From positions 64,001-128,000 of IMG/VR virus record IMGVR_UViG_3300024331_000152: 64,000 bases of DNA; one strand, written 5' to 3'. Positions 1-64,000 of this stretch are shown here, piece after piece. Both the position numbers and the translations under genes were made by a program. The notes below the pieces were generated by a model, which did not search any database, was not told the origin of the DNA, and worked only from the letters and a program-made list of their open reading frames with translations. Within the stretch, counting starts at the first letter, position 1. Every line of letters begins with the position of its first letter. The stretch is from a virus. Its lineage: Duplodnaviria; Caudoviricetes.

Positions 1-1
1 G

Positions 2-559
2 GACACGCGCCCCTCACAGCAAAACAAGACACAGCGAGAGGTTGGTACGCTCAAGCAGTCGAAAGAGCAGAATCGTGGACACGGCAACGAGGGCACCGAG
101 AGACAAGCTCAACCAGACAAGACGATGTGTGCAGAGTGCCGACAGGTCGATGGGCACACTGCCGACTGCCCGCAGGGAAAGAAGGCCGCAGCCGCTAAGA
201 AACCATCGTCCCGCGAGCGCTGGGAAAAGTCTGAAGGGCACGATCCGAAGATCCATATCAGCTTCGACGATGGCCTGCAACTCTTCGGCGTACAGAAGGA
301 CTTGAAGATCTCGGATGAGGATATCAAGGCATTCCTCGACCGCGAGTTTAAGGTCCAGCACCGCTACCTCATCCGGCAGGATCAGTTCCAGAACGTCCTC
401 AGTAAGCTGGCGGAAGTGTACGGCGAGAATCTTGATGCGGAACTAGAGGAAGAGCCCGAATCCGCCGAGGACGCGCCGCGCAATACCACAGCAGATGGCC
501 TGTTTGATGAACCATCTGGCAACAAGCTGTCAGGAAAGCGGCACAAAGACCCGGCGTAG
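2..559 (+). CDS. Partial CDS (5' end outside window), hypothetical phage protein with acidic C-terminus
   Basis: Frame is open from base 2 through ORF 125..559; CxxC-H-C motif; no family recognised. Confidence 0.6.
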   Translation, partial: DTRPSQQNKTQREVGTLKQSKEQNRGHGNEGTERQAQPDKTMCAECRQVDGHTADCPQGKKAAAAKKPSSRERWEKSEGHDPKIHISFDDGLQLFGVQKDLKISDEDIKAFLDREFKVQHRYLIRQDQFQNVLSKLAEVYGENLDAELEEEPESAEDAPRNTTADGLFDEPSGNKLSGKRHKDPA

Positions 560-567
560 GAGAAGTA

Positions 568-1382
568 TGACGAACAAAGAGCGAGCGGTCCGCTACCAAC
601 GGGCCGCTGAAGCATGCAAGAAGGCGCGAGAGAATCTGCCGCCATACCCAACGGCGCTACTAGATTCTCTTGGCGCTTGTCCGCTGGACAACAAGTATGC
701 GAAGTCGCCTCAACCGCAATTCCGAGGATGGACATGGTTTGTTGGTGGCTGTCCTGACGGGATGATTCCAAACAACGTCAGTGTGAGCCTTGAGAAAAGC
801 GAAGATTGGGATCAATATGTCCCCGACGACATCGATCTTGACGATATTCATTACATGGGGATGTGGCGCGGTCGTACGTCATCGAAAGATCGAATCATCT
901 ATTGCGTAATTCCGTCCTTCACACACGGTGAAGTCAGCCCGGGCGGCATAGTGGACGTCGGTGAAGAGAAGATCCGCATCGGGCAGTACACGCAGCAGGA
1001 GCTTGATGATCTAGTCCGTAAGGGTTGGGACATCATGCAGCAAATGATCAAAGAAAAGGGACGTTACGTTCCGGGAGGAATAAAAATGGGAAAGTCAGAA
1101 GTAGAAGAGATGCCATCGCCTAAACCAGCCGCATTTGTCGGCGCAAACAATCCCGCAATCGATGTGGATCATTTGTTCACCTACCACGCGCCGACGCCGG
1201 AACAGTTACCACGCTTCGCCTCGATCCGTGAAGGTGCCCGCATTTTTGCGCACATCATCCTAAACAACACGAAGCCGGGGCCGGATCAGACTTTTGCTAT
1301 TCGGCAGTTGGGCGACTGCGTGATGACCGCGAACAAGTCAATCGCACTGGAGCGCCCGCAACAAACACAGATAGTGAAATAA
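568..1382 (+). CDS. Hypothetical protein with C-terminal FTYHAP helical-hairpin domain (Acb2/Tad1-like candidate); possible in-frame second start at 1086
   Basis: SD AGGAG before ATG 568; GGAGG before in-frame ATG 1086; motif LFTYHAPTPEQ...AIRQLGDCVMTANKSIA. Confidence 0.6.
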
Positions 1383-1405
1383 TCCAGATTCTGGATCAAT
1401 ATTGA

Positions 1406-1479
1406 GGCGAGGCCCGGAAGGTGTGATGGGGAGAGGTGTGGCACTGTTACGCTAGGTCGGGATAGGCGCGGTGTGGTAA
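1406..1479 (+). ncRNA. Orphan GGY-NN pentamer tract (candidate guide RNA)
   Basis: Intergenic ggcga ggccc ggaa ggtgt gatgg ggaga ggtgt ggcac tgtta cgcta ggtcg ggata ggcgc ggtgt ggtaa, bracketed by the inverted repeat ATTGAGG (1401) / CCTCAAT (1491). Confidence 0.55.
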
Positions 1480-1524
1480 GTGGGCGGAGTCCTCAATCTC
1501 CGCCCACAAATTCGGGAGGGAAAA

Positions 1525-2187
1525 ATGGCAAGACCGATGATAGAAGCGGTGTCGATGCGCTATGAGTTTACAAAAGAAGAGCGCGGCGATTTGGGGGCTG
1601 AACTTGCTCAGGTATATCAGGAGCGAGCGAAGCTCGATGAAGATAGAAAATCTATGGCCGCTCAGTTGAAGGAGCGCGAAGCGGGGATGGAAAACCGCAT
1701 CGGCACTCTCTCTCGGCAGATTACCGCTGGACACGAAATGCGGACATACGACTGCACGTTGCGCTGGGACTCGCCAAACGTTGGCGAGGTTTCGTATTAC
1801 AACAGCGTAACCGGAGAATTTGTCAAAGCTAGGCCAATGACCGTGGCCGAGCGCCAGCTCGATCTCCCGCTCCAGACCGAGGAACAGACAAAGCAGAATG
1901 TCGTCTCGTTCTTCAAGAAGGGTGGCGAGGTTGTAGAGGGAGGCGCAAAGGAGGGCGAAGAGACGCCGGGAGGCTCCGATGCTCCACCGGAGACGCCGCA
2001 GCCGCAGGGTGAAGCTGTAGCGACGCAGAGCGGCCCACCAGAGCCGCCTGCCGACTGGCACGGAAGTCTTGAGGAATATTACGCGCATGTCGGATATAAA
2101 CCGGAGCCACCGAAGCCAGTTCTCCCGGCGCGCGGGAAGCGCCCGAAGAAAGGTGTTGACACGCCGCCAGAAACTACGGTTCAATGA
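1525..2187 (+). CDS. Hypothetical phage protein (N-terminal coiled coil, Pro-rich tail)
   Basis: SD GGAGGG upstream of ATG 1525 within ORF 1480..2187. Confidence 0.75.
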   Translation: MARPMIEAVSMRYEFTKEERGDLGAELAQVYQERAKLDEDRKSMAAQLKEREAGMENRIGTLSRQITAGHEMRTYDCTLRWDSPNVGEVSYYNSVTGEFVKARPMTVAERQLDLPLQTEEQTKQNVVSFFKKGGEVVEGGAKEGEETPGGSDAPPETPQPQGEAVATQSGPPEPPADWHGSLEEYYAHVGYKPEPPKPVLPARGKRPKKGVDTPPETTVQ

Positions 2188-2359
2188 AAGCTGCTCTGGT
2201 GAGTTAATCCCTCCAAGGTACCTCGCCCGCTAAGCGCCCGAAGGCCCCGTTCTCCTGTAACCTCGTCCCCCCGACAGGCTAAACAGAACGGGGCTTTCGC
2301 CTTTCCGGGTCTTCCACAATCAGGTACCTGTTTTGCAAACAATCCACAACAATTTTTGC

Positions 2360-2399
2360 TGTGGAAAACACTTGCGCGCAATTCTTGAATGCGTATGAT
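2360..2399 (+). promoter_or_regulatory. DnaA box plus sigma70-like promoter upstream of the replication initiator
   Basis: TGTGGAAAA (reverse complement TTTTCCACA) at 2360-2368; TTGCGC-N16-TATGAT at 2372-2399. Confidence 0.45.
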
Positions 2400-2575
2400 G
2401 GCTGAGTCAGGCCGTACAACCTGATGCCTCAAACAGCGAAGTCAGCATCCGCGCCGGTCGGGGTCGGCTCCAATCGACCCCACCACCTCGCACTGAATCC
2501 TGCGTGAGGACACTGGCGTGTGGATTAAGGCTGAACTTTGCTGGATAGCTTCCAGCGGAAAATTGAGGCAATCCT

Positions 2576-3469
2576 ATGCTTGACGCTCACAGAGCGCCAC
2601 AGGCACGCGCTAGTTTTTTGTCTTTTGAGGGATCGAAAGTGAATGAACTAAAAAAGCTACTTGATCGTCCCATTGCTTTTCATCGACCTTTCGTAAAAAT
2701 CACTGGCAGCGTTAATGGCGCGCTGATGCTTTCACAGGCTTTCTATTGGGCTAATCGCACCAACGATCCCGATGGTTGGTTTTACAAAACACAACAGGAA
2801 TGGGAAGAAGAGACCGGCCTCACCCGGCGAGAGCAGGATGGAGCAAGAGCGAAACTCCGCTCTGTTGGCGTCATCGAAGAAAAGCTCGTTGGGGTACCTG
2901 CGCGCCTCTATTACCGCGTGAATATGAAAGCTTTGGTTGAGGCTATGCACGAAACCGCCAAACTAGATGCACCGGACCCCCAGCCAGATGCACCAAACAG
3001 CCAAACTGTAGGCACCGAACCGCCAAACTCTATGCACGAAACCGCCAAACTATTAAAGAACAGAGACTACACAGAGACTACACAGAGACTACCTGACGCG
3101 GCAACTCCCGTGGAAAACCCAAAAAGCCCTCAGGTGCCTATCAAGTCTGAAATTACTTCGCATATGGTTGCGAAAGGCGTAATCGAAGAGCTAATGCTCG
3201 CAGGGAAAGATCTTGCAGTAAACCTTGAGGCAATTGCTCAGGCAGAACTAAAACGCGGCGGTAATCCAGACGACATCCGCGACCGTATGATCGCGGCGTG
3301 GCGGCTGTACGAACAGGAAAAGTCAAAGCTGGAGTACGTCAAGGGACCGGCAAAATTTTTCGGCGACGGCGACTGGCGAGATCCAAAGTCGTGGCCATAC
3401 CCGAAGGGATCGCGAAAAAAAGATCCTTTTGAAAATATGAAATTCATTAACTCTGGGGGGAAGAAGTGA
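2576..3469 (+). CDS. Phage replication initiator (N-terminal winged-HTH, lambda O-like position); true start probably GTG 2639
   Basis: LLDRPIAFH...ALMLSQAFYW...WFYKTQQEWEEETGLTR motif, internal iterons, upstream of DnaB. Confidence 0.8.
   Translation: MLDAHRAPQARASFLSFEGSKVNELKKLLDRPIAFHRPFVKITGSVNGALMLSQAFYWANRTNDPDGWFYKTQQEWEEETGLTRREQDGARAKLRSVGVIEEKLVGVPARLYYRVNMKALVEAMHETAKLDAPDPQPDAPNSQTVGTEPPNSMHETAKLLKNRDYTETTQRLPDAATPVENPKSPQVPIKSEITSHMVAKGVIEELMLAGKDLAVNLEAIAQAELKRGGNPDDIRDRMIAAWRLYEQEKSKLEYVKGPAKFFGDGDWRDPKSWPYPKGSRKKDPFENMKFINSGGKK
2943..3092 (+). repeat. Iteron cluster, likely replication origin inside the initiator gene
   Basis: 23-bp perfect direct repeat CTATGCACGAAACCGCCAAACTA (2943-2965, 3030-3052), several further CCAAAC cores, and ACAGAGACTAC x3 (3060-3092). 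Confidence 0.7.
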
Positions 3470-3690
3470 AATCGCGAGAGCCAATTAAGACGGCGATGAT
3501 TCGGCATAACGAAGGCATGATCCGGGATCTGATTCTGATGCCGGATACGCAAGATGCAACAAAACACGTACTGCTTGTCAGGCAGACAAAATTCAATGGC
3601 GATGACGGTTCTGTTTCATCGAAACGTATGACATTCACCGAAGAAGAGATGCTCATGATCGCCAACTTCTGGAGTACGCGGCATGAGTAG
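3466..3690 (+). CDS. Small hypothetical protein
   Basis: Overlaps the stop and start of the flanking rep and dnaB genes. Confidence 0.6.
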   Translation: MKSREPIKTAMIRHNEGMIRDLILMPDTQDATKHVLLVRQTKFNGDDGSVSSKRMTFTEEEMLMIANFWSTRHE

Positions 3691-6370
3691 GGACGACTAC
3701 GCCGTTCCAGATAAAGCGCCAGAGAAGCCGCCATCGCGGCGCAAGCGGCCTGCGCTGACAGATGGTGATGTATTGCACAACATCACGCTTCCGGCCAACA
3801 TCGATGCCGAGAAAACGATTCTTGGCGCGGTCTTCATGGACGAGGATTACATCTTCGAAGCCATCGAGAGGCTTCAACCTGAAGACTTTTCTCTTGACTC
3901 ACATAAGCGGATTTTTGCCTGCATGCTTAGCTTGTCGCGTGAGCGCGAGGCAATCGACATCGTCACAGTAAGTAACGATCTCTCAAAGAAAAAAGAGATC
4001 GAGTACATCGGCGGTGTGGCGTATCTTGCGTCTCTGTCGGAAGGTCTGCCAATGAGGCCACAGATCGACGACTATATCCGGATTGTGAAAGACAAGGCAA
4101 TGGCGCGCCGGTTGATTCACGTGTGTTCTAAAACAATCACGCAAGCCTCAGATCAATCAGAGCCATCATTGATCACAGCAAGCGCCCTAAGCGCTGGCCT
4201 TGAGGAAGTGATTTCAGGCAGCGTTCATCGCCGTCTCGTTCCTGTCGATGAAGCGACTATCGAAGTTCTCAACGACTTTGAGAAGCAAGCTCAGCTTACA
4301 GAGACTCCGGGGTTTAGTTGGGGCGTTGAGGGCCTTGACGAGGCGACAGGGGGCATCCAGCCCGGAGAACAAGCCGTTGTCGGCTGCTACTCTGGAGTCG
4401 GTAAGACGACGCTCCTCGCGCAGATCGTGGCCGCAAATTGTCTCAAGGGCCGCAAGATCGCGCTGTTTTTGATCGAGCCAACCAAGAAGACATTTCTTCG
4501 TCAGCTCTACGCTGTGCTTCATGGCATCCGCTACACGGCGTGTACGAAGCCATGGCTCGCTACATCACACGAGAAACAGCAGTTCCGCGACGCCGCGCGC
4601 TTCGTGGCGAATGAGTGGGCTAAGAGCCTATTCCTATTCGACGAACGCAACCTGACGCTTGACGAGGAGATTGCGCACGGTCGTCTGGCAATGCATCGCC
4701 ATGGCGTGGAGTTGATCGGGATCGACTACATCCAACGCATGCAGGTTCCCGCGACCGACAAGAATGAAGACATGCGGCTCCGAATGGGGCGCGCCAGTAT
4801 CGCGAATGCGGAACTAGTGAAGGATACTGGAGCCCGAACATTAGTCTTGTCGCAGTTGAATCGCGGGGGTAATCTTGAATCCGTTCCAACCATGAACATG
4901 CTGCGCGAGTGCGTACATGGCGATACGCGCGTAATTGACGCGGTGAGCGGCAGGCTATGGAAAGTGGCTGATCTTGAGGCTGGCGCGATGATTATGGCAG
5001 TAGATGATTGCCAACACGTTCGGCCTGCCAAAGTGAGTAAAGTGTGGAGTACCGGCGTAAAGCCAGTTTGGAAAGTTAAAACATCGACCGGAAAAACAAT
5101 CACATGCACAGCAAATCATCCACTTCGTTCAGCTACGGGGTGGAAAACTGTAAAAGAACTGCAAACAGGAGACTGCATTGCTTCTGCGATGTATATACCA
5201 GAGGCAAAGGAACCAGAAGATAATCACTATGACCTATGCAGGCTTCTCGGATATTTGACAGGAGATGGGAGCTACCTGCGCAGCAGATCAGTATCATTTA
5301 TTTCCAATGACACAGAGACGTTCGATGATGTGGAAGAAATTATGCTGAATTACTGGCCAAGCATTTCAGTGCATCGCAAAAAAAGTTCCCGATACCACGA
5401 GGCCAGCTTCACAATGGCGGGGAATGTGTCGAAAAATAACGGCAATCCTGTGCGAGTATTTCTTCAGGAAATTGGCGTATATGGGCAGCGTGACAGTGAA
5501 AAACATATTCCGGAGTACGTCTGGGCTCGCGGTAGAGAAGGTGCGCGGCAATTTTTAGCCGGTTATCTCGCCACGGACGGGTGCGTTAAAAAAGAAAAAT
5601 ACAACTCCGGGCTGACAGGATGGCGAGTTCACTTCGATAGCACCAGCTATCGGCTAGCGAGAGATATACAAACGCTCCTCCAAAGACTTGGAATAGTGTC
5701 TTCAATTTCAAACGGATACACTTCCAAGAAAGCAACAAAGCCACTCTATCGTGTGTACCTCAGTTCCTATAAACCAAATCTTTTATGGTTTGCCTCAACG
5801 ATTCCAGTGAGAGGTCGCAAAGCGGAGTTGTTGGCGTCAGCAGCGGCGTGGTGCGACAACACGAAGACAATAACCAATTCAGGCCCGTTCGGTCTTCCTC
5901 GTGAGATTAGCCGCTACGCGTCTATTCGTTACGCTGGCCTGTGGAAAGATCAAGGGAAAATGATGGACAGGGAAAGGGCCGCTGCGCTGGCATGTAAATT
6001 TTCAGATCAATGGCTATTGTCTTACGCCAAGAGCGATTTGTTATGGGAAAAAGTTGTTGCTATTGAACCGGCTGGAGAGGCTGAGGTGTACGATCTTACA
6101 GTGCCAGAAACGGGAGCGTTTTTAGCAGACGGTCTAGTTGCGCATAATAGTGGTCAGCTTGAGAATGACGCTACAACGATCTGCCTATTGCACCTCAAGT
6201 GGGATTCTGATCTCGGCCACTTCACAGATGAGGGAGCTGGGATCATCTGCAAGCAGCGCTTCGGGGTTCCGTGTAACGTGAAACTTTTCAAGGATTCAAA
6301 GACTGCAAAGTGGTGTTCCGGCGACAGGCCGGAAGGTGAAGTGGCGTACGAGCAGCCAAAGCTTTACTAG
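3683..6370 (+). CDS. dnaB: Replicative DnaB-family helicase with intein
   Basis: DnaB N-terminal domain (LPANIDAEKTILGA), Walker A GCYSGVGKT, IDYIQ, LSQLNR, LRE/SGQLENDA. Confidence 0.93.
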   Translation: MSRDDYAVPDKAPEKPPSRRKRPALTDGDVLHNITLPANIDAEKTILGAVFMDEDYIFEAIERLQPEDFSLDSHKRIFACMLSLSREREAIDIVTVSNDLSKKKEIEYIGGVAYLASLSEGLPMRPQIDDYIRIVKDKAMARRLIHVCSKTITQASDQSEPSLITASALSAGLEEVISGSVHRRLVPVDEATIEVLNDFEKQAQLTETPGFSWGVEGLDEATGGIQPGEQAVVGCYSGVGKTTLLAQIVAANCLKGRKIALFLIEPTKKTFLRQLYAVLHGIRYTACTKPWLATSHEKQQFRDAARFVANEWAKSLFLFDERNLTLDEEIAHGRLAMHRHGVELIGIDYIQRMQVPATDKNEDMRLRMGRASIANAELVKDTGARTLVLSQLNRGGNLESVPTMNMLRECVHGDTRVIDAVSGRLWKVADLEAGAMIMAVDDCQHVRPAKVSKVWSTGVKPVWKVKTSTGKTITCTANHPLRSATGWKTVKELQTGDCIASAMYIPEAKEPEDNHYDLCRLLGYLTGDGSYLRSRSVSFISNDTETFDDVEEIMLNYWPSISVHRKKSSRYHEASFTMAGNVSKNNGNPVRVFLQEIGVYGQRDSEKHIPEYVWARGREGARQFLAGYLATDGCVKKEKYNSGLTGWRVHFDSTSYRLARDIQTLLQRLGIVSSISNGYTSKKATKPLYRVYLSSYKPNLLWFASTIPVRGRKAELLASAAAWCDNTKTITNSGPFGLPREISRYASIRYAGLWKDQGKMMDRERAAALACKFSDQWLLSYAKSDLLWEKVVAIEPAGEAEVYDLTVPETGAFLADGLVAHNSGQLENDATTICLLHLKWDSDLGHFTDEGAGIICKQRFGVPCNVKLFKDSKTAKWCSGDRPEGEVAYEQPKLY
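4910..6148 (+). mobile_element. Intein (413 aa) with LAGLIDADG homing endonuclease
   Basis: Begins CVHGDT, block B TANHP, LLGYLTGDG and FLAGYLATDG motifs, ends VAHN followed by Ser. Confidence 0.93.
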
Positions 6371-6400
6371 CTTAGTCCGGGAGAAGACGAGGAGGGTACG

Positions 6401-7138
6401 ATGGAAATTGTCCACGTCTTGGACGAGAAACAACGTGCACTGGTACTCGAAAGCGGACGAGTGCTTGTGGAGAGCAATGTCACACTCCGTAACGTTTCAA
6501 AGCTGATCGCATGGCATGGTGGGTTCATTGAGCACCTCGCCGATCAAGGTGCTTGGGGAGTTCTCGGATTTGCCAATCAGCACGAGTTCCGGATCGCCAA
6601 AGGCTTCAGCCGGTCAAACTGGTATAGGTTGGTCGCTATAGGTCTGCGATTCCAGAAACTGGACTGTGACAGCTACCTCGCGATGTCAACAGAAAATGCG
6701 GAACGGTTAGGTTTGGAGCGGGAAGATGTTCGCCTCGATCCGGAAAATTTGCGCGCCGCTGCTGAAATGAAAACTTCCGACTTCGCCGACTACCTTGTTA
6801 CCAAGGGAGCCCACGCGGAAGGAAAGTCAAAATCTGAGAAGTGGGCGGAATGGAATTTCAAACTTCGAGCTGAGCAGAAGAAAGTCATGCAAGATGGGCT
6901 GCGCGGTTGGATGGTTGAGCATGAACTCGAAGATGAAACGTTCGCTCTTGAACTTCTAATTGCAGAATACCGCGACCGCCCAGCAATGACGACATTTATG
7001 CTTGATGCGAAAGATAAGCTCACGCAGGCGATTAAAGAAACTTCGGATCTCAGCAGTTTAAAACTGACCGTAGCAAATCACGTTTTAGAAATGGGTCATA
7101 TAATTGAAGTGTGCTGCGGTGAAGTAGACGCAGCATAG
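6401..7138 (+). CDS. Hypothetical protein
   Basis: 245-aa ORF with SD GGAGGG. Confidence 0.75.
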   Translation: MEIVHVLDEKQRALVLESGRVLVESNVTLRNVSKLIAWHGGFIEHLADQGAWGVLGFANQHEFRIAKGFSRSNWYRLVAIGLRFQKLDCDSYLAMSTENAERLGLEREDVRLDPENLRAAAEMKTSDFADYLVTKGAHAEGKSKSEKWAEWNFKLRAEQKKVMQDGLRGWMVEHELEDETFALELLIAEYRDRPAMTTFMLDAKDKLTQAIKETSDLSSLKLTVANHVLEMGHIIEVCCGEVDAA

Positions 7139-7140
7139 CC

Positions 7141-7205
7141 GCCGAGGTCAGGTGAGGTATGTCGTCGTGAGTTGACGCGAGGCGCGGCTGGGTGCGGTAT
7201 GGTTA
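7141..7205 (+). ncRNA. Orphan GGY-NN pentamer tract (13 pentamers; candidate guide RNA)
   Basis: gccga ggtca ggtga ggtat gtcgt cgtga gttga cgcga ggcgc ggctg ggtgc ggtat ggtta, followed by a terminator hairpin. Confidence 0.65.
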
Positions 7206-7207
7206 AA

Positions 7208-7235
7208 GAAAAGGGTGGCTTCGGCTACCCTTTTC
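7208..7235 (+). terminator. Intrinsic terminator-like hairpin
   Basis: GAAAAGGGTGGC-TTCG-GCTACCCTTTTC. Confidence 0.75.
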
Positions 7236-7267
7236 GGTTTAGATGGTTCGAGAGAGGAGACAGCGTA

Positions 7268-7549
7268 ATGCAATCAGTATCGCCTGTTCTAACGGAAAAG
7301 GAAGTAGAAACAGAGCAAGTCATTGCTCTGGACCAGAAGAGATACTACCCCATCATTGTCTGCCGATACGTATACCACGACAAAGATGGAAACCCGGATG
7401 GAGCCGCGAGTCTTACCCGGTATCGCTTCACTGATGAAGATCGCGCGCTGATTGCAAAAGGTGCCGACTTGATTCTCTCGCAGCCGCATCATGCGCAGAT
7501 GATGCCGGTAGGTTTGCAGCTAGCAATGCCAGATGAGTACCCAGTTTAG
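7268..7549 (+). CDS. Hypothetical protein
   Basis: SD GAGGAG before ATG 7268 (3' part of ORF 7172..7549). Confidence 0.65.
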   Translation: MQSVSPVLTEKEVETEQVIALDQKRYYPIIVCRYVYHDKDGNPDGAASLTRYRFTDEDRALIAKGADLILSQPHHAQMMPVGLQLAMPDEYPV

Positions 7550-7552
7550 TTC

Positions 7553-7581
7553 TTGACAAGTAATTACTGCCAGTATAGTGT
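7553..7581 (+). promoter_or_regulatory. Sigma70-type promoter of the RAMP-like operon
   Basis: TTGACA-N17-TAGTGT; palindrome AGTAATTACT in the spacer; ATG 7589 at the expected start site. Confidence 0.65.
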
Positions 7582-7588
7582 CTTCGGT

Positions 7589-7753
7589 ATGCCTCAGCGA
7601 GTCGTAAGGGTTACGATCTGGATTTGTCTGCGATGCGGTCACGAGTGGAGTAGTAAGGATGGTAGTAAGCCAGTCTGCTGTGGGAGCTGCAAATCGCCGT
7701 ATTGGGATCGTCCTAGACAATCCGCAAAACAAAAGGCTACCGGGGGGAAATAA
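7589..7753 (+). CDS. Small Zn-ribbon protein (probably leaderless)
   Basis: CLRCGHEW...PVCCGSCKSPYW; its TAA overlaps the next ATG. Confidence 0.7.
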   Translation: MPQRVVRVTIWICLRCGHEWSSKDGSKPVCCGSCKSPYWDRPRQSAKQKATGGK

Positions 7754-8421
7754 TGGCAACAAAGAAAGCGGCACCTGCGCCAACGCAGGATAGCAAGAGC
7801 GCTGTCGTACAAATCAAACCACCAAAGTTTCAGATTGGTGTTTTTAAAATCACTGGCACAGCACCGTTGGTGATGAACAAGTTTCCGCAAAAAGCCCTTG
7901 AGCAGATGGAAGACAAGCAGCGCGCAGGCAGTCAGGCGCGCAAGGGGCAAAAGAGAGAGTCGAAAGATTTCGAATCTCTCTATGAGGGCGCAAAACATAT
8001 CGCGCGGCAAGGCTGGTGTGGTATCCCAGCGTCGGCGTTCCGAAATGCAATGATCTCCGCCTGCCGTCTCGTTAATTTTAAAATGACACTCGCGAAGCTG
8101 ACGATCTTCATCGAAGCGGATGGTTTCGATAAAGACGAAGGCACGCCGCTGGTGCGGATCACATCCGGCAATCCGAAGCCAGTAAAGATGGCTGTCAGAA
8201 ATGCAACTGGCGTCTGTGATGTTCGTATCCGCCCGATGTGGGACGAATGGTCGGCTGTCCTGCGCATTCGTTTCGACAACGACCAATTCTCACTTACTGA
8301 CGTCGCCAACTTGCTGGACCGAGTTGGCCAGCAGGTCGGACTCTTGGAAGGCAGGCCCGACTCGAAGGCGTCGGCTGGCATGGGTTGGGGACTATTCAGA
8401 ATTGAGGAGGCTAAGAAATAA
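7753..8421 (+). CDS. RAMP/Cas7-like RNA-binding protein (Vipr-like effector 1)
   Basis: ITGTAPLVM strand, GIPASAFRNAMISA, RIRPMWDEW, C-terminal Gly-rich loop GQQVGLLEGRP...GMGWGLF; adjacent pentamer array. Confidence 0.7.
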   Translation: MATKKAAPAPTQDSKSAVVQIKPPKFQIGVFKITGTAPLVMNKFPQKALEQMEDKQRAGSQARKGQKRESKDFESLYEGAKHIARQGWCGIPASAFRNAMISACRLVNFKMTLAKLTIFIEADGFDKDEGTPLVRITSGNPKPVKMAVRNATGVCDVRIRPMWDEWSAVLRIRFDNDQFSLTDVANLLDRVGQQVGLLEGRPDSKASAGMGWGLFRIEEAKK

Positions 8422-8873
8422 TGGGCACACTCTCGGCGAGTACACCAATCATTGACGAACTTCGTGCAATCGCGGCAAAGCACGAAGGTCGTCTTCACGC
8501 AGAAGAAGTTGTCAAAGCCGCCCGTTCTCAGAATTCTCCTTTACATGACAAGTTCATGTGGGACGATACTGAAGCGGCTCATCAGTATCGCCTAGAGCAG
8601 GCGCGCCACTTAATCCGTACGACGATTCAGTACATCGATGTCGGCGGATCGCCGCGCCCCGTGAATGTATTTGTGAGTCTCAGTAGCGACCGTGAAGATG
8701 GCGGCGGCTACAGAGAGCTACAAACGGTTCTCAAAAAGAAAGAGCATCGAGAGGTTCTTCTCGCCGACGCTCTCAAAGAGATGCGGTCGTTTGTGGATCG
8801 GTATGAGACGATCAAGCGGCTCAGTAAGGTCGTCGGTGAAATGAAAAGAATCTTGAAGACAGTGGCAGCATAA
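8421..8873 (+). CDS. Accessory protein of the RAMP-like locus
   Basis: Translationally coupled (TAATG); SPLHDKFMWDDTEAAHQYRLEQARHLI motif; lies between effector and array. Confidence 0.75.
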   Translation: MGTLSASTPIIDELRAIAAKHEGRLHAEEVVKAARSQNSPLHDKFMWDDTEAAHQYRLEQARHLIRTTIQYIDVGGSPRPVNVFVSLSSDREDGGGYRELQTVLKKKEHREVLLADALKEMRSFVDRYETIKRLSKVVGEMKRILKTVAA

Positions 8874-8888
8874 GTACGTTCGGGTGCG

Positions 8889-9372
8889 GCAGGTATGGTA
8901 AGGACGGGGATGCTTTGGAAGGGTTCGTTGTGGTGCGCTTAGGTGAGGCATCGCATTGCAGGCGCGGATAGGTTGGGTTTCGTTCGCAGTGATGTGGCTT
9001 GCAATGGAGATTTGAGCTACGGAGTTGCAGGCATGGTAAGGTTCGCAAGGTTTGTCTGGGTAAGCTGAGCTACGGAGTTGCAGGTGTGGTTAGGCCCGGT
9101 TGGTTAGGAAGTGAGTGGCAAGCCGAGGCATTGCAGGTACGGTTGGGTGAGTCTAGTTCGGGCTCGTCAGGGCGTGGCAAGGTGCGGAGTTGCAGGTTAG
9201 GAATGGTCCGGTAAGGCGCAGTACGGATGCGCCGGGAAGGGCAACGCTTTGCAGGCGAGGAGAGGACTGGTTAGGTTTGCTGTGGTCCGCTCGGGTATTG
9301 CAGGTGTGGAACGGGCGGCTAGGTCCGGCTGTGTTCGCTAAGGCTGCGCGGGGTTGGGCTGAGTGAGGTAAA
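8889..9372 (+). ncRNA. Multi-unit GGY-NN pentamer array (8 units delimited by TGCA; candidate guide array)
   Basis: TTGCAGG at 8956, 9025, 9078, 9131, 9190, 9249, 9298 and GCAGG at 8889; complete units of 69, 69, 53, 53, 59, 59, 49 nt built from 5-mers. Confidence 0.8.
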
Positions 9373-9374
9373 TA

Positions 9375-9404
9375 AGCAGAGTGTCGGGTAACCGACACTC
9401 TGCT
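9375..9404 (+). other. Perfect 13-bp hairpin with GTAA tetraloop closing the array
   Basis: AGCAGAGTGTCGG-GTAA-CCGACACTCTGCT; no U tract on +, so 3'-end protection or processing rather than a classical terminator. Confidence 0.7.
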
Positions 9405-9422
9405 AAAAACTTGGAGGTTTTG

Positions 9423-9857
9423 ATGGGTAAGACGGTCAATAAAGTTTTTCTGCTTGGCAATGTTGGAAAAGATCCTGACATGAAGTCAACAGGCGGCGGC
9501 ACGCTCGTAGCGAGCTTCTCTCTCGCTACAGCAGATCGAACAAAAGACGCTCAAGGTAATTGGAGTGAGCGCGCCGAATGGCACAACCTTAAAGCCTTCG
9601 GTCGTACTGCCGAGATCATCCGCGACTATGTCGTGAAGGGCTCAAAGATCTTCGTCGAGGGCAAGCTTCAGACCAGTAGCTGGGACGACAAGCAGAGCGG
9701 CAAGAAAGTCTACCGCACTGAGATTATTGTCAACGACATCTCACTACTCGGCGGGCGCGAGGATTCAGGATCTGGTGGCGGTCAGTCGTATGGCAAGCAG
9801 TCGCGTGATGATTCGTACGACGCGGACCCGATCACAGACGAGGATATACCCTTTTAG
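9423..9857 (+). CDS. ssb: Single-stranded DNA-binding protein
   Basis: VNKVFLLGNVGKDP, EWHNL, VEGKLQT, acidic C-terminus DEDIPF. Confidence 0.95.
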   Translation: MGKTVNKVFLLGNVGKDPDMKSTGGGTLVASFSLATADRTKDAQGNWSERAEWHNLKAFGRTAEIIRDYVVKGSKIFVEGKLQTSSWDDKQSGKKVYRTEIIVNDISLLGGREDSGSGGGQSYGKQSRDDSYDADPITDEDIPF

Positions 9858-9895
9858 AAAACCCTTTCTGAAGAAAACTGTGATACAGTCTATTC

Positions 9896-10333
9896 ATGAA
9901 GAAGACGTGTTTTCGATGCGGGAAAGAATTGGATATCGAGATGTTTTATCGGCATCCACGAATGGCCGATGGGCGTCTCGGAAAATGCAAGGACTGTACT
10001 CGTGAAGATGTCACAACAAACCGTAACGCAAAAATCGATAAAGTGCGCGCATATGACAGATTGCGAGGCGTAACGCAAAAGAGAATCAAAAGCAACACTC
10101 GAAACACGAAGAGGTGGCGCGCGAAAAGTCCTCGTAAGTACGCAGCTCACAATCTTCTTAACAATGCGATCCGCGACGGGAAGTTGAAAAGCAAACCGTG
10201 CGAGCGCTGCGGAGCAGAAAAAGTTCATGCTCACCACGAAAACTACGACAAGCCGCTGGAGGTTGTTTGGCTGTGTACGGTACACCATCACCAGCGGCAT
10301 AAGGAAATGAAGGCAGCAGGAATCGTACCGTAA
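9896..10333 (+). CDS. HNH-like Zn-binding phage endonuclease
   Basis: CFRC...CKDC N-terminus; PCERCG...HAHHENYDKPLEVVWLC..HH. Confidence 0.7.
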   Translation: MKKTCFRCGKELDIEMFYRHPRMADGRLGKCKDCTREDVTTNRNAKIDKVRAYDRLRGVTQKRIKSNTRNTKRWRAKSPRKYAAHNLLNNAIRDGKLKSKPCERCGAEKVHAHHENYDKPLEVVWLCTVHHHQRHKEMKAAGIVP

Positions 10334-10344
10334 TCCTTGGAGGG

Positions 10345-10614
10345 ATGATGAGTAAAAAGCGGCTATGGATTGTGTTGAGTGTTGCTGGTTTCGCGGTAGG
10401 GTGTGGAAAGAGTTACTCAGATTTACAAGATGAGAGACTTGAGAACCTTTCTGCAAACATTTCCTATCACAAAGATGACCGTACTGGCTTATGTTTTGCC
10501 GCGATATCTTCGCGCACATATGGAGCCGATACGGTTGTGAGCATCGCTAACGTCCCATGCGCTAACGTCGAGAAGTATATCGTGAAAGGAAAAACATATG
10601 GAATGGAACCATAA
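10345..10614 (+). CDS. Small putative lipoprotein
   Basis: Basic and hydrophobic N-terminus with AVGC lipobox. Confidence 0.6.
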   Translation: MMSKKRLWIVLSVAGFAVGCGKSYSDLQDERLENLSANISYHKDDRTGLCFAAISSRTYGADTVVSIANVPCANVEKYIVKGKTYGMEP

Positions 10615-11116
10615 AGGGGTCATGATCGAGGCGACAGCGGCAGGCACGTTCAGGGCTGTTTTTGACGGCACCCACATCAGCAAAGGGTCGCTCTCAGCCG
10701 TTAAGAAAGACATCGACAAACGTCTGGAAGAGAAAGCCAAAGAAGTGACGCTGAGTTTACCTGTAGTGGTGCTGAGAGCCTCCGATAGGTTTTCTGGTAC
10801 CAAACGGGAAATCGATTCAGCGGTCATCACTGGTATTGACCGAAACTCTCTGAAAGCCATTGGTCATAATATTGAAGCGAAGGCCGGTTGGAAAAACGAC
10901 GAGATCCTTCCGGAGTCAAAAGAAAACAAGAAGTTACTTCATGACTACGTGCAGGCTGAAGCGGAATTTAATCGGCTGAAAGAACTCGTAGACAGACGTT
11001 CCGTGGACACTTACTTCGGCAGTGCTTTTAGTGTCCGGAACAAAATTCAGTACCATGAGGCCGTCAAAAAGCTTGAAGAGAGCTACGCTAAGGCGAAGAA
11101 GAGTGAAGCGGATTAA
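10598..11116 (+). CDS. Hypothetical protein
   Basis: 172-aa ORF packed in the operon. Confidence 0.7.
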   Translation: MEWNHKGVMIEATAAGTFRAVFDGTHISKGSLSAVKKDIDKRLEEKAKEVTLSLPVVVLRASDRFSGTKREIDSAVITGIDRNSLKAIGHNIEAKAGWKNDEILPESKENKKLLHDYVQAEAEFNRLKELVDRRSVDTYFGSAFSVRNKIQYHEAVKKLEESYAKAKKSEAD

Positions 11117-11381
11117 GGGCTGGCCAGTGATGAAAGAGAAGTGCGCGTCGTGCCCGTTTGGGCCGAACGGCGACCGCGAACTGCGCGCGAAAGTCATAGA
11201 ACGCACCGGATTCAACGCGAGCCAAATCTGCCATCACCCAGCGATACATGGCAAGAAACAGACACATCTCTGCCGGGGAGCCCGCGACGAGCAGTTGACA
11301 ATCTTGCACCGCATGGGCTGGATATCAGAGCCGACCGACGCGGCATTCGCGGAAACATCGAGGAGGATACTTGGCACATGA
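11022..11381 (+). CDS. Small Cys/His-rich hypothetical protein (start likely near 11103)
   Basis: CASCPF...ICH...LCRG motif. Confidence 0.6.
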   Translation: MLLVSGTKFSTMRPSKSLKRATLRRRRVKRIKGWPVMKEKCASCPFGPNGDRELRAKVIERTGFNASQICHHPAIHGKKQTHLCRGARDEQLTILHRMGWISEPTDAAFAETSRRILGT

Positions 11382-11559
11382 TGCGCAGAAAACTTATCTA
11401 GGCGACGGCGTCTACGCTCAGCATCGCGAGGATGATGCGATTTTACTGACCGTCGAAGATGGCCTTGGACATAACGAACAAATTGTTCTCGAATTCGAGG
11501 TCTATACGGCTCTTGTCCAGTATGCCTGCCGCGTGTGGCCGGGAGGCGACGGTGGATAA
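11371..11559 (+). CDS. Small phage hypothetical protein
   Basis: KTYLGDGVYA motif; SD GAGGAGG upstream. Confidence 0.6.
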   Translation: MAHDAQKTYLGDGVYAQHREDDAILLTVEDGLGHNEQIVLEFEVYTALVQYACRVWPGGDGG

Positions 11560-11950
11560 GCCGATGTTCCCTAAGCCCGGGCAGATCAAAAAGCAGCCGG
11601 AAGCTGTGAAGGTTCTCAAGGACGGTAGGGAAATTTGTAACATGAACACCACAGCCGGACGTAAGGAATACTTCCGTCGTATCCGGGTCATGTGGGAACG
11701 ACAAGACAAGGTATGCTGCCTGTACGGCAAAGTGGAAGGGTGCCCGGGCAGGCTCAGTATTGTCGATGCCACCTTCGAACATCAGGATGGCAGAGGGCAC
11801 GGCGGAGGTCATCACGATGACAGAATCGAGAAGCCAGATCCTGTTACAGGAGAGATTAAGCCATACAACGGAGCGGCGCACAACCTTTGCAATATGAGAA
11901 AGGGCTCAGTCAGAATGGACTACAACTCTGACATCTTGGAGGCGATATGA
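11459..11950 (+). CDS. HNH-like protein (start likely near 11552)
   Basis: CCLY...C...ATFEH...GAAHNLCN motif. Confidence 0.55.
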   Translation: MALDITNKLFSNSRSIRLLSSMPAACGREATVDKPMFPKPGQIKKQPEAVKVLKDGREICNMNTTAGRKEYFRRIRVMWERQDKVCCLYGKVEGCPGRLSIVDATFEHQDGRGHGGGHHDDRIEKPDPVTGEIKPYNGAAHNLCNMRKGSVRMDYNSDILEAI

Positions 11951-12279
11951 GATCAATTGGAGAACACTTCGTATGTCTCACGCATCCCGCTTTCAAAGAG
12001 CTGGACGATGCGATAGAAGTAAGGCATGTTATGAGGTGTCACGGCGTGCAGGGCTGGACGATAGAGAGCTGCTTGATATGTGGAGGTTTTCATCTTCGCA
12101 AGCCGAGCATGTCGCGTGATAAGCGGCGGCTGCTCTGGTTCTTAGCCTGCGTGATTGTAATAGTGCTCGCAGCAGTGGGAGCATCAGTATTTAATAGCTT
12201 GTTCTGGTTTGGCGCATGGGAACTGATCGGGTTCATGGTTGCGGTAGTTGGCGTTTATTGGCAGTATGGCAAACTGTGA
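11947..12279 (+). CDS. Hypothetical membrane protein
   Basis: Two C-terminal hydrophobic segments. Confidence 0.55.
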   Translation: MRSIGEHFVCLTHPAFKELDDAIEVRHVMRCHGVQGWTIESCLICGGFHLRKPSMSRDKRRLLWFLACVIVIVLAAVGASVFNSLFWFGAWELIGFMVAVVGVYWQYGKL

Positions 12280-12293
12280 TGCGCGCAATTTAC

Positions 12294-12322
12294 TTGACAC
12301 CCGAAATCCGGTAGCGCAGAGT
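12294..12322 (+). promoter_or_regulatory. Putative promoter for the OmpA/ABC module
   Basis: TTGACA-N17-CAGAGT, followed by a TCCAG-N3-CTGGA palindrome at 12337. Confidence 0.5.
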
Positions 12323-12372
12323 AATAGATAACCCAGTCCAGATACTGGAATGTTTTCCGGGAGAAAACATCA

Positions 12373-12957
12373 ATGTCATGGAAAGATATTGTCTGGAAAG
12401 AGCACGATGTGCCTGTTCCTGACGCTCAGCCTCATCACTCATCTCCTGCGCCGCCAGCTCCGGTCGATACTCCAGTTGTCACTGAGAGTTCTCCAGTGAG
12501 CCCCGAAACGCCCGATGCAGACATCTACCAGCGCTTAGTGGGAAAGACCGACTGGGAGAGTACACCGGTCTTTCTCGCGATCAAGAAGCACCTTGCGCCG
12601 ATGAAAGATGTAGCAATCGATCCCAAGACGAAGTTCACTATCGCGCTCAAACAGGCAATGGAGATGGATGGGATAAACCCTGCCGACGTCACTGCCGCCT
12701 TTGAATCTGCCAAGGCAAATCTCCAGAGTCAACTGAGCAACTTTAAGCAGATAGTAATGAATAAGACGGCGACTGATGTCGATGCGAAGAAAAAGAAGGC
12801 CGAAGAGCTTCAACAACAGGTACAACAGCTCACCAAAGAAGCCTTCGATGCGCAATCTAGACTTCAGACTCGCGAGCATGCCTTTGAGTTTGCTGCCCAG
12901 CAACGTCTTGCTGAGATCACCACAAAACAGGCCGAATACAGCAGCCTATTATCCTAA
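12373..12957 (+). CDS. Hypothetical coiled-coil protein
   Basis: Pro-rich N-terminus and heptad-like C-terminus. Confidence 0.75.
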   Translation: MSWKDIVWKEHDVPVPDAQPHHSSPAPPAPVDTPVVTESSPVSPETPDADIYQRLVGKTDWESTPVFLAIKKHLAPMKDVAIDPKTKFTIALKQAMEMDGINPADVTAAFESAKANLQSQLSNFKQIVMNKTATDVDAKKKKAEELQQQVQQLTKEAFDAQSRLQTREHAFEFAAQQRLAEITTKQAEYSSLLS

Positions 12958-12965
12958 GGAGACCC

Positions 12966-14021
12966 ATGCCAAACAATCAACTTGCGCTACCAGACAATTT
13001 CAATCCGATGTCATGGCGCGGTCCAGACGGTAAGCTTAACCGCGAATTCTGGGGCGCGTTACTGGTGGGCGGTTCCATTATTGGGCTCGTCTTGTACTTC
13101 TGGAGCATCTTGCTGCCGTGGCTCCTGAGCATGATGGTGGATACGCTCCACCTGACATTCCTTATCGGCCTGTTTATCAGCATCCTGTATCTCGTGCTTG
13201 GCAAGCGCCCTCGCATGATGTTTCACGTGCTGATCCGCCGAATGACCAGCGTCTTTATCGCGACCTATCCAATTCAGATCATCCAAGAGCAGTTGTCGAA
13301 GATGAAGAAGAAGCGCGCAAAGTTTAACGGGCACATGACCCGCCTCAGCGCAGCTATTCGCCAAGTCAAAGATGTGATGGCTCAGAATGCCAAAGAGGCT
13401 CAGGAAGGTATGGGGCAGGCGCTTCAGGCGAAAAAGATGGCCAGCGCTGCCAAAGATCAGGACGAGCAGTTGCGCATGGAGCTTCAGATGAAGCGCAATG
13501 CGCGCAGGGCTGAGCGGCGCAATCAATCCAATATTGGCTTTTCTGAGCTTCTCAAGAAGTTGCAGAAAATATACAGCACTCTGAGTCGATACGCCACCAA
13601 CCTCGATTTCTTCATCGAGGATACAGAGGACGATATCAAGCAGAAGCGGATCGAGTACGAAACCTCGCAGAATGCAGGCGGCGCAATTAAGGCCGCGATC
13701 TCGATGTTGTCTGGAGACAGCGCGGTCGAGGAGGAGATGTACAGCGAGGCGTACTACCAGATTCAGAAACAAGTCAGCGAGCAGCTCGGATACATGGACG
13801 ACTTCCAGCGCCTATCGCAGAACTTCATGGATGGTATGGATGTCAAGACAGGCGCTGTCGATGATGCTGCCCTGAAGCAGATGGAAGAGTTTGAACATAA
13901 GCTCCTTACGTCTGGTGACAAGAGCCTTGAGATGTTCACGATGGACAAATCTTCAAAACAGGAACCGGTCCTGATTCCCCGCGTGGCGAGCGGCAGCAAT
14001 GATCTCAGTGACCTTCTGTAA
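12966..14021 (+). CDS. Membrane-anchored long coiled-coil protein
   Basis: Two N-terminal TM segments followed by ~250 aa of helical sequence. Confidence 0.8.
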   Translation: MPNNQLALPDNFNPMSWRGPDGKLNREFWGALLVGGSIIGLVLYFWSILLPWLLSMMVDTLHLTFLIGLFISILYLVLGKRPRMMFHVLIRRMTSVFIATYPIQIIQEQLSKMKKKRAKFNGHMTRLSAAIRQVKDVMAQNAKEAQEGMGQALQAKKMASAAKDQDEQLRMELQMKRNARRAERRNQSNIGFSELLKKLQKIYSTLSRYATNLDFFIEDTEDDIKQKRIEYETSQNAGGAIKAAISMLSGDSAVEEEMYSEAYYQIQKQVSEQLGYMDDFQRLSQNFMDGMDVKTGAVDDAALKQMEEFEHKLLTSGDKSLEMFTMDKSSKQEPVLIPRVASGSNDLSDLL

Positions 14022-14045
14022 ATCAACAGCCGGGAGAAAGAACCT

Positions 14046-15923
14046 ATGTTTAGCTGGTGGGAAAATTTAACAGGCATCGCCAAGGCTGGGGTCCTCGCCT
14101 TGCTCGGTGTCATTCTCTTCTGGGTACTGCGGCAACCAGCAGTGCTCGCGCATCTACCATCATCCTTTGCCAAAGCGGTCAGCGTCGGCAAAGTCAACAT
14201 GCCCAAGATTGAAGACGCGGCAATCCCCGACGTCAAACCACTCCCATATCCAAGCGATTCGGACGCATCAGTAGGGGCGACTCTGGTTCGCGGCGGGATC
14301 TGGGAGTGGAACGCGCAGCTCGGATTACTCCTCGCGAATGGCGGTAAGACAACCAAGCGCGGATCACAGACGGAGAAGTTTGGCGTCAACCTCTCTCTTG
14401 AGCGGCAGGACGATACTGGCAAGATGCAGGACGGACTCGTAGCCTGCGCTAAAGAGTTAAAGGACGGCGCAAAACAGTGTTCTAACGGCTACAACTTTGT
14501 CGTGATTATGGGTGGTGGTTCACCACAATTCGTTGCCGTAGGAAACAGCAAGCTTCGGGCGGCTGGCCTTGGTCCAGAATGGAACTTCAAAACATTCGGC
14601 GCGGTGGGAAGGTCGAATGGTGAGGATGGTTGCTGGGCTCCAGAGAGCTACAAATCCAGTCCGCATTCGATTGCTAACACTGAGATGAAGGATGCAAACG
14701 GCAATGTATTACCGCAGCATGGCCTTCTGATTGAGGCTGTTGTTCGCGATGACGACTATAACATTTGTGTGAAGCACGCAGGCGACAATGGCGTGCTGAT
14801 CAACCCTGACGAAAAGACGTTTGATCCAAATGCTTTGAATTTTTTGAACTCACAGGACTATATCACCGCTGCGACAGATTACGTGTCGGGGAGTAAATGT
14901 GAGGATCGTAAACTCGTTCAGGACGGTCATCCAACCGGCAAAGACGTGCATGTTTGTGTGAATGGCGTGGCCACATGGTTCCCGGGTGATGAGATTCTTG
15001 CGACCAAGCGCGGCGGACTTGTTCCGATTGCAACGTCACATGACTATCTGATGTCCGCAGTTCTTGTTGGTCCTGCCAAATTTTTGTCGGATAACCATGA
15101 CGAAATCGTCAACTTTCTTTCCGCTGTAGGGACCGCTGGCGATCAAGTCCGCGCCTTCCCTGAGGCCAAGCGGCGGGCGTGCAAGATCTCGGTTGACGTC
15201 TACGATGACAAAGGCGATGGTGGCGACGCTAACGGCAGCTACTGGTGCAAAGGCTTCGACGGCTACACGGCACGCGATGCCACTGGTACCTCTGTACGTC
15301 TAGGCGGCAGCGCTGTGTACGGCATGGCCGATATGCTGAAAGTCTTCGGGATCAAAGAAGGCGCGAACGACGATTACCGCAGCGTATACAACGCGTTTGC
15401 GACCTTCGACAACACCTACTTCCCGACGATATTCAAGAAGACCGTGATCCCGCCAGTGAGCGAGGTTGAGATCAAGAGCTACATGAACGATGCCCGGGAT
15501 CGTCTGAGCGATACAGGTACCTCGTTTGCTGCGGCTCAGACGGTCGATTACAGCTCACAAGCGAACGGTCGGCAGCTTGGAGATGCGAACTACCACATCA
15601 ACTTCGCCACAGGCTCCGCAATGCCGTTACCAGACGGTGTAGCAGAGCTTCAGCAACTTCGCGATTCGCTTGCGATCACGAGTGCGGCGATTGAGGTGTC
15701 TGGCCACACCGACAATACCGGCAACTCTGCGGCGAACGAAGATCTGTCGCGTCGTCGCGCACAGGCCGTAGCAGACTTTCTGCATCGTGCTGCTCCATCC
15801 AGCTTTCCAATGAACCGTTTCCGGATCTCCGGTTATGGCGATCAGAGGCCGGTGGCGAGCAATACGACCACAGATGGACGCGCGCAGAATAGGCGCGTCG
15901 AAATACTACTCCGCAGTAACTAA
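14046..15923 (+). CDS. Periplasmic substrate-binding-like protein with C-terminal OmpA peptidoglycan-binding domain
   Basis: N-terminal TM; INFATGSA...GHTDNTG...NEDLSRRRAQAV...GYG...NRRVEI. Confidence 0.85.
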   Translation: MFSWWENLTGIAKAGVLALLGVILFWVLRQPAVLAHLPSSFAKAVSVGKVNMPKIEDAAIPDVKPLPYPSDSDASVGATLVRGGIWEWNAQLGLLLANGGKTTKRGSQTEKFGVNLSLERQDDTGKMQDGLVACAKELKDGAKQCSNGYNFVVIMGGGSPQFVAVGNSKLRAAGLGPEWNFKTFGAVGRSNGEDGCWAPESYKSSPHSIANTEMKDANGNVLPQHGLLIEAVVRDDDYNICVKHAGDNGVLINPDEKTFDPNALNFLNSQDYITAATDYVSGSKCEDRKLVQDGHPTGKDVHVCVNGVATWFPGDEILATKRGGLVPIATSHDYLMSAVLVGPAKFLSDNHDEIVNFLSAVGTAGDQVRAFPEAKRRACKISVDVYDDKGDGGDANGSYWCKGFDGYTARDATGTSVRLGGSAVYGMADMLKVFGIKEGANDDYRSVYNAFATFDNTYFPTIFKKTVIPPVSEVEIKSYMNDARDRLSDTGTSFAAAQTVDYSSQANGRQLGDANYHINFATGSAMPLPDGVAELQQLRDSLAITSAAIEVSGHTDNTGNSAANEDLSRRRAQAVADFLHRAAPSSFPMNRFRISGYGDQRPVASNTTTDGRAQNRRVEILLRSN

Positions 15924-15936
15924 CCTTGGAGGAAAC

Positions 15937-16245
15937 ATGGCAAAAACCACAGTAGAACAGTTGCAACAAGATTTACAGGCCGCGTGGGAAACAGCATCCA
16001 TCCGCCTAGGCGAGTCTATTATGGCTACCGCAAAAATCGTAGCCGCAGGCTCCGCTCTGACGGGGGAAATAATGTCCCTCACAAAGAAACCCCTTAACCT
16101 GCCAAAGAGGAAGGCAGCAGCAGTGAAAGCTGTACGGAAGCCTCGTCGCAAGCTGTCGGCGGCTGCACGCAAGCGGATCAGCGACGCGCAGAAGAAGCGC
16201 TGGGCAGTATCAAAGAAAATCGCTAAGGCAGCAGCAGCGAAGTAG
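15937..16245 (+). CDS. Small basic, nucleoid-associated-like protein
   Basis: KPRRKLSAAARKRISDAQKKRWA, Lys/Ala-rich. Confidence 0.7.
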   Translation: MAKTTVEQLQQDLQAAWETASIRLGESIMATAKIVAAGSALTGEIMSLTKKPLNLPKRKAAAVKAVRKPRRKLSAAARKRISDAQKKRWAVSKKIAKAAAAK

Positions 16246-16262
16246 CAAGGAGAAAAAGAACA

Positions 16263-16535
16263 ATGACGTGGCCGGAAGCAATCTACAAGATCATCGTTGA
16301 AGGTGGTGGCGGGCTGCTTACGGCCATTGTTCTCGTCGCAATGTTTACCGACTTTTTTGAAGGTTTATTTGGATCAAAAACAGTCTACGAAATCCCAGAA
16401 GAGACTCTCGAAATACTGCGAGATCTCGCGAACGAGATGAAGGAATTTATCCCAGACAGTAAACCTCATGTGTACCGCTCCACAATCTGTTCATGGGCGG
16501 CAGCGTTAGACCGGATCATCGACGAGGATCAATGA
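16263..16535 (+). CDS. Small membrane protein
   Basis: SD AAGGAG; one TM segment. Confidence 0.6.
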   Translation: MTWPEAIYKIIVEGGGGLLTAIVLVAMFTDFFEGLFGSKTVYEIPEETLEILRDLANEMKEFIPDSKPHVYRSTICSWAAALDRIIDEDQ

Positions 16536-17311
16536 TCAGTAAAATCTTCATTCCGAATGCGAAGATCGACCGCCAGTCATTCGTGATCATAGTGACCGTA
16601 GAGATTTTTATCGCGCTGTGCGCTTGGTGGCAGTCTCCTGTCGCGTTCATTCCGAAGCCGCTGGAAGTATGGCAGGCATTCGGAGATCTCTGGGATCAAG
16701 GGCTCGCTATAAATCTGCTCACGTCGTTGTGGCTGAATATAGAAGCGGTCCTGATAGCGACTGCGATTTCTTTGTTGATTGCGTGGGCGGGAACATTGCC
16801 TGTCTTCCGCGCGCCGGTCATGCTGATCGGAAAACTGCGTTACGTGAGTATGGCTGGACTTCTATTCGCATTCACTCTTGTGACAAACAATGGCCACCAG
16901 TTGAAACTGACAGTGCTGGTCTGGGCAGTGACCGTATTCTTTGTGGTCTCGATGGTTGACGTACTCAGTAGCACGCCGAAGGAGTTCCTAGATCTCGCAC
17001 GTGTGATGCATATGGGACCATGGCGCACACTCCTAGAGGTTCAGGTGCTTGGAGCGGCAGATAAAGCGTTTGATGTCATGCGGCAGAACATTGCGATGGC
17101 GTGGTTAACACTTGCTTTCGCTGAGGCAATCAGCCGCTCAGAGGGTGGCGTTGGGGCTATGCTGGCGACGAGCGCAAAGTATTTTCATCTTTCAGAGATT
17201 GCGGCGTTGCAGATCGTAATTTTCTCAATGGGCCTTGCGCAGGACTATGCGCTGGGATGGTTGAAGCGGGTGTGCTGCCCGTACGCGTTTTTGGTTGTGG
17301 AGGCAAGATAA
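16532..17311 (+). CDS. ABC transporter permease (NitT/TauT-like)
   Basis: Multiple TMs; EAA-like loop EFLDLARVMHMG; AE...GVG motif. Confidence 0.8.
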   Translation: MISKIFIPNAKIDRQSFVIIVTVEIFIALCAWWQSPVAFIPKPLEVWQAFGDLWDQGLAINLLTSLWLNIEAVLIATAISLLIAWAGTLPVFRAPVMLIGKLRYVSMAGLLFAFTLVTNNGHQLKLTVLVWAVTVFFVVSMVDVLSSTPKEFLDLARVMHMGPWRTLLEVQVLGAADKAFDVMRQNIAMAWLTLAFAEAISRSEGGVGAMLATSAKYFHLSEIAALQIVIFSMGLAQDYALGWLKRVCCPYAFLVVEAR

Positions 17312-17581
17312 ATGGCAGAGGTTGTCGGCAGTGGAGATTGGTTCGATCCTTTTGACTCAGCGCTCGACGGATGGAAAAGTGACGCAGGAATCAAAGTAAT
17401 TGGACGAAACACAAGCAACGGCAGATTAAACGTATGGCATTACGACAACGAGGAGACGGCACATAAATTCGCAGAAAATCTTGCGAGGTGGACCGGCGAT
17501 AGTGTTGTCGTGGTTCACATGATTGCGCGTTACAGATCAGAACCACCGAAACCAACAAAATATCCAGCGACGACAAAATGA
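17312..17581 (+). CDS. Hypothetical protein inserted between permease and ATPase
   Basis: Abuts both neighbours. Confidence 0.55.
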   Translation: MAEVVGSGDWFDPFDSALDGWKSDAGIKVIGRNTSNGRLNVWHYDNEETAHKFAENLARWTGDSVVVVHMIARYRSEPPKPTKYPATTK

Positions 17582-18402
17582 TCGTTCCCTACACATACCG
17601 CGACACAATCCTCAAGCTCGACAACGTCTGTGTCTCGTACGACGGTCGTCCGATCTTGAAGAACGTGTGCGCGGAGATTAGGGACATTTATGTACCCGGA
17701 AAAGTAACAGGGCAAATCGTCGCCTTCCTTGGACCTTCAGGTGTTGGCAAGACGACCCTCTTCCGAAACCTTGCAGGGCTCGAACGTCCAACATTTGGAC
17801 AGATTCTGCTGGCGACGCAGAACGAGTTGGCTCCAGTCAAGGTCGGGCAGGTTGGCGTTGTCGCGCAGAGTTACCCTCTATTCGCGCACAGGACCGTGTT
17901 GGGGAACCTGATGCAGCCACTACGGCAGCATGGCGACAAGAACGCCAAGCAAGTCGCTATGGAGGCGCTGCGGCAGTTTGAGATCGAGGATAAAGCTCAC
18001 CTCTATCCCTGCCAGCTCTCCGGGGGCCAGAAACAGCGTGTAGCGATCTTGCAGATGATTCTCTGTAAAGAGCGGTTAATTCTCATGGACGAGCCGTTCT
18101 CAGGTCTCGATCTGATCAAACTGGAGAAGGCGTGCGAGCTGATCCAGCAAGCAGCAGATCTCGACGAGTTGAACACGATCATCGTGGTGACACATGACGT
18201 GACGGCGGCAGTCTCTATCGCTGATCACATCTGGTTGTTAGGACGTGACCGCGACACGCATGGTGACATCATCCCGGGCGCACGGATCGTCGATACGATT
18301 GATCTTCTGGAGCGTGGGCTCTGTTACGAGAAGGGAGCCATAACAGATCCGAAATTTACCGAAACTATACGCGAAATCAAAGAGAGGTTCAGGACCTTAT
18401 GA
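17578..18402 (+). CDS. ABC transporter ATP-binding protein
   Basis: GPSGVGKT, LSGGQKQR, LMDEPF, VTHD. Confidence 0.92.
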   Translation: MIVPYTYRDTILKLDNVCVSYDGRPILKNVCAEIRDIYVPGKVTGQIVAFLGPSGVGKTTLFRNLAGLERPTFGQILLATQNELAPVKVGQVGVVAQSYPLFAHRTVLGNLMQPLRQHGDKNAKQVAMEALRQFEIEDKAHLYPCQLSGGQKQRVAILQMILCKERLILMDEPFSGLDLIKLEKACELIQQAADLDELNTIIVVTHDVTAAVSIADHIWLLGRDRDTHGDIIPGARIVDTIDLLERGLCYEKGAITDPKFTETIREIKERFRTL

Positions 18403-18719
18403 GCGACGACAACGTTTATACCCTCACTCAGCTCCAACACGCTGAGACCGGCGATGGCCCATGGCGGCTGTACCTCTACGGCAAGAACGGATATCACAGC
18501 CGTGGAACGTGGTTTCGCAAAGGCGAGATGAAGTATCCAGACGAGGAGATCTCGTTTGATGAAGCGCGGGACCGCGAGCACTTTGCGACAAAGGCTGGGA
18601 TGGAGGTTCGCATCACGGACGGCGGTGACATGCTCGTCTTTCACTCTCAGGGCGGCAAGGTTGTATACGGCGAGAATTTCTGGAAAGAAGCGGAGGGACA
18701 CTCTGATGGGATATCGTGA
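18399..18719 (+). CDS. Hypothetical protein
   Basis: ATGA overlap with the upstream gene. Confidence 0.6.
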   Translation: MSDDNVYTLTQLQHAETGDGPWRLYLYGKNGYHSRGTWFRKGEMKYPDEEISFDEARDREHFATKAGMEVRITDGGDMLVFHSQGGKVVYGENFWKEAEGHSDGIS

Positions 18720-19077
18720 CGATTTTCGAGAAGTAGAACGCGACGGCTGGTGGACTCTGCCACGCGTTGCGCTGGCATTCCTCGCGTTGATGTGCGTCAG
18801 CTTCGTACTGACGTTTGTGTCAGATTCGTTCAATCTGATTAGTTACAAATTCTGGGCACCCAAGCAAGAAGCTGCACGCCGGAAGGTCTACGAGCAAACG
18901 AAGTCTTACCGGCAGGGATCTATCCAGAGGCTCAACACACTTTGTACTCAAGTGTCGCAGGCCGACGCAGAACACAGGCCAATGCTCAACGACGTGATTG
19001 ATCACGAATTCGCTGAATGGAACATGGACGACGTACCAGACTACTTGCAGTCATGCCTTGCGAATGCAAGGCGGTAA
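18706..19077 (+). CDS. Single-TM membrane protein
   Basis: SD GGAGGG; TM followed by AARRKVYEQTKSY. Confidence 0.65.
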   Translation: MGYRDDFREVERDGWWTLPRVALAFLALMCVSFVLTFVSDSFNLISYKFWAPKQEAARRKVYEQTKSYRQGSIQRLNTLCTQVSQADAEHRPMLNDVIDHEFAEWNMDDVPDYLQSCLANARR

Positions 19078-19086
19078 AAGGGGATC

Positions 19087-19698
19087 ATGAAAAGAATAGT
19101 GCTACTCACCGTCGCGCTGTTGATTGCGATCTGTATATCCGGATGCTACTCAACCGCCAATCAAAGCAATGACTCCAAGATCGCTCAGCAGCAGGAACGC
19201 AACCTTGCCGAAGGAGATGCGCAGGTACCTCCGCCGTCAATTGTTAATTGGAATGAAAAGCGGATGGTAAAGCTGATTCAGGAGAAGCGGGATACGCCGA
19301 ATCTCGCGACGTGGACATACACCAAAAATATGGATGGGAAGTACACGTTTGTTTGCGAATCAATCGGCTATGGCGTGCCATACAACACGCGTTCGAATAA
19401 CCCTCAACACTACGAGTTCATGACGACGCGAACGGGGGCGTACTATAACGGCAGCGGCGGGTCGGGATTTTTCACTGACGGTCAAGGCAATCGACTCTGG
19501 GGCGAGCACGCCATAGTCGCACAACCAGAGCCGAATGGACTTTTCATTCCAGACTCAGCGAAGGGAACTTGGAACCTCTGTAAAGATCCCAAAACTGGCA
19601 AGCCGGACGTGACGTATCAGGAAGAGGACATTGCGGTCTTTCCGTACAAGCTTCCGGCAGAGATGGTCGAGGGTTATCACGGCGAGCCGATAAAATAA
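19087..19698 (+). CDS. Phage lipoprotein
   Basis: Lipobox ISGC; SIGYGVPY...NP...QPEPNGLF motif. Confidence 0.75.
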   Translation: MKRIVLLTVALLIAICISGCYSTANQSNDSKIAQQQERNLAEGDAQVPPPSIVNWNEKRMVKLIQEKRDTPNLATWTYTKNMDGKYTFVCESIGYGVPYNTRSNNPQHYEFMTTRTGAYYNGSGGSGFFTDGQGNRLWGEHAIVAQPEPNGLFIPDSAKGTWNLCKDPKTGKPDVTYQEEDIAVFPYKLPAEMVEGYHGEPIK

Positions 19699-19913
19699 TG
19701 TCTCACGCCGACAGCGCTCTTCTCTGCCTGATGGCGTTCCTGACAATATTCGGTGGTGTGGTGATCGTAATTTTGCGCAGGAGGAGACGATGATTCCACC
19801 GATGTGGGAAAGAGATCCTGAACCTGAACCAGTTTTAACCGCCCTCTTTGCGCTGTGGATTTTGATCCTACTGGTTCTAGCGATACGCGCTTGGTAATTC
19901 CTTGGAGGGATCA

Positions 19914-20957
19914 TTGAGTCTGCAAATCATCATAGAGAAGCTGGATACAGCGTGTTGTCCTGAGGATGTCTTTACCGACATCACAAAGGACTACCGCAAT
20001 CTAGCCAAGATCTGTCATCCAGACAGAAACAACGGCGATCCTCTCGCAGAGCAGGCTTTTCAGAAACTGAATGCGATGAAAGAGGAGGCAGACAAGCGTG
20101 CCGACAATAAGACGTGGGGCAAACGCTTGCCGTTGGCGCACTGCGTCCCGCTGGAGATTGGCGCTTATAAAGTAAAGCGCTCGCCTTACATTGGCGACAT
20201 TGCGGATCTCTACCGAGTAGAGAATAAGACGCACATCGTGAAGGTGGCGCGCAGTGCGGATGATAACGATCTACTGCGAGCAGAGCAGCGCGCGCTGGAG
20301 TTGATGAGCACGATTACAACGCCAGTACGTGACGGTGTGCCGCGCCTTCATGACAAATTCCAGATCGACGGAACGTGGAAGCGTGAAGTGAATGTGATCA
20401 CACAGTTTTCCGGATTCTGGACTGCCGCCGAGATCCATTCGGTAACTCATATCGACGACCGCACAATGGTCTGGATGTTCAAACGCATCCTTGCTGTGCT
20501 CACATGGGCTCATCATTACAAGATCATTCATGGCGCGATCTTGCCGCCACATGTGATGTTCTATCCGGATAACGATGGTAGCAATGTTGATCCCCGCAAA
20601 CACACAGTGCGACTTATTGACTGGTGTTACTCAGTAGACTATGAGAAGCGTACGCGGCTGTCTGCGTGGGTACCGGCATGGAAGGATTATTATGCGCCGG
20701 AACTTCTTGACAAGTCGTACGTCGGGCCTGAATCTGACATCTACATGGCAGCGCAGCTCATGATCTACCTGCTGCAAAAAACGCTGTTCATGCCAGAACT
20801 GCAAAAGGTGATTTTGAAGTGCCTTGAGAAAGATCCAAAGAAGCGCTACCGGAAGGCCGGAGATGCTTTGAAGGATTGGACTGAGGCGGCTGTGAAGGCG
20901 TTCGGCCCGCCTAAGTGGCATGAGTTTAATTTGCCGACAACCCCATCCGGGAGGTAG
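19914..20957 (+). CDS. J-domain plus Ser/Thr kinase-like protein
   Basis: YRNLAKICHPD J-domain motif; kinase-like IVKVA, IIHGAILPPH, LIDW, YAPE, SDIYM. Confidence 0.8.
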   Translation: MSLQIIIEKLDTACCPEDVFTDITKDYRNLAKICHPDRNNGDPLAEQAFQKLNAMKEEADKRADNKTWGKRLPLAHCVPLEIGAYKVKRSPYIGDIADLYRVENKTHIVKVARSADDNDLLRAEQRALELMSTITTPVRDGVPRLHDKFQIDGTWKREVNVITQFSGFWTAAEIHSVTHIDDRTMVWMFKRILAVLTWAHHYKIIHGAILPPHVMFYPDNDGSNVDPRKHTVRLIDWCYSVDYEKRTRLSAWVPAWKDYYAPELLDKSYVGPESDIYMAAQLMIYLLQKTLFMPELQKVILKCLEKDPKKRYRKAGDALKDWTEAAVKAFGPPKWHEFNLPTTPSGR

Positions 20958-20961
20958 GAAA

Positions 20962-21906
20962 ATGGGCGCTGGTAGTTGGGATAGCGGAGCGTATTCAAGC
21001 TCCAAGTCAACACGTGCTGCAACAGGAACATCGGCATTTGCCTACAGTTCCAGAGCATCGTCTGTGCATGCGGATCTCGATCCCATGCGAATCAACAAGA
21101 AGCCATTCGGCAAGCTGGAGTCACGCGACTCTGCCGATCATCCTGAGTCCAATGCCGTCTTCGTCTGCTTTGATGTGACGGGATCGAATAAGGCCCGGGC
21201 GGTGGATGCGCAGGACCGGCTACCAAATCTGATGGACCTCCTGAACAAGTATCTGGTCGATCCTCAGGTGGCTGTTGCTGCCAACGACGATTACAAAGTC
21301 GAAGGAAAGAATGCGGTCCAGATATCGGAATTCGAGACCGACAATCGCATTGACGATCACATTCAGAAGATCTGGCTGGTCGGCGACGGCGGCGGCAATG
21401 ATGGCGAGAGCTATGATCTACTGCTCTACGCCGCTGCGCGCAAGATGGTGCTTGACTGCGTGGAGAAGCGCGGCAAAAAGGGGTACATGTTCATGTACGC
21501 CGATGAGCCGATCTTCGCCTCAGTCAGTAAGCATGAAGTGAAGGATATCTTCGGCGACGATCTGGAGAAGGATATTCCGATTGCCGAGATCATCGAAGAA
21601 GCACGCCGGAACTTCAACATCTTCATGATCTGGCCAGATCGCGGGTACGATCATGCGCGCAAGCAGTACATCAATCTGTTCGGTGCTGAGTTTGTTCTCG
21701 ATCTACAGCATCCGAATCTTATCTGCGAGCTGATTGCCTCCACAGTCGGCCTTTACGAGGCCAAGGTGACGCCGGACGATGCTGTTACAGATCTCGTAGC
21801 GGTTGGTGTTGGCGATGCTGAGGCTCGGGCTCTGGTGAAACATGTTGGGGCAGCAGTATCCTCTCAGCTTGCAACCTCAGGGGCAGGAAAGGCAGCACGT
21901 CTCTAG
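20962..21906 (+). CDS. vWA (MIDAS) domain protein
   Basis: MGAGSW start, FDVTGS MIDAS, GGGNDGESY, YADE. Confidence 0.8.
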   Translation: MGAGSWDSGAYSSSKSTRAATGTSAFAYSSRASSVHADLDPMRINKKPFGKLESRDSADHPESNAVFVCFDVTGSNKARAVDAQDRLPNLMDLLNKYLVDPQVAVAANDDYKVEGKNAVQISEFETDNRIDDHIQKIWLVGDGGGNDGESYDLLLYAAARKMVLDCVEKRGKKGYMFMYADEPIFASVSKHEVKDIFGDDLEKDIPIAEIIEEARRNFNIFMIWPDRGYDHARKQYINLFGAEFVLDLQHPNLICELIASTVGLYEAKVTPDDAVTDLVAVGVGDAEARALVKHVGAAVSSQLATSGAGKAARL

Positions 21907-22562
21907 GCTCTCTTTCGGGATACCCAAGCGGCAGCACGGCGCAGCCGCTTGGGATCATCTTGAAATTGACCCAGACCCATATTACAAGGCCCACAGAGAA
22001 TACCTCTGACACACTTGCGACAGTATTTACCGTTAGGACAGCAAAGATGAGAATGATCGATAACCCAACCTTTAGCTCCCGGGTCGTGGGTATGGCATAT
22101 ACCGCAACCCTTTTTTACCTGTTTTTCGTACCATTCGACACTCAATCCATGGCGACGAATTCGCTCATGTCTGCGCCCAGCTCTATCTGCGCAATATTCT
22201 GCTTTGCAGCGTGCGCGCGTCTCTGCCAGCGAACGTTGATGAGCGCGTCTGCACCGCGCTCTATGACAAACAGCTTTCTTCATGCCTTTCAGGTAAATAT
22301 CTGGAGAGATCTTGCTTTCACAGTAGAAGCACTGATATTGCTTATTCAATCTTTCATAGCGTATGCCGCGCTTGTTGTAGTGAGAAAGCCTCAGGCCGCG
22401 CTTGCGCGCTGTAGTGGCGCGCTGATTGCGACCCTCTCGGTTTTGCGCTTTACATTTGTCACACGTAGGCATTGTGCCTACTCTGCTAATTCGGCGCACA
22501 GCAGTAATTTTGCATTGTGGACAAAAACCACGATTGCCGATTACGTTCTTGGAATAGGGCAT
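21903..22562 (-). CDS. Endonuclease VII-domain homing endonuclease, antisense in the operon
   Basis: GCGIC...IDHSH...VRGILCGPCNMGLGQFQDDP. Confidence 0.85.
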   Translation of the reverse strand: MPYSKNVIGNRGFCPQCKITAVRRISRVGTMPTCDKCKAQNREGRNQRATTARKRGLRLSHYNKRGIRYERLNKQYQCFYCESKISPDIYLKGMKKAVCHRARCRRAHQRSLAETRARCKAEYCADRAGRRHERIRRHGLSVEWYEKQVKKGCGICHTHDPGAKGWVIDHSHLCCPNGKYCRKCVRGILCGPCNMGLGQFQDDPKRLRRAAAWVSRKRA

Positions 22563-22576
22563 GAAAGGAGCTTACC

Positions 22577-23842
22577 ATGCAAGCTTTCTGCCTAGCAGGC
22601 ATGGGTTTTGGGGATGAAGCTAAAGGAGCCGCGACCGACAGTTTGGCCCGCCAATTTCCCGGCGAAGACGTCCTGATTGTCCGTTACAATGGCGGCTGTC
22701 AAAGTGCCCACAACGTGGTCACGCCGGAAGGCAGACACCACACGTTTTCTCAGTTCGGCGCAGGCATGCTGGCGAGCGACAAAGCGCGGACGCATCTGTC
22801 TCGCTTTATGCTGGTTGAACCGTTCTCAATGATCAATGAGTCCCGGGCTCTGAACGCGCTTACACCGTTCGTCTGGGGCCGCACCACGGTAGATGCTCGC
22901 GCGCCGATCATCACGCCGTTCTGTAAATATCTCAACCAGCTTCGCGAGCGATCACGTGGCAAGAACCGGCACGGTAGTTGTGGTCGTGGTATTGGCGTCA
23001 CGCGCGAGCTTCAGATCCGATTCAACGACGACGAGCGAGTCCTGCGTGCAGGCGATCTCCGGGATGAGAAGCTGACGTTCGAAAAACTCATGATCCAGCT
23101 CAAGGCAATCTTCGATGAGATGCAGGATCTTGAACAGCAAGTCGGCGAAGATCCGTCGTCAGAGCGTGAGCACCGCAGGGCGATCCTCGAATGGGTAACC
23201 CGCTACGGCGTATGGCCAGCCAAGATTGTGGACGAGATGCCGAAGTTTACAATCGCAATCTTCGAGGGCGCGCAGGGTGTCATGCTGGATGAGACGTACG
23301 GCACGGCACCGCACAACACGTGGACGAATACCACGTTCGAGAATGCGGACACGCTTTTAGATGAGGCTGGGGTTGACAAATACAGCCGCTACAACATTGG
23401 CTGCTTCCGTACCTACTACACGCGCCATGGGCATGGTCCGTTTCCGACCGAAGATCCCGCACTGGATCTACCAGAAGAGCACAATAACGACAGTGGATTT
23501 CAGGGAGTATTTCGTCGCGGCCACTTCGACTTCACGCTTGCGAATAGCGCGTATCAGGTTGTCGGAGGACTAGACGGAATTGCTCTGAGTCATCTTGACT
23601 ATTTACCTCGGATGGGATGGGATGAGAATGATTTCATCGCGTCGATCAAAGCAAATCTGGGCACGCCGATCTGCATGACAGGCAGAGGGCCAACCGCAGC
23701 AGAACGAGTGTGGAATAAAAAATTCGAGGTGAGCAATGGACGTCCTGCATCAAGTTCTGAAGGAACTCAAGCCGGGGGAGGAGATCCTGTGCTCACTCCA
23801 AACATTCCAGCGGATCAAAGAGAGGTTGAACGACTTCCGTAA
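22577..23842 (+). CDS. purA: Adenylosuccinate synthetase-like protein
   Basis: GMGFGDEAKG, RYNGGCQSAHNV, HGSCGRGIG, FEGAQGVMLD, YYTRHGHGPFPTE. Confidence 0.8.
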   Translation: MQAFCLAGMGFGDEAKGAATDSLARQFPGEDVLIVRYNGGCQSAHNVVTPEGRHHTFSQFGAGMLASDKARTHLSRFMLVEPFSMINESRALNALTPFVWGRTTVDARAPIITPFCKYLNQLRERSRGKNRHGSCGRGIGVTRELQIRFNDDERVLRAGDLRDEKLTFEKLMIQLKAIFDEMQDLEQQVGEDPSSEREHRRAILEWVTRYGVWPAKIVDEMPKFTIAIFEGAQGVMLDETYGTAPHNTWTNTTFENADTLLDEAGVDKYSRYNIGCFRTYYTRHGHGPFPTEDPALDLPEEHNNDSGFQGVFRRGHFDFTLANSAYQVVGGLDGIALSHLDYLPRMGWDENDFIASIKANLGTPICMTGRGPTAAERVWNKKFEVSNGRPASSSEGTQAGGGDPVLTPNIPADQREVERLP

Positions 23843-23921
23843 AAGAAACAGTCAGATCTTGTTGATCGTTCGTCCAGATACTGGATTTCAACGAATCAAA
23901 CGAAAGGAATAAGTTTTTTGG

Positions 23922-24131
23922 GGCGAGGTATGGCCGGGTCAGGTAAGGTCGGCTGGGGTGAGGTACGGTCTGGTGTGGCGAGCTTATGCTCGGTTGGTTG
24001 TGGTGAGGCTAGGTCTGGCAGGCCACGGCGAGGTGCGGTGAGTCGGGGCGAGGTCGGGTCCGGCAAGGTAAGTTGTGGTGCGGTAAGGCTGGCTCTGGCG
24101 CGGTAAGGTTAGGCGAGATGTGGTTAGGCAA
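23922..24131 (+). ncRNA. GGY-NN pentamer array, 42 in-phase pentamers
   Basis: 33 of 42 pentamers start GGY and all 42 have a pyrimidine at position 3; immediately upstream of the second RAMP-like gene. Confidence 0.8.
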
Positions 24132-24155
24132 TTTCAATTCCGGGAGAATTGAGAC

Positions 24156-24797
24156 ATGGCAAGAGGAACGGCAACAATGGTAAACGAGCCGACCAATGGG
24201 GCGGCTGAGGCGATTGCGACTGGACTTCCTTACATCGTCAACGTGACGATTGAAGGCACAGCAGATCTTCTTCTTCATAGCTGGAGTTGCGAAGCCGTAG
24301 AAGAGAAGGCGACAGCAAAGAAGGGATCAGCAGCGAAGAAGACAGATAATTTGGAAAGTTACGTACGTCGCAACGACGATGGCGTAATCTGTCTGCCAAG
24401 CGAATATCTTCGCATGAGTGTCGTAAACGCCGCGAAGTATCGGCAGGACCCGCGATCTCCTCGAAAGTCCGCGATGGATTTATTTAAGGCCGCGCTTATT
24501 AGCCTTGAGCCCCTCTGCCCGATTACTACGGCGGCTGGAGATCTTCCGAGGGTTTGGGAATACGAACATAAGTGTCGCGTGCAAGTGCAGCGCAACGGCA
24601 TCACGCGCGTGCGGCCTGCGTTCCGTGAAGGATGGCGAGTAGATGTACCACTGATGGTAAACTTGCCGGAATATATTCCGACAAAAGACCTGAGCGACAC
24701 GATCACGCAAGCCGGTAAGTTGATAGGTGTGGGAGATTTTCGTCCGTCATATGGACGCTTCCATATTTTAAGTTTTGAAGTTCAGAAAGCGGAATAA
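24156..24797 (+). CDS. RAMP/Cas7-like RNA-binding protein (Vipr-like effector 2)
   Basis: IEGTADLLLH, CLPSEYLRMSVVNAA, RVRPAFREGW, AGKLIGVGDFRPSYGRF; motif order matches 7753..8421. Confidence 0.7.
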   Translation: MARGTATMVNEPTNGAAEAIATGLPYIVNVTIEGTADLLLHSWSCEAVEEKATAKKGSAAKKTDNLESYVRRNDDGVICLPSEYLRMSVVNAAKYRQDPRSPRKSAMDLFKAALISLEPLCPITTAAGDLPRVWEYEHKCRVQVQRNGITRVRPAFREGWRVDVPLMVNLPEYIPTKDLSDTITQAGKLIGVGDFRPSYGRFHILSFEVQKAE

Positions 24798-24798
24798 T

Positions 24799-24890
24799 GG
24801 TTATGCTTTGGCATGCTGAGGTCAGGCGAGCCGAGGTCTGGTCAGGCCCGGTTTAGGCACGGTTTGGCTGGGTGTGGTTTGGTATGGGCA
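24799..24890 (+). ncRNA. GGY-NN pentamer tract downstream of effector 2
   Basis: gcttt ggcat gctga ggtca ggcga gccga ggtct ggtca ggccc ggttt-a ggcac ggttt ggctg ggtgt ggttt ggtat. Confidence 0.7.
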
Positions 24891-24913
24891 GTAAAAAGAT
24901 GGAGGAATTTAAT

Positions 24914-25171
24914 ATGCTGATGGAAACAGAAGTTTTCCCGGAAACCGGAAGCGTGTTGTGTGTTTTAGACGAGAGCGGTGATTCGCGGTTTATGTGGGAT
25001 AAGGATGACCCGGCGCAGATCGCGAAGGCTCAGGCGAAGTTTAACGAGATGAAGGGGAAGGGCTACGTCGCATACCGCGTCAACAAGAAGGGCGGCATGG
25101 GCGAGGTGATCGCGGCGTTCGATCCGAACGATGAGCGAGTTATTATGCACCGCGCTCTTGTCGGTGGATAG
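24914..25171 (+). CDS. Small protein ending in Gly-Gly
   Basis: SD GGAGG; C-terminus ALVGG. Confidence 0.7.
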   Translation: MLMETEVFPETGSVLCVLDESGDSRFMWDKDDPAQIAKAQAKFNEMKGKGYVAYRVNKKGGMGEVIAAFDPNDERVIMHRALVGG

Positions 25172-25336
25172 CGTCTGGTGTATCCGGTGCGGATGGAGAG
25201 TGCATAAAATCCGCGCAGATGAGGTTGTGCATAAAGTTCTTGTCGGGAAGAAGTGCTACGACGGGGATGCTCAGCCTTCGCTGGTTATCTGGAAGTGGGT
25301 TAACGCGCGTGGTTGCTATGGCTACGCATCGGGAGA

Positions 25337-25840
25337 ATGACAATGTGTCTGAGCAGAATCACAGAGAGCTATGAGCCGCCGTGCCCGATGATCACGGACG
25401 GCTGGAAGCAGTTCAGTGGAAGCGAATCGAAGCCTACGTTCCAAAGCTTTGCCCTTAACGGAAAGAGTGAAGTCCCTCTCGATAAGTGGCTGAGAGCTTC
25501 AAACGACAGGGCTCCGAATGGTGTCAAGGCAAACGACGGGAAACTCTATGATCCCGGCTTCCACGTCTACGCGAACGAGCCAAAATCTACCAAGGGATAT
25601 CGGCGCGTATTTGTGCGGAACATCTCATGTCGTGGCGATGACTCGGGACAAGAAGTCATTATCGCGCAGGAGATCTACGTCTCGTCAGATCCGAATGGCT
25701 GGCCTCCGAAGGGGAACGAACCAAAGTCTGGCGGCGGTGACGGCGGTCCTGACAAGCCGCGCCCGAACCCAATCAAAAAGATGATCGACAAGACCATTGC
25801 CGACATGAAGGGTCTAGGCGTTACGCCGGGTCAAGCCTGA
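25337..25840 (+). CDS. Hypothetical protein
   Basis: MCLS...YDPGFHVY motif; SD GGGAG. Confidence 0.65.
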   Translation: MTMCLSRITESYEPPCPMITDGWKQFSGSESKPTFQSFALNGKSEVPLDKWLRASNDRAPNGVKANDGKLYDPGFHVYANEPKSTKGYRRVFVRNISCRGDDSGQEVIIAQEIYVSSDPNGWPPKGNEPKSGGGDGGPDKPRPNPIKKMIDKTIADMKGLGVTPGQA

Positions 25841-26388
25841 TGCCTCCAATCTTCGATTTCGGTGCAGCTCTACAAGGGCCGGTGACGACCAGTTCGAATG
25901 CAAACTTCTACAACGTGAGTATCGATCAAGCTTACGGGTTAGACAGCACCGCATTCCAGACGCTCTATGCTGCGCTCGGGAATGTCATATACGGAAATTA
26001 TGTGACAACAGCTCCCGCGCAAACACCAGAGCAGCGCGAGGCATGGGTTAAGGCTGAAGCGGAACGCGCGGCAAAGATAAACGCAGCAACAAAACGTGCT
26101 GAGAATCTCATGTTCTCGATCCTCAAGCCGGAGCAAGTTCGTCAGTATCAAGACACCGGCTATTTTGAAACCGAGATCGATGACCGCGTGTACCGGATTC
26201 ACAAGCGCTCGCACTCGGCAAATGTCGAGCTGATCGTTGGCGGCAAGCCGATTGCGAAATATTGCGTGCACCCATCAAACTGCTACTCGACGCCGGTTCA
26301 AGACACGATGATCTCGCAACTTCTGAAGCTGCACTCCGATGAGGCTGGCTTCTTGAAAACGGCTAATAAAACGGTTTTGTACGGGTAA
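25840..26388 (+). CDS. Hypothetical protein with CVHP motif
   Basis: YCVHP...DTMISQLLKLHSDEAGFLKTAN. Confidence 0.7.
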   Translation: MPPIFDFGAALQGPVTTSSNANFYNVSIDQAYGLDSTAFQTLYAALGNVIYGNYVTTAPAQTPEQREAWVKAEAERAAKINAATKRAENLMFSILKPEQVRQYQDTGYFETEIDDRVYRIHKRSHSANVELIVGGKPIAKYCVHPSNCYSTPVQDTMISQLLKLHSDEAGFLKTANKTVLYG

Positions 26389-26404
26389 GAGAAAGGAGAT
26401 TGGC

Positions 26405-26854
26405 ATGACACAAGTAGCTCTAAATCTTGTTCAGAAAATGTTCCCGTCAGTTACGAAGGTTATTGATGGGAAATCAGATATTCACGTTGAAGTCAACAAG
26501 CGAGATGCCTCGTCAAAGGCAGTACGGGATCATAAAGAGTGTGCGCTCGCGCAAGCATGCAGGCGTACTTTAGATCTCGACGGCGCGATCATCTCTCGAA
26601 GCGTAGCCTACCTCATCAAAGGACGAACTGCCACACGCTATCGCGTACCCAGCTCCGCGACCAGAGAGATCATTGCCTTTGACCGAGGGGCAGCTTTCGT
26701 ACCGGGCGATTACATGCTAAAGAGGGTTCCCAAACCGATGCGTTTTGGTGAGAAAAGAAGTGGCGGAAAAACGAAACCACCAAAGCGTAAGAATCGCCGT
26801 CCCGTATTTCGTCACGTTACCGAGGGTATAAGAAGCTCTTTATTGGAGAGCTGA
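26405..26854 (+). CDS. Hypothetical protein
   Basis: SD AAGGAG; CALAQAC motif. Confidence 0.7.
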   Translation: MTQVALNLVQKMFPSVTKVIDGKSDIHVEVNKRDASSKAVRDHKECALAQACRRTLDLDGAIISRSVAYLIKGRTATRYRVPSSATREIIAFDRGAAFVPGDYMLKRVPKPMRFGEKRSGGKTKPPKRKNRRPVFRHVTEGIRSSLLES

Positions 26855-26886
26855 TGTTTGACAGGCTGTAATGTCTAAGGGGGGCG

Positions 26887-27252
26887 ATGCAGATAGAAAT
26901 TCTAAACTCATTAACAGGCGACGACAAAGAAGAGATCGACACTTCACAAGCGGAGGGCCGCGCGCAGGCCGCAAAGCTTGTGCATGAGCTGATCCGCTCT
27001 GGGTCCGCCGTCTTCCTTGAAAAGAAAATTGGCGAGCAAACCTACACTTACAGGGTCACGAATTATAGCCCTGACACCAACAAGTTGACGATTCGCCTCG
27101 ACAATCAGGTCGAAGATTCAGACATCGAGCACGAGCCGCACAAGAAGAATTCTGGCCGCAAGGGTCGTCCTCTCGGTCCGTACCGGACACGCGGCTACGT
27201 GAGTCCAGAGACTGGACGTACGGTTGCGGTTGCTCCACGGTCAGGTGGTTAG
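26887..27252 (+). CDS. Small protein ending in Gly-Gly
   Basis: C-terminus APRSGG. Confidence 0.65.
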   Translation: MQIEILNSLTGDDKEEIDTSQAEGRAQAAKLVHELIRSGSAVFLEKKIGEQTYTYRVTNYSPDTNKLTIRLDNQVEDSDIEHEPHKKNSGRKGRPLGPYRTRGYVSPETGRTVAVAPRSGG

Positions 27253-27254
27253 CA

Positions 27255-28013
27255 ATGGCCACACAGCAAGAAATGCCTACATGGGAGCAGCTCCGCGCGA
27301 ACATTCACGCGCTCGCTAAGGAGCGGGGCTGGCATCATGGTGTTCCGATCATGAGCGCCACTGATCCAACGCGAAAGGTTGTGCTGGCAAAGGGATGCCC
27401 ATTGTCAGACGTGCACGGTCACGGCAAACCAGTCTCGATCAACGCTCCTCCGGGATCTTTCGTCTGCAATCACGAAGACATCAGTGAGACCGACTACAAA
27501 GAAACTGTCAGCTCGTGGTTGATGCCTGCACGGGGTGTTGAGATCTACAAGCGCGGCACGAAGTATTATGCCGAGAAGTACAATCTCAGCAAGTGGCGCT
27601 TGGATATCTTCATTAAGTCGATGATGTGCGGAGCTGGAGCCGTAGATGCAGAAGCGGAATTCCGCGCCATGATTTCACTCTTCAAGCGCATCAATCAAAA
27701 CCAGCGCGATGCGTACATGATCACGGGAGCGTTTCCTGAGTCGAGTCCAAAATCTGGTGTGACGTACATCCTTCGCAAGGGCCTGCCTACGATTGCGATA
27801 AAATGCACGCCGCGACCGGAAGGCGGCGAGAATCAGAAGTTCCTCGCGGCGCTATGCATTCATCCCCTTGGCTGGTACCACGGAACACATGTTGGCGTGT
27901 GTCCTCCATCCGACGAAGTCCTCGGAGTCTTGCTCCAGATCCGGGCCGATGAACACGGCCTCTGGAAGCGGGCTCACCATCTCCCAATAGATGATCCAAT
28001 GGCGGGAATATGA
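27255..28013 (+). CDS. Hypothetical protein with CIHP motif
   Basis: LCIHP...SDEVLGVLLQIRADEHGLWKRAH, similar to the C-terminus of 25840..26388. Confidence 0.7.
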   Translation: MATQQEMPTWEQLRANIHALAKERGWHHGVPIMSATDPTRKVVLAKGCPLSDVHGHGKPVSINAPPGSFVCNHEDISETDYKETVSSWLMPARGVEIYKRGTKYYAEKYNLSKWRLDIFIKSMMCGAGAVDAEAEFRAMISLFKRINQNQRDAYMITGAFPESSPKSGVTYILRKGLPTIAIKCTPRPEGGENQKFLAALCIHPLGWYHGTHVGVCPPSDEVLGVLLQIRADEHGLWKRAHHLPIDDPMAGI

Positions 28014-28037
28014 AACCAGACAAACCGTGGCATCCGA

Positions 28038-28922
28038 TTGCGGAGCCACTCCGTCCTGAATTTCTTGCATGGCGAGAAGCAGAACAAGGCATCGAGGTTC
28101 TCGCCTATAACTACGCACTCTGGCAGACAGCCGATCCGGTGTGGAGTCAGTTCTATATCGAACGCGCTCCGTCGCTATCGGCGGTTTCGGGGGCAATATG
28201 AGCGGAGTCAACAACTTCGATGTACTCAAGAAGATGTCGGCGGACAACCTCGACATTCGTTTAGGCACGGACGTTCTGGAGCTGAAGAAGGTAAAGTCCG
28301 GAACCAAAGTCACCATGGGCGCGCCGGGGGATGTCGTAACCGGAGTCTTTACAGGAGAGCTTGTAGCGTGTTTGCTAATCTTCAACAAGAAGCAGTTCGA
28401 CGAGACGAAGAAGGCGCTGGAATCAACGACCACAATCCCCGGGTAGACTTTAATCTCCTGCCGCCCGAGATCCGGGATCGAGTAGACCGCGTCCGCAACC
28501 GGCTGAATCGCTCAATCGGTCGCATCCCGTTCGATCCGATCCTCTACGACACTATGAAGCCGGGTGTTGTCGTCGATGCGCCTCGACGCTGCGGTAAGAC
28601 AGAAGCGATCTTATGGATGGTCGATCAGTACCATGGCGGCAACGCGATTATCATCGCGATGAATGACATAAATATTTGCGATATGCGCTATCGGTATCGT
28701 ACGAGCAACTATCGCGGCGAGCCGAAATTCATCGCCCCAGCGTTGCTGGGCTTTCTCGACGGCCACAGTATGCCAGTCTTTTGTGACGAGTTCTTTCTGC
28801 ACGATGAGCGTGTCCAGAACGAGATCTCCCGGTACAGCCAATCCAACAGAAATGTTATCGCGGTTGGCTCCTCGCACTCTCAACATCCAGACTATCCGAC
28901 CTTCCAATGCATGCCTCTTTAG
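28038..28922 (+). CDS. Small P-loop NTPase-like protein (real start probably after ~28400)
   Basis: VVVDAPRRCGKTE Walker A-like and FCDEF Walker B-like motifs. Confidence 0.5.
   Translation: MRSHSVLNFLHGEKQNKASRFSPITTHSGRQPIRCGVSSISNALRRYRRFRGQYERSQQLRCTQEDVGGQPRHSFRHGRSGAEEGKVRNQSHHGRAGGCRNRSLYRRACSVFANLQQEAVRRDEEGAGINDHNPRVDFNLLPPEIRDRVDRVRNRLNRSIGRIPFDPILYDTMKPGVVVDAPRRCGKTEAILWMVDQYHGGNAIIIAMNDINICDMRYRYRTSNYRGEPKFIAPALLGFLDGHSMPVFCDEFFLHDERVQNEISRYSQSNRNVIAVGSSHSQHPDYPTFQCMPL
28198..28446 (+). CDS. Small hypothetical protein
   Basis: 3' part of ORF 28141..28446. Confidence 0.55.
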   Translation: MSGVNNFDVLKKMSADNLDIRLGTDVLELKKVKSGTKVTMGAPGDVVTGVFTGELVACLLIFNKKQFDETKKALESTTTIPG

Positions 28923-29524
28923 CTGGTCTCTCCCGGGAAGAATACGGCCAGTACATCCGTGTGCGCCGCCGTCTCGAAGCGTCTGTCGGCAGGCTTCCTT
29001 ACCCGGAAGAATGGGACAAGATCGTGCACTCAACCTGCCCGATGGCCCTCCATACATCGAACCCAAAATGCCTTGAATTCCTGATCTGGAGAGCAGGCGA
29101 ATTTTACGATCCAATCATCGTTTCCTCGACAGATCCTGACTCGCATCGGCTCCGCGAAAAGTTTGAAAAACAGTTCTCAGACGCGACGATTTTTTGCTCA
29201 GCTCAGGCAATATGCGAACAGTCAAACTTTGCGCCGCCAGAACAGAAGTACTTTTGCTTCGGCTGGTGGCGCTTCGAAGAGAGCAAAAAAAGGATAATTT
29301 CAGCCTCAAAACGACTTTGGCTCGGAGTCGGCCATTCTCCAGATATGGGACAAGGCGACGCGGCCTTCCAGTTGTGACTTAAATTACCGAAAAATAAATC
29401 ACTTGACTTCTTGTCACGACATACTGTCAGGAATAAGCAAAACAGCCAAAAATGGTCGAAAGCGCGCAGCCTTAGCGCAGGTATTCTGCGGACGCACACC
29501 CTTGTTTGCCCTATAAACAGGCAC

Positions 29525-29549
29525 AAAAAAGCCCCGCTCTAGGCGGGGC
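29525..29549 (-). terminator. Intrinsic terminator of the minus-strand operon
   Basis: GCCCCGC-N4-GCGGGGC followed by a T6 tract on the minus strand. Confidence 0.75.
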
Positions 29550-29575
29550 GATTTGGTCTTCAAAGTGCCTGAGAT

Positions 29576-30259
29576 TTAGGCGGTAATTCTGCGCCGCTTT
29601 TCGCGGCTCAGGATCTTAGCTACGGTGCCCGGATGCCAGATGCCTCCGAAGCGTGTGGGAATGTTCTGTAGGTTGAGCCAATTTGCGATGTAGCGGGTCC
29701 GGCAATTCTTCTCGTGCATGGCGATCATTGTCTCGACGACGGCCTTCTCGGAAGCGTTGTCTTCCCCGTAGAAACGCTGTCCTTCGCCCTTTCCGGTTCT
29801 GGCTTTCTTCCGGGCTCTGGCATCCCGGAGTTTGAGGACGATCACGCAGCGGTCAAACTCGCTGACTGCCGCCAAGATCTGGCGGATGAGTTTGGCGGTT
29901 GGGTTGGCGTCGGAGCCCTCGGTCAGGTCGATCCCGGCCCCGGCTGCGATTACCTTGACTCCGATCTTCTGAAACTCCCGGATGATCACCTCGGCAACGA
30001 TCATGTCGCGGGCGAGACGGTCCGAGGACTCACAGAGAACGATCCCGATCTGGTGATCCCGGACGTACTCGATGCAGGCGGAAAGGCCGGACCGTCCCTC
30101 CAGCTCCATCTTGCCGGTGACGCCTTCGTCGCGAAACTCCTCGACGATGTCCAGACTCTGGACTTTGGCGTAACGCGCGCAGGCGTCGCGTTGCCGGGGG
30201 AATCCTTCTCCGGAGATCTGACCTTCTCCAGAGACGCGTAGGTATGTGACGGCCCTCAT
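29576..30259 (-). CDS. Serine recombinase (resolvase/invertase family)
   Basis: YLRVS catalytic motif, DEGVTG, DRLARD, C-terminal HTH-like region. Confidence 0.9.
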   Translation of the reverse strand: MRAVTYLRVSGEGQISGEGFPRQRDACARYAKVQSLDIVEEFRDEGVTGKMELEGRSGLSACIEYVRDHQIGIVLCESSDRLARDMIVAEVIIREFQKIGVKVIAAGAGIDLTEGSDANPTAKLIRQILAAVSEFDRCVIVLKLRDARARKKARTGKGEGQRFYGEDNASEKAVVETMIAMHEKNCRTRYIANWLNLQNIPTRFGGIWHPGTVAKILSREKRRRITA

Positions 30260-31392
30260 ATGTGACAATCCACAACGCTGAGAAGCGTATTGTCAGGAAG
30301 AGAGTCGAGGAGCTTCGCGAATTCGTCATCCCAAAGGTCCTCATCCTTCTCGTCGTGTACGGCTCCCCACCACCCCATCCGGCCCTTGCTGTACCACTGG
30401 CTTTCGTGGACGATGGCGAAGGTACGGAAGGCACGTTTAGCAGCACGGTCGAGATAGACTTCGCGATCACATAGAAACTCATCAGCTTCGATCCAGATAG
30501 TTTCCTCGTTGGAGCGAAGAGCTTTTGGGCCAGCCTGTTCCCAGTAGAAATCGCGAGCCTTCTCAATGTCGTCGCTAAACTTCTCGCGCGTCTTCTCCCA
30601 ACTCAACCAGAGAGGAAGATCCTTGACGATACCGTGGACAAGGTCATATTTCGCAGCGGCCTCGTCGCGGGCTTCGGCGCGCATACCGTCGAAGTCGATA
30701 TCATGCTTGATCGCTTGATCTGCGCGGTCGCCCTTCGGTGCCTCGTAATCTTTGTCCATTGTCTGGATTCCGGGCTTTCCGAGTAGCCCTAGACCGTTGG
30801 TTTTGATCTTGAAGAATCCATTCCAACGTCCGCCGATCTGATACCAGTCCCACTTCGCGTTAGGGTTTGTGCGGTCAACAGTCTTCACAACATTGCCGTC
30901 TTTGTCTACCACGGTGTAGCCGTACTTATGTTTCCCAGCAAGATCCGGATTGGTTCCCTCGACGATAGACTGGCGGCTGTGCCAATATTCGATGAATTCG
31001 GCGAATGACTTTGCCTCGATCCCCTTCAGCCGAACTTCCTTCCAGCCGTCTGGCATGAAGTGAATCTTGGTTCTATAGCCGCGCCCATCTTCCCAGTCCT
31101 TGCTTGTCCAGCTCAGACCGTTGCCTCCCCCAGTTCCCGCGATAGGCCCGATCTTCTTCGATTCCTCAGGCGTTGGCTCGCGATAGAAGCGGTCCTCGTA
31201 TGGGTCGTGCAGGTTGCCTTCTGGGTCCATATAGCGTGGCTCGGTGTGCTCTTCGTATTCCTTCCGAGTCGTCTCTGTTTGATCGATCTCCTGAACGTAC
31301 TGGTTATCCTCACCAGTGCATTCAAACTCGTGGTATGGAGCAAGCTGTTCCTCCACGTTGTCGCCAATTACTAAAACTGTGAAATGGCTCAT
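30256..31392 (-). CDS. Conserved phage hypothetical protein
   Basis: MSHFTVLVIG...NPNAKWDWYQIGGRW...LSVVDCHI. Confidence 0.85.
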   Translation of the reverse strand: MSHFTVLVIGDNVEEQLAPYHEFECTGEDNQYVQEIDQTETTRKEYEEHTEPRYMDPEGNLHDPYEDRFYREPTPEESKKIGPIAGTGGGNGLSWTSKDWEDGRGYRTKIHFMPDGWKEVRLKGIEAKSFAEFIEYWHSRQSIVEGTNPDLAGKHKYGYTVVDKDGNVVKTVDRTNPNAKWDWYQIGGRWNGFFKIKTNGLGLLGKPGIQTMDKDYEAPKGDRADQAIKHDIDFDGMRAEARDEAAAKYDLVHGIVKDLPLWLSWEKTREKFSDDIEKARDFYWEQAGPKALRSNEETIWIEADEFLCDREVYLDRAAKRAFRTFAIVHESQWYSKGRMGWWGAVHDEKDEDLWDDEFAKLLDSLPDNTLLSVVDCHI

Positions 31393-31409
31393 AGATTTCC
31401 TCCAAGGAT

Positions 31410-31631
31410 TTACTTCGCTTTGTATCGTTTCTCGGACAGGTTGTACTCTGCTTTGCCCGGGTAGAGTTTCTGAAAGTCGTTGAGGTCTTTGCTGGCTTGC
31501 GGTGTTGAGAGGCCGAACTTGCGTTCGATGTGCTCGCGGTTGATGTAGCCGAAAATCCGCAAAGTCTCTGCGATCCAGTCCATGCGGTGTTGTCGGAACC
31601 AGTTAAGCTCTGCCATCTTCGTGCCCCACAA
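31410..31631 (-). CDS. Small HTH-like protein
   Basis: INREHIERKFGLSTPQASKDL. Confidence 0.6.
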   Translation of the reverse strand: MWGTKMAELNWFRQHRMDWIAETLRIFGYINREHIERKFGLSTPQASKDLNDFQKLYPGKAEYNLSEKRYKAK

Positions 31632-32565
31632 TCTCTTTGCACTGCCAGCAGATCACTGCGCAGTACGGTTTACGGAACAGCTTGCGCCACCAGCTATGCA
31701 CTATGCCGCGCAGGAAAGGTTCGAACGGTTCATGACCACAGTTCGGACAGCGGTCGAACGGGGCCGGTTTGTCTTTGAGACGAGCGAATTCAATGGGCAT
31801 CAGTCTGCTCCAAGAAGCGATTAAGCTTCTCCATCTTGCGGTCGATCTCCAGAATCTCAGCAGTCTTGAATGATGGGCTATGGAGTTTTCCAATCTCCAC
31901 CATCAGCTCAGCCTCTAATGTGTTGAGGTAGCCGCGTACGCGGGAGCGAAGAGCGGTCAAGTCTGACTGACCTTTGGCGAGGTGCATTGCACAGGACGGC
32001 AGGATACGAAGTGCTTTCTCGAATGTCATGACGTTCCTTTCGGTTGCGGAATCCATGCGGTCCCGAACAGTTCTTTGATCTTCGACCACGCCAGCTTCGC
32101 GCTCTTACGTTCACCATCGATGTTTGTAGCGATGACGTAAAGAAAAAAAGTGAAGCACCATGTTTTTAGATCAACCGCGATTTCAAAAATATTATTCTGG
32201 CCGTTTGCAGTAATTAACACTGCCGTTACGGCAGCAAGAATAGACATACACAAAAATATGTAACGCGTGCCTACTGCAAGAATGGTGTGCTCGTTGACAG
32301 TGCGAACTACAAGAGGCTGTCTGTGCCAGCGCCACATTTGCAAAGATCAGCACAACGCAGAGAAATAATTCCAGCGACGGTGATGCTGGATACACAGCAT
32401 ATTTTGTTTTCAACAGCAATGAGATCCACATGATAAAGCTGGACAAGCTGTAGATAATAATCAATCCTCGCTCGATAAGTCGCTGTGAAATGCCCAGCCA
32501 TTCGAGTAAAAATTCAAGGATTAACTGCACCTGCGAAATCAGCCAGTTATCTAAATCAAAACTCT

Positions 32566-32838
32566 TCATTGTCCACCTCCAAGGCTGATCCTGCGGATCG
32601 TCTGAAACGGTATGAATGCCTGCGGATCGTCTTGGTGTAAGCTCCGCTCGATCCGGTAGCAGCGCTCACATACAGACATGCCGCCCCAGTCTCCAGTGTG
32701 GCCGTCAGGGACAACCTCGTCCTCGTAGCGAGCCACACCATACGTTTTCGTTGAGCGCGGCTGCTCGACATGAACGTCACAGATGCCGCAGTCAAAGATA
32801 AAGGCGCTGAGGTCGATGACTGTAATGCGAGGGCTCAT
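32566..32838 (-). CDS. Small Zn-binding hypothetical protein
   Basis: CGIC...VCERC. Confidence 0.5.
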   Translation of the reverse strand: MSPRITVIDLSAFIFDCGICDVHVEQPRSTKTYGVARYEDEVVPDGHTGDWGGMSVCERCYRIERSLHQDDPQAFIPFQTIRRISLGGGQ

Positions 32839-33236
32839 GGTAAGCCCTGCTTCATTTTCGCCACCGATACCGCAAGAGTTGCGAGCAGGTTTTCATGTCC
32901 ACCGCCTTCTCGTACGTGTACGCAATACGCAGGCGGGATTGTGTCGATCACTCCTGCCACTTCACGATTAATACGGTGAATGTCTTGCTGAAGTCGGTCG
33001 GCCCGATTCGTCTCACGCGTTTTGATTTGCCATGCCTCAAGCGCTGAGTCGTTGTGCAGATCGACGATCTGTTTGGTCTCGGTGGCGATAGAGCGAAGAC
33101 GCTCTATGCGACTCTGTGCAACCGCCTGCTCTGACATCCCTGCACAGCAGGCACAATCCCCATCGCCGTCATCGTCGAGACCAGCATAGCAACGGGGGCA
33201 AAGGAGCGGTATAGCGAGAAGCTCAATAAGTGTCAT
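32835..33236 (-). CDS. Hypothetical protein
   Basis: ATGA overlaps with its neighbours. Confidence 0.55.
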   Translation of the reverse strand: MTLIELLAIPLLCPRCYAGLDDDGDGDCACCAGMSEQAVAQSRIERLRSIATETKQIVDLHNDSALEAWQIKTRETNRADRLQQDIHRINREVAGVIDTIPPAYCVHVREGGGHENLLATLAVSVAKMKQGLP

Positions 33237-34330
33237 GCAGCCTCCACATCGTCGTCTATGATCAGCTCCGGCATAGCAAACGGACGTAGGCGTCTTGTCC
33301 GTTTGCCGCTGTTCAGATGGTTAACGATCAGTTGAGTCAGCACGTTGGTGCTCGCGCCGGTAGACGCTGCAAGAGCCGCGATGTGCGGGTCCTGTAGCGG
33401 GAAGGACTTCAGCTTGGCGCGCAGCTCCTTCGGGATCTTCATTTCGGAGTCTGTCCAGAAGTCTTCGTGCGTGGCAATCACTTTTGCTAAAGCGGTCAAA
33501 AAGCCGCCCTTCAGCGCCGGTCCGCCATCGCGATAGACGATGTCCTTGATGGAATATGCGTCCTCCATCATCATCCAGAATTCGCGCAGGTTGTTCATGA
33601 TCACGGTACGTCCGTACTTCTCGATAACCTTATCGAGGCCGAACATCATGGCTTCGTGTGAGCGCTGGTTGTGTGCCATGCCGAGATGACGATGAAGCAT
33701 AGAGCAGATCTTGACCAACGTCATGGCCGAGATCAGCTCATCTCGCTTCATGCGCTGTTGCCAGCACACACGCTTGTAGAGAATAAACTGGCTGGACGAG
33801 CACAGTTGGAACAAGGCGCTGACAGCGGTTGAATCGTGACGTCCATTGCGGAGCAGTACGTTCGGACTCAGCTTGACGCGCGTCACATTGAGAGCACGAA
33901 ACCGCTTGCGCTCCATGTCTTCGGTCGTGTTGAAGTAGAGGGCAGCGCCAAGGTGCGGCACGATTCCCTTCGCCATCAAGCGGCGAGCTGCTGTGGTGCG
34001 TTGCAAACCGTCGATAATGTACACGTCGTCCTGCACAAAGTAGTTGCCGTTCTCGCGCGTGATGTAGTTGCCGCCCCGGCATCCAAGCTGGATGTCAGGC
34101 ACGCCGCCTGCTTGCAAGGCTGTCATCAGGGAATTGATCTTCCCGTTCGGCAGGATCTCGCGCTGATAATCTGCAACTTTGAGAATCGGCAGGCTGGACG
34201 GATCGATGACTCCACGGAGTATGATCTCGTTCTCCTGTTCATCTAGAGCTGCATTGGTAAGTTTTACTGAGGAACGTTTCCATGGTTCCCTCCAAGGTTG
34301 AATTTGATTACTCGTCGTACGACCGTACAC
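33233..34330 (-). CDS. ParB/Srx-superfamily (DGQHR-like) protein; 5' end apparently frameshifted
   Basis: VADYQRE...YIIDGLQRT motif; SD-linked ATG at 34283 is out of frame. Confidence 0.7.
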   Translation of the reverse strand: MYGRTTSNQIQPWREPWKRSSVKLTNAALDEQENEIILRGVIDPSSLPILKVADYQREILPNGKINSLMTALQAGGVPDIQLGCRGGNYITRENGNYFVQDDVYIIDGLQRTTAARRLMAKGIVPHLGAALYFNTTEDMERKRFRALNVTRVKLSPNVLLRNGRHDSTAVSALFQLCSSSQFILYKRVCWQQRMKRDELISAMTLVKICSMLHRHLGMAHNQRSHEAMMFGLDKVIEKYGRTVIMNNLREFWMMMEDAYSIKDIVYRDGGPALKGGFLTALAKVIATHEDFWTDSEMKIPKELRAKLKSFPLQDPHIAALAASTGASTNVLTQLIVNHLNSGKRTRRLRPFAMPELIIDDDVEAA

Positions 34331-34565
34331 GCTTCGGTTTTGGCAGCGTCGCTGACTTCTTCACGGCTTTCTTTGGCTGCTCAGAAAGATGTGGGTTCTC
34401 TTTTGGGTTAAGGTTCCATGAGTAACGCTTACACCGCGAACACCTCTTAGGTGGCTCTAGTTTATTGCCGCCCTCGTCGGTCGTCTCAGCGTCCCAAGTT
34501 TTTTGACAGTCTAACCACTCGCATGTACACCGGTACACCTTCTTGTTTACGACTTGCACACTCAT
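34308..34565 (-). CDS. Small Zn-ribbon protein
   Basis: CTCEWLDC..W...PKRCSRCKRYSW. Confidence 0.65.
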   Translation of the reverse strand: MSVQVVNKKVYRCTCEWLDCQKTWDAETTDEGGNKLEPPKRCSRCKRYSWNLNPKENPHLSEQPKKAVKKSATLPKPKRVRSYDE

Positions 34566-35114
34566 TCAGATCCTCCCCGTATTGGCAAATTCGCCATGAA
34601 GAACATTGGCGGCTGCGCTGTAGGCAGCCGCAGCTTCTTCCTTAGTAGGAAAGCTACCAAGGTTTTTACACTTTTTATCGAACGTGATTTGAGCAACCCA
34701 CTGGCCAGTATCGCCGCGCTGGTACACGCCCTTATATCCGCTCGTATTGGCGCTGGAGATACCACGATTGCACATATTTTGACTGTACGTGGCAACTCGG
34801 ATATTCTTGCGGCGGTTATCTAATCCGTTGCCGTTTATATGGTCAACCCAAACCTTGTTAGTTTTTGTCAGTCCAAGTAGATGCCGATGCATGTAGTGCG
34901 CGGTATTTTTTCCCTTATGCGAGTTAACACGCATCGCGTACCATTGATTGTTCTTTGCTCCCAAGCGCGCGCTCCAGAGCCAACGAACAAGCGGTCTATA
35001 ATCATCGTCGTTGACGATTGCGTACATCCCGCGTGTAAGCGGAATCAGCTTGCAATACACGCCATCCATTTTGAATGGCTTTGCGTCATCGAAGCGGCGT
35101 CTCCAGACGATCAT
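34566..35114 (-). CDS. HNH-AP2 homing endonuclease
   Basis: YMHR...VDHINGNGLDNRRKNIR...SGYKGV...LHGEFA. Confidence 0.88.
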   Translation of the reverse strand: MIVWRRRFDDAKPFKMDGVYCKLIPLTRGMYAIVNDDDYRPLVRWLWSARLGAKNNQWYAMRVNSHKGKNTAHYMHRHLLGLTKTNKVWVDHINGNGLDNRRKNIRVATYSQNMCNRGISSANTSGYKGVYQRGDTGQWVAQITFDKKCKNLGSFPTKEEAAAAYSAAANVLHGEFANTGRI

Positions 35115-35698
35115 GTCAATGTTAAGACTTGGCAAGTAGGATTCCTTTCTCAGTCGTGGAAGATGATGAGTACGAGGGCGGCGATGATTGCCATGGCGAT
35201 GAGAAGGCGGTCGCGCAATTGCATCACGATCTCCCCTCTGCCTTGGCGAGTGCTGCATCCGCCAACTTCTGCGCGATACAGTTTGGGTCTTTACATGACC
35301 GATCTAAGCAGGTACTGTTCCACGCATTCGACTGTTCACGTAGTTTTCTCAGTGCTTTATACATCTCAGGAGCAGCTAGAAAGAGGTTCGCGTTGACGCG
35401 CTCCTCTTCACCGAGTCCGCCAATCGTTACGGCGATGCCGCCCGGGGCTTCCTTCGCGCGGATCACGAATTTACCTAAGACACCGCCCATCGGCTGAGCG
35501 AGTTCAACTAGTTCCCAAGGTGTTGCTGTGTGATTAATCATCATGCCTCCGATTCGTGTAGGTGCCCGTGCAGCTTCATCTGCGCGCGGCAGCGCCGACA
35601 CGACACCTTGGTTTTGTCTACGGTCAGCTTATCGCTGTGTGTTCCGCAGAACGCCTTCATCCCACCGATCTTCGGAATCCATACCCAGTGCGTTACCT

Positions 35699-36067
35699 TC
35701 ATCGGATTCTTACCACCTCCACACCGTCTTTGGTTCCCAGAAAGCCTATCGACTTGTCGCCGATCTTGAGAGATTCCAGTTCTGGTTGTCCCAGATCTGG
35801 AATAAAGCCACTCAGCATCTCCAGCGTCGATTCGATATTCCAACTGTTAGGTCGGAAGTACTTCGTCATCGATGTCTTCCGAACGACGTTGCGCTCTGCT
35901 TTGTGGCCTGCAACCTTGCGCATGGTGTGCTTGTCGTCCTCCTGTTTACGCTTGCGCTCGTTCATCTCGGCCACTTGCGCAGTAAGCTCTCGCAGGAAGA
36001 ATGCGATATCGCCAAGGTGCTCATCCTGCGGGCCGATCTTTGTTTCGCGAATCTCCTGTGAGTTCAT
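35699..36067 (-). CDS. Hypothetical protein
   Basis: SD GAGG; packed in the operon. Confidence 0.55.
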   Translation of the reverse strand: MNSQEIRETKIGPQDEHLGDIAFFLRELTAQVAEMNERKRKQEDDKHTMRKVAGHKAERNVVRKTSMTKYFRPNSWNIESTLEMLSGFIPDLGQPELESLKIGDKSIGFLGTKDGVEVVRIR

Positions 36068-36531
36068 TTACCACCTCGCTTCCCGCCAAGCTTGCGATGG
36101 AGCTTGGCAGCGTTCTGAATCTTCTGTGCTGTGCGTACTTCGTGCTCGTTGACATCTTGCGGCGACATCTGACCAGAAGCCATCTGGTACAAAACATCGC
36201 GACCATCTTGTAAGCCGCCAAGGTAGGCCATTTCCGAGAAGCGCGCCGTCCGGTCGAAAAGTGCACGAATCACTTCAAGTAGACGTTTCGGAATCTTGGC
36301 ATATGGAGAGCGATAGCCACCACTTCCTTGGCTTGTTGGATATTCGAGAAACCTGTCGCCTTTTTCGTTGCGTATTTGCGGAACGATGTAGACGTGTGTA
36401 ATATCCGGCTCGTATCCCTCGACAGGATCAAGAATGTCAGACGAGCACAGCTCAGCAAGCTCCTTGAAAAGCTTGGCAAGTTCATCACGAGTTTGGTTGA
36501 GCCCGTTAATTCCAATGGCAGTGACCGCCAA
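36064..36531 (-). CDS. Hypothetical protein
   Basis: 155-aa ORF in the minus-strand operon. Confidence 0.55.
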   Translation of the reverse strand: MAVTAIGINGLNQTRDELAKLFKELAELCSSDILDPVEGYEPDITHVYIVPQIRNEKGDRFLEYPTSQGSGGYRSPYAKIPKRLLEVIRALFDRTARFSEMAYLGGLQDGRDVLYQMASGQMSPQDVNEHEVRTAQKIQNAAKLHRKLGGKRGGK

Positions 36532-36979
36532 AGTAGAACATGGGTTGCCAGTGATATGTCTCAGAGAGCCGTACAGTTTCCATCTCCGGCATCGTCTTTA
36601 CTTTGGCCACGTATTCTTTCCAGCTCTTAATGGCTCGCGCGCAGTCGTCACATACCTTGTCGGCTGCGCGATATCTGTGAACCTCTCCACAGCCGGGGCA
36701 CGGCTTTGTTGTTCTGCTCATAGATATTTTCCTCGCTTGGGACAGTCCAGACCGTGAAACCGTTTAGGTAAGTTTTGGCCAGATGTGCATGCATCACAGC
36801 TTATTGGTTTCTGTTTCTACTGCGTGTATGACAGCGCTATCCCTAGAGAGAGCGAAGACTTCATTAGCGGACAGTCGAAGCCCTTTACCTTCTCTGGCGG
36901 CTCTGAGAACGCGTATGTAAATCGCAACGACATCCATATTTTCTCCCGGGTTCCAGATTCTGGACTGCGGGGGGGAGCC

Positions 36980-37798
36980 CTAGCGGGCTCCCACGAGGTC
37001 TACCAGCTTCCTGAACTTCTTACGGTCAACGTTCAACCATTCGTTTTCGGCACTGTCGATGTCTACCTTATCTTCTTCGACAATGTCTCTAAGCATCGAC
37101 CGTACCAAAGTCTTAACTGTTAACTGCTTTGACTTCGGCGGCGCGACATCCTTGCCCTTGAGCGTGCGGCCTTCGGATTCCTTGAGGCGTTGCCGCTGCG
37201 CATCCTTCGACAGCTTGGAAAGCTTCACGGCTGCGGTGATCTTGATCTGGCCGGTCCGTACTGCTTTCTCTGCCTCAGGAGCTAAGCCGATCAGAGCCTC
37301 GCGCTGCTGCACGAAGTGGACAGCCTTCTTGAGATCAGCGTCAGTTGTTGCCAGCGGGAAGTAAACCTTGGCGATATCGTCGATGGACATATTGAAGCGC
37401 TGCTTCAGCTTCTTGATGTTCGTCGCATCGTCAATCGGGCTCACATCTTTACGTACCCGGTTCTCGCTGATGGCCTGAAGGAAGGCTTCGTGATCGCTCA
37501 GGTCTTCGAAAGTTCCCTGAAGCCGGTATTCGGGATGACCGTTGTTGTTGAGCCAGTTGACGGCTTCCCAGCGACCGTAGCCAAAGACCAGTAGCGGCCT
37601 GCCGTTGTCGCCCTTGCGAATCTTGACAGGGGTGAGCTGTCCGTTGGCGAGAATGTCAGCAGCGAATGCCCGAATCTCTTCTTCGGTGCGAGGTTCGTGC
37701 CGCCCGTTCAATTCCGGGTCGAGATCGATGTTGCGCGGGAAGTCGGACCACTGAGTCGTGGTCCGCTTGATGGTGTCAGAGGTAAAGCTTACGGCCAT
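36980..37798 (-). CDS. ParB/RepB/Spo0J-like protein
   Basis: ILANGQLTPVKIR...LVFGYGRWEA...ISENRVRKDVSPID followed by an HTH. Confidence 0.8.
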   Translation of the reverse strand: MAVSFTSDTIKRTTTQWSDFPRNIDLDPELNGRHEPRTEEEIRAFAADILANGQLTPVKIRKGDNGRPLLVFGYGRWEAVNWLNNNGHPEYRLQGTFEDLSDHEAFLQAISENRVRKDVSPIDDATNIKKLKQRFNMSIDDIAKVYFPLATTDADLKKAVHFVQQREALIGLAPEAEKAVRTGQIKITAAVKLSKLSKDAQRQRLKESEGRTLKGKDVAPPKSKQLTVKTLVRSMLRDIVEEDKVDIDSAENEWLNVDRKKFRKLVDLVGAR

Positions 37799-37867
37799 AA
37801 TTCCCTCCAAGGAATTCAGGTTGGAAAATCAGATTGCGTTTATTCTGCGCTCACTCGCACCATGGTG

Positions 37868-38331
37868 TCAACAAGAGTTGAGACGTTTCTTGCGTTGCTC
37901 GTAATAATTACGGTTACATTTGCGACATTGGCGTTTACGCAGACCACTCGGATAGACATAGTAGTACGTATTGTCAGCGTCGTACGGATGATCTTGAGCA
38001 CAATGTGTCTTGGCTTTTTGCGGACTATAGTGGCGGTTCTTTTTAACGCAGTCCTGCATATTGTCGTTGCCCGTGCCCTGCCACAAATGCGAGCCTCGAA
38101 CGCAAGAAGGTGTCGCATTTATGAAGTACGCAAAGTGACTCGTCAAGAGAGCCTTTTTGCAGGCGAAAGGCCAACGCGATGAGCAAGACGTAACTTGTCA
38201 TCGGCCTGTATTAAACCATATCCGGCTGGAAGCCTACACCCGATCCATACCCAACATTTTCCTTTAGGACCCTGACCGGGTGTCTTATCAACCTTGCTCC
38301 AAAAGCGCTTTTCAAGACTAATCTGCGGCAA
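37868..38331 (-). pseudogene. Frameshifted HNH homing endonuclease
   Basis: [19 protein letters not shown] in one frame and PSCVRGSHLWQGT..DNMQD...THC in another. Confidence 0.7.
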
Positions 38332-38332
38332 T

Positions 38333-39508
38333 TTACAACCTCATAGGCATGAGAATATAGCTGTACCCCTCAAACTCTGGCGACACGATCATCGCCGCCG
38401 ACTGTGCGTCCTTCAGTAGAATCGAGACCGGCTTCTTCCCGATCACCTTCAGGACGTCCATCACGTAGCCGCTGTTGAGTCCTATCTTGATCGCGAAGTC
38501 TTCCTCAGTACCAGTCAGTGTTGCTGGTACGTCGGCCTGAGCTTCGCCTAGCTCAGTGCTCTGTGCGCTGAAGGTTACCTTGCCGTTAAAGTTGAAGCGA
38601 ACACATCCGGAGCGCTCATCGGCAAACTTTGCAACGCGTGCCAGTAGCTTGCTGACAGTTTCAGCGGACGAGAACGCCGCCGTGATTCGAACGTCTTCTT
38701 TGCGCGGTGTGACGGCTTCCACAGTTGGAAACTGCCCGTTTAATTTGCGCGTGCTGAACACGGTGCGAAGATGCGGCAGGTGAAAGAAGATGCGCGCGTC
38801 TGTAGAAGACAGATCGCTCCACGAAATTCCGACAAACTCCTTTGTTAGCCGCTTCGGCCTAGACAACCATGTAAGCGCGGGGCGAGGCACGATGAGCGTC
38901 TGCGTGCCATCTTTGCATGTGACATCCACAGATCGCTTTTCGATAGCAAGACGATGACCATCCGTTGCGGCAATCTGGAAGCTGCCGGAGTTGAACAGGA
39001 AGCGCGCGCCGTTCAACGTATAGCGCGTTTCCTCTTGCGAGATCGCGAACGTGGTACGCCCCAACATCTCGCTGAGTGTTTCGCCGGAGATGTTGTGGAA
39101 TGGATCGACGGCTTCCGCAATCTTCGGGTAGTTCTTTGGTGTCATGCCAATCAGCTTATACTCGACACCGCCGACCGCCATCTTGACCCAGTTGTTTTCG
39201 AGCGGAGTGAAGACGGCAAGTCCATCTTCGCCACTCAAAAGATCAATCGTCTTGCGCCACGGGATCGTGAATGGCTCGCGCGGTCCCTTGTGTTTGCTCG
39301 GGATCGCGTCGAGTTCGGTAACGACAGTTTGATCCAAGTCGGTAGTCGTCAGCTTCAGGATGTCATCGATCAGTTCAAACAGGACGTTCGACAGAATCGG
39401 GATTGTGGTTTTCTTTTCAGGGTTGCCCAGTTCAAGAGCGTCCCGCAGGACCTTTGCATTGACGGTGAAGTGCGGAAGGCTCTTCACGACTTTCAGATTT
39501 GCTTTCAT
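38333..39508 (-). CDS. dnaN: DNA polymerase III beta sliding clamp
   Basis: [40 protein letters not shown]-terminal ILMPMRL. Confidence 0.92.
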
Positions 39509-39547
39509 AGTTGCCCTCCAAAGGCTTGGTCCCCTATCAGGGGGGTA

Positions 39548-39784
39548 CTACAGGTTGCGGGTGATGACTTCGTTCTCGTAATCCTTCTTGCGCCGTTTCA
39601 GGTGCGGTCGCAGCCGGATTTCGTTGGGAGTGAAGAGGCTGGCGTACAGGAACTTCTCAGCGATGTATTGCCGCAGTTCAATGCCGTCCCACTGCTCCGG
39701 CATCTCAGTCACGTTTTCGAGAATACGTTGCTGCGTGCTACTGATCAGTTCCCGGATGAAGCGTTTCTTCTCTGTCTTATTCAT
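39548..39784 (-). CDS. Hypothetical protein
   Basis: PEQWDGIELR motif; SD GAGGAG. Confidence 0.6.
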   Translation of the reverse strand: MNKTEKKRFIRELISSTQQRILENVTEMPEQWDGIELRQYIAEKFLYASLFTPNEIRLRPHLKRRKKDYENEVITRNL

Positions 39785-40392
39785 TCTCCTCTCGCCTTTC
39801 TCATGTAGTCGTGAAACAACTCATGGAGACAACCAGCGATGTCACACTCGACCTCAGGTGCTTCTGGGTAATAGTTCTCTCCCCGAGATGAGAGGTACGC
39901 GTGGTCGTCCTTGTGTGGAGCTGGAGCGACGACGTAGCCCGGGTGCAACGCTGCGCCGCCATCGAAGATGACAAGCAACCCAAGCACCATGTCCACCTTA
40001 TCTGGTGTGACGGTGATGGTGTCTCCCAGCCGACAGGCTTGGCGATTGCCGCCAGCGGCACAGTGAAGAGTTCTCCAGTGTCGCCTGCGTTGTAGTGCTC
40101 GACTATCACTTGATTGCTATTGACGGCGCGAACCTTGAGGTTTGACCAGTAGCCAAGCGTCGGCAGGTGTTGGGTGTAGTCGTAGATACTTGCGAGCGTA
40201 ACGATTTTGCCGTGTTCAGGAATGTATTGACGTTCGGTGTTCATTAGCGTTAACCCTCCGTCTTGTAGACAGTTACTGTACAGTCTTTGCGGTTGCGCAG
40301 GATAACCTTGACGGTGCACCCCGCTTTGCGTAGTTGTTTTGCGTAGCTGGCAGCAATGATGGGATCGACAAAGGGAATCCGCTCGATGATCT

Positions 40393-41295
40393 TCATGCTT
40401 CCCACTTCATCGCCAGCCAGCACGCGAGTACAGCTACGACAACACCGCTCAGCATATCGAGAACGTAATGCTCGCCGTTGGTGACCGTGGACAGCGTCAG
40501 TCCAATCGCCATCAGTGCAGCCGGGACTCGTAGCAGCTTGATCTCCCAGACTGCGCAGGCTCCCACAATTGCCCATACCACGTGGAAGGATGGAAAGCTG
40601 ATCAGTCCGGCCACAAAGGTGATGTGATCCTGCCCTGCTCGGATCGCGAGGAATTCATTCGTCCACTTCATCTCGATAGGATCGCCGCCCGTGTGATAGC
40701 CGTACCATGGGCCGACTGCGGGAAGCAGAACAGCCATCGGCATTCCGATAGCGAAGGCGAGCAGCGAAGCCTTGATCATGATCCTCGATCCTCGCGGACG
40801 ATTCAGCAGTACAGGTAGAAGCAACGTCCACCGCATGAAGGGCTCGATCTGGAAGTAGGTCCAGTTGATCGCCCTGCCGATCCAGTGAGCCTTGGCAAGC
40901 CTCATAACGTCAGGTACCGCCATACCAAACGACTGCTCGATGTGCATCAGTGCGGTGTCTTTCAGTGCGACTGTTGATCCTGCCCGGATGGTCAGGTACA
41001 CCACGAATCTGAACGCGACAGCGAAAAAGAATGAGAAGTACACGACCGAGATGATGTTGGCCCAGTAGTGCTTGCCAGCCTCTCTGAGACAGACAACGAT
41101 GGGCATCGCACACGCGAACAGAGCGAACAGGGAAAGCAGGATCGGCCACTCGCCTGAGAAGTTCGTGTGCATCGCCAGCAGGACGGGGCATGTCATCAAC
41201 AACACTGCGGCTGAAAACAACATATCCCGTTCAAACTTTAGCTTTGCTTTCCAATTGTTTTGTACTGCCAGCGCTGGCAGCGTGAATGTGCTCAT
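40393..41295 (-). CDS. PAP2-superfamily membrane phosphatase/phosphotransferase
   Basis: Multiple TMs; PAVGP, FPSFH and HYVLD motifs. Confidence 0.8.
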   Translation of the reverse strand: MSTFTLPALAVQNNWKAKLKFERDMLFSAAVLLMTCPVLLAMHTNFSGEWPILLSLFALFACAMPIVVCLREAGKHYWANIISVVYFSFFFAVAFRFVVYLTIRAGSTVALKDTALMHIEQSFGMAVPDVMRLAKAHWIGRAINWTYFQIEPFMRWTLLLPVLLNRPRGSRIMIKASLLAFAIGMPMAVLLPAVGPWYGYHTGGDPIEMKWTNEFLAIRAGQDHITFVAGLISFPSFHVVWAIVGACAVWEIKLLRVPAALMAIGLTLSTVTNGEHYVLDMLSGVVVAVLACWLAMKWEA

Positions 41296-41323
41296 GATCC
41301 CTCCAAGGATTTTGAGAATGTTT

Positions 41324-41525
41324 TTACTCTGCCAGCCTGTAGAGCCTTAGTCTCGGCACGGGCGTATTAGCCCATGCGCTTGTAATCCGCCCCGATCTTT
41401 CTAGGCGCATGAGGTTCAAATAGAGCGTGCCAGACCACATCTTGAGCGCATTGCCGATTTGCACAGAGGTTGCGTCTGGGTGCTCACGCAGATATTCGCA
41501 AATCTTTTCCTCATTGATTCCCATA
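41324..41525 (-). CDS. Small winged-HTH protein
   Basis: 3' part of ORF 41324..41707: IGNALKMWSGTLYLNLMRLE..G.I...RLYRL. Confidence 0.55.
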
Positions 41526-42188
41526 TTGTTCTCCTGTTTTCGTGCGCGGAAATGTTGCCAGTGCCCAGTTGCGCATATCCTCGGCTTCCGATCCTGCGCT
41601 GTTGTGGCCTCCGCCATAGTTCCACTTGTCGTGGAGTTCCTTTGGTACCTCAACGCCAGCTTCGTACACATCGTCCGGCACAGTTGCTGGCAAGCCATCC
41701 GATCCATACGACCCAGATAGCGTGAGTCGATGTTTGCCTATCACAGCGCTGCCCATCATGAAGTGTCCAAGCTGCCGCATGCGAACATAGCGTACGATCC
41801 CGCGCATCGGATAGCTATTGGAAGCGTGCTGGAATTCGCGGCATGGAACCATGTAGTTCTTGTAGGCTTCGCACTCTATACAACCTGCAACGTACTTCTC
41901 TGCGAAGCATTCGTGCACTGCCGCATCGCGCTGCTCGTCGGTCAGTTCAGATGCGCGAATCTCAGAGAGCTTGCGCAAACGTGCAATGGTGCCGTGCTCA
42001 GAGCATGGCTGCACAGTGCCGTCCATTGTCAGGTGTTTGTCTTTGTAGACTCCGCACTTGCGGCAGAAGTTGGAGAGGTGTGGATACTTCGTGGAGTTCC
42101 AATCCGGCTGCATCAGGATCAGGAATCGGCCAGCGGCTGATTGCGCGCCATGGCGGTTGTATCCGGAATACTTCGTGGTGATGAACAT
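41511..42188 (-). CDS. Hypothetical protein
   Basis: SD TTGGAGG before ATG 42188. Confidence 0.7.
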   Translation of the reverse strand: MFITTKYSGYNRHGAQSAAGRFLILMQPDWNSTKYPHLSNFCRKCGVYKDKHLTMDGTVQPCSEHGTIARLRKLSEIRASELTDEQRDAAVHECFAEKYVAGCIECEAYKNYMVPCREFQHASNSYPMRGIVRYVRMRQLGHFMMGSAVIGKHRLTLSGSYGSDGLPATVPDDVYEAGVEVPKELHDKWNYGGGHNSAGSEAEDMRNWALATFPRTKTGEQYGNQ

Positions 42189-42287
42189 CGGTACCTCCAA
42201 GCGTTTTTATTGAGGTGAGCCCCTCACAGGTTGATGATCAGTAGAGCATGACTCGCACCGCAGTGTCAACACCACGGTGCGATTACG

Positions 42288-42725
42288 TCAGCGTCCTGAA
42301 ACTGCGCGAAAGAAAGCCTCCTGCTTCTGATCTCGTGTAGCGAGTAGAGCTTTGATTTGCTTTGTTACGACGTTGTTGGTACGTCCATCCACTTGCAGAG
42401 TGCCGTATTTGAAAGCTTCGCGCACTTCACTTGCGAGTGCATGCGTTGCGTCGTCCCATTCGCGCTGAGCGTTGGTGACTCTCTTGATGCCTTCGGGAGT
42501 CTTCATGCTGTCAGGCGTGATGTCGATGTATGTGGGATCGACTGCTGCTGGCTTCGGCTGGCGATGTTTCTCATAGCCGTATTCGTCCAGCGCTTTGATT
42601 GCCTGCTCTAACGCTTTCGGATCGTTGGCTCTCAGCCAGTTGTGCAGCTTGGTGTCGAGTATGAATACAGCGAGAGCGTTTGCCATGGCAAGAGTTACTT
42701 CGGCATATTTCTGTCCAGCGTCCAT
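42288..42725 (-). CDS. Hypothetical protein
   Basis: CCTTGGAGG SD upstream. Confidence 0.7.
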   Translation of the reverse strand: MDAGQKYAEVTLAMANALAVFILDTKLHNWLRANDPKALEQAIKALDEYGYEKHRQPKPAAVDPTYIDITPDSMKTPEGIKRVTNAQREWDDATHALASEVREAFKYGTLQVDGRTNNVVTKQIKALLATRDQKQEAFFRAVSGR

Positions 42726-43236
42726 TTCGTTATTCCTCCAAGGTTCTGTCCAGAGTCTGGACTGGTTTCTTAACCTTCACTTCTCCGCTACCCAAACAGA
42801 CCGGACAGACTCTTGTCACAATCGCTTGCCGTAGTTCGCCATACACGAACACGGGCACAGTGACGGTGCGCTTGATCCATCCGGTGCTGTCACACTTCAG
42901 GCATCGCATCAAAAGGTCTCCAATCAGCGAACGGTGGGGAAGTAGCTGCACTCCGGCACATCAAACGGTGAGTCGAATGGTGATCTCGACTTGCGCTTGC
43001 GGTGAGCCTTGCACGGGCTGTACTGCGGCTGCTTCGGCTCCAGCCTGTAGTTGCGCAGAGTCTGCTTGCGGTGCGCCATGTGCGGCATCCCGTAGGGTTG
43101 GACGCGCGGGGCTCGTCCGCCTGTCTTGCCTTCGCTGCCCACAGTGAGCAGCAACAGAACGACCATTACGTATAAAGCTCTCGTCATGAATTTCCTCCAA
43201 GGAATTGGCGTTGAGTGAAATATCAAAGGTCCCCAA

Positions 43237-43467
43237 TCAGTGCTTGCACTCCAGCACTAACGGGTTTACGGCATCGCCTTGATCGATGATCTTGATGGTC
43301 TTCTCTTCGCACACCAGCGCGCGCTCTGAGCCGAAGATGTACAAACGGTAATCGCCGTTTGGCTCTGACCGGTAGACCATCTGAATACCTGCTTTGCGGT
43401 TGGCTGCACTCGCCGATGCGAGTAGCAGCGCAAACAGCGCGCCGATGTACACCAGTTTTGCTTTCAT
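43237..43467 (-). CDS. Small secreted protein
   Basis: Signal peptide ending ASA; CCTTGGAGGG SD. Confidence 0.6.
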   Translation of the reverse strand: MKAKLVYIGALFALLLASASAANRKAGIQMVYRSEPNGDYRLYIFGSERALVCEEKTIKIIDQGDAVNPLVLECKH

Positions 43468-43518
43468 TAGGATTCCCTCCAAGGAATTGAATTTTGGTAC
43501 AGGTTCAATGGTCCGCTA

Positions 43519-44343
43519 TCAGGAAGGCCAGCCGTCAAGCTCTTCTACGCTCGTGAATCCGTCTGGCAGTCCATCTTCTGGAAGCCACGTCTGAGGATCG
43601 ACAAGAGACAACAGAAGCTCCGGCTCGCCGTCGCCTTCTGCTGACGCGTACGGCTCGATCTCGTGTCCGCATACCGGGCACTCGTCGTTGCATTGGCAGG
43701 ACCACTGATCTGTCCACTGTGTCTTGCAGTGAACGTAGTAGTTCGTGTAGCGCTGCTCGTTCTCCTCTTCGTCCAGTTTCGGGATTGTGATAGTCGCGCC
43801 GCAGTTCTGGCAGCGATAAGCTCCGCCCCAGTGCTCATCCGGTTCGCAGTCAATGCCATTCTCATCGATGGCAATGAATCCGTCAGTGCTTGTCATATTG
43901 CCGCATGAGCAGTCCATCAGGTCCGCGTCTACGTCGTAGCGAATCGTACCCTGCACGTGACGCGCGTATCCGTGATTGAATGCGGTATCAAGGCTGCTCC
44001 AGTTGGTGAGTTCCTTGCGCACACGATCCGCAACCTGCCGTGGTGTCCAGCGTATCCCTGTCCCCGGATTTAGTCCTTCAGCCATCTCGCCGATTACTAC
44101 ACCAAGACGTTCTACTATGTCCTCAGCATAGTCGCGCTGCGCTTTCTCGACGTCGCGCGGCTTCTTGTCCCAAACTGCTACCACGCCATCATGTGGCAGG
44201 GTTGCCGCACCTAAGAGCGTCGGTTTCTCGAAACGATGGTCAGCATATTCAGCCTCTGCAATCGAGTCTGCGCGGTCTTTCGCTGCGGCCTCGTCGGAGT
44301 TGATCACAACCACATAGCCGTGACGATAAAAGAAAGCTTGCAT
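43519..44343 (-). CDS. Multi-domain Zn-binding hypothetical protein
   Basis: CSCGN...YRCQNCG and CQCNDECPVCG motifs; CCTTGGAGGG SD. Confidence 0.7.
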   Translation of the reverse strand: MQAFFYRHGYVVVINSDEAAAKDRADSIAEAEYADHRFEKPTLLGAATLPHDGVVAVWDKKPRDVEKAQRDYAEDIVERLGVVIGEMAEGLNPGTGIRWTPRQVADRVRKELTNWSSLDTAFNHGYARHVQGTIRYDVDADLMDCSCGNMTSTDGFIAIDENGIDCEPDEHWGGAYRCQNCGATITIPKLDEEENEQRYTNYYVHCKTQWTDQWSCQCNDECPVCGHEIEPYASAEGDGEPELLLSLVDPQTWLPEDGLPDGFTSVEELDGWPS

Positions 44344-44392
44344 TGCTTCACCCCTCCAAGGGTTTCGCCCGGGATCGCGCCCGGGCACGGGT

Positions 44393-45595
44393 TTACTCAT
44401 CCAGCGGCACGACTTCGCCGAAGGGTGCGGTTGCATTCTGTTGATCCGTGATCCATACCACCGGGATCGACGGCGGAGTCGTCGGGAATGAGGCTTGCAA
44501 GTCTGAGATGCCCACGATGCACACGGGATGATCTTCGCTCTTCTCAATCTGATCGAAGAAGCTCACGAAGCTCGTGCCGCCGCCGCCCTTCGGTTCCCAT
44601 GTCAATGGTTCACCGCGCTCCATCTCGCGAACGTTGTGGACTTTGGTGTCTACCATGTACAGGGTAACCTTGCGCGGATTGCATTCGTCAATGACTTGCT
44701 CGACGATGCCGCGCGCATACTGAAGCGCTACCGCATCCATCGATCCTGACGTGTCGCAGAGTACAGCAACTTCGCCAAGCTCGTGTGACTCCAACCGGGG
44801 CAGATACAAGCCCTGTGAGATGTAACGCGTGTTAGGACGTTGCCACGTGAAGTCACTTGCTGAGCGGTCATGAAAGAACCGGAGCAGTACAGACTTTGTA
44901 TCAACGCGCGGCCTCAGTGCCTCTTCTGCAATCCGCTGCGCGCCTCCGGGAAACTGTCCGCAAGCTTTCGCGACCTGCTTGGCCTGCTGTACCCGCTGCT
45001 TCCAATCCTGCTGAGTCGGTGCGGGGTTGCCCTGCGCGTCCTCAACCTTGGGAGCATCGCGCACTTCGCCGAAGTCTTGCGGCTGCGGCTGTGCGTTCGG
45101 GTCAGGCTGTCCGTTGCCCTGTCCGGGCTGCGGCTGTCCCTGTCCTTGCCCCTGCCCGGGCTTCGGCTTGCCGCCGCCCTTGCCTTGAGGTGGCTGCTGC
45201 TGTTGCCGTGCGTATATCCACTCCGCAGACTTGCCAGCCTCTTCTGCGGATGCGTAGAGCACGCCATCGGGCAGATCAAACTTCGCCTCTCTCAGGTCGT
45301 GGTTGATCGCCTTGTCGCAGGCGATATTCCACTGCTCTGAGTCACGGGCATCGCGCCGCCATGGGTGACCTTGTGCGCAGTGTGATACCTCGTGAGCCAG
45401 AAGCCCCTTGACGCGGCTGTAGTTCAGCGTGTCGATGAAGGCCGGGTTATAGCCAAGCTCCCGGCCATTCGTCCACGCTGTCTTGCAGGTCGTGTCCTCA
45501 ACGAAGTTGAGGTACCAGATCAACGCACCCCAGAAGGGATTGTCGAGGATCAGACCAGACTTCGCTGCTTGCATCTTCTGTGCTGCCGTCATCAT
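44393..45595 (-). CDS. DUF2201-type metallopeptidase plus vWA protein
   Basis: LAHEVSH (HExxH), WNIACD, Q/G linker, DTSGSM, GGGGTSF. Confidence 0.85.
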   Translation of the reverse strand: MMTAAQKMQAAKSGLILDNPFWGALIWYLNFVEDTTCKTAWTNGRELGYNPAFIDTLNYSRVKGLLAHEVSHCAQGHPWRRDARDSEQWNIACDKAINHDLREAKFDLPDGVLYASAEEAGKSAEWIYARQQQQPPQGKGGGKPKPGQGQGQGQPQPGQGNGQPDPNAQPQPQDFGEVRDAPKVEDAQGNPAPTQQDWKQRVQQAKQVAKACGQFPGGAQRIAEEALRPRVDTKSVLLRFFHDRSASDFTWQRPNTRYISQGLYLPRLESHELGEVAVLCDTSGSMDAVALQYARGIVEQVIDECNPRKVTLYMVDTKVHNVREMERGEPLTWEPKGGGGTSFVSFFDQIEKSEDHPVCIVGISDLQASFPTTPPSIPVVWITDQQNATAPFGEVVPLDE

Positions 45596-45606
45596 GAGAG
45601 TCTCTC

Positions 45607-46587
45607 CTACGCGAACATATCCGCGCCGTATGTGCTGAGCATCGAGTCTAGAATCTTCTGTGCCTGCTCGGCTGCGTTCTCCCGGGCCTTCGCATCAGTG
45701 CGAAGCGCTTCAGGCTCATTGGAGGTGGCGAGCTTTTCAGTCTGCTCGCGGAATTCCTCCAGCTTCGGATCATCAGCAAGGTTGATGCGCTGGAGAACGT
45801 CCGAAACCTCACGGGCATTCACCACCAGTGAATCGCGGAAGGTCGCCTCAGTGTCGCCCTTGCCGTCGCAAATCCAGCACTTAACCTTCTTGCCCTTGTC
45901 GGCTTTCTTGCGGGTCTCGATGGTCTTGCCTTTGCCCTTGCACTTTTTGCACTGCTCACGCGTGCCCAAGCGCTCGACCATCTTCGCGACAACCTCGTGC
46001 AGCTTGCGAACCGCATCGTTCTGCGCCTCTTCCAGCCGCTGCTTGGTGCGCTCTTCAATCTGCTTTTCGAGAATCTTCATCTCGGCTGCTGGAAGCTCGA
46101 CGCGCAGATCGCCAGTTACCGGCATCGGTTCGGGCACATACTCAAACGAGAACTTCTTGCGAATATCGTCCGGGTAATCCGAATCCTTGAACATGCCGTT
46201 AAGCTTCGTGCGTGCGTCAGAGCGAAGCTGAGGATACGCGCGCTCGAAGTCGTTCAACAGATCGTAGAACTGCGCCGTGCCCTGACGCATGTGATCCGTG
46301 TACTTCTTGTAATTCTTGATCGTCAGGATGCGTGCCCCCTGATCGTTCCACGGCAGGGTATTGAGGTAGTGAAAGTCGCGCATCTCATTTGCGTGCTGAA
46401 TGAGTGCCTTGTACTGCGGTGCGTCGCCCGGGAGAAGCTTCTTTGTGTAGCGTCCCGCGTCAGCGTCCGCGCCCTGCGCTTGATTCGTCTCGCGCGTCAC
46501 TTCTTTGTCATACTTGCGCGCTGCCCATGTGGAGATAGTCAAGGTAACCAGAACTGCATTTTTGTGCTGCATCGCTGCTGTCATCAT
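45607..46587 (-). CDS. Helical protein accompanying MoxR/vWA (DUF3150-like) with a CxxCxGxG Zn-finger insert
   Basis: Position between ATPase and vWA genes; CKKCKGKG...CWICDGKG. Confidence 0.7.
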   Translation of the reverse strand: MMTAAMQHKNAVLVTLTISTWAARKYDKEVTRETNQAQGADADAGRYTKKLLPGDAPQYKALIQHANEMRDFHYLNTLPWNDQGARILTIKNYKKYTDHMRQGTAQFYDLLNDFERAYPQLRSDARTKLNGMFKDSDYPDDIRKKFSFEYVPEPMPVTGDLRVELPAAEMKILEKQIEERTKQRLEEAQNDAVRKLHEVVAKMVERLGTREQCKKCKGKGKTIETRKKADKGKKVKCWICDGKGDTEATFRDSLVVNAREVSDVLQRINLADDPKLEEFREQTEKLATSNEPEALRTDAKARENAAEQAQKILDSMLSTYGADMFA

Positions 46588-46633
46588 CGCTTCACCCTCC
46601 AAGGTGTTGTGGTGCCCGGGCATTGCGCCCGGG

Positions 46634-47707
46634 CTACTTGATGTTGCGGCCATCCATCTGCTCGCCGACAGGTCCCAGCGTCATCTGAATGTAATCGTGC
46701 GTGTGCTGAATCGCCTGATCCTCATCCAAGCGCTGCACCTCGCGCATCATGAGGACAGCAAACTCTCCACGGTTCGCTTCGGTCAGCATGCGCTCGGCAT
46801 ACTGCGTGATGCGTCCGAAGTTGCCCACATTCGCCTTCCGTGCCAACCCAATGCTGATCGCAAAGAGCTTGCTCATTTCGGTCGGGATCGCGGCTTTCTT
46901 CGGATTCGTGATGATGCCGTCAAGGTTCGGCAACTGCCGCGCCATTACACGGAAAGCCAGATACTCGCCTGCTGCGCCTGCGCCTACTGCTCCGCTCATT
47001 GCGGCGGCTTCGATCTCTTGCGGAAGCTGCAACGTTTCCCACCGCGCTACCTTCTCCCACGTGCGCGGAGAGGGTGAGTTGGTCAGGTCGGCTGATGGTT
47101 CGAACTTCGACAGAAGCTCAGCGCGGAAGCGAAGAAACGGCACAAGAGTCATTGCCGCGTTGGGATCGAGGTTCTTGAATGCCCACCGTGAGAAGTCGTC
47201 GATATCGGGAATGAGTTCAACAATCGTCCCGAATCTGGACTTCACAGGCTCAAGAATGCCAGTCACTCCAGCCTTGTCAGTGCGGCGATTGGTTGCAGCC
47301 ACAAAGACAACGCAGTCCGGAATCTGGTGACCGTTGACCCTGCCACCATGCAGAAGCTGCATGTATGCGGCCTGCATGGCCGGTGTGGCCTGTCCCAGAT
47401 CGTCGAGGAACCATACCGTGAGCTTCTTGGCGTTGAGTGCCTGCGCCAACGCGCCGAAGGGCAGAAACGTTGCTTCATTCTTCTTCGTGCCGTTGAGCCA
47501 TGGCAAGCCCTTGACGTCAGTGGGGTCCTCAACTGCCGGGTGCGAGATGATCAGGTCCGCGCCTGCGTCTCGTGTGGCTTCGATCAGAATCTGAGTCTTG
47601 CCAATTCCGGGTGCGCCGGAAACGAGGACGTTCGCTCTAGCCTTGATACTTGCGGAGAGCAGAACTTTAAGCTGTGACGGTGTCAGTTTGGGCACTTCGT
47701 TTGCCAT
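46634..47707 (-). CDS. MoxR/dynein-like AAA+ ATPase
   Basis: GAPGIGKT, FLDDL, AATNR, SRF, SPRTWE. Confidence 0.88.
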   Translation of the reverse strand: MANEVPKLTPSQLKVLLSASIKARANVLVSGAPGIGKTQILIEATRDAGADLIISHPAVEDPTDVKGLPWLNGTKKNEATFLPFGALAQALNAKKLTVWFLDDLGQATPAMQAAYMQLLHGGRVNGHQIPDCVVFVAATNRRTDKAGVTGILEPVKSRFGTIVELIPDIDDFSRWAFKNLDPNAAMTLVPFLRFRAELLSKFEPSADLTNSPSPRTWEKVARWETLQLPQEIEAAAMSGAVGAGAAGEYLAFRVMARQLPNLDGIITNPKKAAIPTEMSKLFAISIGLARKANVGNFGRITQYAERMLTEANRGEFAVLMMREVQRLDEDQAIQHTHDYIQMTLGPVGEQMDGRNIK

Positions 47708-48215
47708 TGCGTTGACCCTCCAAGGTCTTTCCAGATCAGTAGAAGCTCAGGCGCGCCGCGTGAAGGCTCTGGTGTTGCGCCCATGATGGCGCTAGACGCG
47801 CCACGGATCGCGTATGCGACCCTTGTTGAATGTCATGCCGCAATTGCGACAGCGGAACCACTTGAGAAGCCCGAGAACCCCCATCAGGAGTCCCGGACCA
47901 GAACATACAGGGCACTTCGCCATCACTTCACCTCATTCAGCGCGTCAATGATGGCTTCAAGAATCTCCATCGCTTCGGCGCGCGTTAACGCTGTCTCCTC
48001 GGGATCACTGCCGCGTGTGCGCAATGTATTGAGGATGCGATACAGCGCTTCCATCACAGCACCTCTCTGTAATCGGCTGCTGAAAAGAAAGCGCGGATGC
48101 GAATCTCGCGGCGAATGGTGGGTTTGCGGAAGCGCCGGACAGCGCGGTCAATGCGGTTGTGTGCGTGATTAGTGTGTGCCATGTTTCAATCCCTCCAAGG
48201 ATTTGAAATGGGTGA

Positions 48216-48449
48216 TTACTGCGGTCTGTTGGGATGAGTCTTGCGTGATTCAGCGATGAGTTCAAACGCGCGCTTCGCAAGGAAATTGCCCTTATAGGCC
48301 ATCTCAGTGACGTAGGCCAGTGCGGCGTTATCATCTTCGAACGTGTCGGCTTCGTCCAGCTTCTGGATTTCCAGATATCCGGATTGAGCCACATCGGCGA
48401 GAATCCAACCCTCGCGCTGCGCCTGTTTGTTGTTGAAGAATTCAGCCAT
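48216..48449 (-). CDS. Small hypothetical protein
   Basis: AQREGW...IQKLDE...FEDDNAA motif. Confidence 0.6.
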   Translation of the reverse strand: MAEFFNNKQAQREGWILADVAQSGYLEIQKLDEADTFEDDNAALAYVTEMAYKGNFLAKRAFELIAESRKTHPNRPQ

Positions 48450-48574
48450 GGCTACTTCACCCCCTGTGTCAGATACGCATGAATCATGCTCTTGCGGGTT
48501 TCAACAGTCGCGTTAGACCACTGCGCGAACGATATGCGATTGGTTTTGCAAATCCACTGAATCATGCTGCTCCT

Positions 48575-49220
48575 ATGCGTTTTTAATGAGGTGAACCCCT
48601 CGTCTTTGGAACTGTGCGACTTTGGCAATAACGGGGCCGATAGTCGCGTATACCCGCCAGTCGATCACTCTAGTTTTACGACTCAGAGATTTACGGTCGT
48701 CGTGCTGGAAGTTAACTCCATTCGTCGGTCTAAACGACCTTGTAGGACACGCCACGTAGAGGCTGGAGTGTAATGTGTCCCGGGAGACGCTTTACAGCAG
48801 TCTCCTTCGTTCTCGTGCTCACGGCTATCTTGCTATCGACTCCGTGTGCCGCCACCTCATAAGGACTTTGGTATCGACTCAATACAGGTTTGGCGATGTG
48901 GAACGAATCACATCAGAAGGGCCTTTATCGGTTCCGCGATATAGCTTTTCAGCGCCTCTCGGCATTCATCGCTCGACTCTGTTTAGGGTGCCTTCATTTC
49001 AGGTTCCATGACTCTCAGGTACTTGCGTCAATCACCGTCGATTCAACTTCGAACCGCTTACAGGTGACCCGTCCACGTTTGCTGGAATCCGGTTACCGTC
49101 TTCACTGCAACTTCTGTTCGCCCGATGCTGCGCCCGGGCTGTGCGCCGTCTGAATCTTCAGAACCCTGATTGTCAAAGATCGTCGGGAACGCATCCCGTT
49201 TTGAATCTCTCTAAAACTTA
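48575..49220 (-). ncRNA. Candidate long structured leader or non-coding RNA
   Basis: ~640 nt without a credible ORF between a promoter and the first gene; several perfect 6-bp helices; boxA-like GATCTTTGACAA. Confidence 0.5.
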
Positions 49221-49228
49221 CTGTCACA

Positions 49229-49258
49229 ACCTTACTCGCACTCGCACCATGGTGTCAA
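49229..49258 (-). promoter_or_regulatory. Leftward promoter with CACCATGGTG operator overlapping the -35 and spacer
   Basis: TTGACA-N18-TAAGGT on the minus strand; near-identical elements at 37842-37871 and ~42240-42269. Confidence 0.6.
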
Positions 49259-49516
49259 CTAAAATCTGCGCCAATCAAATACCACGTTCGTGCAGTGTTC
49301 ATGCGGGGTTCAGCGTATATGCTGCGCTGCGAGTCGCATCAATATACAGGGGAATGCGATAATGATCCTGCACTGCCGAATTGGATTGACGCATGGTGGT
49401 GTTGCCGGGGGTTTGCTACCATCGCTTCCCGGCAGCGCGGCGAATGGGGCCTCGTGAATGCACGGGGACCGTGGATGCGAAGCAATGGTCAGACGTGACC
49501 ACCGTTCATCCACTCA

Positions 49517-49771
49517 ATGAAGGAGAAACGGGGCGGCATCGTCCGCCCCACTCCGCACATGGCAGATATCCAGAAACTGGACTCGGGGCACGATAGCGAC
49601 GGACCTTGTGGCGTCTGCGGCAGAATGTGCCCGGTATGGTTCGCACCCAACGAACTTTGGAACAGGGTGATGGACTCCCCGGGCTTGTTGTGCCCGAACT
49701 GCTTCATCGAGCGTGCTGAGGCTCAAGGCATCAGGCCGACAGCATGGGTACTCTCGGAAGAGAGTCTGTAA
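49517..49771 (+). CDS. Small Zn-finger hypothetical protein
   Basis: CGVCG...LWNRV...LLCPNCF. Confidence 0.6.
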   Translation: MKEKRGGIVRPTPHMADIQKLDSGHDSDGPCGVCGRMCPVWFAPNELWNRVMDSPGLLCPNCFIERAEAQGIRPTAWVLSEESL

Positions 49772-50694
49772 TGGCTGAGAGAGGCAAGTGCGTCAAGTGC
49801 GCCACGGTCCAGAAGCTGGACAAGAGGGGCAGAGTTCGCGCTCACATGCGATTCAGAATCCTCTACGGTCAGACCATGTGCGAGGGATCGAATCAGCCAC
49901 CCATCCAACTCACTCTACCGATCCCGCCGAAAACAGGCGCGTAAGTCCTTTAAAATACCCTATGTAGTATCTTAGAAGGGAAATCACAGCAATGCCCCGC
50001 CAAGGCGATTTCCACAGCCCCCAAGCTGGGGGTAGGTGCCAAAACTGACCCCGACGCAGCCTACCCACACCACGGTGCGAGCAATCGCTATATACTTCCG
50101 AGTTAACATCACTACCTATGAGACCTTTAAATTCAACACATTACACACAAACACTACACGTCAAAATGTGTTTATTAGTTAGTACAATTCGACGTTTCTT
50201 CGCCTCGACTTTGGCAATCGAATTGCTACACCACGGTGTGAGTCCAGACTCTGGACAGAGTGACGTACGTCACAGGTCATGCATCGGTTTCGTGGCACAT
50301 TGGCGGAATGATTTTCATTCGCATTTTTACCTTGGTTGGAGTGTCTGAGCTAATGATCTTTGGGGCGGCGGCGATGGCGTATTTCGTGCTGTGCGCAGCG
50401 CCGAAAGTGGAGAGCTATGATCCTGATCGTTCTCGTGCTGATTCTGGTCGTGGTGTCGGCAGTTGCAAACCTGATTGGTAACCGCCGACATTGAGTCCAG
50501 AATCTGGAATAACTGCGCTATGATTCCGACATGCCGTTACCTTTCGAATCTCGTGCGGAACTCCGGCGCATCTTCCCTGACGCGTACTGTGCGGTGCGAT
50601 TCGGGATCAACCCGAATGACGATAGATTCCGGGTATGGATTCCGCAGCTAAAACGATACGTTGGCCGTTGTTGGTTTGCATTCTCTGATGATGC

Positions 50695-51171
50695 ATGGAT
50701 CGATGCAGCCGGGGAGGTGACGTGCCGCGCGTTCGTGACTGTATGATCTTGGCCGGACTTCTGATCCTGTGCGGATGCGGCGGACCTCGCGGCATGGTTG
50801 AGGGAACGATCTCTCAGGTGAGTACCTTGCGCTGCACGCCGGAGCACGGCTGGCAGGATGTAACGTGGAAGGTCTGGCAGCTAAAGTCTGAAGGCTGGAT
50901 GAATCCCGACTCACCTATGGTTGATATCCCCGAGACTGAGACGGCGAAACCATGGGAAGACGGCGAGAACCTCGGATGCAATGAGGACCTTGTTTTTGGT
51001 CCCCGTCCTGATCGCTGGGATACGTTATGCGACGACGGCGCGTGCACCGATTACTATGCTCAAGACCTCGGGGATCGCTGGGAGCATCTATGCGGCAACG
51101 ATGACGGCGACAATGAAACCTGTGATTATCGGGACCTCGGCGGATCGGGCACGCTCTACATCACCGACTGA
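50695..51171 (+). CDS. Putative lipoprotein, Cys/Asp-rich (start likely 50743)
   Basis: MILAGLLILCGC lipobox-like segment. Confidence 0.55.
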   Translation: MDRCSRGGDVPRVRDCMILAGLLILCGCGGPRGMVEGTISQVSTLRCTPEHGWQDVTWKVWQLKSEGWMNPDSPMVDIPETETAKPWEDGENLGCNEDLVFGPRPDRWDTLCDDGACTDYYAQDLGDRWEHLCGNDDGDNETCDYRDLGGSGTLYITD

Positions 51172-51180
51172 AAGGACACC

Positions 51181-51822
51181 ATGAATCGTCGTTTCTTCCT
51201 CTCTCTCATGCCTGCGGCTCTCGCCGGTATCTTGGCGCGCAAACCTCAACCAATCCACCATCACCCAACAGACGCCATCGGTTTCGATCCAGATGAAGTG
51301 GCGCGCCTCGGTCGCGTATATGCGGAGCGGATCAACCGGGCACGCTTCGGCAAATATGCTCACATCGGGCCGGACGTTGCACTCATGGATAGCACGCCGA
51401 TAGATGGCTGGATTCGCCCAACGAAGGGTACGCGGATCGACATCGCTATGCGTAACGTCAGTGCAGCGCTTGAGGATCATCACGGCAAAGCGTACGCCCA
51501 CGGCTATGGCTTCGCCCGGGGCGGCGACAGGTGCTACATCTCTGCTACTGAGGGGAATCGAATCTGGCTTCTCGGCAAAGGTCCATCTTGGACTCATGCC
51601 GTCAGTCAAGCTCTCAACGGGCACATGGACGAAGCTGAGCATCTGAGGCTGATGTACGCCAAGCTCAGCGAGCATAACGCGGCAGTGCGGAACCTTGCGG
51701 TCTGCTCTCACTCCCACGTCACCACATATCCCAACTTTGCCAGTGCACTTGCCGTCGTCACAGGCGTGCCCACTAAACCATACGTTCGCATCTGTGCCGA
51801 CTGCGGAAAGAACCTCATATGA
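51181..51822 (+). CDS. Hypothetical protein with twin-Arg-like N-terminus
   Basis: MNRRFFLSLMPAALAG; the next ORF 51819 begins similarly (MIRRSFLKLLPAALVG). Confidence 0.6.
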   Translation: MNRRFFLSLMPAALAGILARKPQPIHHHPTDAIGFDPDEVARLGRVYAERINRARFGKYAHIGPDVALMDSTPIDGWIRPTKGTRIDIAMRNVSAALEDHHGKAYAHGYGFARGGDRCYISATEGNRIWLLGKGPSWTHAVSQALNGHMDEAEHLRLMYAKLSEHNAAVRNLAVCSHSHVTTYPNFASALAVVTGVPTKPYVRICADCGKNLI

Positions 51823-53372
51823 TCAGACGTTCATTCTTGAAACTACTCCCCGCTGCGCTGGTCGGTATCATCGCGAGACCTCGCGTCCAGATTCAGGACT
51901 CTGTCTCTTTCACAGTCTCCGACTGGGAATGGACACCACTTCCGCCCGGGCTTGATATCGACCCCATCGCATTCCAATGGGCGAAGTACCTCAAAGAGCA
52001 CGCGGAGCGCCAGTGCGGAGCGCGCGACCTCGTATGATTCCCCACTGGATCATCGCAATCCCACTTCTCGCCCTCGGCTGCGCCGCAATCTACGCAGCCT
52101 TCTGGTATCTCGATCATCGCGACGCAAAACGGCTCAGAAGGCGGGACAAATGAAAACCTTCCTGCAAATGACCGAAGAACGGGAATGCTCTTGCCTTACA
52201 TGCACCTCGTGCGGCAAACGCGTTTCCGTCCTCGTCACCTCAGAGCACATCTGCAACGACTGCTTCGAAAAGCGCGACGCCATCTTGCGCCAGATCGAAA
52301 GCTTCGACTCTCAAACTCGGATGGTTCAATGACTCTCACCCCTGCCGACCATCGCCACCGCGCCGATCAACTCCGTAATGCCGCTGCTCTCGTCTATTCC
52401 CCTCGCGCCTTCAACGCCATCATGCGCGCCATCCAAGACGAACAAGCCAGCACGGACATCCCGGACCTCGTCACCCCTTGGGGCACTCGCTACCGCGCGG
52501 ACCTCGCCATCCAAGCTCACGCCTCAGGATTCGCCGTTGATCCCAATGGACGCATCGACTGGTCTAAAACTCGCAGGTAACTCCACAATCCCCAACGTCA
52601 ACATCACATGATGACCTCGACACAACCACACCACCTGCAACGGCTTCCCATAATCCCCATGGTGCGTATGACGTGGCACACGACGTGGAACACTGAATGC
52701 CGAAGCTAATTGCAACCATCATCCAAGCCGCCGCTCTCCTGATCGCTATGCTCATCGCAACCTACGTGCTGGTCTACCTCTTCTGAATGAATGACGACGC
52801 CGCAATCTACATCGCAGCCCTCATCGTGCTCGTGCTCGCCCTCATCGCGTTCGCAATCGCCAACCTCAGGCATGAGTGACCACCCCTGCCAAACTGCCAG
52901 ACATTGCAGCAGATTGCAGGACATTGCCATACGTCACACCATGGTGAGCAATGAGTCTCAAACCCGATTTAACTCATGGCGAATTCTTTTAAGCGCTATC
53001 AGCGAATCAGAGCGCAGCGTACAGCGTAGCGCAGGCGCACGGCGTGGCCCTGTGCTGCTCGCGCTGCCAGTTGGCTGGTAGTTTGTCCTGTCAGATAGCC
53101 GTTGACGCCCGTGTGACGCCCGTTCTGTAGATTCAGCGTCGCCTTATGCGCAAGCCCGGTGCCTCAGCGGCTCTCTGGCTGGCTGGCTGGCCTCAGGACC
53201 CAGTTCTCGGCCTTCCCGAGTTGTCCGGGATTCGGGGTAGCACAGAGTCACTGACGCCTTTGACCCCCACCCTTTCTCCCACAAAATTCTTTCCTAGCGC
53301 AGAGTTTGAGTTGGTCAGAAAAAATTCCGGGAGATTTGGGCTTAAGTAGAAGTGAGCGCAGAGTTTCCCACA

Positions 53373-53401
53373 TTGACGCTTATTATTATTACTACTATTA
53401 T
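53373..53401 (+). promoter_or_regulatory. Sigma70 promoter with leaderless ATG at 53409
   Basis: TTGACG-N17-TATTAT. Confidence 0.65.
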
Positions 53402-53408
53402 TTCTCGC

Positions 53409-53762
53409 ATGACTTGTAATTGTTCGAAGTGTGGGGCGCGGTGGGAGTCGCGGGTTGCGAATCCGATTCAGTGTCCTCGGTGTAAGCGTGTGGACTGGAG
53501 GAAGGTGGATGAGGCTAAACCTGATGTATTTTCAGGGGGCGGCGGTCGGGTTACAACTGACAGCAGAAAACGAAGCAGAAGAAAACCTGCTGGTATGTCT
53601 GGAGGGCCGGAAGGCGGAGCTAAGCCGGAACCATCGGTCAGACAAGGAAGTCGGACTGTTCCTGTGTCCTCGGTTGCCGTGACGGAACACAGCTCCGGGG
53701 TGTGTCCTCACGGATACCAAAACTGGCTCGTATGTCGAAACGCGGGAGGAGGCTGCGAATGA
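53409..53762 (+). CDS. Zn-ribbon protein (leaderless)
   Basis: CSKCGARW...PIQCPRCKRVDW. Confidence 0.6.
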   Translation: MTCNCSKCGARWESRVANPIQCPRCKRVDWRKVDEAKPDVFSGGGGRVTTDSRKRSRRKPAGMSGGPEGGAKPEPSVRQGSRTVPVSSVAVTEHSSGVCPHGYQNWLVCRNAGGGCE

Positions 53763-54157
53763 CAAGCAAGACGGGCGATAAAACTGCGCTGGTGGAAAAA
53801 AATCGCGGGAGTTCCGGGGACGCGCAAGGTCCGGAGCGTCGCGCTGGCAAGAGCCCGCTCAAGGTTGGGAAGGGGGAAACGCTGCCTGAGGTTCTCAAGC
53901 TCAAGGCCCGCGCGACCGGGTTTTCTGCCGTGCCGCCGTACGAGGTTCAGACGATTCCCGCCGAGGGGGTTGGGAAGGATGGGGTCATCTGGATGGATGG
54001 CGCTCCCTGTCCGCACCCCGGATGTCTGTCGCACGTCACGCATCCATGTGAGGGCTGTGGCCGGATTGGGGGCCGGTATCCGGCTGACGTTCCCATGATG
54101 CTCAGCGACCGGCTGGATCAGCTTAAAGCGGGACAAGAGCGCCGGTCTGGCGGCATC

Positions 54158-55164
54158 AGGGCAACACAGAGGAGCAACAGGATGGCGGGTTTATTGCAGC
54201 AATTCCAAGTCTCATCGGACACCGGTGAGCAGCTTCAGGCGGCAATCAGCATAGTTCTGCCGTGGAATCGAAGTGGAGCTAAGGGATTCCGCGTTGGAGA
54301 AACCGACAAGGGTTTCGCGTGGATAGAGTTTGCGCACAAGACTGATGGCGACTTCTCGCCGCTGCCTTATCCCCTAGACACGCTTCCGAAGCTATTCACG
54401 TTCGTGCGTGATTGGTTGAGCAGCGCCAAACGCGGCCAAAAGTTCGACACAGATGGATCGGTAACCGAAGGCTGGATAGTGACTCAGCCTGACATGCACA
54501 ACTGTTGGGAGCCTTCGTTCCTGCGTGTGCAAACGACTTGGATCATTTACGGCAAGTAGGGGCAACACAGAGGAGGAATCACATGGAAGCCTACATCGAG
54601 TTCAAAGGCCGCTTGTATCCAGCATGGGACTGGTTTGAATCAAGCATCGACGCCCAACCCTACACCTTTGCTTACCCAGACGATCCGAGGGTGGTCGAGT
54701 ATCCGAAGAGGGGATGTTGAGCATGGCAAAACTGTTGGTTATTCAGTCGAAAGCTGAATGTCCTAAGTGCTCTCAGAAAAGCTGGGTGGACACTTGCCCC
54801 GATGATCCCGCGAGAGACTTTATGTGGCGCTGCGAGCACTGCGGATTTATGGCAAGGAGCAACGTTTGGGCGATGGAGATCGCTGCCCAACAAACCACGC
54901 AGGAGCAGGGGTAACACAGAGGAGCCGCATGATGGCAACGCGCTGGCCAGAAGTTGACGGGGAGATTGTGACCACGTTCAAGAAGCACGCTATTTGTGTT
55001 GAGCGCAAGCGCGATCACGAAAACTGGTTACATCACTGTCACTGCTCCGAACGGCTGCTATGCCTATGACGGCTACTGGCGTGATTCTGAGCACACGACG
55101 GCTGGCGAGGCCATTGAGGAAGCGAAACGCGGGGCAATGTTGAAGTAGGGGTAACACAGAGGAG
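54158..55164 (+). repeat. Dispersed gene-junction repeat GGGYAACACAGAGGAG (4 copies)
   Basis: Copies at ~54158, 54557, 54907, 55146, each just before an ATG. Confidence 0.8.
54181..54559 (+). CDS. Hypothetical protein
   Basis: ATG after the junction repeat; 3' part of ORF 53702..54559. Confidence 0.6.
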
Positions 55165-55171
55165 AGCGGAG

Positions 55172-55558
55172 ATGGCAAGCGACGAGGAGTTTGTTCGGGA
55201 GCATTGGGAGCGAGTACACACGGGAGCGGCGGCTCTGCACTTATCTGATTACTGCGCGAGTATTGTGGTGAATGCCGAGGAGTTTCCAGATTGGTCCGCA
55301 GCCGCAGCCTTCACCCGCGAACGGCTTGAGCAGATCCGGCAGGTTGAGGAAGAATGCGGGTTGCTTGAATCGCTAGCTCCCGTGATCCATCGTGACGATT
55401 TGCATATGTGGGCTGGAATTGATGCTGACCCAGATGACGCCACGATTGACGACTGCGAGACCATTGCCATAGATAACTCTAAGTTTCAGTGCAGGGTTCA
55501 GCGCATTCTCGCCCGTGAACAAGCAATTCTCGCAGAACTAAAACGCGGCATGAAATAG
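55172..55558 (+). CDS. Hypothetical protein
   Basis: ATG after the junction repeat. Confidence 0.65.
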   Translation: MASDEEFVREHWERVHTGAAALHLSDYCASIVVNAEEFPDWSAAAAFTRERLEQIRQVEEECGLLESLAPVIHRDDLHMWAGIDADPDDATIDDCETIAIDNSKFQCRVQRILAREQAILAELKRGMK

Positions 55559-55567
55559 GGGGCACAA

Positions 55568-55840
55568 ATGGGCGTCGAGAGACAGATACCGGATTACCTG
55601 AATCCAGCTTTTGATATTTACGACCGCTACAAGTTTGCACAGCAGCGCATCGCCGACCACGCCGCAGAGGTGGCACAGAAGGATGGAATTCTCCGCGAGA
55701 TTCTGCTGTTCGCAATCCACGGCTGTGGCACAAAGCAGAAGGACGCACGAGGCAAGCAGTTTGCAGCCATTGTTGATCTGTGCTCAAAAGCGGGAATCAC
55801 GCCAGACCAGCAATTGCAGCCCAAGGGAGAACAGGGATGA
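55568..55840 (+). CDS. Hypothetical protein
   Basis: Packed ORF. Confidence 0.55.
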   Translation: MGVERQIPDYLNPAFDIYDRYKFAQQRIADHAAEVAQKDGILREILLFAIHGCGTKQKDARGKQFAAIVDLCSKAGITPDQQLQPKGEQG

Positions 55841-56039
55841 ATTATTTTCAGCACAAGTCATTCACATTGCGAGTAGGACGTTGGACCGAGAATAACCGCC
55901 TACTGTCTTTCATGGGCAGCGATGGCCTCAATCAGCCGTCGAAGGGATATTGGCATAAAGTGTGGTGGTTTGGACCTTTGTTCTTTTCGGTCAAGCATGA
56001 CGAGGAGCGAGCCGAGAGGTCCACGCAGGGAGAACAAGG

Positions 56040-56228
56040 ATGAACGAGTTGAAGCCATGTCGAGCGTGCACATTTAGACTAGAGATATTGGCATTGGCGG
56101 ATTCTGATCAGCGCATCTACGGCTACAAAGTCAGGTGTTGCGGTTACTCTACGGCTCTGATGCGGCATAGAAAAGATGCCATCGCAGCATGGAACACGCG
56201 CCAGACGCAGGGAGGTGAGAGCAAGTGA
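56040..56228 (+). CDS. Lar-like (restriction alleviation family) Zn-binding protein
   Basis: MNELKPCRAC...AIAAWNTR pattern. Confidence 0.55.
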   Translation: MNELKPCRACTFRLEILALADSDQRIYGYKVRCCGYSTALMRHRKDAIAAWNTRQTQGGESK

Positions 56229-57055
56229 CAGCAGAGGAAAAGGTGAAAGAGAAGTATCCCAAGGCAAGCGCGAAGCACTGGGGAGGTTGGCGAGAGATGG
56301 AAGAAGGCTGGACTTTGTGGACTGGAGAATAACGGAACGACGTGGCCATAGGGGGCGGCGACACTGAATCCGAAGCATGGGAAGACGCTGCTAAAAGGAT
56401 CGGGGGAGGGGAGAGATGAGCCAGATACCAGAAGAACGAATGACTGACGCCGAATTAGATGCAGAGTTACGCTCTTTCAGCATCGACCCAGAAGAGTTGC
56501 GCAAGAGTATGTTGGAGCGAAAGTGGACCCGCTGCTAGTCGGTGCAAGGACTCTCGGCACCATCACTTACTCGCCTAAAACTGGAGAAGCCACTTACGAG
56601 AGGGCCACACAGCCATCCCCACAGGAGTCCCATGCCAGATAAGATTACTGGAGCCCTCGAAGTAGGCTGCACGCCAGACATGCGCGAGGTTATCGTCAAC
56701 CATCCTGATCTTCAGCCAGATGAGAACGGGGTTGGCCACATCGTGTTTTCTCCAAATCAGGCGCGCAACCTTGCAAAACTTCTTATCAAAAAAGCAGACG
56801 ATTGCGATGCGGCAACAAAGAAGAAGCGAAAAGCCGAAGGAAAAACCGACGAACAGATCGTCAAAGCGAAGTACCCGAACGCTTACTGCGCGCCGTATCC
56901 AGAATCTTGGCCGCTTGTTCCCGAGCTGAAATTTTGTATCAAGTACAACGACTGGATGGGTCTTTCGAGCTGGAAGGCTACAAAAGAAGAAGCGTGGGCC
57001 GACGCACGGCAACGAATTGAGGAGACAGAATCATGTGGGTAGCATTTAGAATTCC

Positions 57056-57559
57056 ATGGCCGGTCGTCTGGTTGATCGTCGGTATCGTTGTAGCAGCAGT
57101 GCTTGTGATCTGGAGAAAGTCGCGATGAGTGAGAACAGGAAATATGTGGTGCCGGAGGGGATGCTGACGGCGGCAGATCAGGAAATTCGAGTTTGTAGTT
57201 CCATCCCTTCCACCATTTCGGATCGTCAGATGGCAATCATTCAGAAGATTACTATAGAAGCCGCTCTCCGCTGGCTCTCTAAGAATCCGATTGTGCCGAC
57301 ACCTGAGCAGAACAAAGCTATGTCGGAGCTGGCTAGATCGGTAAGCATTCAGTACGGCACCAACGCAATCACCGACGCTTCCACGGCCACCATTATCGTT
57401 GAATGGCAACGCCGCATGTTCGCCGCCCCAGAGCCGGAGATACCGCCTCAGATTGAGGATTTGATGCTCGACCCGAAACGCTACTCGGTGGGGCTTGAGA
57501 AGTTCAATGCCGCAGTTCTCGAAGCCTTCAACAGGGGCAGACGAGTGAGGGAGAAATGA
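57056..57559 (+). CDS. Hypothetical protein (start likely ~57125)
   Basis: Packed ORF. Confidence 0.6.
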   Translation: MAGRLVDRRYRCSSSACDLEKVAMSENRKYVVPEGMLTAADQEIRVCSSIPSTISDRQMAIIQKITIEAALRWLSKNPIVPTPEQNKAMSELARSVSIQYGTNAITDASTATIIVEWQRRMFAAPEPEIPPQIEDLMLDPKRYSVGLEKFNAAVLEAFNRGRRVREK

Positions 57560-57904
57560 GCCCAATCAAGCACGATTTAGACATCATCGCCTTCATGCTG
57601 GTATTCGCTTGTGGAATATGCCTCGGAGCCGCGATAGGAATAATGATCGAAGATTTTCTGCGCACATGGACGAGCAAGTCTCTCGCTCCTTGGATTATCC
57701 AGAAGATGTTCCGGGGCAGACGACTTGGGAAGGGGGATTGATGGCGGCAAGAGAATATAAAGTCGAGAAGATTGAGCAGCAGGGATTCAGCTTCGCGAAG
57801 GACTGGGGGAAGCAGGTTCAGGCGCTTGAGGTCGATGGCTGGCGTGTGATGAATTTGCAGCAGGCTCCTAGGAGTTTTGAGATTTTGGTTTGGATGGTGA
57901 GGCC

Positions 57905-58243
57905 ATGAAACTCGCTCTGGCAGTTCTGGGGATGGCGGTGATGATGAGTGGGTGCAGAGCAGGCCCTCATGCTCATACTGGAACCGTTCGGGTAGAGGTT
58001 AGCGCTAATCGAACCGATTGGTATCTTCACGCCCCTCGCGATCAGAGGGTCTTCAAAGATGGCGATGATGAGGGGACCCAAACCTCTTCCAATATGTGCG
58101 GCTACGTCTTCAAAAATAATATCGATGAAGGATTAGAGAATTCATGGATAGCTGCGGTGTATGGATATGGCGGCAAGGGGCCTCTTCTCTATCACACGCG
58201 AGAGGCAGCAAATGATTACGTAGAAAGTTGGTGCAAGCCATGA
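57905..58243 (+). CDS. Putative lipoprotein
   Basis: MKLALAVLGMAVMMSGC; ends WCKP. Confidence 0.65.
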   Translation: MKLALAVLGMAVMMSGCRAGPHAHTGTVRVEVSANRTDWYLHAPRDQRVFKDGDDEGTQTSSNMCGYVFKNNIDEGLENSWIAAVYGYGGKGPLLYHTREAANDYVESWCKP

Positions 58244-58548
58244 AACTTCTCGCCGCAGTTCTGGGGATTGCCTTGCTGGTGGGGTGCAGCAAGCCAGTCG
58301 TTAGCCCCGACGTCGTGCAGCACACCCGCAAAGTCTGGATGAGTGAGGATACTCTCTACTACCTGTTCACGTATCAGGGGCGCGATTATGGGTGCGGCCA
58401 TATCGAGCGTTCGAACAATGGTTGGGTCTATCATGCGGACGTCAATAACTGGCACTTCGATAGAAACGCGACCATCGTCACTCCAGAGTCGGAATGGAAT
58501 TCATTTTCTGATGCAGAAAGGTTCGTTGAGCAATGGTGCAAACCGTGA
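58240..58548 (+). CDS. Putative lipoprotein, paralog of the upstream gene
   Basis: MKLLAAVLGIALLVGC; ends WCKP. Confidence 0.65.
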   Translation: MKLLAAVLGIALLVGCSKPVVSPDVVQHTRKVWMSEDTLYYLFTYQGRDYGCGHIERSNNGWVYHADVNNWHFDRNATIVTPESEWNSFSDAERFVEQWCKP

Positions 58549-58940
58549 AGATGTTGGCATGGATAGTTCTTGGGATTGGGATAGCGTGTGCGGGGCAGCA
58601 ACCGCATACCGAGTTAAACAAGAACTATGGTTCCAGCGGAAGCGTGTATGCTGGTCAACTGCCAGTCCCAAAAGTGGCACCCCTGAAGTGCCAGAAGTAT
58701 GAGCATGTTGAGCACTGGCCGGGGAATTGCGGCCCTGCTCCCTGTGATGCCAGTGGATGCTTCTGGGTTTGCACTATGCCTCCGCCTGATCACTGCGCTC
58801 CCGACCTCCACGTAGTCACAGAGAAGGAATGGCAGGAGTTACTATACGACAGGCAGAAAAGCATGGAAGTTGAAGAGAAATTGCTTGAGTGTATTTCTGA
58901 TCTTCGTGCGCAGATGAAAGCCTTGCAAGCCAAGCAGTGA
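58533..58940 (+). CDS. Secreted Cys-rich hypothetical protein
   Basis: Hydrophobic N-terminus, several Cys, C-terminal coiled coil. Confidence 0.55.
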   Translation: MVQTVKMLAWIVLGIGIACAGQQPHTELNKNYGSSGSVYAGQLPVPKVAPLKCQKYEHVEHWPGNCGPAPCDASGCFWVCTMPPPDHCAPDLHVVTEKEWQELLYDRQKSMEVEEKLLECISDLRAQMKALQAKQ

Positions 58941-59299
58941 CCCTCTAGGGGAGAGCGCAACTAAAACAGGCACGTTTCGAGGATGTAGAGGAAGGTGGAG
59001 GGTATGTCAGAAGTAAAATTCACGGAAGCTTTTTTGATACACACTAATGACGGTCATGTACGTACAGGCCACGTCATGCTTGAAGCTGCGGTGCCGATCC
59101 TGCTGGCAGACCACGCTGCTGCATGCGAAGCGATGGAGCGCATCAAAACCAATCTGCATAGACTCATCGTGCAGCAAGATCTCGAAAGACAGGGAACCGC
59201 AACGGGTCAAGCGCTAGAACCAGCGCTTATCACAGCAAAATTGCCCGGAGTAGATATCACAGATCGTCGTCGAGGTCCGCGCGGGAAAGGAAGAAATAA

Positions 59300-59539
59300 A
59301 TGAACCAATCCCCTCTCTCTCAATTCGTCGTAGCGTGCGTAGAGAATCATGTGCCGTATCAAGAAGCATGTAACGAGTTCCGGCGCGCATGGCTCTACGA
59401 GGATCTCAAACGGAACGGAAACAATCAATGCGCTCTTGCTGAAGAGATCGGCGTGCATCGAAATACCATAAGCCGATTCCTTCGGTCGCTCCAAGTCCAT
59501 ATTCCAGAAGGTAAAAAGAGAATGCGACATCATGCTTAA
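59300..59539 (+). CDS. Fis-family HTH protein
   Basis: EFRRAWLYEDLKRNGNNQCALAEEIGVHRNTISR. Confidence 0.8.
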   Translation: MNQSPLSQFVVACVENHVPYQEACNEFRRAWLYEDLKRNGNNQCALAEEIGVHRNTISRFLRSLQVHIPEGKKRMRHHA

Positions 59540-59771
59540 CGTACTGGCTCTGATTATGATCGTCGCTCTGATCTTCGTCACGCTCATGGGTCTTGCGTGC
59601 ATCTCCGGATATCTCTTAATCTTTTTTATTATGAGACTAATCGGAGTACGGAATGTGCCAAAAAGAGACTAATGCCGAATATCTCCTGAGGGTCATTCTC
59701 ACGGCGCTGAATGCGCAGGTGTGGCTCAAGAGTCAAACGAACGCTCAACTAAAAGTTAAGCGAGGGTCATC

Positions 59772-60437
59772 ATGTTCATCGATCCGAACATTCACCTAAT
59801 CGAGCCACCGATCATTCACGTCCAATCTGATGGTTCCAATATCGGCGGCGTAGATCCGGCCCACTACAGCTACCAGATCGTACCCGATACAGTGAATCAG
59901 GGACTTCTCTTGAACACTGCTGGTACTACTCAGCAAGGAAAGTATCCAGCTTGGCTGTGGGGGGCTCATCCTCGACCGATCAAGTCTACCAGCGGGAAAT
60001 TCTCACTGTCGTACTCGGCGATTTTCGGCGGCGACTTGAGAGGTATGAATGTTTTCGAAACCGACACGATTCTTATCTCGCAGTGCGCAGACGGAAAACG
60101 GCGCAAGTTTAATCTGTCACTCCAGCGGCATGCAACTACCGGCCAGATCGATATCGGTAACTGGACAAATACAAAGATCATGACCGGGCCGATTCAGCGC
60201 GAAACAAACTATAACGTTCGAATCGACTACTCGTGGAACGCAGTGAAGAATATCTGTTCGGTCGTGACCTATGAGCTTAACAGTGTGAGGTACGAGATCC
60301 CGCTGGCACTGCAAAATATGCCTGCGACTGATACAAACTGGTCGATTGGCGCTCTCCCACAAATTCAATTGGGATCATTGCCATCAGCTCAAGCGTGGAA
60401 CGTAAAAATCTCGAAACTGGACTACTGGTGGTACTAG
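59772..60437 (+). CDS. Hypothetical beta-rich protein
   Basis: 221-aa ORF; no family recognised. Confidence 0.65.
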   Translation: MFIDPNIHLIEPPIIHVQSDGSNIGGVDPAHYSYQIVPDTVNQGLLLNTAGTTQQGKYPAWLWGAHPRPIKSTSGKFSLSYSAIFGGDLRGMNVFETDTILISQCADGKRRKFNLSLQRHATTGQIDIGNWTNTKIMTGPIQRETNYNVRIDYSWNAVKNICSVVTYELNSVRYEIPLALQNMPATDTNWSIGALPQIQLGSLPSAQAWNVKISKLDYWWY

Positions 60438-60971
60438 GTGAACGGACCGTTCGACAGAATCGATGGAATTGTTGAAGACAAGGCAGAGTTTTCACCTTGC
60501 GACGTCTATCGATACACGTTGACACGCAATTGGGCTGATGGTCAATGCATCGCATGGCTGCTATTCAACCCGAGTACCGCTACCGCTGAACTCAATGACC
60601 CAACGATAAGAAAGGCTATCGGGTTCTCGAAACGATGGGGATTCGGCAGGCTGATCATTCTCAATCTCTATGCAGTACGGAACACTGACCCTCGTGCGGT
60701 AACGCGCATGGGGGCCAGTGCTGTCGGTCCCATGAACGACTACTGGATACTCAAGAGCCTCGGTGAGGCGCGTGAGCTGGTGTGCGCGTGGGGTTGCGCA
60801 CAGCATGCGCCAGAGATCGACATTCGGATCGCCGAAGTGATGAAGTTGATCGAAGAGCGTATGCCTGAAGTTCCAATGTCGTGTCTCGGCTACCGGAAAG
60901 ATGGACATCCCCGGCATCCGCTGATGATCGGATACGACACAAAACGTATTGAGTTCGAGGCAAGAAAATGA
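60438..60971 (+). CDS. DUF1643-family protein
   Basis: YRYTLTRNW...NPSTA...DPTIRK...NLYA.R.TDP...AWG...HPRHPL. Confidence 0.85.
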   Translation: MNGPFDRIDGIVEDKAEFSPCDVYRYTLTRNWADGQCIAWLLFNPSTATAELNDPTIRKAIGFSKRWGFGRLIILNLYAVRNTDPRAVTRMGASAVGPMNDYWILKSLGEARELVCAWGCAQHAPEIDIRIAEVMKLIEERMPEVPMSCLGYRKDGHPRHPLMIGYDTKRIEFEARK

Positions 60972-61189
60972 CGACCCGAGAAGTGATGGACATTCGCGCT
61001 GCCGCAGAGTATCTTGGCATCAGTCCTGACACACTCTACAAATACGCAACTGAACGTGCGGTGCCTGCATTTAAGATGGGTAACCGCTGGCGCTTTAAAA
61101 AGTCTCGTCTTGATGAGTGGATGGATCAGGAGATCGACAAAGGTGCAAAAAACTTAGATGGCCAAAGCAAGACCGAGAATCGATTTTGA
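60968..61189 (+). CDS. Excisionase-like HTH_17 DNA-binding protein
   Basis: MDIRAAAEYLGISPDTLYKY...PAFKMGNRWRF. Confidence 0.85.
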   Translation: MTTREVMDIRAAAEYLGISPDTLYKYATERAVPAFKMGNRWRFKKSRLDEWMDQEIDKGAKNLDGQSKTENRF

Positions 61190-61712
61190 TGGAGCCAAGC
61201 CATTTAAGGTTGATGGTGTTTATTGCAGGCTTATTTCTTTAACAAGAGGAATGTTAACCATCGTCAATGACTCCGATTATATGTGGCTGTCTCAATGGAA
61301 CTGGCGCGCTAAACTCGTTAAGTCAACGAATACATTTTATGCTTTAAGAAATAGTTCCCTTAAGGATGGTCGCAGGACCGCAATTTACATGCATCGAGAG
61401 ATTCTAGGTCTAAAGTTTGGCGATCCGCGCGAGGTTGATCATATTCGTTCCAACGAGACGCTCAATAATAGCCGATCTAATTTGCGCGTAGCAACACACG
61501 CGGAGAACATGTGCAACCGACAGATTCATCGGAATAATGCGTGCGGATATAAAGGTGTAAGATTTAATCGCAAGATCAACAAATGGCAAGCGGTCATCTG
61601 GCTTGATCGTAAACAAACCCATCTTGGAAGCTTTGAGACTCCAGAAGGCGCGCATGAAGCCTACAAATGTGCTGCCGCCGCACTTCACGGCGAATTCGCG
61701 AGGTTCAGATGA
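61158..61712 (+). CDS. HNH-AP2 homing endonuclease
   Basis: YMHREIL...VDHI...NLR...GYKGV...LHGEFA; close paralog of 34566..35114. Confidence 0.88.
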   Translation: MAKARPRIDFDGAKPFKVDGVYCRLISLTRGMLTIVNDSDYMWLSQWNWRAKLVKSTNTFYALRNSSLKDGRRTAIYMHREILGLKFGDPREVDHIRSNETLNNSRSNLRVATHAENMCNRQIHRNNACGYKGVRFNRKINKWQAVIWLDRKQTHLGSFETPEGAHEAYKCAAAALHGEFARFR

Positions 61713-62137
61713 GAGCAAAAAAGCGTATTCTCTGTATCGATGATGATGAGCAGGAACTTTCTACGTTAGCATTTACATTACGAACGCACGGCTATTACGT
61801 ATTTTCAACGCCTATCCCAGATGATGCCATCTCTCTTTTTGCGGACAATGCTGTGGATCTTGTTCTCTGCGACATGTTCATGCCGAAGATGAACGGCAGC
61901 GACTTAATCTTGAGACTGAAGAACCTCAAATCGTCTGTGCCAATGATTTTGATCGGAGACGCACGCAAGATGAACGGCTTTGTCCATGGCGCAGACGCGC
62001 TTTTGCACAAGCCGTCGCTGTCGCCCGCTGAACTTTATGAGAGGATCAAAATCATGAGTGCCCGGAAACGAGGTCCGCGCCCGGGCACTCGTCAGGCAGC
62101 TAAGCCGCTTTCTTCGTTGACGGCCTGCCTCGCTTAA
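61709..62137 (+). CDS. Stand-alone response regulator receiver (CheY-like)
   Basis: ILCIDDD, DLVLCDMFMPKMNG, HKP; tail ARKRGPR. Confidence 0.85.
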   Translation: MRAKKRILCIDDDEQELSTLAFTLRTHGYYVFSTPIPDDAISLFADNAVDLVLCDMFMPKMNGSDLILRLKNLKSSVPMILIGDARKMNGFVHGADALLHKPSLSPAELYERIKIMSARKRGPRPGTRQAAKPLSSLTACLA

Positions 62138-62765
62138 CTTCAAAACTGTCCGGAACAGGAATGGGATCGATATCGGCTCCTACCCCGAATTTCGTCATCT
62201 CCATTCCAATCAGAGATCGCACCCAGTTGCGACGTTCCTGTTTCGGAACTCTATTCAAGCTGATCTCGACCGCGTGAAGAGCGCGCTTCATGAGGACCTC
62301 CGGCGTGTGGTGCACGCTGATGACCTTCTGTTTCTTCTTTTCGAGACCATCCAGATACTGGATAATCTTCGCGGTGTCGTTTGTTTTCGGGGGACGATAC
62401 GTCTTGAAGATGTTGGGCTTATTGACAGCCCGGTAGTTTCTACTGAGGGCGATGTCGATCACCTTTTTTGGGGCGTACTCGGTAGCCGCCTTATAGAGAT
62501 TGATGTAGTTGAAAGCGGTCGAGCGGCTCATGTGGAAGGATCGCTTCAGAAAACGCACGAAGAGTCTTTTTGGTGCCAAGATCTCCTGCGCCCGCAGAAG
62601 ATGCTGTCCAATCGCAAGGCGAGATTTACCTTCAGCGTGGAGCGCGTCAGCGATGGCCCGATATTCAACTCGTAAAGAGGTTTGTTCCTGAGGTTCAAGC
62701 TTCTCCCACCCGCGCAGAGTTTCGAGATCTGCGGATGGCAATAGACCATAGGCGCGACTTGCCAT
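62100..62765 (-). CDS. Hypothetical protein (DUF3102-like N-terminus)
   Basis: LAIGQHLLRAQE...F..FL...FHMSRSTAFNYI. Confidence 0.65.
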   Translation of the reverse strand: MASRAYGLLPSADLETLRGWEKLEPQEQTSLRVEYRAIADALHAEGKSRLAIGQHLLRAQEILAPKRLFVRFLKRSFHMSRSTAFNYINLYKAATEYAPKKVIDIALSRNYRAVNKPNIFKTYRPPKTNDTAKIIQYLDGLEKKKQKVISVHHTPEVLMKRALHAVEISLNRVPKQERRNWVRSLIGMEMTKFGVGADIDPIPVPDSFEVKRGRPSTKKAA

Positions 62766-63370
62766 TATGTTTTTCTCCCGGCCCCAAAATAGGGGTTTTG
62801 CCCTCTCGGATGGTGCTTTCCACAGCCGAGTTGCCTAATTGTATACCTGTTTTCCACAGATGCCTATAAAAGCATTGACTCGTATATTCTAAAGTGGGAG
62901 GATTCAATGGTTTAACGTACCTAAAAAATCAGGAAAACTGCGATTTTGGCAATTGTGATGTCATTCCCGCAAGAGAAAACAAGTGCCGCCGTGCTCGTGA
63001 CCCGGTACGTATTCGCCGGTTTGTTATACCTAGCAGCTGCGATATTCTTGTTTTCTGTCGGTTCATTCGTGATCGTAGTTCTGTATAAGATGTGGCGATT
63101 TATCTGGGGATGATCGATGAAAACTCCAGCAGAACGGCAGACCCAGATAAGGGACTGCTTGCGCAAACGCAAAGCGCGCCTAAAGATCCGGAATCTCTGT
63201 CAGGATTGTGGTAAGAACCCGCCTGAGACCGGGAAGACCTTATGTAAAGAGTGCCTCGGCGACCGGCGAAGTCGTGCTGCAAAAAAGTAGCAGATCTAAA
63301 AACGATTTGACGAAGCGCATAATTAGCGTAGGATATGTCTGAATCAATTACACAGAGGTCCTGAAGCTAG

Positions 63371-63604
63371 ATGGCTAGACCAAAGCCTACCGCAGCCGAC
63401 ATCAAGGAGCGGGAAGAACTCGCCGTGCGGCTAAAGAAGTTCATGAAGGATAAAATGTTCAGTGAGCAGAGGCTTGCAGAAGTCGCTGACATTTCCCGGC
63501 GTACAATCCAAATGATTAAGGCCGGTGGGGTGACACCTCATCCGGACACGCTCAGAAAGTTAAATACCATCTTCAGACGGCATGAAGCGAACAGGAATCG
63601 CTAA
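63371..63604 (+). CDS. XRE/Cro-family HTH regulator
   Basis: SEQRLAEVADISRRTIQMIKAG...PHPDTLRKL. Confidence 0.8.
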   Translation: MARPKPTAADIKEREELAVRLKKFMKDKMFSEQRLAEVADISRRTIQMIKAGGVTPHPDTLRKLNTIFRRHEANRNR

Positions 63605-63618
63605 AGGAGATTCACCGC

Positions 63619-64000
63619 GTGGCGACAAACATCGAGAATGCAGTACAGGGACTCAGCGGTCACGAGATCATCACTGATCTTCTATACCAAGTCGAAAAAC
63701 AGCTCCAGCGGGATTGCAACCTCACGCCAATGTGCTGCTACGAAGGCGGATACGAGGCCGAGGTGCAGGTAAAGCTGAAGCTTCATGGAATCGATGTCGA
63801 GAAAGTGGACACCACGGTTTCGGTCGGCGTGCACGACGAACGTCCCGGCACGGTCGTGGAAGAGTCAGTCAAGGTAGATCGCGACGAGCGCCTTGATCAA
63901 GTTCGCAAACGCTCTGAGCAGCCAATTCCAACGATGACAAAGGATGGGGATGGCAAGCCAGTCGTGAAACAGCGCCGCTACCAGCAAGCTGTTCCGCACG
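63619..64000 (+). CDS. Partial hypothetical protein (runs off the window)
   Basis: SD AAGGAG before GTG 63619; frame open to the end. Confidence 0.6.
   Translation, partial: MATNIENAVQGLSGHEIITDLLYQVEKQLQRDCNLTPMCCYEGGYEAEVQVKLKLHGIDVEKVDTTVSVGVHDERPGTVVEESVKVDRDERLDQVRKRSEQPIPTMTKDGDGKPVVKQRRYQQAVPH

Follow-up and report, generated by a model that had tools for sequence, protein, structure and literature searches.

Identity of the locus

The vipr2 locus is very probably a VIPR (Viral Interference Programmable Repeat) locus, the second of two in the 142.8-kb genome of a soil phage; the window analysed here is a 64,000-nt stretch of that genome. VIPR is a newly described form of RNA-guided DNA recognition with a non-contiguous code and a proposed ancestor of the CRISPR RAMPs. 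In the preprint that reports its discovery and code, VIPR consists of a RAMP of about 20 kDa and vrRNAs made of YNNGG repeats that flank the gene, and occurs mostly in phages (10.64898/2026.04.26.720920). Further preprints give a cryo-EM structure of the filament (10.64898/2026.04.26.720927), phage-satellite competition and solo guides (10.64898/2026.10.15.759431), and the independent recovery of VIPR by a language model (10.64898/2026.10.21.760802). The sequence-only reading from which this work started had recovered the core of the matter, a RAMP-like protein and a repeat that form a system, from raw sequence. Its implied novelty did not survive, the system being already in print in these four 2026 bioRxiv preprints. 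The vipr2 locus is categorically nothing new and is a clean natural example. It comprises the following features.

23920..24129, + strand, upstream vrRNA array (array A) of 42 uninterrupted NN-GGY pentamers, 33 canonical, read directly
24130..24155, + strand, array-gene junction with the AATTTCAATTC motif, a 7-bp hairpin and a GGGAG ribosome-binding site
24156..24797, + strand, vipr2, encoding a 213-aa Vipr (ancestral Cas7-like RAMP), from the ORF, PHROG profile, alignment and AlphaFold
24798..24888, + strand, downstream vrRNA array (array B) of 11 units, an extra T and 7 units

The Vipr2 protein

The 213-aa protein matches phrog_4652 (E 2.3e-17, profile positions 6–189 of 194). The Vipr of SUSP2, a phage closely related to the characterised SUSP1, belongs to the same family (E 1.4e-96), and tblastn matches of vipr2 extend to SUSP1/SUSP2. 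An alternative start at 24177 (Met8) would give 206 aa, as in the public gene call. The family is large, with 6171 proteins at E ≤ 0.001 in a 90%-clustered collection and 1021 cluster representatives at 50% identity. The AlphaFold2 model (pLDDT 94, pTM 0.86) has Csm3/Cas7 of type III-A and type VII complexes as its top Foldseek matches in the PDB (probability 1.00, E down to 9e-7, TM 0.5–0.58). The description of the protein as RAMP-like was therefore correct, the model matching the backbone subunits Csm3/Cas7.

The contacts seen by cryo-EM are made by H17, E71/M72, R138, D177, W178 and R179 (10.64898/2026.04.26.720927), and counting the residues of SUSP2 Vipr in our alignment gives the published numbering for each of them. 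By this alignment H41 of Vipr2 is equivalent to H17, E83 to E71, R153 to R138, D194 to D177 and R196 to R179, and F195 stands for W178. D194, R153 and R196 are invariant or nearly so across 70 homologs. In this single-RRM RAMP fold the thumb is a β-hairpin (residues 136–156, approximately) that carries R153-P154, and the glycine-rich G-loop, GVGDFRPSYGRF (residues 191–202), includes D194-F195-R196. To judge from the alignment, the residues that contact GGY are kept in Vipr2.

The pentamer arrays

Array A is described here in the NNGGY phase, which starts at 23920; the GGYNN phase used in the sequence-only reading starts at 23922. Read directly, the tract has the 42 in-phase pentamers that had been counted, with GGY in 33/42 and a trinucleotide ending in C or T in 42/42. 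The nine off-consensus units are GCT (three), GTT (two), TGC, GCC, GTC and GAT. A sequence search of the tract found no TGCA delimiters, as claimed. As RNA, the tract folds no more stably than shuffled controls (z = 0.30). No pseudoknot-like 3′ tail is found in the vipr2 arrays, which have short recurring end motifs and one 5-bp internal hairpin instead. This hairpin, CGAGC-TTAT-GCTCG (23979–23992), lies in phase inside the 42-unit array at the site of its only run of consecutive off-consensus units (13–16). Two guides may meet at this hairpin, or it may be due to chance.

Array B directly follows the stop codon of vipr2, as had been stated; the earlier count of about 17 pentamers is corrected to 18, with one 1-nt phase slip. 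Eleven pentamers (24798–24852) are followed by an extra T (24853) and seven more pentamers (24854–24888). The array terminates in ATGGG and then AT-rich sequence, an end motif common to the arrays of three related loci (L008–L010).

When the window was scanned with ten in-phase pentamers, stretches with at least 7 GGY were confined to the vipr2 tracts and the second vipr locus of the window, invariably on the + strand; about 96% of the window positions score 0 or 1 GGY in phase. Chance falls far short of such a signal. Seven tracts of this kind, each on the + strand, were counted in the complete 142.8-kb genome. Scanning the window for tRNAs and Rfam families gave no match.

Two-tetrad quadruplexes could in theory form where GG recurs every 5 nt, and TRAP reads GAG/UAG triplets with 2-nt spacers; on either ground the tracts could be structural elements of the DNA or RNA without a guide role, as two-layer G-quadruplexes or as sites for a TRAP-like ring protein. 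We regard this as very unlikely. The adjoining protein is a Cas7-like RAMP with the residues that clamp G1, G2 and Y3 in the cryo-EM structure (10.64898/2026.04.26.720927), its fold is not TRAP-like, and the strict pyrimidine at position 3 with free NN fits the Vipr structure instead of a quadruplex. Both the ring binder and the quadruplex tracts were dropped because the protein is a Vipr/Cas7-like RAMP, and the tracts are treated below as vrRNA arrays.

The array-gene junction

The hairpin reported between array A and the gene was confirmed and is present in both the MFE and the centroid folds. Its arms are TCAATTC (24134–24140) and GAATTGA (24146–24152), its loop is CGGGA, and the GGGAG ribosome-binding site that it overlaps precedes the ATG at 24156 by 9 nt. 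The CAATTC of the junction motif recurs in 4/6 relatives. The 3′ arm is missing at the equivalent position in related loci L005–L009, so that the translational autoregulation proposed for this hairpin has no comparative support; nothing else bears on autoregulation.

A broader role in cis does have some points in its favour. The array shares its strand with vipr2, which it directly precedes without an intervening terminator, and its 42 units exceed the published guide lengths; Vipr2 could coat its own mRNA leader and so limit its own translation, or the arrays could be decoys that soak up the Vipr of a rival phage, satellite-borne decoy vrRNAs being documented (10.64898/2026.10.15.759431). Against this, the NN positions show the variability of bona fide guides, for which regulatory sites would have no use; relatives do not conserve the hairpin over the ribosome-binding site; and a published array, vrRNA1 of SUSP1, also lies upstream of vipr. 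These points make a cis-regulatory or decoy role improbable, and we prefer to read the arrays as guides.

The gene directly upstream of array A (22577–23842) encodes an adenylosuccinate-synthetase homolog of the PurZ-type phage family phrog_1211 (E 1.5e-55), which also matches Pfam Adenylsucc_synt (E 5e-45). The phage may make 2-aminoadenine (Z) DNA.

Relatives and repeat grammar

Megablast of 10 kb found no close relative in the phage collection. At the protein level, pentamer tracts on the coding strand flank homologs of vipr2 in Phage DSL-LC04, Gordonia phage MakoManhole, Pseudomonas phage Medea1 and E. coli phage SUSP2, and the same flanking tracts are present in six metagenomic relatives with 66–77% protein identity. 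Because the protein family recurs beside GGY pentamer tracts in unrelated phages, the two form a system, as the sequence-only reading had argued from their double occurrence in this genome.

The units obey one grammar. In 393 units pooled from eight loci, positions 1 and 2 are near-uniform, whilst G occupies position 3 in 97% and position 4 in 80% of them, and position 5 is C/T in 96%. Roughly one unit in five is off-consensus, mostly as NNG-Y-Y. The order of the NN dinucleotides is not common between any of the relatives at 66–77% protein identity. Single in-phase runs in the relatives reach up to 43 units (9 + 43 + 20 upstream of the gene in L009), and about 40 units downstream. Array ends in the vipr2 clade tend to ATGGG followed by AT-rich sequence, or to CAATTC just before the gene.

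These comparisons bear on a translated origin of the tracts. One frame (23918..24106) is open for 62 codons and could give a conserved glycine-rich peptide. A 5-nt period cannot hold a reading frame, TA-GGY and GT-GAG units put stop codons in rotating frames, and the arrays of the relatives are wholly different in length and NN content. With arrays this divergent, the conserved peptides that would have contradicted the sequence-only reading are not possible, and we give translation of the tracts scarcely any credence.

In MakoManhole the arrays are bracketed by tRNA-like acceptor/T-arm minihelices (GGGGTTCGACTCCCC; L002:1440-1490, 2775-2815 and 2885-2925). This suggests that guide ends in this phage are defined by tRNA-processing enzymes.

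The statement that no partner gene of about 150 aa follows vipr2 proved right: the next gene (24914..25171) encodes 85 aa and belongs to no family. It has no Pfam or PHROG match and no homolog in the related loci; it was considered as a hidden accessory gene and rejected on these grounds. No conserved neighbour or adjacent accessory gene was found at any of the six close relatives. The homolog in Phage DSL-LC04 (50% identical) has an overlapping 147-aa neighbour. The layout with no adjacent accessory gene and long continuous arrays is conserved in the vipr2 clade, which, as judged from its sequences, would exemplify VIPR working without an adjacent accessory gene. An adjacent vap gene is typical of VIPR but not obligatory: stand-alone vipr genes are reported in the discovery preprint (10.64898/2026.04.26.720920), so that the accessory-less vipr2 locus is within the known range.

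The first locus in the same genome

The other locus of the window is organised differently.

7753..8421, + strand, vipr1, a divergent 222-aa paralog, from the PHROG profile, alignment and hhalign
8421..8873, + strand, accessory gene of locus 1, 150 aa, phrog_15946
8874..9370, + strand, array of locus 1, eight pentamer units of 49–69 nt, the outer ones longer

Pairwise BLASTP between the 213-aa and the 222-aa protein gave no significant match, and the homology needed profiles. The 222-aa protein matches phrog_4652 (E 5e-17, about 185/194 profile positions), and hhalign of a 70-sequence profile of the 213-aa family against it gives a probability of 95.4% and an E of 1.8e-8. With both proteins matching phrog_4652 at E ~1e-17 over nearly the full length of the profile, their claimed homology stands; vipr1 and vipr2 are distant paralogs. 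The G-loop of vipr1, GLLEGRPDSKASAGMGWGLF, has EGR and an 8-residue insert in place of D-F/W-R, and there is an Asn where SUSP has the G1-contacting H17. In the array of locus 1 the pentamer units are separated by delimiters of the form (GAGT/GCAT/GCTT/GTAT)TGCAGG. The residue changes (His to Asn, E-G and the G-loop insert) fit this looser, TGCAGG-delimited array. In one relative, L069 (874–1270), the delimiter style, given for the vipr1-type locus and L069 together as (GAGT/GCAT/GCGT)TGCAGG, and the divergent G-loop recur, along with a homolog of the accessory gene; L070, where this gene has another relative, is without a downstream array.

The partner protein had been proposed to process the RNA, for which we find no evidence; the vap proteins in print bind DNA or are nucleases or helicases, and phage restriction is enhanced by vap1 (2026 VIPR preprints). 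The vap1 of SUSP is phrog_5926, another family than the accessory protein of locus 1. The division into two subtypes fits the preprints, which define seven types differing in arrays and accessory genes. With Vipr paralogs that have strongly diverged and arrays of a distinct style beside either of them, the genome is a ready-made test of guide/effector orthogonality.

Target searches and solo mini-arrays

Targets in the phage's own genome were searched for by sliding guides of 7–12 units along arrays A and B with skips of 0–3, the skip-0, skip-2 and skip-3 scores serving as controls. The skip-1 scores never rose above these controls. This agrees with the published analysis, in which no self-targeting is seen at the 80% criterion (VIPR preprint). 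A seed-and-extend search for a DNA target of the vipr2 arrays over viral, metagenome and genome contigs gave matches at chance number only, which we count against the VIPR reading, and a seeded scan of metagenome contigs gave 0 matches. The best external matches are 20/20 over units 4–13 (in L037 and in the genome contigs L071 and L072) and 18/18 for downstream units 3–11 (in L068), all in a number expected by chance; other seed matches did not extend. The L037 match lies in a portal gene, in codon register, and the L071 match in an XRE-type HTH-like ORF (the HTH-like ORF is from an Embleya genome). Shuffled-guide nulls on the matched contigs were not exceeded and the matched genes are unrelated. 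We regard the matches in L037, L068, L071 and L072 as weak leads.

That no target was found is what could be said further for arrays with a cis-regulatory or decoy role. For a soil phage whose host is not known, however, this outcome is to be expected and missing targets are unsurprising, and the arrays remain best read as guides.

Two solo mini-arrays were noted elsewhere in the genome. One, with 11 GGY-NN units (C1:53168-53222), is found 10.8 kb ahead of the window and immediately follows a tRNA. Over its first seven units it matches 13/14 informative bases at C1:53275-53294, in a gene about 55 nt downstream, with a genome-wide chance expectation of about 0.05; array and match share a strand, and the match, near the 5′ end of a DUF1003-like ORF, keeps codon register so that the skipped base is the wobble base. 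The other, in the window at 1405–1480 and with one irregular 4-nt unit, matches 19/22 informative bases over 11 units at 1768–1799. This match is inside the next gene (start at 1525), in codon register, and meets the 80% criterion; for an 8-unit core (15/16) the genome-wide chance expectation is about 0.003. It could reflect self-regulation, or a guide against the alleles of relatives. Each of the two is the best skip-1 match in the genome and lies less than 300 nt from its array. Both contrast with the published finding of no self-targeting; neither concerns array A or array B.

Proposed mechanism

In two of the preprints, Vipr polymerises with one protomer per YNNGG unit, sequesters GGY and lets NN pair with double-stranded DNA with a one-base skip (10.64898/2026.04.26.720920,.720927). 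The published outcome is silencing of the transcription of competing mobile elements, with phage SUSP1 as the model (2026 VIPR preprints). By analogy with the SUSP1 system, the + strand of the vipr2 locus would be transcribed through the pentamer arrays and Vipr2 protomers would bind the array RNA, one per five-base unit. Each GGY would be held where two adjacent protomers meet, in a clamp of G-loop, thumb and RRM sheet. The NN dinucleotides, left exposed, would then pair with double-stranded DNA, every third target base being skipped, usually a codon wobble position. An R-loop/triplex would form and block transcription of the bound gene, most likely a gene of a competitor (phage, prophage or satellite). 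That the vipr2 RNA is expressed and processed, that an RNP assembles and binds DNA, and what kind of target it has are what we infer from the published system; the public runs listed for the sequence are DNA runs (soil metagenomes), with no RNA run among them, and the contigs examined were DNA from soil and aquatic metagenomes, which carry no information on expression.

Arrays of this length go well beyond the characterised ones and pose the question of what sets the limits of a guide. A joint reading, which we consider doubtful, is that the arrays of the accessory-less clade (40 to more than 60 uninterrupted units) are not diced into 9–16-unit guides and instead form very long or register-free filaments, with the NNG(not-G)Y units, about 1 in 5, as punctuation. 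It would further make the two loci orthogonal VIPR systems with different G-loops and array grammars, and the solo mini-arrays a sign that VIPR has been co-opted to regulate the phage's own genes besides fighting competitors.

Comparison with known systems

The closest characterised system is the type II VIPR of SUSP1 (Vipr, vap1 and vrRNAs), with which the vipr2 locus has in common the family phrog_4652, the RAMP fold and its location in a phage. The GGY-NN grammar is also alike, as is the placement of arrays before and after the gene on its coding strand. Vipr2 and SUSP2 Vipr are about 24–33% identical; the H, R, D and R contacts are common to the SUSP1-type Vipr and Vipr2, and the W of SUSP is F in Vipr2. 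Unlike SUSP1, the vipr2 locus has no adjacent vap gene, and its 42 + 18 uninterrupted units differ from published vrRNAs of ~100 nt and 9–16 units, each with a pseudoknot tail (SUSP1 type II VIPR preprints). The arrays end in short motifs (ATGGG with AT-rich sequence; CAATTC) at vipr2 and in pseudoknot tails at SUSP1. We count against the VIPR reading that the 42-unit array is far above the published length and is without a recognisable structured 3′ tail, and that the accessory gene is not adjacent to vipr2. The stand-alone vipr genes and the continuous arrays without spacer elements that are described in print are like the vipr2 locus. The discovery preprint also describes 'staggered arrays with overlapping vrRNAs' (10.64898/2026.04.26.720920), an architecture which, on that description, may cover the tail-less long arrays of vipr2.

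The two loci of this genome have the protein family, the strand and the pentamer repeats in common. Locus 1, unlike the vipr2 locus, has a divergent G-loop, Asn for His, an accessory gene, an array cut by TGCAGG and looser pentamers.

No CRISPR repeat-spacer array is present among the tandem repeats of the window, and no Rfam CRISPR repeat family matches; no further cas genes were seen in the window, and the neighbours of vipr2 are unrelated to cas. The likeness to class 1 CRISPR-Cas lies in the protein itself. Cas7/Csm3 are like Vipr2 in fold, in the logic of the RNA filament and in a thumb that periodically interrupts pairing; the period is 6 nt in Cas7/Csm3 and 5 nt in the Vipr2 system, where GGY is sequestered and the guide information is non-contiguous.
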